A stretch of 57,309 nt of DNA, the filler included, from Squatina squatina (lineage: Eukaryota): NCBI GenBank assembly GCA_031763465.1. It is 3 parts of 3 records of this genome, joined end to end, with 100 filler letters (N's around TTAATTAATTAA, not from the genome) between each part and the next. Parts side by side here need not be neighbours in the genome. Positions count along the whole stretch, not along the records: positions 1 to 23,533 come from JARFOE010000016.1; 2 more parts are not named here. The stretch is one strand, 5' to 3'. Shown here piece by piece: positions 1 to 57,309 of the stretch. Position 1 is the first letter of the stretch. Each line of letters begins with the position of its first letter. The notes beneath the pieces are model-generated. The model was not told the origin of the DNA and did no database searches. It saw nothing but the letters and a program-made list of their open reading frames with translations. Made by a program: the position numbers and the translations under genes.

Positions 1-1738
1 ATGACTAACAGTATTTGAAATTTTATTCATTTAAATTTGCCAGGAAATATTTAGTATTTTAATCAATTATTAAGAGAATCACAGGTTTCTATAGAAGGGT
101 GAGTTTGATGAGACAAATAGTCTCATCTTTGCAGCAAGTTCCAATACCCTTAACTTTAGGTGACATCATTCCATTCAGTGTTTCATTGAACAAGATCTTT
201 TGCCCTGCCGTAGTTAAACCATGGCTGAATGCTGCATCAAACTAACTTTGAGGGGGTACAGCTTTTCAGACTTCCTTTCAGTATGCATTCACATTTGTAA
301 TAAAGTGGTAGATCATCGTCCTCTGAGCAAAGTGTGTTTTAAAATTAGACTGCATTTACCCTCTCATTCACAGTCCCTATCTGGTTTGTCCTGCAAAGTT
401 TCCCATATTCCTTACTGTATTTGGCACACAGCTGATCGGAAACCTACAAAAAAGAACAGAATATGTTATAAAATATTGCTGTTTAGATTTAAATGAGGTG
501 TCAGAAACCTTGGAAGGAAACAGGAGGAAAATGAATTCTGCTGAAGAACTCAGATTAATAAGCAAATGGCAGAACTGGCAGTATAATTTAGTAACAAGTT
601 GTTTTCATTTTGAAGCACTCATTTTAGTAAAATATAAAGTGATTTTACACCATAGCTTTGAAGAAAAATTTAAATATTGCACATTGTGGAAATCTAGGTC
701 AGTGCACCAGTGATAAATGAAACAGTACAAAGTATGTTACTCAAACACCACAGGCATATATTTTGAAGATTCTTTTCCCATAAAGATAATAGTAGCACAG
801 CCATAGCACAATTTTCTCTTTTATTCTATGGCCATGGTAAAGTTTAAAAAGCCTAAACCAGATTACTTCAATTAATACATGAACTTAATTGTTTCCATTT
901 CCCAACATCCATTTGCCTCCATGGCTGGACAACACTGGCCAAAACAATCACTGCTGTTGCTTCTTATTTATTCAACGGGCAAAGTTTGAACAATGAGGAA
1001 AAGGATCATCCACACCTTTTCTTCCCTCCCATGGATAACCTTGCCAAACTGGAAAGATCATCAACAGCAGGCAGAGTGGAAATGACAGCGGTGACTGAAT
1101 TTTTTCTGCATTTATACTGGCATTTGTTGAAGGCAGAGCACTAGAGCAGGCAATTTCTATACAACCCAGGCCATACAGCTAACATTGCAGAACTATTCCC
1201 TGAAGCAGCTCTGAAATACAAATCCATTAGTAGTCTTCTAGTTGGAGTAAACCATTAGTGCTGGGCCTACGGACCCAACCCATCTAAACAGAGCAAGTTA
1301 CTGAAGTGAATTATTTACATAGCAATGATTTATAGCAGTAATGTAAAATGAAAACGGTCCCTCTTCGCCAACTGGAGAGTAGATTTTTTTTTAATCCTAT
1401 GGCATCAATTCTGAGATATGTTAATACAATGTCACCATTACATTTGCTGATCTTTATGATGTCATTTTGATTTTTTTGGGGGCTAAATGCAAATTTGAAA
1501 GCAAAGAATCGCAATATATACACAATCTGAAGATGTGGGAAATTGTTCTGATATTTACTTGAATTATTTTGGATATATAGATTTGTACCAGGTCTGCATT
1601 CTCACAAACCATTAAACAGCAAATAGAACACAAGCAAAGNNNNNNNNNNNNNNNNNNNNNNNNNNNNNNNNNNNNNNNNNNNNNNNNNNNNNNNNNNNNN
1701 NNNNNNNNNNNNNNNNNNNNNNNNNNNNNNNNNNNNNN

Positions 1739-2850
1739 NATTGGGGGCAAATTCTTGACCTGGTTAGGAAATATGCTGAGCGGCAGGAGATAGGCAGCGG
1801 GGATAATGGGTAGATACTCAAATTGGCAGGAGGTGACTAGTGGTGTCCCACAGGGATCTGTGTTGGGACCGCAACCAGTCACAGTATTTATTAACAACTT
1901 AGATATGGGGATAGAAAATCATATATCCAAGTTTGCCAATGACACAAAGATAGGTGGAATTGTAGGCAGTTTAGATGGAATCATAAAATTACAAAAGGTA
2001 TCGACAGATTCAGTGAATGGGCAAAACCTTGGCAAATGGATTTCAATGGAGGCAAATATGATGTCATCCACTTTGGATGTAAAAAGGATAGAAGAGGGTA
2101 CTTCCTAAATGGTGAAAGGCTAAACACAGTTGAGATCCAAAGAGACTTGGGGGTCCACGTACATAAATCATTAAAATGTCATGAACAGGTACAGAAAATT
2201 ATCAAAAAGGCTAATGGGGTGCTGGCCTTTATACCTAGAGGACTAGAATACAAGGGATAGCAGCTGTGCTGCAGCTATACAAAACCCTAGTTAGACCACA
2301 CCTAGAGTACTGTGAGCAGTTCTGGGCACCACACCTTACTTAAAAAGGATATATTGGCCTTTGAGGAAGTGCAGCGTAGGTTTACCAGAATGATACCCGG
2401 ACTTCAAGGGTTAAGTTACAAGGAGAGCTTACACAAATTAGGGTTGTATTCCCTGAATTTAGAAGGTTAAGGGGTGATGTGATCAAAGTTTTCAAGATAT
2501 TAAGAGGAACAGATAGGGTAGATAGAGAGAAACCATTTCCACTGGTGGGAGAGTCTAAACAAGGGGGCATGGTCTAAAAATTAGAGCCAGACCTTTCAAA
2601 AGTGAAATTAAGAAACACTTCTACACACACAGGGTAGAAGAAGTTTGGAACCCTCTTCTGCAAATGGCAATTGATGCTAGGTCAATTGTTAATTTTAAAT
2701 CCGAGATTGATAGCTTTTTGTTAACCAAAGGTATTAAGGAATATGGGCCAAAAGCAGGTATATGGAGTTAGGTCACAGATCAACCATGATCTCACTGAAT
2801 GGCGGAGCAGGCTGGAGGAGCTGATTGGCCTACTCCTGCTCCTATGTTCA
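1739..2850 (+). mobile_element. CR1-clade LINE (elasmobranch HER1-like), decayed 3' part of ORF2 plus 3' tail
   Basis: Frameshifted reverse transcriptase motifs GVPQGSVLGP, FINNLD, SKFANDTKIGG and RDLGVHVHKSLK. Ends in the tail GAATGGCGGAGCAGGCTGG...TGGCCTACTCCTGCTCCTATGTTC, which recurs at about 49930-50020 (-) and 52520-52585 (+). Confidence 0.9.
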
Positions 2851-3599
2851 CGGATATTAAGTAGATTATAATAACGACTCTAAATGTGGTCACTAATATC
2901 TTCAATTTAAAATAGTTTGAGACAACCTAAGTCATCTAAACATGTAATTAGAAAAGGAGTATTCTTCTGCTAACCCATCTCCCTCCGCCAAAACTGAAGT
3001 ATTTGCTCACTACATTATACAGTGATCATGTGCTCCTCGTAAGGTGCCTCGCTCACCAAGAACATGGTTCAGGGAATCAGCACAAGGGTTCTAGCTCTAG
3101 CTCTGACCCATGCTCCCATTGAGCAAGGCTTCCCATTGGGAGCACATGATTACTGAATCTATCCTTCTAACCCTTTCACATGCCACTCTGAAATCAAACT
3201 AAATTCTGAAAGCCTGTAATCAAATATCAAAATTCAGCATGGACTGGAACCAGGAAAGGCTTCTCTGAGCCCTCCTCGTTTTGTCACAATGGAAAGTATA
3301 ATGGAAAAGTACAAAGCTTACTGCTTTCCACATAAACTCAGAAAAAGGTCAGATATAGAAGGTGCAAACTGTACACAATTCTAAGAGTAATTGGGCTACC
3401 ACAAGCCAATCTAGATAAGCTAACATCAAGCACGCATTATAACTTTAATGATTTAAAAAGTAAAACAAGATAGTGCATTCAATAACTGATACTATACGTA
3501 AACCACCAAGACCGACAAATCTGGTTATAAATATTTTCTAACGCTCTACTTATAATCACTAACTGAGAATTTCGCACTACAGTTCACCTCAAACTCAGG

Positions 3600-3616
3600 C
3601 ATGCAGAATACATGCA
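3600..3616 (-). promoter_or_regulatory. Two RBFOX-type UGCAUG intronic splicing elements downstream of IST1 exon copy B
   Basis: Plus-strand CATGCA at 3600-3605 and 3611-3616 reads TGCATG on the IST1 strand, at intron positions +54 and +43. Confidence 0.55.
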
Positions 3617-3658
3617 AAAATACCAGCAGCTACACCATCTCCATTCACTGCTACTTAC

Positions 3659-3746
3659 TATTTTCAACTCTGTTACTTCAGATTGTAACCTTGGGGCAGC
3701 CCAGATTAGTGTGGAGACTGCCTCTGCCAGACCTGGGTCCAGTTCC
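3659..3746 (-). CDS. IST1: IST1 third coding exon, copy B (88 nt)
   Basis: ttactcag|G GAA CTG...AAA ATA|gtaagt. Encodes ELDPGLAEAVSTLIWAAPRLQSEVTELKI, in phase with the previous exon (ATG AA|G). Confidence 0.93.
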
Positions 3747-3808
3747 CTGAGTAAAAAGGGGCAGACGGAGACCATAAATCATCTATAATCTATATAAAAA
3801 AAACTTAC

Positions 3809-3896
3809 AATTCTGAGTTCAGCTACTTCAGTCTGTAGTCGTGGGGCAGCCCAAATCAGAGTGGAAATAGACTCACTGAGGCCTGTGTCAAGTTCC
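3809..3896 (-). CDS. IST1: IST1 third coding exon, duplicated copy A (88 nt), candidate mutually exclusive exon
   Basis: tacatttag|G GAA CTT...AGA ATT|gtaagt. Encodes ELDTGLSESISTLIWAAPRLQTEVAELRI. Same length and phase as copy B, with 22/29 residues identical. Confidence 0.85.
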
Positions 3897-5310
3897 CTAA
3901 ATGTACATGGAAGAAAAAAGGTAGANNNNNNNNNNNNNNNNNNNNNNNNNNNNNNNNNNNNNNNNNNNNNNNNNNNNNNNNNNNNNNNNNNNNNNNNNNN
4001 NNNNNNNNNNNNNNNNNNNNNNNNNNNNNNNNNNNNNNNNNNNNNNNNNNNNNNNNNNNNNNNNNNNNNNNNNNNNNNNNNNNNNNNNNNNNNNNNNNNN
4101 NNNNNNNNNNNNNNNNNNNNNNNNNNNNNNNNNNNNNNNNNNNNNNNNNNNNNNNNNNNNNNNNNNNNNNNNNNNNNNNNNNNNNNNNNNNNNNNNNNNN
4201 NNNNNNNNNNNNNNNNNNNNNNNNNNNNNNNNNNNNNNNNNNNNNNNNNNNNNNNNNNNNNNNNNNNNNNNNNNNNNNNNNNNNNNNNNNNNNNNNNNNN
4301 NNNNNNNNNNNNNNNNNNNNNNNNNNNNNNNNNNNNNNNNNNNNNNNNNNNNNNNNNNNNNNNNNNNNNNNNNNNNNNNNNNNNNNNNNNNNNNNNNNNN
4401 NNNNNNNNNNNNNNNNNNNNNNNNNNNNNNNNNNNNNNNNNNNNNNNNNNNNNNNNNNNNNNNNNNNNNNNNNNNNNNNNNNNNNNNNNNNNNNNNNNNN
4501 NNNNNNNNNNNNNNNNNNNNNNNNNNNNNNNNNNNNNNNNNNNNNNNNNNNNNNNNNNNNNNNNNNNNNNNNNNNNNNNNNNNNNNNNNNNNNNNNNNNN
4601 NNNNNNNNNNNNNNNNNNNNNNNNNNNNNNNNNNNNNNNNNNNNNNNNNNNNNNNNNNNNNNNNNNNNNNNNNNNNNNNNNNNNNNNNNNNNNNNNNNNN
4701 NNNNNNNNNNNNNNNNNNNNNNNNNNNNNNNNNNNNNNNNNNNNNNNNNNNNNNNNNNNNNNNNNNNNNNNNNNNNNNNNNNNNNNNNNNNNNNNNNNNN
4801 NNNNNNNNNNNNNNNNNNNNNNNNNNNNNNNNNNNNNNNNNNNNNNNNNNNNNNNNNNNNNNNNNNNNNNNNNNNTTTTGTATTTTCATTAAGGATTCTT
4901 ATGTAAAGAAAACTGGTAAATGGTCTGTACGAAGACAGGAGCACAGTAACTACTGTATTAATTGTGGATTGTGGAGAGGCAGTTAACAGTTGTATAGTGT
5001 TGGCAGAAGATGCAAATATTAGCAGCAACACTGCAGCATTGGCATTGTTTATTTTTCTACCTTGTTCCTCTCCAACAAAATAGTTCTGTTCCAAATTTAA
5101 AGTTAGTATCATGTGACCTTTCATCTTTCAGCTGAGTGAAAACACCGATTTGCCCAATAAAAAGATCTCTACACCAGTTGTGTAAACTTTAAGTTTTCTT
5201 ATTTATAGAAACACACCAATATTTTGCTGTTTAGTCATATATGACATTTAAGACCAGTGAAAAAATAACACATACAACCAATAACATAACTTTATATCAT
5301 GTTTACGTAC

Positions 5311-5491
5311 TTCATTGATTGAATCATGCCAAAGCGTGCAAGCAACAAATCACAGTATAGCTCCAGAATCTCCATAGCTTCCACCAAATAGTCCTCTCGA
5401 ATGATATGCTCAACACGGATTCGAGCCCGCTCATCCTTCCCAGACGAAAGATAATCTGCAATTTCCTTCCTGGCTTTCTGCGCTAACTCAG
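5311..5491 (-). CDS. IST1: IST1 second coding exon (181 nt)
   Basis: ccttacag|CT GAG TTA...ATG AA|gtacgt. Encodes (T)ELAQKARKEIADYLSSGKDERARIRVEHIIREDYLVEAMEILELYCDLLLARFGMIQSM(K), the IST1 ESCRT-III core. Confidence 0.95.
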
Positions 5492-5806
5492 CTGTAAGGG
5501 TAATCAAACAATAACAACAGTGCAGTATTTTTTAAAGAGAAAAATTGTAATCTTTTGTATTAGATTAACCAAGACAATCGGCTAAATTATCATTTTAGCA
5601 ATGGGTAACTGAGCCACATACAGTACCAAAGAGCTGGACCACTAAGTAGCAGGTCATTACACACCAACAATAAGGCCTTAGTGGTGCAGCTCCATTAAGT
5701 ATAGGAAATGTTTTATGAACTGAGGTTTTAATATCAGAAAGATAATGACTATTAACAATATCAAGCAGCAAACCTTTAATAAATTCAAGGAAAAAAAATC
5801 ACCTAC

Positions 5807-5894
5807 TTTTCTTTTTCTCCAGTAGCTTAAGCCTATTGATGACAAGTCGTAGGTTGACGCGCAACCGTTCTGGTCTGAATCCTGATCGCAGCAT
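5807..5894 (-). CDS. IST1: IST1 first coding exon (ATG at 5894; exon acceptor at 5921-5922)
   Basis: MLRSGFRPERLRVNLRLVINRLKLLEKKK + A|gtaggt; 88 coding nt, phase matches the next exon. Later IST1 exons are not seen (gaps or window edge). Confidence 0.95.
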
Positions 5895-6049
5895 GACTGG
5901 ATCTTAAAAATTGAATCAACCTAGCAGGAAGAGAAAGAGTAAACTCTAAGCAACCAACTAAGGAAAAAAATGTTGCATTGAGATTTTCATATTCATCCCA
6001 CTTGAAAATGGCAGCCGGTTATACCTGCGATAACAATTTATACTAAATG

Positions 6050-6390
6050 TGAAGTAGTCACATCCTCCACTCTCCTTGCTAGTCCAACTTATCAAACACT
6101 ATATGCTGCCTATATCCTGTATTCTCGTCCTTGTTTATAAATCTTTCCATAGGTCTTATCCAACCCTATCTCTGCAAACTCGTTCAGCCCTATGCTGAAC
6201 GTCGCTTTCCTCTGATGCCAGCCTCTTGTGCTCTCTGGAACTCCCTCCCAAAATCTCTCCATCTTTAACTAGCTTCTCATAGCATGCAATTCAACCTCCT
6301 AGTCTCTTCATTCTTGGGTTGGCATCCATGCTCCTTATGCCCATTTGTAAAACATCTTGAAAAGTTTTTTATGCTAAAGGCACTATATAT
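6050..6390 (+). mobile_element. Decayed L2-like LINE 3' fragment, followed by a CR1 tail fragment (about 6395-6520, minus)
   Basis: Degenerate similarity to the L2 copy at 45640-46200 (GTTTATAAATCTTTCCATAGG, CTCTGGAACTCCCTCCC, ...AAAGGCACTATA). Confidence 0.5.
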
Positions 6391-8418
6391 TACACAGAAT
6401 ATGAAAATAGGCCATTCAGCCCAACCCATCTGTGTGGTGTTTATCCTTCACATGAGCAGTAGTCCTAATCTCATGTGTCCATCCTTTTCCATATCCTTTT
6501 ATCCACCTATCTAACCTATTCNNNNNNNNNNNNNNNNNNNNNNNNNNNNNNNNNNNNNNNNNNNNNNNNNNNNNNNNNNNNNNNNNNNNNNNNNNNNNNN
6601 NNNNNNNNNNNNNNNNNNNNNTGGTCATTGTCGACATAACAGCGATGTAGGTGTGAAGACTACTATTACATTCATAGAAAATGTCAAGTAGTGGATGAGA
6701 TATGCTCACCTAATATTAAAATTGTTAAACTTTTCATTATTTAAGATCTTGTCAGCTTTCAAATTGCCTCTAACATTTTAAAGTGCCTATAACATTGTAT
6801 ATCATTTACCAAAAAAAAGCATGATTTAAAGATTATCTATTATATAGAGAATTAACCAAGCACATCATAATATATACAAGATGGTGAACTCTTGTGTCTC
6901 AGTCTCACTGCAATGAAATGCATACTATTAATGTACTGTCTTTATGAAAAAAATGTTTAGCAAACTTTTCTGTGCCTTCACCAAATACTGTGACAAGATG
7001 ATACAAGTTGTGTGAAAATGTATCAATGAATTGCAGAAATGTTATTGTCGGAGATCTATGCAAGACTGGCCTCCATCACTTGGTGTATAGTTCACAAAGG
7101 AATACAGATTTGTATTGAGTTATTCCTTTAATTATTCATTATCCAGGCTCAAGCATGAAAAATGGTCACTTGGGTACAGTACTTGGAATCATCGCCCAGC
7201 AATATGTTAATGCCTTCAGAATAGTAAAGGATTTAGAATTGGTGGTGAAAAATTGACAAGAAAAAGAACAAAGCTATTATTTGAACTGTGCATCCATTTC
7301 TGATTTTTCCTGATACTGCATATTACAGGAGCTTAGTAAATCATTCACTGTATCACATACTCTAGGATTTTGAGTGGGCAGGGCAGCATCCTCTCTGTCT
7401 CCCTCCCTCCAGCACTCCTTTGATTTTCAAAATTGACAAAATATATGTACTACTCTCAACAAGAATAATTTAACATTCAATGTTTGAACCAATTTACGAT
7501 TCACAAGTGCTTGTTACATAACTTGAATATGTATCAAACCATTTGTTACATCAAGTTGCTCATATATTATATGGATCATGTAGTAACAGTGAAGCATATA
7601 CTTTCACTAGGTTAATCTGCAAGAAGAAAATGCTTAAAATAAGGTGAGAGTTTTAGGGCTAAATCACATTTTAACACATTTGCAATCACTCTGATGAACT
7701 TGAAAGCAAATAATTGGTGCTACCTCCTGTTCTGCTTTCAAATTGTACTCTTTGGCTAGATTTACTCAGAGGTACCTAAATCTCAGCATGTAAATACCAT
7801 ACTTTCAAAAGTCTTTCTTCTGNNNNNNNNNNTATAAGTTGGCTAGCCAGCAGAAAACCTAGAATTCATGGTGACCTTAAACTCGTTGTCTAATTTGTTT
7901 TTGTGGATTATTGTGGTGTGTTTATGTATCTGATAGTAGCAGACACTAATCTGTAAGGCCAGAATTTTAAAAAACTGTTTTTCTGGACAGTGTTACCTCA
8001 GGGATTGTCTCTTGAGATGTCAGATATTGATGTGCAAGAGGTGAACAGCTTGCGTGTTCTCTGGTATTGGTGCACTGTACTACAAGACCATTTTGGTTTT
8101 TGAAATTCCATTTTTAGTTTTCTTTTAAAGATCAGCTTCCAATTATTAGAGTGACTGGGGGCACAAAATTGACCAGTGAAAGATCATAAAGTTTTTGGAG
8201 TATACACTGCGTAACCTCTGCAAACTGCAGCTGTAAACTGTGTTTCATAATGGGCTTTTTTTTTAAAATTCTCTATGAAAGGTTTTAATAAGTATCTCAC
8301 TGTATTATAAACAGNNNNNNNNNNNNNNNNNNNNNNNNNNNNNNNNNNNNNNNNNNNNNNNNNNNNNNNNNNNNNNNNNNNNNNNNNNNNNNNNNNNNNN
8401 NNNNNNNNNNNNNNGTGT

Positions 8419-8656
8419 GTTGGGAGAGGGAGGGTGAGGGAGAAAGAAAGGGGGAGAGTGGAGGGGAGGGGAGGAGAAGGGCAGAAGGGGAGAGAGAGAG
8501 AGAAGGGGAGGGAGGAGAAGGGGAGGGGCGAAAGGGAGGAGAGAGAGAGAGAGAAGGGGAGGGGCGAAAGGGGAGTGAGAGAGAAGGGGAGGGGCGAAAC
8601 GGGAGTAAGAGACGGAGGAGAGTGAGAGAAGGAAGGGGAGAGAAAGTGAGGGAGAG
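8419..8656 (+). repeat. Purine-rich (GA) low-complexity repeat with recurring GAGAGAAGGGGAGGGGCGAAA units
   Basis: Almost purely G/A on the plus strand for about 240 nt; the unit is seen 3-4 times. Confidence 0.85.
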
Positions 8657-8659
8657 CTG

Positions 8660-9010
8660 TCGGTTCAGAGGGCTGAGCGAATCTCCCCCCATCGAACGAC
8701 AGCCACTCAATCAGCATTGACAATCTTTTTAAGCGTATGGACTGAGTGAGTGACGGGATTAAAGTCAACGCTTCAGCCAGCGAGCGCTGCCGGAAGGAAG
8801 TCCTGAGCAGAGGCGAGAGACAGTGCGGAGTGGCAGGGCCGGAGTGAGGAACAGGGCGATGGGTGTGATGTGAGCCAGAGCGGCGGACTTCTGTCTGATT
8901 CGCTTCTCTTCGACACCGAATCGGCGTGGGATTGCAGGCTCTCTATCTCTCTCTCTCTCTACCCCCGCCCACTGTCCGCGGAATTGACGCAGTAAAAAGT
9001 TGTGTGCGGA
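8660..9010. promoter_or_regulatory. CpG-rich promoter/5' region of SLC10A3, possibly shared with the divergent IST1
   Basis: Locally high CpG density continuing into the CDS. Tandem ETS/GABP-like CCGGAAGGAAGT at 8790-8801 and TGACG half-sites near 8751 and 8985. Confidence 0.5.
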
Positions 9011-10390
9011 ATGTTTGATGTCTGCAAGTTGTTGTGGCCAGGCGGCATGCAGCAAGCGCTGCTTCTCCTGGGCTTGTTCGGCGGGGTTCGCTGCCTTCTC
9101 GACTCGAACAGCACCGCCCCGGGCCGGCACTACGTCAATATCGGCGATGGCACTTCCACCGAATTCGAGTTCCCCGAAAATACCAAAGGGATCATTGTGA
9201 TTTCCAGCCGGTACGGCAGCGCCCGGGAGAAGGACTTCACTCGGCTCTTGGTCCAGTCTCTGGATCCAGATGTTCTCGCAATCATCAACGTCAGCGACGC
9301 TGAAGCTATCGGATTTGAGAAAAGTTACATTGTCAGCATAAGATCCGGACTGGCCGGCACCGCGCCACTCTTAATCCGGCTGCTAGATGTCACCAGGATT
9401 GAGCCATTGACCGTGGAAGAACGAGAAGATTATATCATTAAAGTACTGCCCAGTGCTGATGATCTCGGTTACACTGGTCTGGCGCATTTCTCTCAAAACC
9501 CCGTCCTTTATTTCCTTTTGCCTTTGATTTTTATCAATAAATGTGCTTTCGGCTGTAAAGTGGAGATAGCAGTGCTCCGAGGTCTTCTGAAGCAGCCACA
9601 TCCTGTCATTCTAGGGGTGATTGGGCAGTTTCTGGTGATGCCCTTGTATGGATACACATTGTCCAAGATCTTCTCACTTCCCAAAGCCCTTTCCCTTGGG
9701 CTGATCATTTCTTGCTCTGCCCCAGGAGGAGGCGGAGGTTACCTTTACAGCCTACTTCTTGGAGGGGATGTGACCCTTGCCATCTCCATGACCTTGATTT
9801 CGACTGTGGTCGCAACTGGTATGATGCCACTTTCATCCACTATGTATAGCCACATTCTCAATGTTCATGAAACACTGCATGTGCCATTTACTAAGATTCT
9901 GGTAACATTGCTGTTTCTCGCTATTCCCATTTCAACCGGAATGTTAATCTAGGACAAATTGCCACGGGTCAGCACGTTCTTGCTTNNNNNNNNNNNNNNN
10001 NNNNNNNNNNNNNNNNNNNNNNNNNNNNNNNNNNNNNNNNNNNNNNNNNNNNNNNNNNNNNNNNNNNNNNNNNNNNNNNNNNNNNNNNNNNNNNNNNNNN
10101 NNNNNNNNNNGTTTGGACTGTTCATTGGATATCTCATGGCCTATTGTTTGAGATTATCTGTTCCTTTGTGCAAAACAGTCAGTATAGAAATTGGAGTCCA
10201 GAATAGCCTACTAGCCCTTGCTGTACTCCAGTTGTCCTTCCGCCGCATCGAAGCAGACTTTGCCTCACAGGCCCCTTTCATAATGGCTCTGAGTAGCACT
10301 TCAGAAATGCTGCTGCTTGTGATCGTTCATTTTATCTACAGAAACCTCAGGCCAAGCCCAGTCTCTGAAGACAATGAATTTAAGTCCTAA
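9011..10390 (+). CDS. SLC10A3: SLC10A3 (P3 protein, sodium/bile acid symporter family), single coding exon; in-frame TAG at 9950-9952 and N-gap at 9986-10110
   Basis: Motifs LLPLIFINKCAFGCKVE, CSAPGGGGGYLYSLLLGGDVTLAISMT, HETLHVP and TVSIEIGVQNSLLALAVLQLSFRR..ADFASQAPF..ALS.TSEML. Both ORF halves lie in one frame across the gap. First ATG at 9011, alternative ATG at 9047 before a signal-peptide-like stretch. Confidence 0.88.
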
Positions 10391-11449
10391 CCTTTTTGGA
10401 TTTGTTCAAATGAAACAAATTCCCTGCACTGCAAAATGTATTTGAATATTTTTGTATTGACCTATTTTCTAACATGAGAGTATATGGCTACTGCAGNNNN
10501 NNNNNNTGATGTTTACATGTTCTTCTGAAATGAGCCACTGTTTTGCTTTTCTGCTGAAAACAAAAATACACTGTAATTCAATTGCTGAACTACTTCTGGC
10601 ATGTTAAAATACCAACCCTGTACTTTGCATCTAGTATCTAATTTCAGTGGAATTGATAATTGCATATGATTTCAAGAATAATTTTAAGTTTTATTGCTGT
10701 GAAAATAGCTGTGAATGTTTTCCCTTTTTTATGCAACAGTTTGTGCCATCTGCAGTGAGAGTTGTTTCCTCCTGTAACCTTTTCAGGTGTATGTTATTTT
10801 GAAGGGAAAGAATATTCCACTACATTGTCACCTAGCCATTATAAAGAGGCTTCTATGCATTTCAGTANNNNNNNNNNNNNNNNNNNNNNNNNNNNNNNNN
10901 CATTAGTTGGAGTCCTGTGCAAAATGTTTGTCACCTGACTGACTGTGAACTACACAGCCGGGTCCTTTTTGTAATATTTGACATCAGTAAGAATGCACAC
11001 CGATTAAGTTTTTTGCGCTGAGGTCAGATCCTGTGATGTCTTGTATGAAATTCAAGTTAATAACCTCCTAGTAGTAATGCTATTCTGCGGAAATAAAATA
11101 GCTGATTGATAAAAGCTAAAGTTAGTACAAACTGAACTAGACTGCTTTTTTTTTAACTTTTGAGTGGATGCTCCATTTATTCCCCTGGGCCCAGTTGAAA
11201 TGGCAATGGCCTGCATGTTGTCCTCCTGCTGAGAGTCTCCTTTTCATAAAGCTCTACTATAGCAGATCCTACAAAAAGCATTTTGTAATATATTTTCACC
11301 GCCTTTATAGCTTAGTGCCCAGGCTTGAATGTTCCGACATTCAAAAGAAAGGCCTGATGTAATGATTTTTCTCTTGCAATGCGGTGAAGGGGGTTTTTTT
11401 AGTTGAAAGGGTTTTTTTTAAATTTATTTTCCACTTCACTTCCCCTTTT

Positions 11450-11730
11450 TCTTGTTGACAGCCTCTGATACCTTACCCAAGTGGCCATGCTTCATGTGTG
11501 GGCCGATCACAGTGAATATCAGGCTGCTGCTCAACTGTTCAGGACCTCACAGCCAAGTCCAATCTTGTCCTCACCCAAAGTCCACACACAGGAACTTCCC
11601 AGCAGAAGGCACCGAACAGCAATCCAGAGTGGGCAGTTTGCCTCCCTCCCCTCCCCCCAACACTTCCCTAGCCCAGGAGTACTGAAACTGTAATGCCACT
11701 ACTGCTATCCTGACTGAGATCAGCTACCTC
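11450..11730 (-). mobile_element. Old SINE-like interspersed repeat; second diverged copy at about 28140-28380 (+)
   Basis: Both copies share the blocks TAGCTGATCTCAGTC, TTCTGCT(G/A)G..AAGT and GGTGAGGA(C/G)AAGATT. Family not identified. Confidence 0.45.
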
Positions 11731-12949
11731 ACCAAAGACTACAAGGGAAGTTACCTACAAACCTTTAACTTCAATAATGCTCCATTTTCTACATGCAATT
11801 TTTTTTTAAAAGGTCAGTTATACTTTCAAGCTTAAATACAAGAAAGAAATATGTCTTAAAGCTAGGCTTGAAAACATACAATGTAACTGTAGCTGGGTGT
11901 CAAAGAGGTTAACTCGTGCAATCCATTGATAAAATCAGCTAGCAGTTTATCATGAAACAATTATTTTTTAGATAATCATACAGATGCAGACATGTCTGAG
12001 TGGAAAACATCATTAGATGTTAGAAAGGAAGAAAAATTTGTAAATGAGTACAAGACCACGTAGATACAAATGCAGTGTTTCACATTTAATGGGAAGAATT
12101 GTTCTACGTAGTCCAGTTCAGACTATACTTCTGCTTAACAGTATTGTCTTACTCCACTGAATACAGCTATAACTGATTGTGTAATCATTTCTTTCAGCCA
12201 GCATCTTGTTCTGTAAACTGCATTTCAGAATCCATTTTGTAGTACGTACCCTGCAGTTGCCCATGTTTATGCAATGTTTGTTAAGTAAATATTTATGCTG
12301 AGAAACCAAAGGTGATTCTGTTTTATTTTCTCCATGTTGCCTATTCTGCAACAGTGAGTACACTTCAAAAATACTTCATGGCTGTGAAGCTCTTTGAGGT
12401 GGTCTGAAGTCATGAAAGGTGCTACATAAATGCAAGTTATAAAAGGAATAGAGTAAATAAGGAGAAACAGTTTCCTGTGACAGAAGGGTCGGTAAACAGA
12501 GGACACAGACGTAAGGTAATTGTTAAAAGAAGCAGANNNNNNNNNNNNNNNNNNNNNNNNNNNNNNNNNNNNNNNNNNNNNNNNNNNNNNNNNNNNNNNN
12601 NNNNNNNNNNNNNNNNNNNNNNNNNNNNNNNNNNNNTTCAATATACTCATATTTTTTTCGACCGGGAGAAGGGAGCAAGCAGTGAAGTTCAACGAGAGCA
12701 TGGGACCAGGACAGTGCAAAGTCCAAGGCTGAAGCAGGGTTGAGGTTGGAGCTGAACTGAGTTGAAGGCCTGGGGTTGAGAGGAAGTAGCAGGACGATAT
12801 CTCATGTTGGCAGTGAGTGTGATGGGAACAGAGATTACATGGTGATTGGCAGGGACCAGTATATTGGGAGACTGAGTCTGGGAGCACAAGGCAGCCTGGC
12901 AAATCGTGGGCTGAGGCTGGGAAGCACTGACAGAAAGAAAGAAATGGCA

Positions 12950-13221
12950 AGATAATCTGCTTTTTGTTCTGTTGATTGAGGGATAAATATTGGCCAGGAC
13001 ACCAGGGATAACTCCCCTGCTCTTCTTCAAAATAGTACCATGGAATTTTTCACATCCACCTGTGAGAGTAGACAAGGCCTCAGTTTAACATCACATCCTC
13101 AGCACTGCACTGGAGTGTCAGCCTAGATTTATGCGCTCAAGTCCCTGGAGTGGGACGTGAACCTACAAACCTTCTGACGCAGAGGGAAGGGAAGTGTGCT
13201 ACCCACTGAGCCACAGCTGAC
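12950..13221 (-). mobile_element. tRNA-derived DeuSINE (SacSINE1-like)
   Basis: Minus strand reads GTCAGCTGTGGCTCAGTGGGTAGCAC (A box), GGTTCACGTCCCACTCCAG (B box), then CTAGGCTGACACTCCAGTGCAGTGCTGAGG. A related copy lies at 37637-37985. Confidence 0.8.
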
Positions 13222-14287
13222 TGTTGGAGGATGGGACAGAGTGAGGGGAGATGTCTGGAGCTGTGTGAAAACTTCTGGCAATTATAGCCTTCTTGTGTTG
13301 AATTAGCTTTAAAGTACAACTGCGTTATTTCTGCGTGTGTCAGGATGAGCTTGAATCACTTGGGCCACACAGTGGCTCACGGGAGTTGCAGTGCAGCTGT
13401 ACGGCGGAGAACATCAGACATCAGCTGGGTAGGCTCGGTCGTGATGTATGGGGAATGAGAGCAAGCCAGGTGAGGAATGTTAATCAGGGCCAACAAGGTG
13501 TGTTCCTTGTCCACATGTGTAAATGGGAGGAGGTGGGGAGGAAAATTGTTGAGGCAACTGGAATGTAGGATGATAATTTTATGAGTAAGTTTGTATTTTT
13601 TTCTAAACTGTTTCCCTGTATTGTTTCTGATGATTCAGCAAATACTTCATTTTGAGAGTAAAATTCCTTATCATTTGTAAACTTTAAAATCAAGCAGTTA
13701 ATTAACTGAATGAGCTTTGCCAGCCGTGCATAATGGGAAACTGCTGATGCATTTCTTGCAGGTTTCTGCCCATTCACTTTATGCACAGAATATCCTGGCA
13801 AATGTACCAGTGATTGCCAAATATGAGATCCTGCCGGAAATCCAATTACGTAAAGTCAAATTCCACACAAATTCACAATAAGGTTGGAATCAGCCAATAT
13901 TGAAAGAGACAAATTATCTTCACTAGAGAAGTAATCATAGTAAAATAGAATGCATCAAGGTAAGTAGTCCACCCAAAAATGAAATATTCCCACTCCAAAA
14001 TTAGCTGCTAAATATAGCATGAATTACTTCTGTCAATGTGCATATCTTGCAATTGCAGTCTGATAATTCCTGTAATTTATCACAAAAGATAAAATATAAT
14101 GGAAACATGTGGCCTAATTTGAAGCCAGTGACAACTTTGCAATATGACTGCTCAATAATGTTCATGTAAGGATGTAATAATCCCTCTTAACTTCATAAAC
14201 AATTCAGAGGTTTTAAAAAATAATCAGAAACAGCAGATGAGCACAAAATTAAACAAGTTCTTGGTTGCCCAAAATTATGTTCATGAT

Positions 14288-15472
14288 TTAAACTGAATTC
14301 TCGTCAGAACTCAACCAGGTAAACTTGTATTTTCTCAGCGGTAAGACAAGGTCCAGGGATAAAAGTTTCTGTTCACGTTCAGTTCCAACTAGTCGATATC
14401 CAAGCACGTTCATGGCTCCCCGACAGATGTCCTGTATTTTTAAAACCTTATCAAATGGCACCTCAGTCCTCCATGCCTGCGATATGCTTCTAGCATTTCT
14501 AGCTGTTATTGTGAATGCTGATCCGCTTCCTTCTCCGTGTGTGATGTTATGTATCCAAGACTTAAGCTTTGGAGTCAAACTTAAATCAGCAAATTTATAC
14601 ATTGCCGATATCTCATTAATTGGATCTCTTACCACATCTTCATACCGCACCATCATATAGCGTTGTTTCAGAAAGTCTGGAGCTCCTTTGGTTGCTATCT
14701 CATGAATCTGTATGTGACTTCTGCAAACTTCCTTCATGACTTCATAGTTTGATTCTTCAGCTTTATCTTTTTCTATGGGTTTACCGTTCAAAACAATACT
14801 GTTGTCTAGCAATAGTGCAAGAATTGATTTATCACGAGACTTAATGACAGCCCTAGGGTCTCTAACAAGGTGAATGATTTTGAGGTTCAGGGTGGGGTCA
14901 GTGAGGAGGGGAAACAGTGACATTAGCTCAAAGAATCTCACTTCTTTAAGCACAATGTGACTGTAGGTTTTACACGCTTCTTCCACTTTAAAAAATTTGG
15001 ACATGTTGCAATGTTTTTTACATATTGCAGCATTGCTGAGGTCTGTTCTTTCATTATAGTCACATGTGGGCGGTGAGCAGAGAGCTCTGCTGACCTCCCA
15101 TTGGAACAAGTCAGATACCCGTCTGTTTTCAGACATATAGGCATCAAATACTGACATGTCACACAAGAATGTAGACCGTATAAGGTCCCTAACAGCCATT
15201 TGCAAGACCTTTGCACTGTTTTGATGCATAGATACCCACACATGCCATGCAGGTTCCATTAAGTAAAAGACATCAGGATGTTGGCTGAATACTTGTCCCA
15301 CAAAGGAAGAACCTGATCTCCAGGATGAAAGAATTAGGATGTGAACTTTGTTATTCTGTTCATCAGATGGGAATAAATCAACCGTGGATCTGGAGTAGAT
15401 GAAGATTAAAGCCAATGTCTGAATAGTGACAAATGCAACAATGCTTGTAGTTACAAAGGTTAGCCTCACCAT
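14288..15472 (-). CDS. CHST6: Carbohydrate (N-acetylglucosamine 6-O) sulfotransferase, CHST6/CHST5-like, single coding exon, 394 aa
   Basis: Type II membrane anchor, 5'-PSB motif SSWRSGSSFVGQ, HPDVFYLMEPAWHVW, 3'-PB motif HLVRDPRAV..SR and VRYED. Acceptor ttttacag| at 15500-15501 places the true start at ATG 15472, not 15523. It lies downstream of TMEM231, as in tetrapods. Confidence 0.9.
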   Translation of the reverse strand: MVRLTFVTTSIVAFVTIQTLALIFIYSRSTVDLFPSDEQNNKVHILILSSWRSGSSFVGQVFSQHPDVFYLMEPAWHVWVSMHQNSAKVLQMAVRDLIRSTFLCDMSVFDAYMSENRRVSDLFQWEVSRALCSPPTCDYNERTDLSNAAICKKHCNMSKFFKVEEACKTYSHIVLKEVRFFELMSLFPLLTDPTLNLKIIHLVRDPRAVIKSRDKSILALLLDNSIVLNGKPIEKDKAEESNYEVMKEVCRSHIQIHEIATKGAPDFLKQRYMMVRYEDVVRDPINEISAMYKFADLSLTPKLKSWIHNITHGEGSGSAFTITARNARSISQAWRTEVPFDKVLKIQDICRGAMNVLGYRLVGTEREQKLLSLDLVLPLRKYKFTWLSSDENSV

Positions 15473-15596
15473 AGCGATGGCTCCTAATGTGGTACTGATC
15501 TGTAAAATAAAAGACACTGACATTACCGATTGCTTCAGAACTACACAGTCACCATGCTAACCAATGACTTGAAATTGACCAGACAGAAAAACAAAG

Positions 15597-16231
15597 GGGA
15601 AAAAAATTGGGCTACTTGGGCGCTAACAGGGCGCAAATGAGTTTGCGATCAGGCTCGACGAGAACAGCGTCTCCCACTAAATTCGATGGTGTTTTGTGGC
15701 AGCAGTTAACATGTAGCACACTGCTCTGCTGCGGCACCACTGTCATCACCGTGTGCAGCGCCCCGGAACAAAAATTGGCCGTTGCCTCCTGGTTTAGCAC
15801 CTGGCGCTATTTAAAGGCGCCAGCAACCGAGGAAGCTTTCGTCAGCCAATAATGTTTCCTTCTTAGTTTCAAATAGGCAGACAGATTTGAGTGATTTACA
15901 GTTGAAGGACTGATCTGGCTCTTAAAGATTTGTGACTTTCATTAAGGGCAGATTTGAAACTTCAACGTTTAAATTGTTTCATGGGGGCTGTGCTGGCACT
16001 GGACCTCGCCCTCCAGCTTCAGCGTCGGAGGCAACTAAGGCACAGAGAAACACTGCAAAATGTGGCCAGAGGGAGGAGGGCCAAGAGGGCTCTCAACAGG
16101 AGACCTTACCCTCCCAGGCTATTCTGGCAGCAGTTCTCCTACATTAATTCCACTGAGGAACACTCTACATGATCAGTGCCTGAAATGCCCAAGTAACTAC
16201 CCTTGTATGTTGTTAGTTGGTATGATTGGAC
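15597..16231 (+). mobile_element. Harbinger/PIF DNA transposon remnant (5' end and transposase N-terminus)
   Basis: GC-rich terminus. Translation RRAKRALNRRPYPPRLFWQQFSYINSTEEH resembles the R-rich RPYPPRVFR...SYL..SEE N-terminus of Harbinger transposases. Confidence 0.5.
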
Positions 16232-17859
16232 NNNNNNNNNNNNNNNNNNNNNNNNNNNNNNNNNNNNNNNNNNNNNNNNNNNNNNNNNNNNNNNNNNNNN
16301 NNNNNNNNNNNNNNNNNNNNNNNNNNNNNNNTGGAAATTCTTGCCCCTCTTCAAACCAATCAAATTGGGCACCAACCATTGGATATTAGATGTGCTCGTT
16401 CATGTACTCTGCCTCCAGATCCCATTGTCCAGCAGTTATTGTCTCAAGCCTCAGAGTTTCTACATCTGGTATTTGGCCTTCAGTCTGGTGGTAGACCTAT
16501 ATAGGATATTTTGTGACAGGCCAGCCAGCTTGATGTTCTACGCTTAATGTGCCGGGCTTACTTGTTACCAGAAGTATAATCCGGATCTTTCACACGAACC
16601 AAAGAAATCCTTTTCATTACATACCTAGAAGCTCCAACCCATGAAAGAGAACTGTTTTGAATTATGTATCACATTCATTATCTTAACCCTGCTTTGGGAA
16701 TTTTGACCTTGGAAAATGTCCTGCCCTCAAAAAGTCATACAGATTCACTAGATTATATATGTGTGGAATATATCCTTTTCAGAATAGAAGATAGATTTTA
16801 ATAATAGGCTCCAATGTGTTGAAACAAGATATTGGAATCAAGTCAGCAAGAGATGAAGGCTAATCATGCTTCCACTACAGTCAGTGGGAAAACAATTTGT
16901 TTAAATAAACAATAGTGATTCTGTCTTTATACTGGCATGGAAGATATTTGAATAGTTCTTACAGTAGCTGTGTGTAAATTGAAATATTACACTGTGTTAA
17001 TTTGTGTTATTAAATACTCTGCTCTATGACACAGAAGCAGAGTGCAGTGGAATGGTTGCTTTGCAGCTCTGTTTCAACACCGACGATAGCAGGCAATTAG
17101 GATTTCTGGAGAGGTTGAATTATAAAAGGCCATTTTAAATCCATATCTAACAGAAATTTTAGAAAAAAATCTTACCTGTAAAATCTTTCTGATCTCAACT
17201 GTAAAAGTTTGCAGGCTGAGTAAATGTGTTTCCTTTAGGAGACCAGCAGAGTTTTATTGAAACAATGAGCAGCTTTCAGACGTGGCTGTACTACTCATGA
17301 GTCAGGGAAGTTGGGGGACGGACATTGAGTCTGAAAGGTTTTCAATTACCAAATGAGAGGAAAACACTGCGAAACATTGTTTTGGTGTTTGGGGAAGGCA
17401 CAAACTGTACTGGCCTTGGATAACAGTTATTTATGTTTTATAACTTTCATGCAATCCAAATAATAAAAAAGATATTAATATTGTCTAAATTTTCTCTCTG
17501 TTTGCACCTTTTAAAATCCTTTCACTCAAAAAGTAAAGAAAAGGAGGAGTTGCAAATGGGAATGTTTTTAATTTTGTGCTAATCACTTAAAGAATGTCAG
17601 TGCTAGGGAAAGGAGAAGGATTTTGTTTTCATTTTTGAAATCCAGTGCCAGCAATAAAGCACTTCCAGGTGAGGTGTACCTTGAATTAGATGCAAAAGAA
17701 TGCTCTCTCTAATCTGCCACCCTTTTCATCAAAATCATANNNNNNNNNNNNNNNNNNNNNNNNNNNNNNNNNNNNNNNNNNNNNNNNNNNNNNNNNNNNN
17801 NNNNNNNNNNNNNNNNNNNNNNNNNNNNNNNNNNNNNNNGCCTAAATGGCCTAGCCCTA

Positions 17860-18150
17860 ACTTTAAAGATTATGTCCCCTCATTCTCGATTTCCACAACG
17901 AGAGGAAATATTTTCTCCTTATCTACCCTATCGAATGCTTTTAACGTTTCAAATAACTCCATCAGATCACCCCTCAATCAAAGTTTATACAAACTGTCCT
18001 CATAATTTAACCCTCTAAGCCCTGGTATCATTCTGGTGAATCTGTACTGCAGCGCTGGTAGGTTACTATGTCCTTCCTAAAGTATTGTGCCCAAAACTGA
18101 ATGCAGTACTCCAGATGGTGTCTGACCAAAGCTCGATACAACAAGCTGCC
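17860..18150 (-). mobile_element. CR1 LINE fragment
   Basis: Reverse-complement similarity to 2290-2600 (CTGGTATCATTCTGGTGAATCT, GTGCCCAAAACTGAATGCAGTACTCCAG). Confidence 0.75.
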
Positions 18151-18729
18151 ACCACCTCTGGATACTGCAGATAGCTGTTACCAGAAATATTATGACAATT
18201 TTTTGCCTCCCCCAAGAGAATACATGGTTGCGGGAGGGGGGTAGGAAATGTCTCGTCATGCTGGCCCAGTCATGAGTGTGGGGCTGCCTTGATTGACCAG
18301 CTGGTCTTTTCCTGCCGGTCATTTTTGTAATTTCTTTGCATGCTAATAAAGCAGATAATATGGCATCCAGTGCAATTTCATATTGCCACTATAATGTGAT
18401 CGTTTGAACTTCAACACTGAATTTTAAATGTCAGATTTATTCAACATAATATATCAATTCTCAGAGTTTGTAAACACTTCTGTAGACATTACTTTGAATT
18501 TAAAAAAGGATATGAGATCATTTCCACAGGATATCTGATGACAGCATTAATAACAAATGGAGCATCAGCAGCTTTTCCTGCTCTCCACACGGGATACTGA
18601 TTGGTAAAAATTGTTGTTACTAAAACAGAAAGATAGTTAGTGTTAGATTCAAAGGGGAAAAAGTAGTTCTAAGATGAGCATTTTATATTGGTATATCAAT
18701 GCACAATGTTAGTGTAATGAAAATCTCAC

Positions 18730-18811
18730 CATTTCTATCTTGATATGATGCAATGATATCTGCCAGGTCAAAAGCACTTGCAAATGGACTGCCACCATTA
18801 ACTATTGAAAC
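18730..18811 (-). CDS. TMEM231: TMEM231 internal exon (82 nt); other exons not captured
   Basis: cacag|GTT TCA...AGA AAT G|gtgag. Encodes VSIVNGGSPFASAFDLADIIASYQDRN, like TMEM231 ISVING.SPFA..YDL..I.A.YQERN. Position between the CHST gene and ADAT1 fits known synteny. Confidence 0.85.
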
Positions 18812-20048
18812 CTGTGNNNNNNNNNNNNNNNNNNNNNNNNNNNNNNNNNNNNNNNNNNNNNNNNNNNNNNNNNNNNNNNNNNNNNNNNNNNNNNNNNNNN
18901 NNNNNNNNNNNNNNNNTTTGACCACGGGGGCTGGTGTTACAGCACAATGCTCTTCTCCCTACCTCTTTGCAGGGCACGAAAATGAACAGTAGCAGAAACT
19001 TGACTATTTGTGAGTTGCGGGAAGTACTTCTGAAGTGTAATCACTGTGAATTAGTTACTTAAATTAAGATATACTGCTCCTTTATCTTACAACTCAGTGA
19101 AATTCATGAATACTATTTTAAAAAAGTCCCATTACATATTTTGTAAAATGCACACACCAGCTGTTCATAGTTGGGAGTATTTTGTTTATTGTCATGACAC
19201 ATGGTCAGGAGAAAAGTGTAGATCAACAGCATGATGAGAAAGAAACAGAAAATTACACAAAAATATTAAAACCAAAAGGCTGTATCATGTTTAATAAAAT
19301 TACTGATGCCCTGATACCAATTACAGCAATTGATCAGTGCATTGGGGTCAGTTAACAAAGGGTTTTACTTAATTAAATTAAAAAACATCTAACAAGCATA
19401 ACTATTATCATATACAAACTATTTAATGTCAATCGATTCTAACTACCACAACAGTACAACTCCATCAAAGTCTGGTAAAGCACTATTAGAGTTTGACACC
19501 AACAATCTGAAGACTGAGGAATGAAGTTAAATTTGTAATTTTAAAAACTCCCTTCTAAATTCTGATGAAGATTCTCTAACTGAAATGTTAACCTATCATC
19601 TTTCCAGATACCAAAGAATCAGCTATGTCTTTCCAGCTTTTTCTGTTCTTTAATTTATAAACCCTTCTGAATTTGATAGCACACAAAATGTCATAGAACA
19701 GACAACTGTGATAGAAACAACAGTGATGCTTTCCTATTTTCCATCAAACTTCATTGTTACTATTTTGCCTTTTTCTGTTCATTGCATCTCATCTATATAC
19801 ATTATAAGCTCTGACTATTACACAAGTCTTTCTGGGCAGATGTACAAGTCCATGCTTAGCAATATTAAAGCCTAGCAATTAAAAAAAGCAATTTGATTGT
19901 TGTATACATTTTATCCAGTGCAAATTAACAATGTCAAACTTAAAAAAAAAATTCAGAATGCTAATTTGGATCTACTGTGATCCAGGTATACTCATCCACA
20001 CACCACTGACTTTAATTGTTTTTGTCATATTACTCCACTGTTTGCTTT

Positions 20049-20162
20049 CTACTGAAATTGCAGTAAGTCCCTTGGGGTTCTAATCCAGGTGACAAATGCT
20101 TGCTTCTGTATTTCATTCCATGCTTCCTGGTAATTTGCTGCAGCCTCCTTGAATTCACAGTA
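20049..20162 (-). CDS. ADAT1: ADAT1 terminal coding exon (5' part lost in gap)
   Basis: YCEFKEAAANYQEAWNEIQKQAFVTWIRTPRDLLQFQ* matches the ADAT1 C-terminus. Not in the supplied ORF track. Confidence 0.85.
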   Translation of the reverse strand, partial: YCEFKEAAANYQEAWNEIQKQAFVTWIRTPRDLLQFQ

Positions 20163-20974
20163 NNNNNNNNNNNNNNNNNNNNNNNNNNNNNNNNNNNNNN
20201 NNNNNNNNNNNNNNNNNNNNNNNNNNNNNNNNNNNNNNNNNNNNNNNNNNNNNNNNNNNNNNACGGCTGCAAAACACTACAAATTCTCACTGCCAGTAAT
20301 CGCGTGGCTTCTTCAGGCTGCCAAATTAAACTTAAATGCACCAAAAAATTGAGGGCAGTTGTGTGTTGTTGACTCATATCCACTGGGAAAGAATTGAGAC
20401 AGCCTAACCAGTTCAGTTCTGGATCTTTACCAAACTTAGAGAAAGACGACTTTCATTCCATCTATTTGGTCTAGATTTGAAACAAGACAGCAAAAGTGAA
20501 AGTAGTCTCCCAGTTCCCCAGACCCACAATTTAGCTAGTCTTGATAGTAATCTTCACTCTCCAGTTATTAATGATTGATTGTATTTCTTGTTTCAGCCAT
20601 GATGCAATCATATTTGGCTGGGATGACAGCCAAATAAGTCATAGACTCCACTGTGACTTGTAACATACAAAATACACTGAATTTAGCAAGAAGGAGCAGA
20701 GAAAGAAATANNNNNNNNNNAACATACCAGCCCTGCTAAATGAGATACAATTCATCACGTTTGACTGAATATAGCTAAATGCTGTATGTAAAATGGTTTA
20801 ATGTAATTTACTCCAGATAATTCAGTTAATTTTTGTGCTTATAACTTTGAATTATCCAATAAGTTCAGTTTAATTGAGCGAATTAGAATTATTCGGAGTA
20901 GACTGTAGTACCACTTCTTCAGACTGGCCAGAATACTTTGTATGTTCTTTACAGAAGTAACTTATTATTGTTAC

Positions 20975-21792
20975 CTATCCATTATAGCTCTCTTCATGAC
21001 TTTCTCACTATATGGACACTGTCCCACTACAATGGANNNNNNNNNNNNNNNNNNNNNNNNNNNNNNNNNNNNNNNNNNNNNNNNNNNNNNNNNNNNNNNN
21101 NNNNNNNNNNNNNNNNNNNNNNNNNNNNNNNNNNNNTACAATGGAAGAGAAATATACAGGCTCCTCAAAGAAATGCATCAGAAGTGCTCCTTGACAGCCA
21201 AGAATGTTCCAACGAGCAAGTTTATCACTACAGGACATCGATAATGTCCTGTCACCTCTTCCTGGCTTCACCCTCAATGATTCCACACAGTGGTAGTTAA
21301 TTCCAGGCTTATGGGGATCTTGAAAGCCACCTGGTACACATTTAGCTCCAGTTCGGTGTACGTCTGAAACTTTGATTTGCATCTCTCTGGTTTCATCTGC
21401 ATCCAGTGGAACTGCATTATGAGATACAGCAGTATCGTGGCTGCTAATATGCATCGTTTCTGTTGCATAAATGTGATTATCATCGATCTGGACATCAATG
21501 CTTCCTTTTGCAGTCTGACGATTGGAGTTCCTTTCAGGAATACTGCTACTTCCAGACACAAAGTCTCCACTTCCATCAACCCTTTTTACTCTTTTTTCAG
21601 GAACCTCTGTGGCACTTTTATCACATTTCCGTTTTTTGTCCTGTATGTGCTCTTCATTATTTAATAATTGCACATCTTCACTTTTATTATCTTGAACAGT
21701 GATATCTCTCTGCTCACCACCCTCCTCTGCTCTCATTTTTGGACAAGGTTTCTTCTCCTTTTCTGCCATTGGGATAATGGAAGCATCACCAC
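20975..21792 (-). CDS. ADAT1: ADAT1 (tRNA-specific adenosine deaminase 1) large central exon, interrupted by a false 100-N gap
   Basis: ttttgcag|GT GGT GAT GCT gives (C)GDASIIPM...[10 protein letters not shown]...[33 protein letters not shown]...[23 protein letters not shown](R)|gtaac. Collapsing the 9-nt overlap across the gap gives an open 709-nt exon. Confidence 0.92.
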
Positions 21793-22391
21793 CTGCAAAA
21801 GCAACAGATAACGGTTTCTATTCAAATCACTTAAAAGCTCCTAATTGTCATTACTCTTCACAATCTCACAGGAATAAATACTCAGAGCTCAGGAACCTCA
21901 GAACAAATCTGATAGAATTACTACAAAATAAAACACTGGCTAATGCATCTATAAATCACTAATTACTTACAGGTGACGTCTAGGATCACATTTGCAAATA
22001 GTTTCCCAGTTTTATTTGATGGGGTTAAAATTATTGGGCTAAATTATTGAATAAGCATACTGCGGACTGGAAAAATTGTTTTTCTCCAGTTTTCAAGTTC
22101 AAAGTGTAAAACAAATCCAATGTAACTTCCAGATGAAGTTGTGAAGGCAAAATTTCGTTTGAGAAACATGCCAGATGCTATGATAATACAGGTGAAATAT
22201 TCTAGGTTCATTCTGGATGTATAAGCTAGAATCGATCAAATAGCCTTCTTCAACTATCTTATGCAATATAATGCAGTCCCTACTGCTTCTANNNNNNNNN
22301 NNNNNNNNNNNNNNNNNNNNNNNNNNNNNNNNNNNNNNNNNNNNNNNNNNNNNNNNNNNNNNNNNNNNNNNNNNNNNNNNNNNNNNNNNNN

Positions 22392-22580
22392 AATTCAATA
22401 AATCTGGTAATTCAGAAAATGACCTTGAAACAAGCCAGATGTGGGTTAAAAAAATCCCATCTGGTTCACTAATGTTCAAGGAAATGAACTTGCTACTCTT
22501 ACCTGATCTGGCCTATCCATCACGACACACATTCCACATGGCCTCAGGACAACTTACTAGCATTGCCCACATTCCAAAAC
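22392..22580 (+). mobile_element. SINE body fragment, same family as 51480-51830
   Basis: Shared blocks AATAAATCTGG, TGACC, CTGGTTCACTAA and ACTTGCT..CCTTACC. Confidence 0.6.
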
Positions 22581-23533
22581 AATTTTTTTTTTTTTTTAAA
22601 CCCCCATTGGTGATGGATTATTTATTGGATTCTTTCTCATTAGTCACAGGGTTGAAATTAGTTGCTACTNNNNNNNNNNGCTGTAAAGAATATATATTAC
22701 GGTCTGGATGTCTAAGGTGTTAATTTGCATCTGTAGTTTGCTCCTGTGGGAAAGGATTGTTAAGCATGCTAATGTCTTAAATGCAAAACTGCTAATGTCA
22801 TTCTATCCAGCTTTCACAACTGCCTAGAAAAGTTTTAATTTCTTGCAATCACAGGTTGGTCAAAATGGTAGAACAGATTAACAGGTTTCTCAGAAATGGA
22901 TCTATACATTCAATTCAAACATTCTAAGTGATTGACATCCTGGAGATCTTTTTAGAGTAATACACAGGTTGGATTGACAGCTATATCTTGGTTGAAGATT
23001 TAAAGCAGGTTCCAAAGCTGGGGGCGAGGGAGGTGGGGAGGACCATGTTTCTTTGTAGACCATTTGATGAACAAACTATGTTGCCAAGAGTGACAGGTTG
23101 TAAGTTTATATTTGGCTGCCTGCAGTCCAGCTCATTAGACAGCCTGAAGGAATCATGAGATAGAAGCCTAGTCAGAGGTGTCTTTGGTATGAGTTGCTCT
23201 CCCTTCTCTTAGGCAGTCCCTCGGGTACGAGGATGACTTGCTACATAAGGAGTAAGCAACTGTACTCTGACAATTAGTCATATATTGAGAGTTAGCACCA
23301 GAGAAGCATCTGTTATTTTGACATTTTGAGATCAGTAAAAATTTATAATTACTATAAATATATTTATGTTGAGTACTGCTCTTTTAGCTGTTTATGGTCA
23401 AGTAAAGATGTGTAGTGATTTGCATTTATATAGCAATCATCATGTCCTCACTTCACAATCAGTTGAATTACTTTAGAAGTGTAGTTATTTTTAGACAAAT
23501 GCAGCAGCGAAGTTCCACAACAGGTTCCACAAA

Positions 23534-23633
23534 NNNNNNNNNNNNNNNNNNNNNNNNNNNNNNNNNNNNNNNNNNNNTTAATTAATTAANNNNNNNNNNN
23601 NNNNNNNNNNNNNNNNNNNNNNNNNNNNNNNNN
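23534..23633. other. Artificial scaffold-joining spacer (44 N + TTAATTAATTAA + 44 N)
   Basis: A stop-in-all-six-frames 12-mer at 23578-23589 centred in Ns. An identical structure occurs at 42140-42239, and gene content changes across each spacer. Confidence 0.92.
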
Positions 23634-24534
23634 CCTCGCTGACAATTCATATGGATTTTATGTATAATTGTGAGATGAATTTGAAGTCCATATGTACTTA
23701 ACTTCCTGGGATTATTTTTTCTGCATTAATTCTAACTTCTACAGCTTGTGCTGATTTTCATTGAAGAAGAGTGTCAATTAATTGTTGATTTTGCACATGA
23801 TGAATACAGGGGCTCAGTTGGTGTTTATTTTCCCTGCAGACTTCTATTTTTTATTTAGTATTACGACAGAGGATATATACATTAATGAGTTCACGGTTAA
23901 TTTTTCGTCATTACTGGGTTGAAATCAGTAGCTGCTGTCTTTGTTTCATGTATGGTAGACATAATTGTGAGGCTAGACGAATTGGAAATTTAATGCATAA
24001 CTGATCTGTTGGTTGTAGAGTGCACTACAAATGGGGTGTACAGAAGTGCTATTAACCACAATGATATGTATGCTATTAATAGGTTGACACCCAGAGGATG
24101 TGCTGTTTTTCATTGGTGTAATGGATTTATGATTCCCTGAAGTAGGAAGGCGGTTGGATAAAAGTGAATGATTTATATTAATCAAAATATAGTAAAATAT
24201 TTTAAAGAAAATGTCAATACTTATTGACTACACTGCTGATGTTAAACTCCACATTCTTTTGACCTTTCACTGGCCTCTCAAAGCTGTTGATTCTAGAATT
24301 GAAATTTGTACATTAATCTGTTGACAGTATCATTTGTATGAATTGTTTATAATTTTCCCCATAGTTTGTAAAGTCAGACTGAGCAATTTTTGCAAACTAT
24401 AACAAAATACAGCAAAAGACAAAGCTATGAATTACACGCAGAGCAACAGGTAGTCACGGTTCACAAAGGTTATCAGATCAAGGGCCTCAGATAATGCTGG
24501 AGCAAAATTCAAGCAGTATATCACACAGATTTAA

Positions 24535-24738
24535 TAATTTGTTAGGAAAAGGTGTAGTGCCAGAGGACTGGTGGATAGCTGAAGTTATCCGTATATTCAA
24601 GAAAGGAGATAGAATATGTCCACGGAACTATAGACCAGTTAGCTAAACAGTGGTGGTAGGGAAAATCATGGTTTGCCTACTAAAGGATTAAATAGACAAA
24701 CATTTAGAAGCCAAAACTATAATAATGAATAGTCAAGC
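24535..24738 (+). mobile_element. CR1 LINE ORF2 fragment (start of the RT domain)
   Basis: Translates to GVVPEDWWIAEVIRIFKKGDRICPRNYRPVS*TVVVGKIM, the classic P.DW..A.V.PIFKKG....P.NYRPVSL motif. Confidence 0.85.
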
Positions 24739-25247
24739 NNNNNNNNNNNNNNNNNNNNNNNNNNNNNNNNNNNNNNNNNNNNNNNNNNNNNNNNNNNNNN
24801 NNNNNNNNNNNNNNNNNNNNNNNNNNNNNNNNNNNNNNGTTTAGTTCAACCAGTTTTACATGGTAAATTAAGAATGAATTCAAATGGGAAATACTACAGC
24901 GATAACCTTATGTCTATCATTACTAGCTTAGCCATTTTCTCTCAGTTTTTAAAAATTATTTACAGACTTAAGCCCGTAGAGGAAACTGCTGTAAATGAAG
25001 AAATGTAATTTGGCAGACCTTATATAGTCACAGAATACTTACTTTTCCTTCATAAATTCAAATTTTTCACTTCATGCCAAATTTTGAAGAGCACTGCTTC
25101 CACTTGTTGTTTCCCTTGAATGTTGGTGATGGAACACTTGCATGTTGTGTTTAATGCCTTGCATGATCAGAACATGCAGAGGCAACTTCCAGTCTGCATG
25201 CTTAATGAGTCTTTTTCCTTTTTCTCCTTCCCTGTCTGTGCACACAG

Positions 25248-25265
25248 AAGACAACTATGTTGAAG
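25248..25265 (+). CDS. NRXN1: NRXN1 splice site 1 microexon (18 nt), (E)DNYVE
   Basis: Polypyrimidine tract + cacacag|AAGACAACTATGTTGAAG|gtggg, phase 1-1. Matches the NRXN1 SS1 sequence EDNNVE. The acceptor is a CAG/AAG NAGNAG. Confidence 0.85.
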
Positions 25266-26236
25266 GTGGGTGCTTCACACAATTTATTTTCTTAAGCTAC
25301 TTTATCTGTGCTGGTAATGTGTAACAATGCAAAATGGTAACTGGTTTTAGCTAATTTTGTATAATGGATGCTTACTAATCAAAAGCCAATGTAATATCAA
25401 AATGTAATGAATCCGTATATTACTAAGTTAGTTGTGTCTGAAAATTGAGCAGGACAATCATTTTAAAATGCNNNNNNNNNNNNNNNNNNNNNNNNNNNNN
25501 NNNNNNNNNNNNNNNNNNNNNNNNNNNNNNNNNNNNNNNNNNNNNNNNNNNNNNNNNNNNNNNNNNNNNNNATTCTCATTATTTTAACTATTTCACATGA
25601 GTTCCATTTTTATGGAAAGCTGGGTGACAACATTTTGTATTGGGTTCAAAAATAAATTTTCAAACCATATAGCTTAAGGGATATTGGATACAACTTTAAG
25701 TTCTAGCTTGCTTTCAAATTGCAATCGACGTAAAACTATTCAAATTAACACAGGGCAGCATTCTGTAGAAAGTTAAAGCAGAAGGATGTCTAACTATTTG
25801 AAAATAAATAGCTGTGGTCGGTGTTTATAGCATCTCTACTCAGTGCTTCTATTTTTTATTTCCTAAATCATGATTAAAACTTTCCTGAAAATATACATTT
25901 ATGGAAGCAGACTAACAACTTATGTCTTTTGGCACCTTATGTAAGGCAGAAGGGCGGACCTGTTACAAAATTTCCCTTAGGAGCTTTAGTTCTCTAATGC
26001 AAATATGTGTATGTAGAAAATCTCAGAATTGTCCAATGCTATCTGAATCATTTCTTCATTCTTCTGATCTTGTCCCAAAGCATTGAAACCTGTGGTTGAA
26101 AAATGCTTTTTTATTTCCCTGTAATAAAGACATCTAATAGAAAGCAGATGTCTGTCACAAAACATTTTTGTCATTGTGACAATACCTTCCCACATGCCCT
26201 TGTTCTTTGCTGACTGTGCTCTTGTTTCCCTTCAAG

Positions 26237-26266
26237 GTCTGGCGCACCTGATGATGGGCGACCAAG
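26237..26266 (+). CDS. NRXN1: NRXN1 splice site 1 microexon (30 nt), GLAHLMMGDQ
   Basis: tttcccttcaag|GTCTGGCGCACCTGATGATGGGCGACCAAG|gtatgg. The peptide is identical to the NRXN1-alpha SS1 insert GLAHLMMGDQG as recalled. Confidence 0.92.
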
Positions 26267-27207
26267 GTATGGGTTCCATTCCTTTTTTCCACTGTGCTTC
26301 CTTCTTCCACCCCCCACCTTTAGTGGTTGTCTTTAAACTCTCTGTAGAAATAATTCAACAAAAGCTTATACTTCCAGTTTGGCTGTTTCAAGAAAAATGT
26401 GTCTTTATCCTTTTTTTTTCTTTTTGCACTTGAGCCAAGCTTTCTTCTTTGTCTTTGTCTTTGTGCAAATTAGGAGAAAATGAGAACAGTTAATGTGAAA
26501 ATGTCAGTGTTTTAAAAAATTGAAGCAATGTTAAAATTGTAATTGAGTGTATAGCTAGTTTAGAGTGCTTGAATTTAGAGTTGTGCTTGCTTATGTATCA
26601 GGTGGTATTGTCACTAATTAGTGCCTGCTCTCAGCTTGGAGTGTGATGAATTGTCACACTTTGTTGCAACCTGTGTGCAGCAGTGTGCTTCAACCATAAA
26701 CAAAAAATGCATGGCTGATTGAAAGTATGTTGTGTGCACCTGCCCAGGCTGTTGGAATGCTGGAGGAATGGTTTTACAAGCNNNNNNNNNNNNNNNNNNN
26801 NNNNNNNNNNNNNNNNNNNNNNNNNNNNNNNNNNNNNNNNNNNNNNNNNNNNNNNNNNNNNNNNNNNNNNNNNNNNNNNNNGAGGAATGGTTTTACAAGC
26901 AAGTCAACCACATAATTTCACTACTAATTACTTTCAGTGTTCTTTTTTTTAAGTTGAATCAGTTAAATCATAGTTCTCAAGGTGTTTTGAATACTTAAAT
27001 TTCCCAACAGAAAATTAGCTTCATAACATGGAATTCATGCTTCCATCTCAACATAATATACTCATGTTACACCTGAATGTTTACATGTTAAATATTTTTT
27101 TCTTGCAATGATTAGTAGCATTTACATATATCATGAAACTTATAAATTGTTTCTCTCTTTTTATTCAAATATGCTTACTTCATGGAACCATTCCACCAAT
27201 TCCATAG

Positions 27208-27219
27208 GTAAAATTAAAG
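27208..27219 (+). CDS. NRXN1: NRXN1 splice site 1 microexon (12 nt), GKIK
   Basis: ttccatag|GTAAAATTAAAG|gtacta, phase 1-1, in the correct order after the 30-nt exon. The mammalian equivalent is GKSK. Confidence 0.78.
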
Positions 27220-29084
27220 GTACTAAATGTTTTGCTTTTTTTGGAATAATTAAAAATATATACTTTTAAATGCCATTTATATAAATGGGGAAAAAATGGC
27301 ATTTTTTTGTTGCCTGAAGGTTTATGCTGGGTAAATGGTGTGTAGTTATGATATTGTATTGCATTACACGATCTCAAAGGTAAGGCTGTTGTTGNNNNNN
27401 NNNNTGTGAAGCTGTAGCCAGTTGTTGTAGTTGATGTGTAGCTAATCTGAGGTTATGATGCAGACGGAAGAAAATTCTACACTAAAATGAAATGGAAAGG
27501 CATAATGTGATAAGAAATGATGCACATCATCAGATAAAAACTGAGTACAACTCTATGTAAGAGCAGCATATTGAATTTTCACTTCCCAGGACCTAGGTGC
27601 AAATCTAGCAGAGACTGATAGGACGAAAGTCTCACCTGCTTGTTGCATACAGTAATTTGGAAAACTGAGAGATATGATTCTCCCTTCATGTTGGAAGGTG
27701 GACATATTTATAGCTTAAACTTTCAGAATATTTTATTATCCAGGCAAAACCATTCTAAAATTAATTACTGACATCTTGCAATAGAACATAGTCTCTTTTG
27801 AAACTTGACAAAGGCTATATTAAATGTAGATGCTATACATTTCAATTTGAGCAATATCTCTTTTTAATTATATTTAATGGGTGTTGAGTAATTGCTTTTT
27901 AAGTCTTTGAATGAGCAATGGGTATTGAGTACTGAATGGGTACAAAATTGAATAAATGTAAATGTTAAATTTTAGATTAGCTGAGTTAACAGATATTTTC
28001 GGTATCACTTTCAAGATCACAATTTTAAATGAACATGTGGGATAAAGTTTAAATGAAAACATTGCAGTTATATTAATCATAGCAGATGCAGATTCAGACA
28101 CTCGGAAGCCTTAGCCAGTGAATAGCTTAGCCATTTTGATGCAGAAGGAACTAGTAGTTAGCTGATCTCAGTCGTATGGCAGGAGGTGTTCTACATTTGG
28201 TCTCATTGCCCTTAGGTTAGAAAGGGGAAACTTGGCTAGAGGTTTCTGCTAGAAGTGCTTGTGTGAATGTCAGGTGAGGAGAAGATTAGCTTTAGTTTTG
28301 ATAACCATGCACTTATTGTCAAGGTTCACACATGAATATTGATCACTTTGGTTTCATACTGGTGGGTGACTGGTGCCATTAAAAACATAGAACANNNNNN
28401 NNNNNNNNNNNNNNNNNNNNNNNNNNNNNNNNNNNNNNNNNNNNNNNNNNNNNNNNNNNNNNNNNNNNNNNNNNNNNNNNNNNNNNNNNNNNNNCATCAC
28501 CAGCTGCCCACCATCATCATGCCCACCAACTCCTTCACTTGCCACACCCAGCCACTGCACTGGTGGCACACACCGCAGCCCTGCATCGTCCTCGGAGAGC
28601 TCAGCCAGGAAAATGACATCAACTGAGGTTTGATCAGACAATGGGTCAGCATGACCGAGCTTTGGGCATTGCCAATATATCCGGCTTCCCGAGGGTCCAG
28701 GGTGCCATCGAGTATGTCTGCCCATCCCCGCAGGTGATCAGGTGATTAGACTATCCCTCCTCGCCCACCAACGACCTATGCTATGACTGACCCAACCAGT
28801 GCTTGTGTCAGCAGAATGATCCCCTTTAAAGGCTGAGGTGGGCTGAGACCTGATAGCACCTCCTTACATCAGACCAACAATTGGGCAGCTGGATAAACCT
28901 AAGAGTCAATAGTTCCATTAGTGCCGGTTTTGAACATAGGTTTTGTTTTGTGCTGCTAAGAAATTTTCTAAGATGCCAATGCCCTGACTTAAAGGGACAG
29001 CTCTATTAGGGCGCTAAAATTACACCTATTGATCCCATATAGCCACCAGCTATAAAAATGCCAATTGGGCGCCCCCTTGATTTG

Positions 29085-29415
29085 ATCACCCCACGACCTT
29101 CTGAACGTGAGGGAATACAAACCGAATTCAACCCTTTAAGTACTGGTATAATTCTGGTGAATCTGCACTGTACCCACCGCCAAGGCTAATATATCCTTCC
29201 TGAGGTTTGGTGCCCAGAACTGAGTGCTCTGTACAGCTGCAGCATAACTTCCGCCTCTTTGTAATCCAGCACCCTTGACATAAAAGCCAACATTCCACTG
29301 GCCTTTTTGATTATTTTTTGTACCTGTCCACCAGCTTTGAGTGAATTCGAACTTGGACTCCCAAGTCTCTTTGCTCCTCCGCAGTTCCTAGTCTTTCAAC
29401 ATTCAGAAAATATTC
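29085..29415 (-). mobile_element. CR1 LINE fragment
   Basis: Reverse-complement similarity to 2100-2480 (TTCTGGTGAATCTGCACTG, GGTGCCCAGAACTG, GCCAACATTCC..GCCTTTTTGATTATTTT). Confidence 0.8.
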
Positions 29416-29441
29416 GGATTTGCCACATTTTGGGCTCACCG

Positions 29442-30396
29442 AGGGTGACCAGATTTTAGGAAGGTCAAACCGGGACAAAAGTTACCTGCCGGCTGCGTCG
29501 AGAGACTGCACATGCACAGTCTGGGCTCCCCGAGACTTCTCCGAGCCTGCACATGCATAGTCCGGGCTCCCCAGAGACTTCTCCGAGCCTGCACATGCAT
29601 AGTCCGGGCTCCTCAGAGACTGCACAGACACAGTCCAGGCTCCTCAGAGACTGCGCATGCACAGTCCGGGCTCCCTGAGACTGCACATGCACAGTCCGGG
29701 CTCCTCAGAGACTGCACATGCACAGTCCGGGATCCCTGAGACTTCTCCGAGACTGCACATGCACAGTCCGGGCTCCTCAGAGACTGCACATGCACAGTCC
29801 GGTCACCCTGAGACAGCGCATGCAGAGTCCGGGCTCCCCGACTCTTCTCCGAGACTGCGCATGCACAGTCCGGGCTCCTCAGAGACTGCACATGCACAGT
29901 CCGGGATACCTGAGATTTCTCCGAGACTGTACATGCACACTGCGGGCTCCTCGGAGACTGCACATGCACAGTCCAGTCTCCTTGAGACAGCACATGCACA
30001 GTCCGGGCTCCTCGGAGAATGTGCATGCACAGTCCGGACTCCTCGGAGACTGCACATGCGCAGTCCGGGCTCCCCGAGTCTTCTCTGAGATTGCACATGC
30101 ACAGTCCGGATCCACAGAGACTGCACATGCGCAGTCTGGGCTCCTCAGAGAATGCGCATGCACATATAAACAAAAAATGCTGGAAAAACTCTAATATTGC
30201 ACTTTGTGTTTGGAGTTGTAATTATAACACATGCCATTTATTGTGAAAATTAGTATTGATTTGTATTTAGTACAACTGTGTGTTTGAGTTTGTGACAAGG
30301 TTTGAAATAACTTATAATACACTTGCCCATATTTAAATTATGTAAAGTTTTGGTATAAAGTAAATTAAAATATAAAAAATGCAATCTGGTCAGTAT
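29442..30396 (+). mobile_element. hAT (Tip100-like) non-autonomous element containing an internal minisatellite
   Basis: Left end AGGGTGACCAGAT...AAACCGGGACA. Possible right end ATCTGGTCA at 30384-30392. The termini match the MITEs at 53792 and 56864. Confidence 0.55.
29502..30163 (+). repeat. Minisatellite of about 30-42-nt units, consensus GAGACTGCACATGCACAGTCCGGGCTCCTCA, with an optional GAGACTTCTCC-type insert
   Basis: About 20 directly visible head-to-tail units. Confidence 0.95.
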
Positions 30397-30764
30397 AGAG
30401 AAGTCACATTCCTAAAATGGGTGTAATCAATATTTCCTTCATGAGATATTCATGCTGTATTCAGACAAGACTCTGCAGATCTGCTTGTTGTCAGTTGCAG
30501 AATAATGATCTACTGCTTAGGTGACTGAAGTGATGCTTTGGATTACTTTTCTGCCAAGACAGCCAAAATCCAGGGATGAAAGTGACTGAAAAATGTCTCT
30601 GAAATTGTTCTTTAGAAAATGTAATTGCTTGGCTTGAACTACTTCTGTGTTTGATAAGTTGAGCTGACTGACTTGCTTTCAGTCAAGAGAAAGATGTATC
30701 TAATAAGAATGACTGCTGAGAAAGATACGTAAGAGAACATATTTTATATGAGAGAAATACAAGG

Positions 30765-31237
30765 GACCCTGAAATTGTGGTCGGAGGCTTTCCACGCAAG
30801 TAAAATCCGTACTTACCTGTTGGCTCCGGACCTACGAAGACTCGTACTCCTGGCCCTGCAGACGTGTGCCTGGGTAAAGACCCACATATCCCAGGGGCGC
30901 ATGCGGTTCACAAGCACCCCAGGGATTACATGGGCTTGCCCAACCAATAAAAGAAGGGAATGTCCATTCATACTTATGGGGTTTCTGTTTGTACGGAAAA
31001 CCCCATAAGTATGAATGGGAATCACTTAAAAAAAAATACACAAACACATGAAATTCTAAAAAAAAATGACATATCTAAAATTAATTAAAATGCCATTTAA
31101 TTAAATATTTTAAACAATTTATTTCTTTGAACTTTTTTATATGTTTTAACGGGGCTAACAATAAACCTACTTTATTGGACAGAGTTTCTAATGTATAAAT
31201 GAGTGATAAAATGTTATTTTTCTATTTTTTAAAACTC
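30765..31237. mobile_element. Probable non-autonomous DNA transposon remnant
   Basis: Abrupt CpG-rich start (GGGACCCTGAAATTGTGGTCGGAGG...) with repeated TACG/CGTA words, then an AT-rich interior, in AT-rich intronic context. Truncated by a gap. Confidence 0.35.
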
Positions 31238-34200
31238 NNNNNNNNNNNNNNNNNNNNNNNNNNNNNNNNNNNNNNNNNNNNNNNNNNNNNNNNNNNNNNN
31301 NNNNNNNNNNNNNNNNNNNNNNNNNNNNNNNNNNNNNCTCTCTCCACAGATGCTGCCTGACCTGCTGAGTTTTTCCAACATATATACAAGTATTAGACTG
31401 CTGGTTTTGATTAGGACACTTGACTTAGCCTGAATGCAAGGGTCTGGCAGAATAATGTTCTTCCTCCTTTTGAAGCAGACAAGAGAATGTGGTTGGAACC
31501 TAAGAAATCTCCAAATTGCCGAGGTATATTGCAGTTGAAATTTCATGGGCATGCTAATTCATTCAGGTTATGCACAAGAATGCAAGTTTTATTCTATTAA
31601 AAGGTGAGAGTTTACTTATGGAAACTGCCTTTGTTCTATATGCATGAATGAGGAGTGTTCAGAGACTGCGACTCCACTAATATCTGGCTTAAGAGTGATG
31701 TTGGGAGCTTCTACCCACTTAACTGTTCATCTATCATCTCAGCTGTAGAAAGTGCATGACATAGGTGAGATGTTGGAGAAAAAGAGAATGAAGAGATTTC
31801 ACATCCTCGAAAATAAAATTTAACAATAGTAGCAAAGACCATGGACCCTGCGAAGTTTCCAGCTAATCACATCTCAATACAGAAGCAAATTGGGGAGTGA
31901 CACCATCCATTCATTTTAAATATTTTTGCAACCATCCATAGAGAAAGGGTCCAACATCTCCGATTTGCAACAATCATTGCTGACAACACTTGTTGGTCAC
32001 TGTTGTGGCTACACAGTTGTGGCTATACTGTTACTTCAGTAAATGTCCTGGAAGAAAGCCCAGAGTGCAGAAACCTCAAACAATATGTTTACTCATCAAC
32101 TGACAGCGGTTTAGTTACCTACTGATATGCTATGCGATGGTGTGTATGTTGCCCATTAATTGAGCTGAATTGAAACTGTTAAGTCCTTTCATATGGAGAA
32201 TACTTAACTGGTTGAGAAAGGACACCTTAATCCGATCATTTTGAACTTGGGCTCCAGAGTTAAAAGAATACTTTGCCAAACCACTGAGCTATTCATAAGG
32301 TAATTTATTAAATTTAAATTTTATGCCTTTTTGTGATTGTGCTTTTGCAAAATTAAAATTATAAATAAATATTATTTGCCACGATTTTTGGGTATATAAG
32401 GTGAAAAAATATTATATTTGGTGCTTCTTTCCAGGAATTAGAAGATGGTATGTACAGTGTTTCACGATAGATTTTTATGTACTGTATTGCATTTAGATGA
32501 GACCACTTGAGCTACCTTGTAAAGTTGTCATGGCAACAATGCAGTACTGCGTGGCGCATTCAATTGTCTTGATAATACTAGTCTGTGAAGCCAGGACCAA
32601 AGATTAATGTTATTTTATACAGAAAAAAAATTAATTCTGTATGTGTTACAAAGTTAAGCACTTTTTAAAGCTGAAATTGGTAAATGTATTCATACATATA
32701 TGGAAGTAAAAAGGGAGGATGGAAGCTAAAGATACACTTTGCAGCTTGCATTGATACAATCTATTGTTAGGTTTTAGAAGATAACCACATTTGGAAAAAA
32801 AACACTGGAAATTAATTATTTTCCATTTTAACTTAGAAAATAAAATAAGGCATACACATTTACCAGGAAATATCTGTGGCAGAAGACATTTTGTCATAAA
32901 CTCAGTAGAAAACCCTTAACAGCTGTTTCTTTTTCTGGTCAGTCAGCAGGTGTCCCAAAGGAAGATTTGAAAGAGATTTGCCATTTACCAATCAGACAAG
33001 CAAGGACTTCTTACTAGTTGGATTAGCTATTTTTCACATTTCACTTCAAACGATAAATCAAACCAAGCTGAATATGTTCGCACACNNNNNNNNNNNNNNN
33101 NNNNNNNNNNNNNNNNNNNNNNNNNNNNNNNNNNNNNNNNNNNNNNNNNNNNNNNNNNNNNNNNNNNNNNNNNNNNNNNNNNNNNATAGGGCACTTGTCT
33201 GAAGTTAATTGGGCTGTCACCTTTGGCTGAACTCTCCCAATTATTATGGCCTGTCTTGTTCTGGAAAAAGGACCAAATTATGTTCAGTTACAGGTGCCAA
33301 CGTGTGGACAGGAGGGGGACTCGCTAACGTTTGTGCATTAACCTTGTAAGAGGAGGAAGGCCTGAAAATGTTGTGGAGGACAGGTTATGGAGAGAACTAG
33401 AGTTGGGGAGGCAGGCAGACTTGTCCCAGCTCAGGAATTATGCTTACCACTTTTTCCTGCTTTTTTAAAAAATCATCTTATTCACTCTCTGGTGACAGAG
33501 AAAGAAAGAAGGATTTGCATTGATGTCAGAACTTTAATGACCTCAGATGCCCCAAAGTGCTTTTACAGAAAATAAAGTACTTTGTAAGTTGCACAGCAAA
33601 ACCCTACAAACAGCAATGTGATCATGGCCAGATAGCTTCTTCGGTTTTTTAAGGCAAGTCCTATATTGAAACATCTTATCATGTCACTTCTTCTGTCAGA
33701 AACAACTTGTGAACTCTTTTCAGAAAGAACACCATTGTAATATCCCTTCTCATCCTCTGTGTGTGTTAGAGGAAGGTGAATCTTGCCTCTGTGACAGTGG
33801 ACCCCTCAGCACTGCATAACAAACACTATCACTTTGTTTATCCTTCCCAGTCACTAACTCAGATACATCCATCTGGAGGATTTAGATAATTATATAGCTG
33901 CACGTGCACTTGGTGAGACAAAGAGCACAAGAAAGCAGGAACAAAGGTGAAGACAAAGGAGAAGCAGGAATGTGCTTTCTCATGAGGTGGCTTTTGTCAT
34001 TCATAGGACCCTTTACAGACGAGGATGCTTTCTGAGCATCATGCATTGGTGCAATAATTGGGGACCATGCTAAACAGGGTGGCTTGCACGACAGAGGGCA
34101 CTGGCTCTATGTGCTCAGTTGTGTATGATGTTTTTGGAGCACTGAAATCTACCATGGAGTGTATGGCTACTGCAGGACTATCTGCAGTTTATTCAGCCAT

Positions 34201-35869
34201 TGAAATATACATTTCCCTCCACAGCATTATGTTTCATGATGTCAAGTAGTCAAGATATAGTGCATGTAGAAAAGAGTGAAAAATTATAATAAAAGAAAGA
34301 TGTGGTGCGTCATTTGGCTATTTAGTAATGATAGGTTCTACTCTCTTTTAACCATATGTTTGCATTAAGACTGGTCCATATGCCTCTGGCGTAATTTTGT
34401 GAAGGGAGCATTACATAGTCTCTCTCAAAATTATTTGCTGAGAAATATATTATTTAGTTCCATTTTGTTCATTGCAATCATTGGATGTTTTATTATTCTT
34501 CAACTTTTTGTTGGGGGTGGGCGGGTGAGGGTTTGCACAAAAGTAATTCAGGCTTTTTTCATGTCTGGCTGATTGCTGGCTGCTGCTTTACTACTTGAAT
34601 GACGGAAGCTTTTTTTCCCTTGGCCTCGAATGCTGCAGAGCTCTGCCAGTTATCTTTTTCAATCTCCCTGTCTGAAATAATGGCTATGCCATATCTTTGA
34701 TTGACTGTTGATTGCTCAGCATTGCATGCCTTTCATGTTGCTGCTTTCGGGGTCCTTCGGCAGCATTGTTACTTAGCAACGCTGAATGTAGCCATGGGAT
34801 GTATCTTTCAGAAGTAGATTACTTTTGTCGTCCGGTTGCTTGGTGGTAGTGTACCCAAAATACTGTTTCCTTCAAACGATATGTTCTCTTTATTTATTAA
34901 AGTGCTTTGTGATTCCAGAAGTCATGATGTGTCTCCTAGCCTGTGCTCAGCAGACATTCAGACAGAATGCAGCATTGTGATTTTGTGCCTAACCTTAACC
35001 AATCCTGCAAAAGTGTATGATTTCATTCAAAATTCATGCATAGCTACTTGCTGGCTGCAACTGGAAGAGCCTATTCATGAATTTCTAAAATAATGTAAAA
35101 TAGAAAGTAATGTGTTTGACTTAATAATAGGTTTTCAGTGCTTGTTTTAAGCAAACACTGTCAAAATAATTGAAGTAAATGTTTTTTTTTAACATCTTTT
35201 CTGTGAGAAGTGGCAAAGGGATTAGAAAAACCTTTAGTCCTAATTTGAACATTGGACGTGTAAACTAACTCGTGTAGTGAAAAGCAGATATTTGCATGTT
35301 AATAAAACTGAAGGGATCGACTAGATATTAACCTCATTCTGTGAAAACAATTTTAAAAAATTGATTTAGAATCATAAAATTAAATTTATATGTCTAGGGT
35401 TTGGAATTGCAAGATTGTTTCATGCAAAATTGATGTTGTTCTGGCCCAGGAGTTTGGAGTATAAGTCAGAGTCATCACAGTTACACCCATTCCAAAATAC
35501 ATGATAAATTTCGGCAGAAATGGCAGCTGGCAGAAAATGGTACATGTATTCAACTTGGGATCGTCAATTAATTGCAATTAATTTCTTGGCAATTTAGATT
35601 TTTAATGGAAGTTACAGCGATAATACTGGGTTTCAAAAAGGAGCTTCGATATTCAATATTTCATTTTCAAGCATCACCGAATCTTCCTCTTTGTTTTCAA
35701 ATTGAAAATATAAACCACAAGTCCTCTGATGTCTGCCTTACTCATTACTGTATCCCAGCCATCCAACCTCGAGTGGTGGGAAATACAGGTGATGAAAATT
35801 GTGAAGAAGGCAGTCAGTTAGGGAAAGCGCTTGCCACTTGATACTGGGAGGATTGCAGGATTTCATTCC

Positions 35870-37536
35870 AGGTCAGGTGGTCAGATGGAAAGACTCCAGG
35901 CTTTGAGAAAGGCCAGATACATGGAGGAAGAGCTCCAGGCTGTGAGATAGGCCAGATGCATGAAGGAAAGGCTCCAGCTGTGAAATTGGCCAGATACAAG
36001 AAGGAAAAGCTCCAGGCAGTGAGATAGGCCAGGTACCAGAAGGAAAGGCTTCAGGCTGAGATAGGCCAGATACCAGAAGGCAAGGCTCCAGGCTGTGAGA
36101 TAGGCTAGATGCCAGAAGGAAATGGTTCAGGCTGTGAGATAAGCCAAACACCAGAGAAAAGGCTCCAGGCTGCAAGATAGGCCAGAAACAGGAAGGAAAA
36201 GCTCCAGGCTGTGAGATTGTCCAGATACCAGGAGGAAAGGCTCCAGGCAGTGAGATCGGAGAAGGAAAGGCTCCTGGCTGTTATATTAGCTCGGCCAGAT
36301 ACCAGAAGGCAAGGCTCCAGGCTGTGAGATAAGCCAGATACCCAGAGTCAAGGCTTCAGTCTGTGAGATCGACCAGATACCAGAAGGAAAGGTTCCAGGC
36401 TGTGAGATAGGCCAGAGTCTGGAATGAAAGCTTCCAGGCTGTGAGATAGGCCAGACACCAGAAGGAAAAGCTCTGGGCCGTGAGATAGGCCAGATACCAG
36501 AAGGAAAGACTCCAGGCTGTGAGATAGGCTGGGCAAAATACCAGACGGATCGGCTCCACGCTGTGAGATAGACCAGACACGAGAACAAAAGTCTCCAGCC
36601 TGTCAGGTAGCCCAGATACCTGAAGGAAAGGCTCCAGGCTATAAAATAGCCCAGATACCAGAAGGAAACGTTCCCGGCTGTGAGATAGGCCAGACACCAG
36701 AAGAAAAGGCTCCAGGCTTTGAAACTGGCCAGCTACCAGATGGAAAGGCTCGAGGCTGTGAGATCGGCCAGGTCCCAGAAGGAAAGGCTCCAGGGTGTGA
36801 GATAGGAGAGGCCAGATACCAGAAAGAAAGGCTCAAGGCTTTGAGATAGGCCAGATAGGAAAAGGAAACTCTCCGGGCTGTGAGATAGGCCATGTACCAG
36901 AAGTAAAAGCTCCAGGCATTGAAATAGGCCAGATACATGAAGGAAAGCCTCCAGGCTGTGATATACATAAGAAAACAGAATGAAAGGCTCCAGGTTGTGA
37001 GCCGGGTCTCATACCAGAAGGAAAAGCTCAGAATGTGACAAGCCAGGCAACAGAAGGACAGGCTCCAGGCTGTGAGTTAGGCCGGTACCAGAACGAAAGG
37101 CTCCAGGCACCAGAAGGAAATGCTCCAGGCTGTGAGAAAGGCCAGATATATGAAGTAAGGGCTCCAGGCTGTGAGATAGGCCAGATGCACGAAGGAAAGG
37201 CTCCAGCTGTGAGATTTGCCAGATACCAGAAGGAAAGGCTCCAGACAGTGAGATAGGCCAGATACCAGAAGGAAAGGCTCCATGCTGTGATATTGGCTTG
37301 GCCAGACACCAGGAGAAAGGCTCCAGGCTATGAAATAGGCCAGACACCAGAAGGAAAGGCTCCCGGTTATGAGATAGGCCAGATACCAGGAGGAAAGGCT
37401 CTAGGCTTTGAGATAGGTGAGATGCAAGAAGGAAAGGCTCCAGGCTGTGATATTGGCTTGGCCAGATACCAGAAGGCAAGGCTCCAGGCTGTGAGATAGG
37501 CTAGATGCCAGAAGGAAATGGTTCAGGCTGTGAGAT
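35870..37536 (+). repeat. Minisatellite, 39-nt consensus GAAGGAAAGGCTCCAGGCTGTGAGATAGGCCAGATACCA, about 40 units, runs into a gap
   Basis: Directly visible tandem units with point variants and occasional 5-nt insertions. Confidence 0.96.
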
Positions 37537-37636
37537 NNNNNNNNNNNNNNNNNNNNNNNNNNNNNNNNNNNNNNNNNNNNNNNNNNNNNNNNNNNNNNNN
37601 NNNNNNNNNNNNNNNNNNNNNNNNNNNNNNNNNNNN

Positions 37637-37985
37637 TCCGGCAGTAGTCACCGTTGTAATGTAGGAAATGTGACAGCCAATTTGCACACAGCAAGGTCCC
37701 ACAAACAACAATCTGATCTCTTTTTTTAGTGATGTTGGTAAGGGATGAATGTTGGTCAGGACGCTGGGAGAAAATCCCTGCTCTTCACAATAGTGCCATA
37801 GGACCGTTTAGGTCCACCTGAGAGAGCAGATGGGGCCCGGTTTAACATCTCGCCTGAAAGCGGGCACTTCTGACCATGCAGCAGTCCCTCAGTACTGCAC
37901 TGGAGTGTCAGCCTAGATTTCGTGCTCAAGTCTCTGGAGTGGCACTTGAACCCACAATGTTCTGACTCGGAGGGGAGAGTGTTAT
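37637..37985 (-). mobile_element. DeuSINE (SacSINE1-like) copy; tail-only copies at about 12345-12440 (+), 23420-23533, 33510-33640 and 44046-44156 (-)
   Basis: CTGCACTGGAGTGTCAGCCTAGATTT...CTCAAGTC.CTGGAGTGG is shared with 13100-13160. The tail GCCAATTTGCACACAGCAAG is shared with 44135-44155. Confidence 0.8.
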
Positions 37986-40900
37986 CTCGGACACCCATGT
38001 TACATGATACACGAACAGATGGATAAGTCCGCTTAACAGTGAATACTTCTAGTGTCACTCAAAAGAGGTACCAAAATACCTGATTTTATATTTTGGAGAA
38101 GTATGAAGAAGATTATTTTCTAATATATATTTATAAAAACTCCGCATTTGTCATTGACACCAGTAACTTTACAGGCACTGCAGTACACTGTGAAACATGA
38201 ATAATGAGAAAGAGAGAACCTCAGCTATTACAAAATAAAAGGCCTCAGGAAAGAATCAACTGTCTGAAGAGCTTTGTTATAGATCATTGCTGTTCACGAG
38301 AAAGTGGAAGCTGACCGTGATTAGAATATGTGGTGTTGAATATTTTATGGGACATTATGTATTATAACACACTGTGGAATATTAGCTCTCATATATTGCA
38401 TTTAATTTCCATTAGGATTTAATTTTCTTACATATTGTACACGTTTTGACATATAATTGTGGAACTTTAAAGGCATTTCATTGAGTTAAATTACTCATTG
38501 CATAATATGGAAGTCTTACAAAATGAATATGAATAAAATAAAGTATTGTAAAAATGAGAACACATCAAGATGGATGAATTCAGCCATGCATACCTCAGCT
38601 AACAGTCTCAGTTTGTGAAGTCTCACTGAAGCATGGAAACTTAACCTCTAAAAGCATAAATGAAGTTAAATCAGTATTATATTTCCTTAAAATTTACAGA
38701 AGGGTAGTTAAGTTGGTGCTATTTCACTGGTCGGAAGAGTAATGAATAGAAACTTTAATTTTATTTTGGTAAATCAGAAAGTAATTTCCAAAATGTTCTC
38801 GCATGCCCCCAGTAGAAGTCTGGGAGGCGTACATCTCATTCTCTTACTTGTTCTGGCACTGTGATAATCAAAAATTTGAGAAAACAGAGAAAAAAAAGTA
38901 AACTGTTGCCCATATTGAACTTGTTCCCTCTCCTGCTTCATATAAAAAGGGCACCCACCCACCTGCCCATTGCAATAGTTCCACTATAATCTGAATATGT
39001 CAATCTAATCTCAAATGAGGCTTATGGTTCTGACATTTCCTCTACACCAATCCTTCGGTGTCTGTCTCTCACCTGGGACATCTGGTCTCTGACTTGATTT
39101 TTTTGCCAATAAAACTAATCCAATCCACCACCACTTAGCGACTGGCATATGCTTCTGTAGAAAGTAGAACTTTTTTTCATTNNNNNNNNNNNNNNNNNNN
39201 NNNNNNNNNNNNNNNNNNNNNNNNNNNNNNNNNNNNNNNNNNNNNNNNNNNNNNNNNNNNNNNNNNNNNNNNNNNNNNNNNATTGTGAATCCCTCATGAT
39301 GAATGACCAGCTGGGTGAGACACTGGAAGGCACTGAGCACCCATGGATACCCCACGCAATAGCATCAGGACAGGTGGGTAGAATATTGGAGGAGAGAATA
39401 TGGCATTCTCAAGAATTAGTAAACTATGACTTTATAGTTTACTCTCAGTATATTATATTTTAGTAGTATGAAATTCATTAATTCATGTAGTTAATTTTAA
39501 CATACATTGTGAAATACTGCAAGGTATCTGCAGACTATAATATCCCACGTGTTATTGGTCCCCAGATTTTACAGAATTTTATTGTAGAATTATGATTTAG
39601 ACAAGGAAGAAAGACTACTTCAAATTTCTTTTGAAAGTTACTGTAGAATTTCTGTTAGTATGTTATTGGTAATATTTTGATAAATTAGTTCCAGTTTTAG
39701 GATAAAATAACTGGGCCGATCTTTCTTTACTAGCCTAGGAGCAATTAGTGTGGAGCGCACCAAAAGTGCATCTTGCAGGGACCAAGAGCTAAGTGTCTGA
39801 ACCTCCTCCAGGGCCTCATTTGAATTCCACAGGCAAGTCTCAGGTGCACATCATTCACTTGGGAATGCAGTATTCGCCTCATTCAAGAAGAGCACATTCT
39901 GGTCCTTAAAGGCATTCTTTATTTTAAAGGGGCATGCCTAGTAGAGGCCCGGTAACTGAAAGAGCAACTTTTTGAAATGTCATGGTGCTTGGGACATCAA
40001 ATATTAAAAGGGGCAGCTGCAGATGAATATTGGTGAGTGCTGAAACTATTCATCACCACCAAGCATTGGAACCTTTCATTTCTGTGATCTTACTCTTTTG
40101 TCAAACAGGACAACCCCTCTCAATATCTTCATGCTGCCATTGCCTGGCTGGAATGACAGCAGCAGCCTGGGTATCACTGCATTTTGCCTTGGAGGGAGTT
40201 GGTAGGAGAATGGCACTGTGGTGCTAAACAGTAGATGGGGGATCAGGGAAAACAAATGTAGATATGAAGAATGACTGTGCAATAATTGGAGGAAGGTGCT
40301 GGCTTAACTATGAGGCTTATTGTCTTATTCAAAGTGGTATGGATCAGTGGTACAGTGTAAGTTGAGGACCTTCCAGCACAATGGTCGGGAAATAGTTGCC
40401 AGTGACTCAGGAGAGGGCCAGGCAAACAACTTCAGAAGCTGTTAAGGGGATTTGTGGTTGTTTGCCATCATCTGCATCCAACTAAGCCATTTCACAAAAG
40501 GGAGAAGGAGGAATGTGGCACAATATTGAAATTGGCCTCCATTACTAAGTGTAAAATACTAACCGCATTCTACAACAAGTATTCAAGCAGCAAAAAACTA
40601 TAATTTGAAAAATGAAACCGTATCTTGTCAATACCAGCCTGTTCTTTAAGCATGATAGCACCTAAACAACCGCTCTGGAACCAGTAGTGCCGGAGTTTCA
40701 TGGTACAGTTTGTCCCTGATCTGCACCAGGTGCTATGAGAGGAAAGTCCTCTGAAATTCAATTGCATGAATNNNNNNNNNNNNNNNNNNNNNNNNNNNNN
40801 NNNNNNNNNNNNNNNNNNNNNNNNNNNNNNNNNNNNNNNNNNNNNNNNNNNNNNNNNNNNNNNNNNNNNNNTCATACATGTATTCATATGTTTCGGATAT

Positions 40901-42139
40901 TGTTGCATTTTGTGTCAAAATAATAACGTATGACATGGAAATTGTAGGGAATCAATTCTGAAAACCATGGTTGGTAATTTGACACAAATGAGAACATTTT
41001 AAGCATTTAGTTTCTGCTTTATGGACACATATGTTACTTGCATAAAAATTGAAAGCTGCAGCGTGTTAAAATGATATATTTGCTGAATTGAATGTAAAAG
41101 AAAAGGAAAGTTAAAACTATGAATATTAAGTACTCACCCATAAAAGCATAGATGATTACAGTGCAGAAGGAGGGTATTTCACCCATTATGTCTGTGCTGG
41201 CCTTTTTCTGGAGCAGTCCAAAACTACTCCCACTGTTCTGCTCTCTCCTCATAGCCCTGTGCATTTCTCTGGTTCAAATATTTGATCCATTTTTCCCCTT
41301 AACAGATACAATGATGCCAATCTCAACACCTCCCTGTGGAAGAAATTCCTACGATCTCTTTCTTCACTCTCAGTAATAACCTTAAGTTGAAGATTGCTCA
41401 TCACTGACTCCCCAACCAGGGGAAAAATAGTCTTTTCCTGTTTACTCTGTCAAAATCCTTCATAATTTTAGAAACCTCTATTGAACCTTGGAAAGAAAAT
41501 AAATCAGAGAAAGGCCCCAAGAGTTAAGTACTTAAAATCCATAGTACTCTTTCAATTCCCTTCTCTTTTAAAGCAATTGTTTACTTCTGATTTTGATATT
41601 GTTATAAGACAGTGAAAATTCAGCAAGGATTAACTAGTTAAGATTTTCTTCATTCCCAAGGAGTTATCTCTAGCAACATCTACAGGACTGGTAAGTTGTC
41701 TGTTTAAGATTTTCTTCCTTGTGTTTGGAATTTCTTTAATAGTACAGTATTATTTCTCTGACAAGTAAATTGCATTTATTCATTTGCTGCTTACATTCAA
41801 GGCTGCCATCATGGTATCATTGCAGTGCACGTTGGGGACTGAAAGCTATTGATTTATTTAAAGCTGCATCATACCTTCTATCTGTTCCAATGGGAGGGAG
41901 GGAGGGGGGAGGGCTCCTCGGGAACTTCAGCTTGGAAGAAAATAAGTAAATAATCCTGAAAATATGATTTGAGCCATTTTGATTTGAATGCTTCGTGATA
42001 TTACTGGTTAACATTTTTTCCTTATTTAACAATGATTGTGAGAAATGTGGCAGTCTGAGCTTTAAACCCGCTTTGATGCATGCTTGCTGCCAGTTACCTA
42101 AGCTTCTTTATATGGAATATATCCTTTTAAATGCTCAGT

Positions 42140-42239
42140 NNNNNNNNNNNNNNNNNNNNNNNNNNNNNNNNNNNNNNNNNNNNTTAATTAATTAANNNNN
42201 NNNNNNNNNNNNNNNNNNNNNNNNNNNNNNNNNNNNNNN
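42140..42239. other. Artificial scaffold-joining spacer (44 N + TTAATTAATTAA + 44 N)
   Basis: 12-mer at 42184-42195, same structure as 23534-23633. Confidence 0.92.
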
Positions 42240-45200
42240 TGGGTGGTTGAATTTTGGTACCAGCAGAGTAAGTTGAGGAATTTGCCTCAGCGAATGTTTT
42301 AGGCATGATTTTCAAAGGAACCAGAGAACAATTATCTGGGTTGGACAATTGGGTATCTTAGCTGAGGGAGATCAAAAACCAGAAGAAAATGGGCAAACAA
42401 TATGAGAAGGGAAGTGCTGCCATGTCCAGCACTGGAGGATATAATGGTGAAAGACAGAGCCTGCTCGAATACCAGTTATCCGTGAAGCCCTAGAATAGGC
42501 TTAAGAAAGGCAGACCATTATGTTGGAACCATTTTTCATGCAGCAAATTCCCACAAACAGCAACAAGATGAATGGCGAATTAGTCAATTTTCAGTGCTGT
42601 TCTGTTAGTGGAAAACACTGCGACTAGTACTGTCTCCTCATGTCAGTAATCCCGATATAGATTGCATGCAGGTACAAGTGAGAGATGTGGGCATTTCAAC
42701 CCAACACGCATCGCAATGCAATCTGTTATCCCTCTTCAGGCTAAGCTTATTGCTTTGGGGCACGCCACAGCCAAGTTGTGTGATCTTAACAATTTGTTGT
42801 ATCGAAGAAGCTTAAATCTTCTAATATTTGACCCTTGGGGAATGTGAGAGTGACAGATTCTAAGTTGAGGAAAGGCAGACAGTGGAGCAATGAATTCCAG
42901 GGATAACTGAAGGAATTCCGTGTGGGGAAAAAAAATGTTGGTCAGAAGCAGAGTAGATCAGATCACTCACTGTTTTGTGTTTGTGAAGAACTTATTTAGC
43001 CAGCAGGAAGTTTGTGTGTTAAATAAGCCCCATGTGATGTGAAGAGGCACCTCCACTTTTAATTAAGCTGGGTGCAGTCAGTTCCCATGAGAAGTGACTC
43101 TCTGCTGATCAGGTCCAGTGGGGATGTTCTGGCACTAGGAGAAGAAACCCTACACTTAATAGTACCAGTCAAAACCTATTTAAAAAAAAATAAAATAAAA
43201 CTAATAAAATCTTTCGTGTTGAGTTTATTTCAATAAGTAATAGGTAAGGAAAAATGCAATATGTTGGAAACACATGGCAGGGCCTGTTAGCTTTCGAGGT
43301 GCAGAACCTTTACCGGAACTCCAAAGCATTTTGCTAGCAGTTTTAATCGCGTTGTTGTAATTCAGTGGCTCCTGGGAGCTTTATTTTGTCTACTTTTTCC
43401 CCCCATCAATTATTGGACTAAGATCACTTGTCTGGAGCCGGATGTTTTACATNNNNNNNNNNNNNNNNNNNNNNNNNNNNNNNNNNNNNNNNNNNNNNNN
43501 NNNNNNNNNNNNNNNNNNNNNNNNNNNNNNNNNNNNNNNNNNNNNNNNNNNNTTTTGTAAATGTGAAATGAGATTTTTGAGCTGCACTTTGTGTCAGTCT
43601 TCAGATTCTTTCAAGGATGACCGACTTTGATAGTACTGTACATTCTGCACATTTTTCTTCTTGGCGATGAGCTGGAATAAGCTAGCATGACAGCTGTCTC
43701 AAATTGGACCCAGTTTCTGCTAGATCACAGACTACAGTTTGCACCATGCTGCTTGCTTAGAAGGGTACATCTGCAAGGCCATTGTTGGAGACAGCAGGAG
43801 AGCCCAGCTCTTTCTGAGCTGCACAGTGTGTCTTACTGGCATTACATAGTCATGTGCAGGCTCAGCTGGCAGAAGCTAGCTCTACCACTGGAAATTTAAT
43901 TGTTAGAAATAACCGCATGATAAAGACATGAGAACCAAACCTGATGAATTTACTCCTGGGAGACTGCAGAACAGCAAATGCAGTTAAGGCCCATCTCTCT
44001 CTAGTGCAGTAAATGGATTTTGAAATGTGTGCGTGCAAAAAGCAAGACTTGCATTTATATGGCGCCTTTCACGACCACCGGACGCCCCAAAGCGCTTTAC
44101 AGTCGTCACTGTTGTAATGTAAGAAAATGCAGCAGCCAATTTGCACACAGCAAGCTNNNNNNNNNNNNNNNNNNNNNNNNNNNNNNNNNNNNNNNNNNNN
44201 NNNNNNNNNNNNNNNNNNNNNNNNNNNNNNNNNNNNNNNNNNNNNNNNNNNNNNNNCCCTTCAGGCAATGCAGCACTTTCAAAGGTCATGATCCACAGAT
44301 TGTGTAGTTATGGGTCTGGCACATTAGGTAGAATAACAGATGGTGAGAATATAATTTTGAGGCTCAAATTGCATTAATAAAGCGAGGTTGGCTTTTGCAG
44401 TTCACATTGTAATTGGATCTCCCACAGTTATGTTGCAGCTTTGCAGCTTCCCAACGGTTTGTTGTATCTATATTCTTTTAAGGGAGGTAGCTGTTTGTGT
44501 GTCGAGTGCTGGTTACTGTTGTGTCTCAAAGCCTGACTTTCCCACGAGGCCCCTGAGAACTCCAGTGCGAAGAAACCTAACCAGTTTGTTATTGTCAGAA
44601 TGACCAAGTATACACGGCCATCTCTCATTTTTCTTATAAATATTTCATAGCAGAAGTAGTATGATGTGTGCGATTGTGCGACCCGTTTTAATATGTGGTG
44701 CCCTGGAACATAGCATGAAAATTACATTGATTCTGAGCATCCTGTTGAACAAGATTTATTTTTTAAGCTGTCAAAACCTTTTTTTTTCAGTTTTGATTGG
44801 TCACTTGTACGTTTGTTTCATTCTTGCTCTCTCTCTAATGGCAAAGCAAGTGAAAAGACAGTGTCTCNNNNNNNNNNNNNNNNNNNNNNNNNNNNNNNNN
44901 NNNNNNNNNNNNNNNNNNNNNNNNNNNNNNNNNNNNNNNNNNNNNNNNNNNNNNNNNNNNNNNNNNNCTCTGCTCTAAGGAGAACAACCCCAGCTTCTCT
45001 CGTCTATCCAATCAGTGTGCTTCCTAAAATCTCCCCTCAAAATATCTCCACCTTGTCATGTCCATCCATGTCTTCAAAGACCTCCGATAAACTTGACTTC
45101 AACCATGACTTTGCTCTCCTTCTATAGCTTCTTGTTCGCTTTTTTTTGAAGAGGATGCTGAATGTCCACTTTTGTTAACTACTCAGACCTTTCTGTGAAA

Positions 45201-45401
45201 ATGTAAGTTCTGGGTGGTATTATTTATGATCCAGAAGGATTAACATGCACCTGACTTTTGTTGATCTAAACTGACCTGTTACTTGCACACAGCTCTGTAT
45301 GTTTTTCTGAGATATCTGATGTTTTGAGGTGTGATTTGCTGATGACGCAGTGTTGTACTTGTAGCTGTGTGATTTAATATACACTTTCTCTTTATTAACA
45401 G

Positions 45402-45512
45402 GTCCACATTAGCACTACTGGTTTAATTGTGACCCCACCTCCCAGCAGTCCCGTCAACACAGTAGCTCCATGTATCTTCCCACCAGAGGGCACCTACTCC
45501 GTTGCTCCTGGG
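45402..45512 (+). CDS. SH3RF1: SH3RF1 (POSH E3 ligase) internal exon, 111 nt
   Basis: ttattaacag|GTC CAC...CCT GGG|gtaagt. Encodes [37 protein letters not shown]. Confidence 0.9.
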
Positions 45513-45631
45513 GTAAGTACTTTGTGCAATGTATCGATCTGTCGTGTGAGAACGTGTGGCTGTGTTCCCTTAGAATCAGCATCCATATTTCAATTGCCAA
45601 CATGGTGGGGTCGGTCTTGGCGATGTCAGTC

Positions 45632-46200
45632 AACAACAGCTTGCATTTATAGAATGCCTTTAACCTAGCAAAACATCCCAAGGCACTTCACGAGTGTTAT
45701 CAATCAAAATTTGACACCGAGCCACATAAGCAGATATCAGGACAGATGACCAAAAGCTTGGTCAAACAGGTAGGTTTTAAGGAGCATCTTAAAGGAGGAA
45801 AGAGGTAGAGAGGATCAGGGAGGAAATTCCAGAGCATCGGGCCTTGGCAGCTGAAGATTTGGCCGCCAGTGGTGGAGCGATTAACATCAGGGATACGCAA
45901 GAGGCCAGAAATGTAAGAGAGTTGATATCTCAGAGGGTTGTAGGGCTGGAGGAGATTCCAGAGATAGGGAGGGGCAAGGCCATGGAGGGATTTGAAACCA
46001 AGAATGAGTATATTAAAATTAAGCTGCTGCTGGGAGCCAATGTAGATCAGTGAGAACTGTGATGATGGGTGAATGGGACTTGGTGTGAGTGAGGACATGG
46101 GCAGTAGAGTTTTAGATGTCCTCAAGTTTACAGAGGGTGGAAGATGGGAGGCCGGCCAGGATTGCATTGGAATAGTCAAGTCCAGAGGTAACTCAGCATG
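45632..46200 (-). mobile_element. L2-clade LINE 3' end
   Basis: Minus-strand translation includes LDYSNAILAGLP, ILILGFKSLHGLAPPYLWNLLQPYNP and GGQIFSCQGPMLWNFLP. Tail ...AAAGGCATTCTATAAATGCAAGCTGTTGTTG. Confidence 0.85.
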
Positions 46201-46860
46201 AATTTCAAAAGGGAAAGTCTTGCTTGATAAACTTCATTGACTTTTTTAAAGAGGTAATAGAGAGAGTCGACAATGGTAATGTAGTCGACGTAATTTATCT
46301 AGATTTTCAAAAGGTCTTCGACAAGGTACCCAATAATAGACTGATGAACAAGGTCAGAGAATGCTGAGTCAGGGGTCAAGTCGCAGAATGATTTGCGAGC
46401 TGGCTTTAAGAGAAAAAGCAGAGAGTCGGAGTAAAGGGCAGATATCCCAGTGGCAGTGTGTGGGTAAAGGTGTCCCACAAGGATCAGTACTGGGACCACT
46501 GCTCTTCACAATTGACATTCATGACTTTGGAATCTAAAAAACAATTTCTAAATTTGAGGATGACAGCAAATTGTGGGGGGGGCGGCGAGGGGTTGACAAC
46601 ACTGAGGAGGCCTGCAACATTTACAGGAGGACATTAATAAACTTGCAGAATGGGCATATAATAGGCAAATGAAGTTCACCACAGATAAATGTGAGGTATT
46701 AAATTTTGGTAGGAAGAATAGGGAGGTCACTTCTTACTTGGAGGGTGTGAGTCTAGGTGAGATCTTGGAGTACAAATACACAAATCACTAAAAGTTGTGA
46801 CACAGGTTAGCAAGGCCATCCAAAAAGCAAACCAAACAATAGGGTTTATTTCTAGCGGTA
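46201..46860 (+). mobile_element. CR1 LINE RT-domain fragment, decayed
   Basis: Motifs KGKSCLINFIDFF, VDVIYLDFQKVFDKVP, GVPQGSVLGPLLFTI and KFEDDSKL, with stops and frameshifts. Confidence 0.88.
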
Positions 46861-47209
46861 TAGGGAGCCCAATTGGATTGCATCACGCTGGTAACTCAAG
46901 GAGCAGAATATGTGTGTTTTTTGCACCAGTTGAGAGCTGAGAAATTACCCCAGGAAATTTGACTCTGTAATTTTTTTTCAGGCGGCGTCTACATCGAGCT
47001 TAAAATGAATGTAATGAGGTTCAGGTGCAGCGTTAAATGGGCATTAAGGATTTCATGGATCCAATTCTTCAAAGTAGCTGATTTGAGTCCATGAGTTGCA
47101 AGCCCACCTGAGCCCTTAAAGGTGCAGATTAATGCTTGGAAAGCAGTGCTTAGGTCACTGTGCAAAGTAAAGGAGGAAGGTCAGTGCAGCTGTCTGAACA
47201 TTGTGCCTT

Positions 47210-48600
47210 ACAGTGAGTCAATGGCAGCTCATGGAGAGGGCCGAGGGCCCTAACGTTTTCAGACTCGGCACTCCAGACTCTTTTGGCCTCAGTCTCCAGA
47301 AGGGCAGACAGGCTCTTCAGAATCGGTGGATGAAGAGGCACTGCCCAGCTTGTGAGGGGGCTTTAGCGGCAGACAGCAATGGAGGTGTTCACCTCAGATG
47401 CGGCGACCAGGACTGGCACTCAGTGTCACAAGAAGTTCAACGACCGGCTACTTCAATGAATTGAACCTCATTACGCTCTAACCTCTAAGTTACACAAGGT
47501 GCATGGATCTGAGCTGGCGCATGGTGAGGGAATAAGGTGTGACACTGTGGTTACATTGCCTATCTCGCCCCCCGAGTGCCAGTCCTGGCCGCCGCATCTG
47601 AGGCGGACGCCTCGGTTGCTATCTGCCACCAAAGCCCACTCACAGGCTGGGCCTTGGAGTCAGCACTGATTGAATCACCAGCCCCAGCGGGGTGCAGCAG
47701 GGTGTGAGGCTCAGGGAAGCTCTGGTGTCGACTGGCCAGAGGGGAGTAGGCCGATCCGCTTTGCTAAGGTTGGCTCATATGAAGACCTGGGCGGAGATTC
47801 CGTCATTGAAAGGCTCATTCAAATGCATGAGTACATGACAGTGTCAGTGACAAGGGTGCCAGAGAGCCCGCTTCCCACATCATTCAGAGCTCCACGCACG
47901 CCTTGCAGCCAGTCATTGGAAGGTTACAATCCATGATAGACTCTTAAATCGACCGTGAGGATCCAGCCTGCATGAGACATGTCATGGGCGATGTGGCATC
48001 AGCCATTTCAGCACAGGCCGATGCAACCCAGCGACTTGCTGGTGCAATGGAGCACAGGTTGTAAGCCGAGGGTGCTCTCAGGCAGACTCAGAATGAGGTG
48101 CTGCAAGGGGTTACTAATGCCATGCAGGAAGTGGCCGCTGGCATCCGTGAGGAAAATGCTATCTGGCAGTATCAGCTGGAAGGCATGTGAGCACTGACTG
48201 CAGCCATCGCAACTGGGTCCATCATGGGAGGCCGGGGGCACCACGGCGCAACATCATTACAGCAGGCTAAGCTCACCCAGATTGATGCATATGCTGAAGT
48301 GCTGCCCCAGAGGAATGTCACTGAGTCTCCCCAGCATGACCCTGCTGCCCTGTTTCAGCATCGCAGCCTTCCTGCTGGTGCCAGTGGCACTCCGCCATTG
48401 ATGCATCTCATGCCTGTGAGCGGCGTTACCCAGCCTGTCGAACCAACCCCTCTGGTTCACAAGGCTGCAGCTGACCCATCTAGGGACAAAGCTCCCCGAG
48501 GGCGCCCCAAAGGGCCATCTGCTGTCCCATCTCCTGACTCACAGCAGTCTGGTCCCAGCCGTGCTGCGCCCACACTATCCCCACTGAGGTGAAGCAATAG
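47210..48600 (+). pseudogene. Harbinger Myb/SANT-like DNA-binding protein gene remnant
   Basis: 47406-47444 encodes TRTGTQCHKKFND (compare R+..QC.KK+NDL). Downstream low-complexity frames include KAPRGRPK. Many disruptions. Confidence 0.6.
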
Positions 48601-48834
48601 AGTAGCTACCAAAAAAAGGAAGGATAAGGATGCATAGAACGGGAGCTGAATCATAGTTTGTCAATGTTCTTCATCATGATTATAAATAAAAAGGATTATT
48701 TTTATTCAGAGTTTGAAATGAATGTTTGTGATGGGTCTACGATGATGAAAAGAAATAATAGAGGATGCATCCTTTCCTGGTTCTACAATGTTATGTGACC
48801 TTTTATATCATTAAGTGAATCTATTACAGATGAG

Positions 48835-49928
48835 TTTTCATTGAGCCTCAAGGGCAGGGTTGGGACGACATCTACATCTTCGCCCACCTTCGTCCTGGTC
48901 ATCAGGGTGCTCTCCCTCCTCCTCATCCACAGACGCATGCTTCTGTCCCCGCTGCTCATCCTCATCATCCTGGGCTTTGGGAACTTCATCCTCAGGATTA
49001 GGGGGAATAAGTGACAGTGCTCGCTTAACAGCGAGGTTTGCAACATGCAGCAGAGAACCCTAAACTTTGAGACCCACTCTGGCAAGTGTTGCAGCGAGCC
49101 CCCCGATCGGTCATGCAGCGAACCCTCATTTTCAGCAGACCAACGCTCTGCTCTATGATGTTGCGGGTGGGAGAGGTGGCACATCCAAAATAAGGTGAGG
49201 GAGGAGGCACCACCTGGAGATGATGATGCGCAGGCTGACCAAACACAACAGTTGCCAGAGCCACCAGAACCAGTGGTGGCACAGCCCAGGCTTTCTTTGT
49301 ATGCCAGCTCCCCTGCAATGGTGGAGATTCGCAACGGTGTCAGCAGCCATGTTTCTTGTGGATACACTTTGTCACCGATGAGCTAACCTTGCATGGAGTA
49401 GGAGATTGGGAACATCTCAGACATGCCGCTTTGCCTCACATTGAGCGAATGGTAGCACTTCCTATTGCAGAATACCTCCGGATTACGCAATGCTGCTCTG
49501 AGGGCTACGTGAGTGCAATTGATTGCACCCTGCACCTTGGGGAACTCCGCAATATTGGTGAATCCCAGGCCTTCCTCTTGCTGAACCTGCCATGTATAAG
49601 GGTATGAGATGTATTGCCTCCTTGTTCTGTACAGATCTGTCTAATGGAGCAAGGTACAGTGTAGTGGGAGATGTTGGAGATGCCACCGGTAGCGCCTTGA
49701 AAAGATCCATTTGCTTAAACATTGAGGGCAATAGTGACTTTTGCTGCCACAGATAGAACCATGAAAGCCCTGTTCTGAGGTTACAGGTCAGCCTGAAGCA
49801 CTTGGCACAGGTCGCTTATAGCCTCTTTCCTGAAGCCTTCAAAGACATTATTTTTCTGTCATTTGCAGTATTTTTGTCGGAAGACTCTGTGAGCATATCT
49901 TCTTCTATGTCCCCTTCCTCGCCGACCT
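48835..49928 (-). pseudogene. Harbinger transposase (DDE_Tnp_4/HARBI1-like) remnant
   Basis: GFTNIAEFPKVQGAINCTHVAL (about 49500-49566), GDKVYPQETWLLTP, TRNIIEQSVGLLKMRVRC and DRSGGSLQHLPEWVSKFRVLCCML, followed by an acidic tail; spread over several frames. Confidence 0.82.
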
Positions 49929-49929
49929 C

Positions 49930-50020
49930 TAGGAAACATAGAGACATAGAAGATAGGAGCAGGAGTAGGCCATTCAGCCCTTTGAGCCTGCTCCGCCATT
50001 CAATGAGATCATGGCTGATC
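49930..50020 (-). mobile_element. CR1/HE1-type 3' tail inserted in the Harbinger element
   Basis: Reverse complement of the tail at 2775-2850, ending in short (CATAGA) repeats. Confidence 0.8.
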
Positions 50021-50195
50021 NNNNNNNNNNNNNNNNNNNNNNNNNNNNNNNNNNNNNNNNNNNNNNNNNNNNNNNNNNNNNNNNNNNNNNNNNNNNNNNN
50101 NNNNNNNNNNNNNNNNNNNNTAAATTCTATGTAATTACTTGTCATGCATGCTGTATCCCTGCATATCCCTCAACCCGCGCCTTTTCTTAATGCAG

Positions 50196-50329
50196 GAGAA
50201 TCACCCACCACCACCGCCACCACCTCCCTCGAATGCTGCAGTTACCACCTCTGCTTCTAATGCTTCACGACCAACATTGGGACCAGCAGACCAGGTGGCA
50301 CATCCAAGACCTCAAGTGCGGCCAAGTAT
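50196..50329 (+). CDS. SH3RF1: SH3RF1 internal exon, 134 nt (proline-rich linker)
   Basis: ttaatgcag|GAG AAT...AGT AT|gtaagt. Encodes ENHPPPPPPPPSNAAVTTSASNASRPTLGPADQVAHPRPQVRPS(M); phases join both flanking exons. Confidence 0.82.
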
Positions 50330-50608
50330 GTAAGTAAGCTGATTTATTTATAGGCTAGATCAAGTTAGAAAAGGGTGCTTTTGAAATTTAATTTCCTCCC
50401 TTCCCTCTTTTTCTCATCGCCTACCCGTGGGGCTGACTTCCCCAAAGCAAGCTCCCAATGAGCAAAACTCCTTGCCCGTGTTCCCCGTTCGTGAATTGGC
50501 CGTCATGTTTCCATCAGGCAGTGCGAGCTTTAACACGGCTTTTTGCCTGTAATATATAGAATTTACAGCACAGAAACAAGCCATTTAGCCCAACCAGTCT
50601 ATGTTTAT

Positions 50609-50781
50609 ACAAAAGCAAAATACTGCAGATGCTGGAATCTGGAATAAAAGCAGAGAATGCTGGAAACGCTCACCAGGTCAGGCAGCGTCTGTGTAGAGAG
50701 AAACAGAGTTAACGTTGCAGGTCGATGATCCTTCGTCAGAACTGGAAAGTGTTAGAATTGTCGCAGGTTTTTAAGCAAAAA
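50609..50781 (-). mobile_element. Short Penelope-like repeat with a hammerhead-like core, flanked by a 14-bp target duplication; other copies at about 19555-19650 (+), 31338-31380 (+), 54745-54810 (+) and 55125-55222 (-)
   Basis: Direct repeats CAGTCTATGTTTAT (50595-50608) and CAGTCTACGTTTAT (50782-50795). Copies share CAGATGCTGCCTGACCTGCTGAG-like and GTTAACTCT blocks. The Penelope assignment is an inference. Confidence 0.65.
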
Positions 50782-51239
50782 CAGTCTACGTTTATGCTCC
50801 ACACAAGCCTCCTCCCACCCCTACTTTATCCCACCTCATCTCGTTCTATGTGCTTCGATTCCTGAGGAAGTTAGATGCCCACAAAGGAGTTTTGGAAAAG
50901 TTAAAGAGCATACAGTATTTTACATATTTTTGTGTTTAATAATACATTGTGTGTTATTCATCCATTGTCTTGTTTACTTTGTATATTCATGGTACTGTTC
51001 ACAATAAATCAGGATGTGCTGCTTTATTAGAACAGGAGCCTTCTGCCTTGTAATGCACAATGTATTTAAAGTCAAGGTGTGTGCCCCTTTCAAGCCACCA
51101 AATGTAATTCCTCTGCATTCTTCAAATAAATGCATTGATTACGGGTCAGACTGGAATTCATTCTGTTTTACAGCTCTACTGTCGTCCTTGACTCTAACCA
51201 CAGGCTCCTTTGACTGATAAATTTCATCTGTGCCTGTAG

Positions 51240-51410
51240 GTATGTTGCTTTGTATCCATACACTCCCCGCAAAGAGGATGAGCTCGAGTTGCGAAAGGGC
51301 GAAATATTTCTCGTGCTGGAGCGTTGCCAAGATGGATGGTTCAAGGGAACGTCTATGCACACAGGCAAAATTGGTGTTTTTCCTGGGAATTACATGGCTC
51401 CTGTAACGAG
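51240..51410 (+). CDS. SH3RF1: SH3RF1 exon encoding the third SH3 domain, 171 nt
   Basis: cctgtag|G TAT GTT...ACG AG|gtcagt. Encodes [56 protein letters not shown](R). Confidence 0.95.
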
Positions 51411-51477
51411 GTCAGTTCTGTGATAAAGAACCTAGTTTAAAGCATTATCATATTACATTGCACCACTGCACTTCTCT

Positions 51478-51830
51478 GTAGTGTAGTGGTCATGTTACTG
51501 GACTGCTGATCCAGAGAAAGTTTGTTCAGATCCCATCGGTTTGGGAATTTGAATTCAGTTTAATAAATTGAAATCTGGAAGTAAAAAGCTACTGTTGGTT
51601 TAAAAAAAAAAGTGACCATGAAGTTGTTGAAAACCCAACTGGTTCACTAACGTCCTGTAGGGAGGGAAACTTGCTGTCCTTACCCGGTCTAGCCTATATG
51701 TGACTCATAGCAAAGTGGTTGACTCTTAACGCCCTTCCGAATTAGCTTTGCAAAGAATAATAGGACCACATGGACTGTAGAAGGCACACCACCATCTTCT
51801 CGGCAACTAGAGACGCCCACATCCCGAAAA
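51478..51830 (+). mobile_element. tRNA-derived SINE (second family)
   Basis: A-box-like GTAGTGTAGTGG and B-box-like GTTCAGATCCC. Body shared with 22392-22580 and 55055-55125. Confidence 0.65.
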
Positions 51831-53454
51831 GGAGTTATAAAATAAAACTTGCGGATCTCCTGTGGCATAGCTCACGGCACATCAGAGGATACACATCTAT
51901 TTTATAACAATAGGGCTGTTGNNNNNNNNNNNNNNNNNNNNNNNNNNNNNNNNNNNNNNNNNNNNNNNNNNNNNNNNNNNNNNNNNNNNNNNNNNNNNNN
52001 NNNNNNNNNNNNNNNNNNNNNGATGGAGTGTTCAATGTCACCATCTCAGGATTCTGTGCTTACAATTGGTGAATGCTGGAGATTTCAAGCAAGAGGATAT
52101 GTCAGCTGCTTGGATTTTTGTTGGGTTTGCAGAGGTATACAAACAGCACAGTGAATGTTCACCAGTGACACGACTCCCGGTGTGTACAGTTTGTGTGATT
52201 CTTTACGAGTCACTCTGTGCCTTTCACTGTCATTCAGTCCGTCGTCAGCTATTTTTATTTCTCTACTGAATCAAAAACACCCTGGCACATGTAATGAAAT
52301 CAACTGTTTACAAAGAGGCTGTAATTAAGACAAAACTTTGTAACTTATTGGATTAGTTTTTTTTTAGTCTTTGATTCATCATGTAAAGTGAAAGTTCTAT
52401 CATGTCAAGTGTTGAAAGTTGTGATAATTTATAAGTGTTATTATCTGAGAGGGGAAGCTGGATTCTCTCCTCACGATTCAGTTCGACATAGTACCTCTTC
52501 TGCACACACCCCTCCCTTTTATGATCTTACTGAATGGTGGAGCAGGCTCGATTGGGGCCGAATGGCCTACTCCTGCTCCTGTTTCTTGCGTTTATCTCCG
52601 TTACTATTTTGCTGGTTTGTTGAATTTATCAAAAGTGTAATCGAGGACTTGTACGGTCTTGTAATGTTGTACGATGGTTCTGCGTGTTGCGGCCGGTGTC
52701 GGTAAGTAATGGTGTAAACCTGTAGTGTAAATTGCAGAGGTTTGGAAACTCGATTGTACTCTTGTACAAAAAGGCCCCACGGAAAGTAATGGCATTGAGA
52801 GAACCTCGATAGGGAAACTGTGAAGCGGTAGTACAAGACTGGAAAACAAATCGATGGAACAAAAGGAATTCTTCACTTTGTAACCACCCATTCTTAAATG
52901 CTCTTGCCATTCGAAGCATGTTTGATTGTGACTAAGGCCACTGGTTTGTGGCTTGCGCGGGAAAACATGGACAGGCTCGTAAAATACAATTCTCAAAACA
53001 CCGGCATAAGTGTCGGAGCCACGTAATAATAATTGATTTTGACTTATTCAGGCGCTGTAAACCAGTGGCTCATCCCCTCCCTTGTTCATGACCCCGACAC
53101 AGTAATTCAAACTGTGCATGCTGCCTATACTCTAAATGGCTACAGTGGACACTTTTGAACCCACAGTTCCCAGCTGTCCAAGGCCCGACCTGGGTCCTAT
53201 AGCTTTGGACCAGTATTACTCGACCACATNNNNNNNNNNNNNNNNNNNNNNNNNNNNNNNNNNNNNNNNNNNNNNNNNNNNNNNNNNNNNNNNNNNNNNN
53301 NNNNNNNNNNNNNNNNNNNNNNNNNNNNNCTCCAAAGTCAAGGCACGTTCTCACATCCAATTTTGCCACAGGTTACATTTGCAAGCAGTTCATATCTCTC
53401 TCCACCCACCACCTCACTTGCTCATGTCCAAACCTGTGAAGTGACTCCACTTAC

Positions 53455-53604
53455 CAGTGGGTTGGCCACCATGATGGTATAATTTCCATCATCATCGAGC
53501 GTGGCAGCTTCAGTGTGGAGGGAACAAGTGCCATCTGGCTCACGGCGAATCTGGTAGTGTTCACTGCGCTTGGAAATCTGTTTACCATCTTTGAACCAGT
53601 AGAC
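53455..53604 (-). CDS. PALLD: Palladin Ig-domain exon, 150 nt
   Basis: ccatag|GTC TAC TGG...CCA CTG|gtaagt. Encodes VYWFKDGKQISKRSEHYQIRREPDGTCSLHTEAATLDDDGNYTIMVANPL (palladin/myopalladin Ig3). Convergent with SH3RF1, as PALLD is in tetrapods. Confidence 0.85.
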
Positions 53605-53791
53605 CTATGGGGGGTGCGCGGGGGGAAGAAAACACAAGAGTAGATAATGAGTGCTGAAAAGCCAAGAATAGTGATTTCCCTCCGATACCTATACTACATT
53701 CATCCAGACATTAGAGGGAGGGGGAACAAGGAGTTGTCTATTGTGACAAAGACCATTCTGGATTGCACCACACAAGAACTTCGCCAATAAA

Positions 53792-53977
53792 TAGGGTGGC
53801 CAGATCTGAAGATTGCCAAACCGGGACAATCAGTTTGTATATGTGCAGTCAGGTCTCTGCCAAGGCTGCGCATGCACAGTTGAGTGAGCACAAAAAATTG
53901 GGACATTTGTGCAATTTTCAAACAATTGTTGGGTCACCGGGACGTTCGGTGAAAAACCGGGACGGCTGGTCATCTTA
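53792..53977 (+). mobile_element. hAT (Tip100-like) MITE
   Basis: Imperfect TIRs TAGGGTGGCCAGA / GCTGGTCATCTTA, subterminal CCGGGAC repeats and internal CTGCGCATGCACAGT. Confidence 0.7.
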
Positions 53978-55845
53978 CCACTGATGGAACTCCCGGGCAT
54001 TTTGTGTGTGGATGGCTAAGGGGGGAGGCCCCATGGATTACGTCGGGCCCTGCCAAGTCACTGCCCCTCCTGCAAACTCTGTCTCTGGGCGTTGTCAGAG
54101 ACCCAGGAGGTTCGAGACACACAACTAGCGCGCACAGGCCCTTCCCTTGCGACGTCAACACATCGTCANNNNNNNNNNNNNNNNNNNNNNNNNNNNNNNN
54201 NNNNNNNNNNNNNNNNNNNNNNNNNNNNNNNNNNNNNNNNNNNNNNNNNNNNNNNNNNNNNNNNNNNNACTTCCCTGCACTCCAAGCACACTGAGGTCAG
54301 CAGAGGAGGGCCGCTGGCCATCCTCAATGCCCCGCGGCTCTCCACTGGGCCACCAGCCTGGCACTCCAGTCTACGTGCCAGGTGAGGGAATGGTGGCCTG
54401 ATCAGGCCCTGGGCCGCCATCAGAGTCGGATGACAAATAAAGATGGCTGCTGCAGGCGCACATGCCCTCCCCTTTAAGAGGGCCATTGCAGCGACAGGTT
54501 TGGCTGTCAAAGCGCAAAGGGGGTTGGGGGTTGTGGCTGTGCAGTGCGGNNNNNNNNNNCCGACGCCCCCCCCCCCGCCACGGAATTCGCTGGGCTAGGC
54601 GTAAAGGCCTTTGCACCCCAGCTGAATTCCCCGGAAGGCAAGATGGCCGCCTCCTGGCACCATTTTGTGCTGTTTCACCCCATTAGCGCCCCTTGGAGGT
54701 ACTAACGGGGTGCAACAGGAGGCGATGAATTTCTAACCTAAACTCTCTCTCTCTCTCTCGGCAGATGCTACCTGCCCTGCCGAGTATTTCCAGCATTTTC
54801 CATTTTAATTTATGAATGTGAGACGCTGGCGGCTAGCCTCGCTCCCATTCTATTCAGCCCGAGACAGAACAAGCACCAAAATCGCGAGTTTAATCAAATG
54901 GCAAACATAGCACAGGCAACGCTGGTCCTTCAGGCTCTTGTCAAGCAACACTGAACCTTATCTCTTGTTCATTGTATGTTTACCTTGCAGGCCTTTGTCA
55001 AAGTGTCGTCAAGAGCTGAAAACGGGGGCAGTATGGAAAAGGAAAAAAAGCTTTTAACTTCAATTCAATTAAAAAAAAAATGCTTTTTTAAAATAAAAAG
55101 CTGGTGTTAGTAAGTGACCATGAAATGAAAACAGAATATGCTGGAAGCACTCAGCAGGTCAGGCAGCATCTGTGGAGGGAGAAATAGAGTTAACGTCTCA
55201 GGTCAATGACCTTTCGTCACCTGAATCCCTCAATGCTAGAATTCAAATGATACACTAAATAACCCAGTTTTCAAAAGTGATCCATTTTAAAAAAAGGTAC
55301 TAAAATAAAACATTATAGAAGCCCAACTCTAGATCTCTAATCTACTGATGTTCAGTTAATCCCCCTCTGCCTCAGAGTGTTGGATGCTGAATTTATCTTT
55401 ACAATAAATCAATGAAGGGGAAAAGATTGCCAGGGTTATGGGGCAAAGGTCAGGGGGAGTGAGACTAATTGGGGAGCTCTTTCAGAGTGCCTGCGCAGAC
55501 ACAATGGGCCGAACACCTTCGAAAAGGGCAGCAGTTACATCAAAAGTTGAAAATGTATTGCCATGTCCATAACACCAGATAGATGATTCACGAGAACATC
55601 CTCTAGAAGCTTGTATTTCTGCTCCGCATTGTTAAGGTAGCATTTAGTTCATGGTGCGAAAGTTAGCCATCTTGTATTTTAAAAAAAAACGAATTGAGGA
55701 GGTTCTACAATGGTCGATCAATACTTTCGAAAGACACCAATATGGTGCAGTCTCAATCCATTACCTGCAGAAAATCTTAAAGATCACAGACTGACAAGAC
55801 ACATTGTAGATGCCAATAAAGTGCCTTGAAGGCTTGCTTACTTAC

Positions 55846-56175
55846 ATTGGGATGGCTCCTTTCGGAAGGCCCAGAGCGTTGACAGGTGACACAATGGATT
55901 GTGACGGCAACATGGAGCTGAGGAAGGCGGCAGGTGATTGGCTGGAGTGAGGAGAGGCCCTACCAGCCGTGGGGGAGAGGTAGGGCAGCTGGGCTGGGGA
56001 AGGGAAAAGAGGTGGGGGCGGAGGAGGTAGAGGGAAAGGATCTTGAGCGAAGAAAACAGTGGGGCTGAGGGCCGGCGGTGGAGGAGGCAGAGGAGGAGAA
56101 GGCGGCGAGGAAGGGCTCCGAGCGGACGGGGGGGCAAGGCGCCGCTGCTCAACGTCCTCTAGATAGGGCTGCGAA
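55846..56175 (-). CDS. PALLD: Palladin proline-rich exon, 3' part (5' part in gap)
   Basis: ...FPLPPPPPPLFP...HSSQSPAAFLSSMLPSQ...VNALGLPKGAIP + AT|gtaagt. Matches the PALLD-specific SQTPAAFLSALLPSQ...VNALGLPKG segment, with Ena/VASP-type FPxPP motifs. Confidence 0.88.
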
Positions 56176-56863
56176 NNNNNNNNNNNNNNNNNNNNNNNNN
56201 NNNNNNNNNNNNNNNNNNNNNNNNNNNNNNNNNNNNNNNNNNNNNNNNNNNNNNNNNNNNNNNNNNNNNNNNNNNCCAAGAATGGTCACACATCCCCCTT
56301 TTTTGATTTAACAAAAAAAATTCTACCTTGTCTGCTACCATGACAACACCAGCAGTCTTCTGGGAAAGAGGTATGTTGCTTGTCTTGTACAGTTGCCAAT
56401 ATTTATTGCCAGGACAATCCTAACCTCAGTAGAAAAGGGTCTGGGGCTCATTTCCTTTCTTAAGACTGAGTGATGTTTAGTAAAGCAGTTCATTCAGTGA
56501 AAGGATGAAGGAAGGGGAGAGTTTTTTTTTAAAAAGACAAAACAAATCCCACAAAAACTGGATTGTTCCAAGACATAAAAGACTACAGCAGGCTCTTGGT
56601 CTTAACACACAGAGCCTTTGTCGATCGTGTGCCAATCAGTCCAAACTTCCAGCTACATTCACCTTTGTTGTGAGACATGCCTTTTGTGTGGAGTGTACTA
56701 CTGTACTTGGAGCACATAGTTAACGCTGTTGAATTGATTTATTTCTCGGCGAGCTCTTACTTGAAGCTGCGGTGCTCCAGAATGGCTTTAGCTCCATCCA
56801 TCGGGGTTAGATGAAGGAGGGGTGGGAAGAGGCTCACGTGGAGTGTCAACACTGGCGTAGACC

Positions 56864-57097
56864 GAGGGAGACCAGACGTCCCGGTTTTGCAGGAAGTGTC
56901 CCAGTGCCCCGAAACTTACCTCAAAAAGTGCTCAAACGTCCTGTTTTTTTTTCTTCGTGCCCACCTGACTGCACATAGTCCTGGCGAAAAACACACTGTG
57001 CATGCGCAGTCCCAGCGAAGAACAGACCGCGGTGGAGCTCAGACCGTGCATGTGCAGACTGATTGTCCCAGTTTGGGACACTGATCTAGTCACCCGG
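56864..57097 (-). mobile_element. hAT (Tip100-like) MITE with 8-bp TSD, nested in a CR1 3' tail (about 56800-57145, +)
   Basis: TIRs GAGGGAGACCAGA / TCTAGTCACCCGG. Flanking CGTAGACC (56856-56863) and CTTAGACC (57098-57105) match at 7/8. Confidence 0.78.
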
Positions 57098-57309
57098 CTT
57101 AGACCAGATGGGTCAAATGGCCTGTTTCTGTGCTGTAAATTCTAAGTCGTCAGCCCAGGGGCCTGCACATCACAAACTCGGTCTATCTGAACAGCTGGGG
57201 GATCACTCCTTCAATTGTAGGAAGATTTGCCAGCTGTGGTTGGACGTATTCCTGGAGGCTCCCTCATGACCTCCCGCCTCTCACCAGTCAAACAGCATCC
57301 CCTCCCCAA

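Follow-up and report, generated by a model that had tools for sequence, protein, structure and literature searches.

A tandem pair of apparently mutually exclusive exons in IST1 of Squatina squatina and other cartilaginous fishes

The IST1 locus and its neighbours

The stretch of DNA analyzed here, referred to as the window, comprises 57,309 nucleotides (filler included) of the Squatina squatina assembly GCA_031763465.1. Close to its start it carries, on the minus strand, the part of IST1 that runs from the start codon to the exon beginning with residue 120 (Table 1). The constitutive exon upstream of the pair described below matches human IST1 31-89 (E 2e-31), and the flanking IST1 peptide (118 residues) is identical to that of Pristiophorus and Heptranchias and one residue away from that of other sharks. 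Between the two constitutive exons lie two adjacent homologous exons, here called A and B, which encode the same protein region in the same phase, each peptide matching human IST1 residues 91-119 (E ~2e-10). Both exons have AG acceptors, with pyrimidine tracts of 18/22 in front of A and 19/22 in front of B, as well as GTAAGT donors, and with either copy the reading frame stays open from the ATG to the end of the last IST1 exon in the window. The original prediction, which had been made from the sequence alone, had given the coordinates, the lengths (88, 88 and 62 nt, with a repeat spacing of 150 nt), the splice sites, the phase and the peptides, and all of them were found to be accurate.

Table 1. 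Features of the IST1 exon pair and its surroundings (positions are those of the window)
Feature	Position	Strand	Remarks
IST1 first coding exon, portion from ATG	5894-5807	minus	88 nt, codons 1-29; 0 differences from retrieved shark IST1
Constitutive exon upstream of the pair	5491-5311	minus	181 nt, residues 30-90; its last two bases open the K90 codon
Assembly gap, 950 N	3926-4875		spans most of the intron ahead of exon A, hiding its branch point and any regulatory elements there
Exon A (residues 91-119)	3896-3809	minus	88 nt; apparently derived, near-invariant, usual copy
Intron between exons A and B	3808-3747	minus	62 nt; in-frame stop when retained
Exon B (residues 91-119)	3746-3659	minus	88 nt; apparently ancestral-like, more variable, alternative copy
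Two TGCATG (RBFOX-type) motifs	3600-3616	minus	at +43 and +54 relative to exon B, which they are predicted to switch on
Constitutive exon downstream of the pair	443-360	minus	84 nt, starts at residue 120

The two copies differ at 26 of 88 nucleotides and at 7 of 29 residues, and synonymous differences are present in 12 of the 22 codons that encode identical residues, so that the residue and synonymous codon counts of the original prediction were reproduced on recount. By the Nei-Gojobori method pS was 0.72 and pN 0.146, giving a dN/dS of ~0.06 with dS near saturation. The likeness between A and B ends at the splice sites (a 96-nt repeat, 73%). No third copy of the exon was found in the sequenced window, in which the assembly gap begins 29 nt upstream of A. 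In all 26 chondrichthyan proteins scanned, both isoforms included, the Pfam Ist1 domain scored 204.7-213.4 bits against a cut-off of 33.6. The last codon of exon A (window position 3811) encodes Ile119, which is private to this sequence, as Val was found in two of the assembled runs described below (X19 and X21) and in the majority of annotated sharks, and Ile in none of the 17 annotated A versions; located three letters ahead of the donor, it reflects either a change private to this sequence or an erroneous base.

Several other features were seen in the window. A gene for an SLC10A3-like bile acid transporter (8996-10387, plus strand; Pfam NTCP5_P3_N and SBF) is arranged head to head with IST1, whose start codon is ~3 kb away. 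Further on, a single-frame sulfotransferase gene was found at 14291-15556 (minus), as was an adenosine deaminase exon at 21011-21817 (minus) whose 219 residues fall over only 94 profile positions, a long insert. Tandem arrays are located at 29502-30164 (units of ~31 nt, with many TGCATG copies) and at 35882-37536 (units of ~39 nt, with open frames of 13-residue repeats). The intron below exon B holds broken frames at 1742-3000, which resemble a LINE retroelement fragment; two frames had no Pfam match.

Use of the two exons and how exclusivity may be maintained

Assembled sequencing runs were searched for contigs that pass through the pair. Among 24 runs of 7 studies, none recorded as RNA, 8 were compared with 3400-3925; these are assembled contigs from related organisms, not reads, their type is guessed or unknown, they have no tissue labels, and contigs drop rare forms. 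Runs X1 and X19, from two organisms and two studies, each gave two 142-nt contigs, one through A and one through B. The A and B forms have their ends in common, which map with 1 mismatch over 24 nt to the end of the upstream exon (5311) and with 2 mismatches over 28 nt to the beginning of the downstream exon. A length of 142 nt equals 24 + 88 + 30, which is exactly the 31-mer assembly bubble expected for two alternative exons sharing their first six bases, and the flanks of 24 and 30 nt on the B contigs are below the 31-nt bridge threshold. Contig depths, which are not expression levels, were 85.6 for A and 46.6 for B in X1, and 31.3 and 12.8 in X19. Run X11 had a single 928-nt contig, through A only, while X3, X7 and X15 had no contig at 3400-3925 and X9 an intronic piece only, at depth 2.

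An A-to-B joint was not seen in the 8 runs, of which 3 had spliced contigs, with the reservation that contigs may miss low-level co-inclusion, and no protein with both A and B motifs was present among the 349 scanned of 456 gathered. In 16 of the 17 species in which both versions are annotated, the RefSeq X1/X2 isoforms are equal in length and differ solely within residues 91-119. Each of the two exons is thus spliced to the same upstream and downstream exons, as seen in the contigs of X1 and X19 and in the equal-length RefSeq pairs of 16 species, and A and B almost certainly form a mutually exclusive pair.

It was also considered that the pair might be an assembly artefact, a misjoined paralogue, two allelic haplotypes or a dead pseudo-exon. 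The short distance between A and the 950-N gap and the fragmented assembly would speak for such a reading. However, run X21, from another organism, contains one 1508-nt contig that spans 3417-3925 and has A and B in the same order, separated by a 63-nt intron, and because A, intron and B are held there in one piece the arrangement is not a misassembly. The isoforms of equal length come from one chromosome in 16 species, and synonymous sites between the copies are close to saturation, which also argues against an artefact, an explanation that we consider negligible. Of the 30 substitutions listed for the X21 contig, exon A has 1, exon B has 4, the small intron has 5, and the remaining 20 lie within 242 nt of downstream intron. 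The original prediction of mutually exclusive use and two isoforms was therefore borne out by contigs passing through A or B and by the annotated pairs in 17 species; of the outcomes that it had named as fatal, a copy without junctions, a segment misjoined from a paralogue and routine co-inclusion, none was encountered, as junction contigs exist for both copies, X21 spans the region and no A-B join was seen in contigs.

Two routes by which exclusivity is classically enforced had been proposed for this pair, a very short spacing between donor and branch point and a frameshift, and the sequence has the features of both. In the 62-nt intron the candidate branch adenines are predicted at 14, 23, 30 and 34 nt from the donor, all of them closer than the limit of ~50 nt for joint binding of U1 and U2 that is given in the accessible parts of PMC5740500 and PMC7969005. 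Premature stops are predicted at codon 142 when both exons are included, at codon 112 when neither is, and at codon 129 when the intron is retained, although the 150 nt thereby added are in frame. For double inclusion and for intron retention the next junctions are located >100 nt downstream of the stop and within the window; for double skipping the later junction needed for decay would lie outside the window, judging from relatives of 364 residues. The wrong combinations are thus predicted to carry premature stops ahead of later junctions. From these features it is likely that the short intron, too short to splice, would sterically block A-B joining, and that nonsense-mediated decay would serve as a backup, catching transcripts that escape with A+B, with both exons skipped or with the intron retained.

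Such features are known from other exon pairs. In the portion of PMC5740500 seen, human mutually exclusive exon clusters include 57 (9%) with a donor-to-branch distance of <50 nt and 377 (60%) with an exon length not divisible by three, and the IST1 pair has both properties. The exons 4a/4b of OGDH, as described in the accessible part of PMC7969005, also resemble it, their branch points being 25-41 nt from the upstream donor and the intron size being restricted across vertebrates. In OGDH, however, the branch points are distant ones, far from the acceptor in a longer intron, while in IST1 the whole intron is 62-63 nt long, so that even an ordinarily placed branch point is too close; those of OGDH were mapped (same source), those of the IST1 pair are predictions. 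As all three wrong combinations carry early stops, it could be argued that the pair mainly sets the dose of IST1, with co-inclusion or skipping leading to decay as in poison-type regulation. Yet both single-copy forms are in frame, were found as contigs and are intact in 17 species, and a poison exon has no need to keep the reading frame, which makes regulation of dose a very improbable main role. A candidate docking-site/selector RNA pairing was rejected as well. The intronic element at 3391-3405, which is complementary to the shared core of both exons, did stand out in a first shuffle test (1/30 as good), but 19 of 200 shuffles were as good on repeat, and the element folds on itself.

RBFOX proteins are abundant in muscle, heart and neurons. 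In the 3,550 sequenced nt of flanking introns TGCATG occurs only twice, both times in the first 60 nt after B (+43 and +54), and UGCAUG motifs in the near downstream intron are a mark of RBFOX-activated exons. Two TGCATG were obtained in 95 of 20000 shuffles of the 100 nt after B, a test chosen after the motifs were noticed. Both motifs are unchanged in contigs of two related organisms, but this conservation is weak, since with introns diverging by 8% the 12 letters would stay unchanged with p ~0.36 and the 32-nt block with p ~0.06, and the two organisms share most of their differences. It has been reported, in the text available from PMC11874969, that GCAUG downstream of an exon usually enhances inclusion and that many such motifs are unbound, and in that from PMC9741552 that tissue specificity is shown by three quarters of the human isoforms from tandem substitutions, particularly in nervous and cardiac tissue. 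On the motifs, B is probably the muscle or nerve form; that RBFOX proteins would be what switches it on in those tissues is a proposition we hold to be evenly balanced.

Distribution and history of the two copies

The spread of the two versions was followed in 456 proteins, taken from the best 120 of 1256 and the best 120 of 392 matches and from 30 cluster look-ups (up to 15 members from each). Both versions are annotated in at least 17 of the 23 named cartilaginous fish species retrieved, the chimaera included: Callorhinchus, Pristiophorus, Heterodontus, Stegostoma, two Chiloscyllium, Scyliorhinus torazame, Mustelus and three skates, and, among further rays, Pristis, Narcine, Hypanus, Hemitrygon and two Mobula. 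In the other six (Heptranchias, Hemiscyllium, Rhincodon, Carcharodon, Cetorhinus and Scyliorhinus canicula) only A was among the listed proteins, which does not amount to absence of B in an incomplete list, and no species had B only. All nine retrieved Logan-only chondrichthyan proteins were A, and a search for short B-type fragments yielded no candidate.

Two versions were not found in any of 76 groups of bony vertebrates with at least two proteins, as judged from annotation and not from genomic DNA. Megalops, Conger and Polyodon were split here by chromosome, since in each of them the differing versions belong to paralogous genes, and a few of the groups represent genera. The mammalian proteins retrieved had one version of the segment per species, human included, in contrast to the two in cartilaginous fishes, and the single mammalian exon has Ser99. 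The two-version trait thus appears to be chondrichthyan-wide, and of the earlier claim that this lineage makes two isoforms the two isoforms held, while their restriction to one lineage did not. The pair is present in automatic annotation, without comment, as the RefSeq X1/X2 isoforms. In further isoform pairs one member is 15 residues longer than the other, which points to another alternative exon farther downstream and outside the window. Among the public records, a 72-residue IST1 fragment assigned to Escherichia coli carries the mammalian sequence and likely reflects contamination.

At position 99 Ser was found in all 17 A versions and Ala in all 17 B versions, and at position 119 Ile was found in all 17 B and in none of the 17 annotated A. 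A rough tree was built from 29 columns of 35 segments (13 of the 17 species and 9 bony outgroups, with no jawless-fish or invertebrate sequences). In it the A-like copy of the chimaera (X1) groups with all A with a support of 89/90, and a separate duplication in the chimaera gave a p-AU of 0.04; the A and B copies of the chimaera differ at only 4 residues. These results point to a single duplication in the chondrichthyan stem, before chimaeras split from sharks and rays, which we consider likely on this small alignment. The split between chimaeras and the shark and ray lineage took place ~400 million years ago. The original prediction of an old duplication agrees with a dS near saturation and with the presence of both versions in 17 of 23 chondrichthyan species.

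An even older event, predating the split of the jawed vertebrates, with copy A later lost by bony vertebrates, would fit the free tree, in which B copies intermix with bony-vertebrate exons and A stands apart, and would be in keeping with the human events, of which >90% have bony-fish orthologues, so that such duplications are usually old (PMC9741552, in the part accessible). Nonetheless, a tree with all chondrichthyan copies as one clade was not rejected (p-AU 0.195), slow change in B would explain its mixing with bony exons, and two versions were absent from all 76 bony groups, so this deeper origin seems unlikely.

After the duplication the copies took different courses. Exon A gained T94, S97, I100 and R118 and then nearly froze. 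Among 16 elasmobranchs its mean distance is 0.067, with 5 variable columns, compared to 0.184 and 12 variable columns in B, which is 2.7 times more variable; in the 60 residues on either side of the segment the mean distance is 0.013, with 0 variable columns. B residues unseen in 44 distinct bony-vertebrate versions include P108L, L110F, Q111P, T102S and E113D. The variation of B is not decay, because of the two copies B matches the Pfam Ist1 profile with the higher score in 11 of 13 species pairs. Both copies are therefore under purifying selection (dN/dS ~0.06) and intact in 17 of 23 species, as had been predicted, but the constraint is not equal, B being the less constrained of the two. We infer that A is the derived, frozen default and B the ancestral-like, looser alternative and regulated form. 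This would be an unusual course after a duplication, as it is the changed copy that became the frozen default and the ancestral-like one that became the looser alternative.

The exchanged segment and its place among known exon pairs

The last base of the K90 codon is the first of the alternative exon, with the lysine preserved in both copies. Human IST1 (PDB 3FRR, 6TZ4/5, 13GH and 13GJ) is the orthologue with the same residue numbering, and its K90 is retained in both shark forms. Residues 91-119 should correspond to the loop after K90, helix 3 and the start of helix 4; from two AlphaFold models, with pLDDT of 41 and 47, only the rough loop position was taken. A PIP2 pocket of IST1 and a PIP2-binding K90 were recently described in the accessible part of PMC13342873. 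The contacts named in the portions seen of bioRxiv 10.1101/798181 and 10.1101/386532 are I54, R55, E57, D77 and R82 for the IST1 strand and, for CHMP1B, helix 1, and helices 1, 2 and 5 with Y165; none of the CHMP1B contacts named there falls in residues 91-119. The original prediction had connected the swapped helices to copolymerization with CHMP1B, a link that finds no support for this segment, as I54, R55, E57, D77, R82 and Y165 all lie outside it. Since the named CHMP1B and IST1-strand contacts are outside the segment, the swap is more likely to affect membrane binding, packing or stability than the recognition of CHMP1B, at least with respect to the contacts in these sources. Both proteins would keep the closed ESCRT-III fold, differing mildly in the loop and short helices located after the PIP2-binding K90, and the swap would tune membrane binding or filament shape and not the recognition of CHMP1B.

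Whether the two proteins differ measurably in function is a question on which we lean, by a little, towards the negative. It is conceivable, though we would not favour it, that the pair is real and exclusive but that its products are equivalent, B being kept by the tissues that splice it (regulatory entrenchment). The greater variability of B among the elasmobranchs, the mostly conservative nature of the A/B changes, the small distance within the chimaera pair, the Ser99 in the single exon of mammals and the lack of B among the listed proteins of six of the 23 species are all consistent with equivalence. On the other hand, positions 99 and 119 separate A from B in all 17 annotated species, A acquired T94, I100 and R118 early and barely changed thereafter, and human tandem exon substitutions are mostly conservative yet tissue-specific at the protein level, according to the part of PMC9741552 that was available.

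Comparison with human genes places the IST1 pair in the known class of tandem-duplicated mutually exclusive exons. The human tandem exon duplication-derived substitutions (236 events; PMC8373072 and PMC9741552, both as far as accessible) also involve internal homologous exons of equal length and phase that are used singly, with conservative changes in a folded domain and great age. The IST1 pair differs in that it appears to be confined to cartilaginous fishes, while bony fish share >90% of the human events (PMC9741552, accessible part). IST1 and the CHMP genes had no match in the supplement of PMC8373072 or in 10 searched supplementary files of PMC5740500, control genes being found in both, nor in the text and one supplement of PMC9741552. 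A description of the IST1 exon pair was not found in the literature searched, from which subscription papers were mostly absent. The earlier impression that such a pair had not been described for IST1 thus agrees with the searched literature and two human catalogues, and the pair is apparently undescribed within its class.

Taken as a whole, the reading that we hold with high confidence is that of chondrichthyan tandem exons A and B, exclusive, likely through a short intron and nonsense-mediated decay, with B probably driven by RBFOX in muscle or nerve. It would be an old, clade-wide mutually exclusive pair in the core of a member of the ESCRT-III family, for which two human catalogues contain no such event, and it offers a compact model in which two mechanisms would secure exclusivity and an RBFOX switch is predicted. 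The surprise is limited, as the class of mechanism is textbook and the isoforms had been annotated automatically. A much bolder version, which we regard as unlikely, is that cartilaginous fishes would be the only vertebrates with two IST1 subunits from one gene, and that an RBFOX-switched membrane-facing loop and short helices by K90 in muscle and nerve would have given them tissue-specific filaments differing in lipid preference or curvature since before the chimaera split.

The pair also represents a natural variant pair of IST1 residues 91-119, beside the PIP2 pocket (PMC13342873, accessible part), in a segment whose role has been little tested. Two replacements within the B versions were observed at the joint between its two short helices. 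Gln111 is changed to Pro in all nine batoids, and Pro108 has become Leu in two skates and, by what appears to be a separate change, in Heterodontus.
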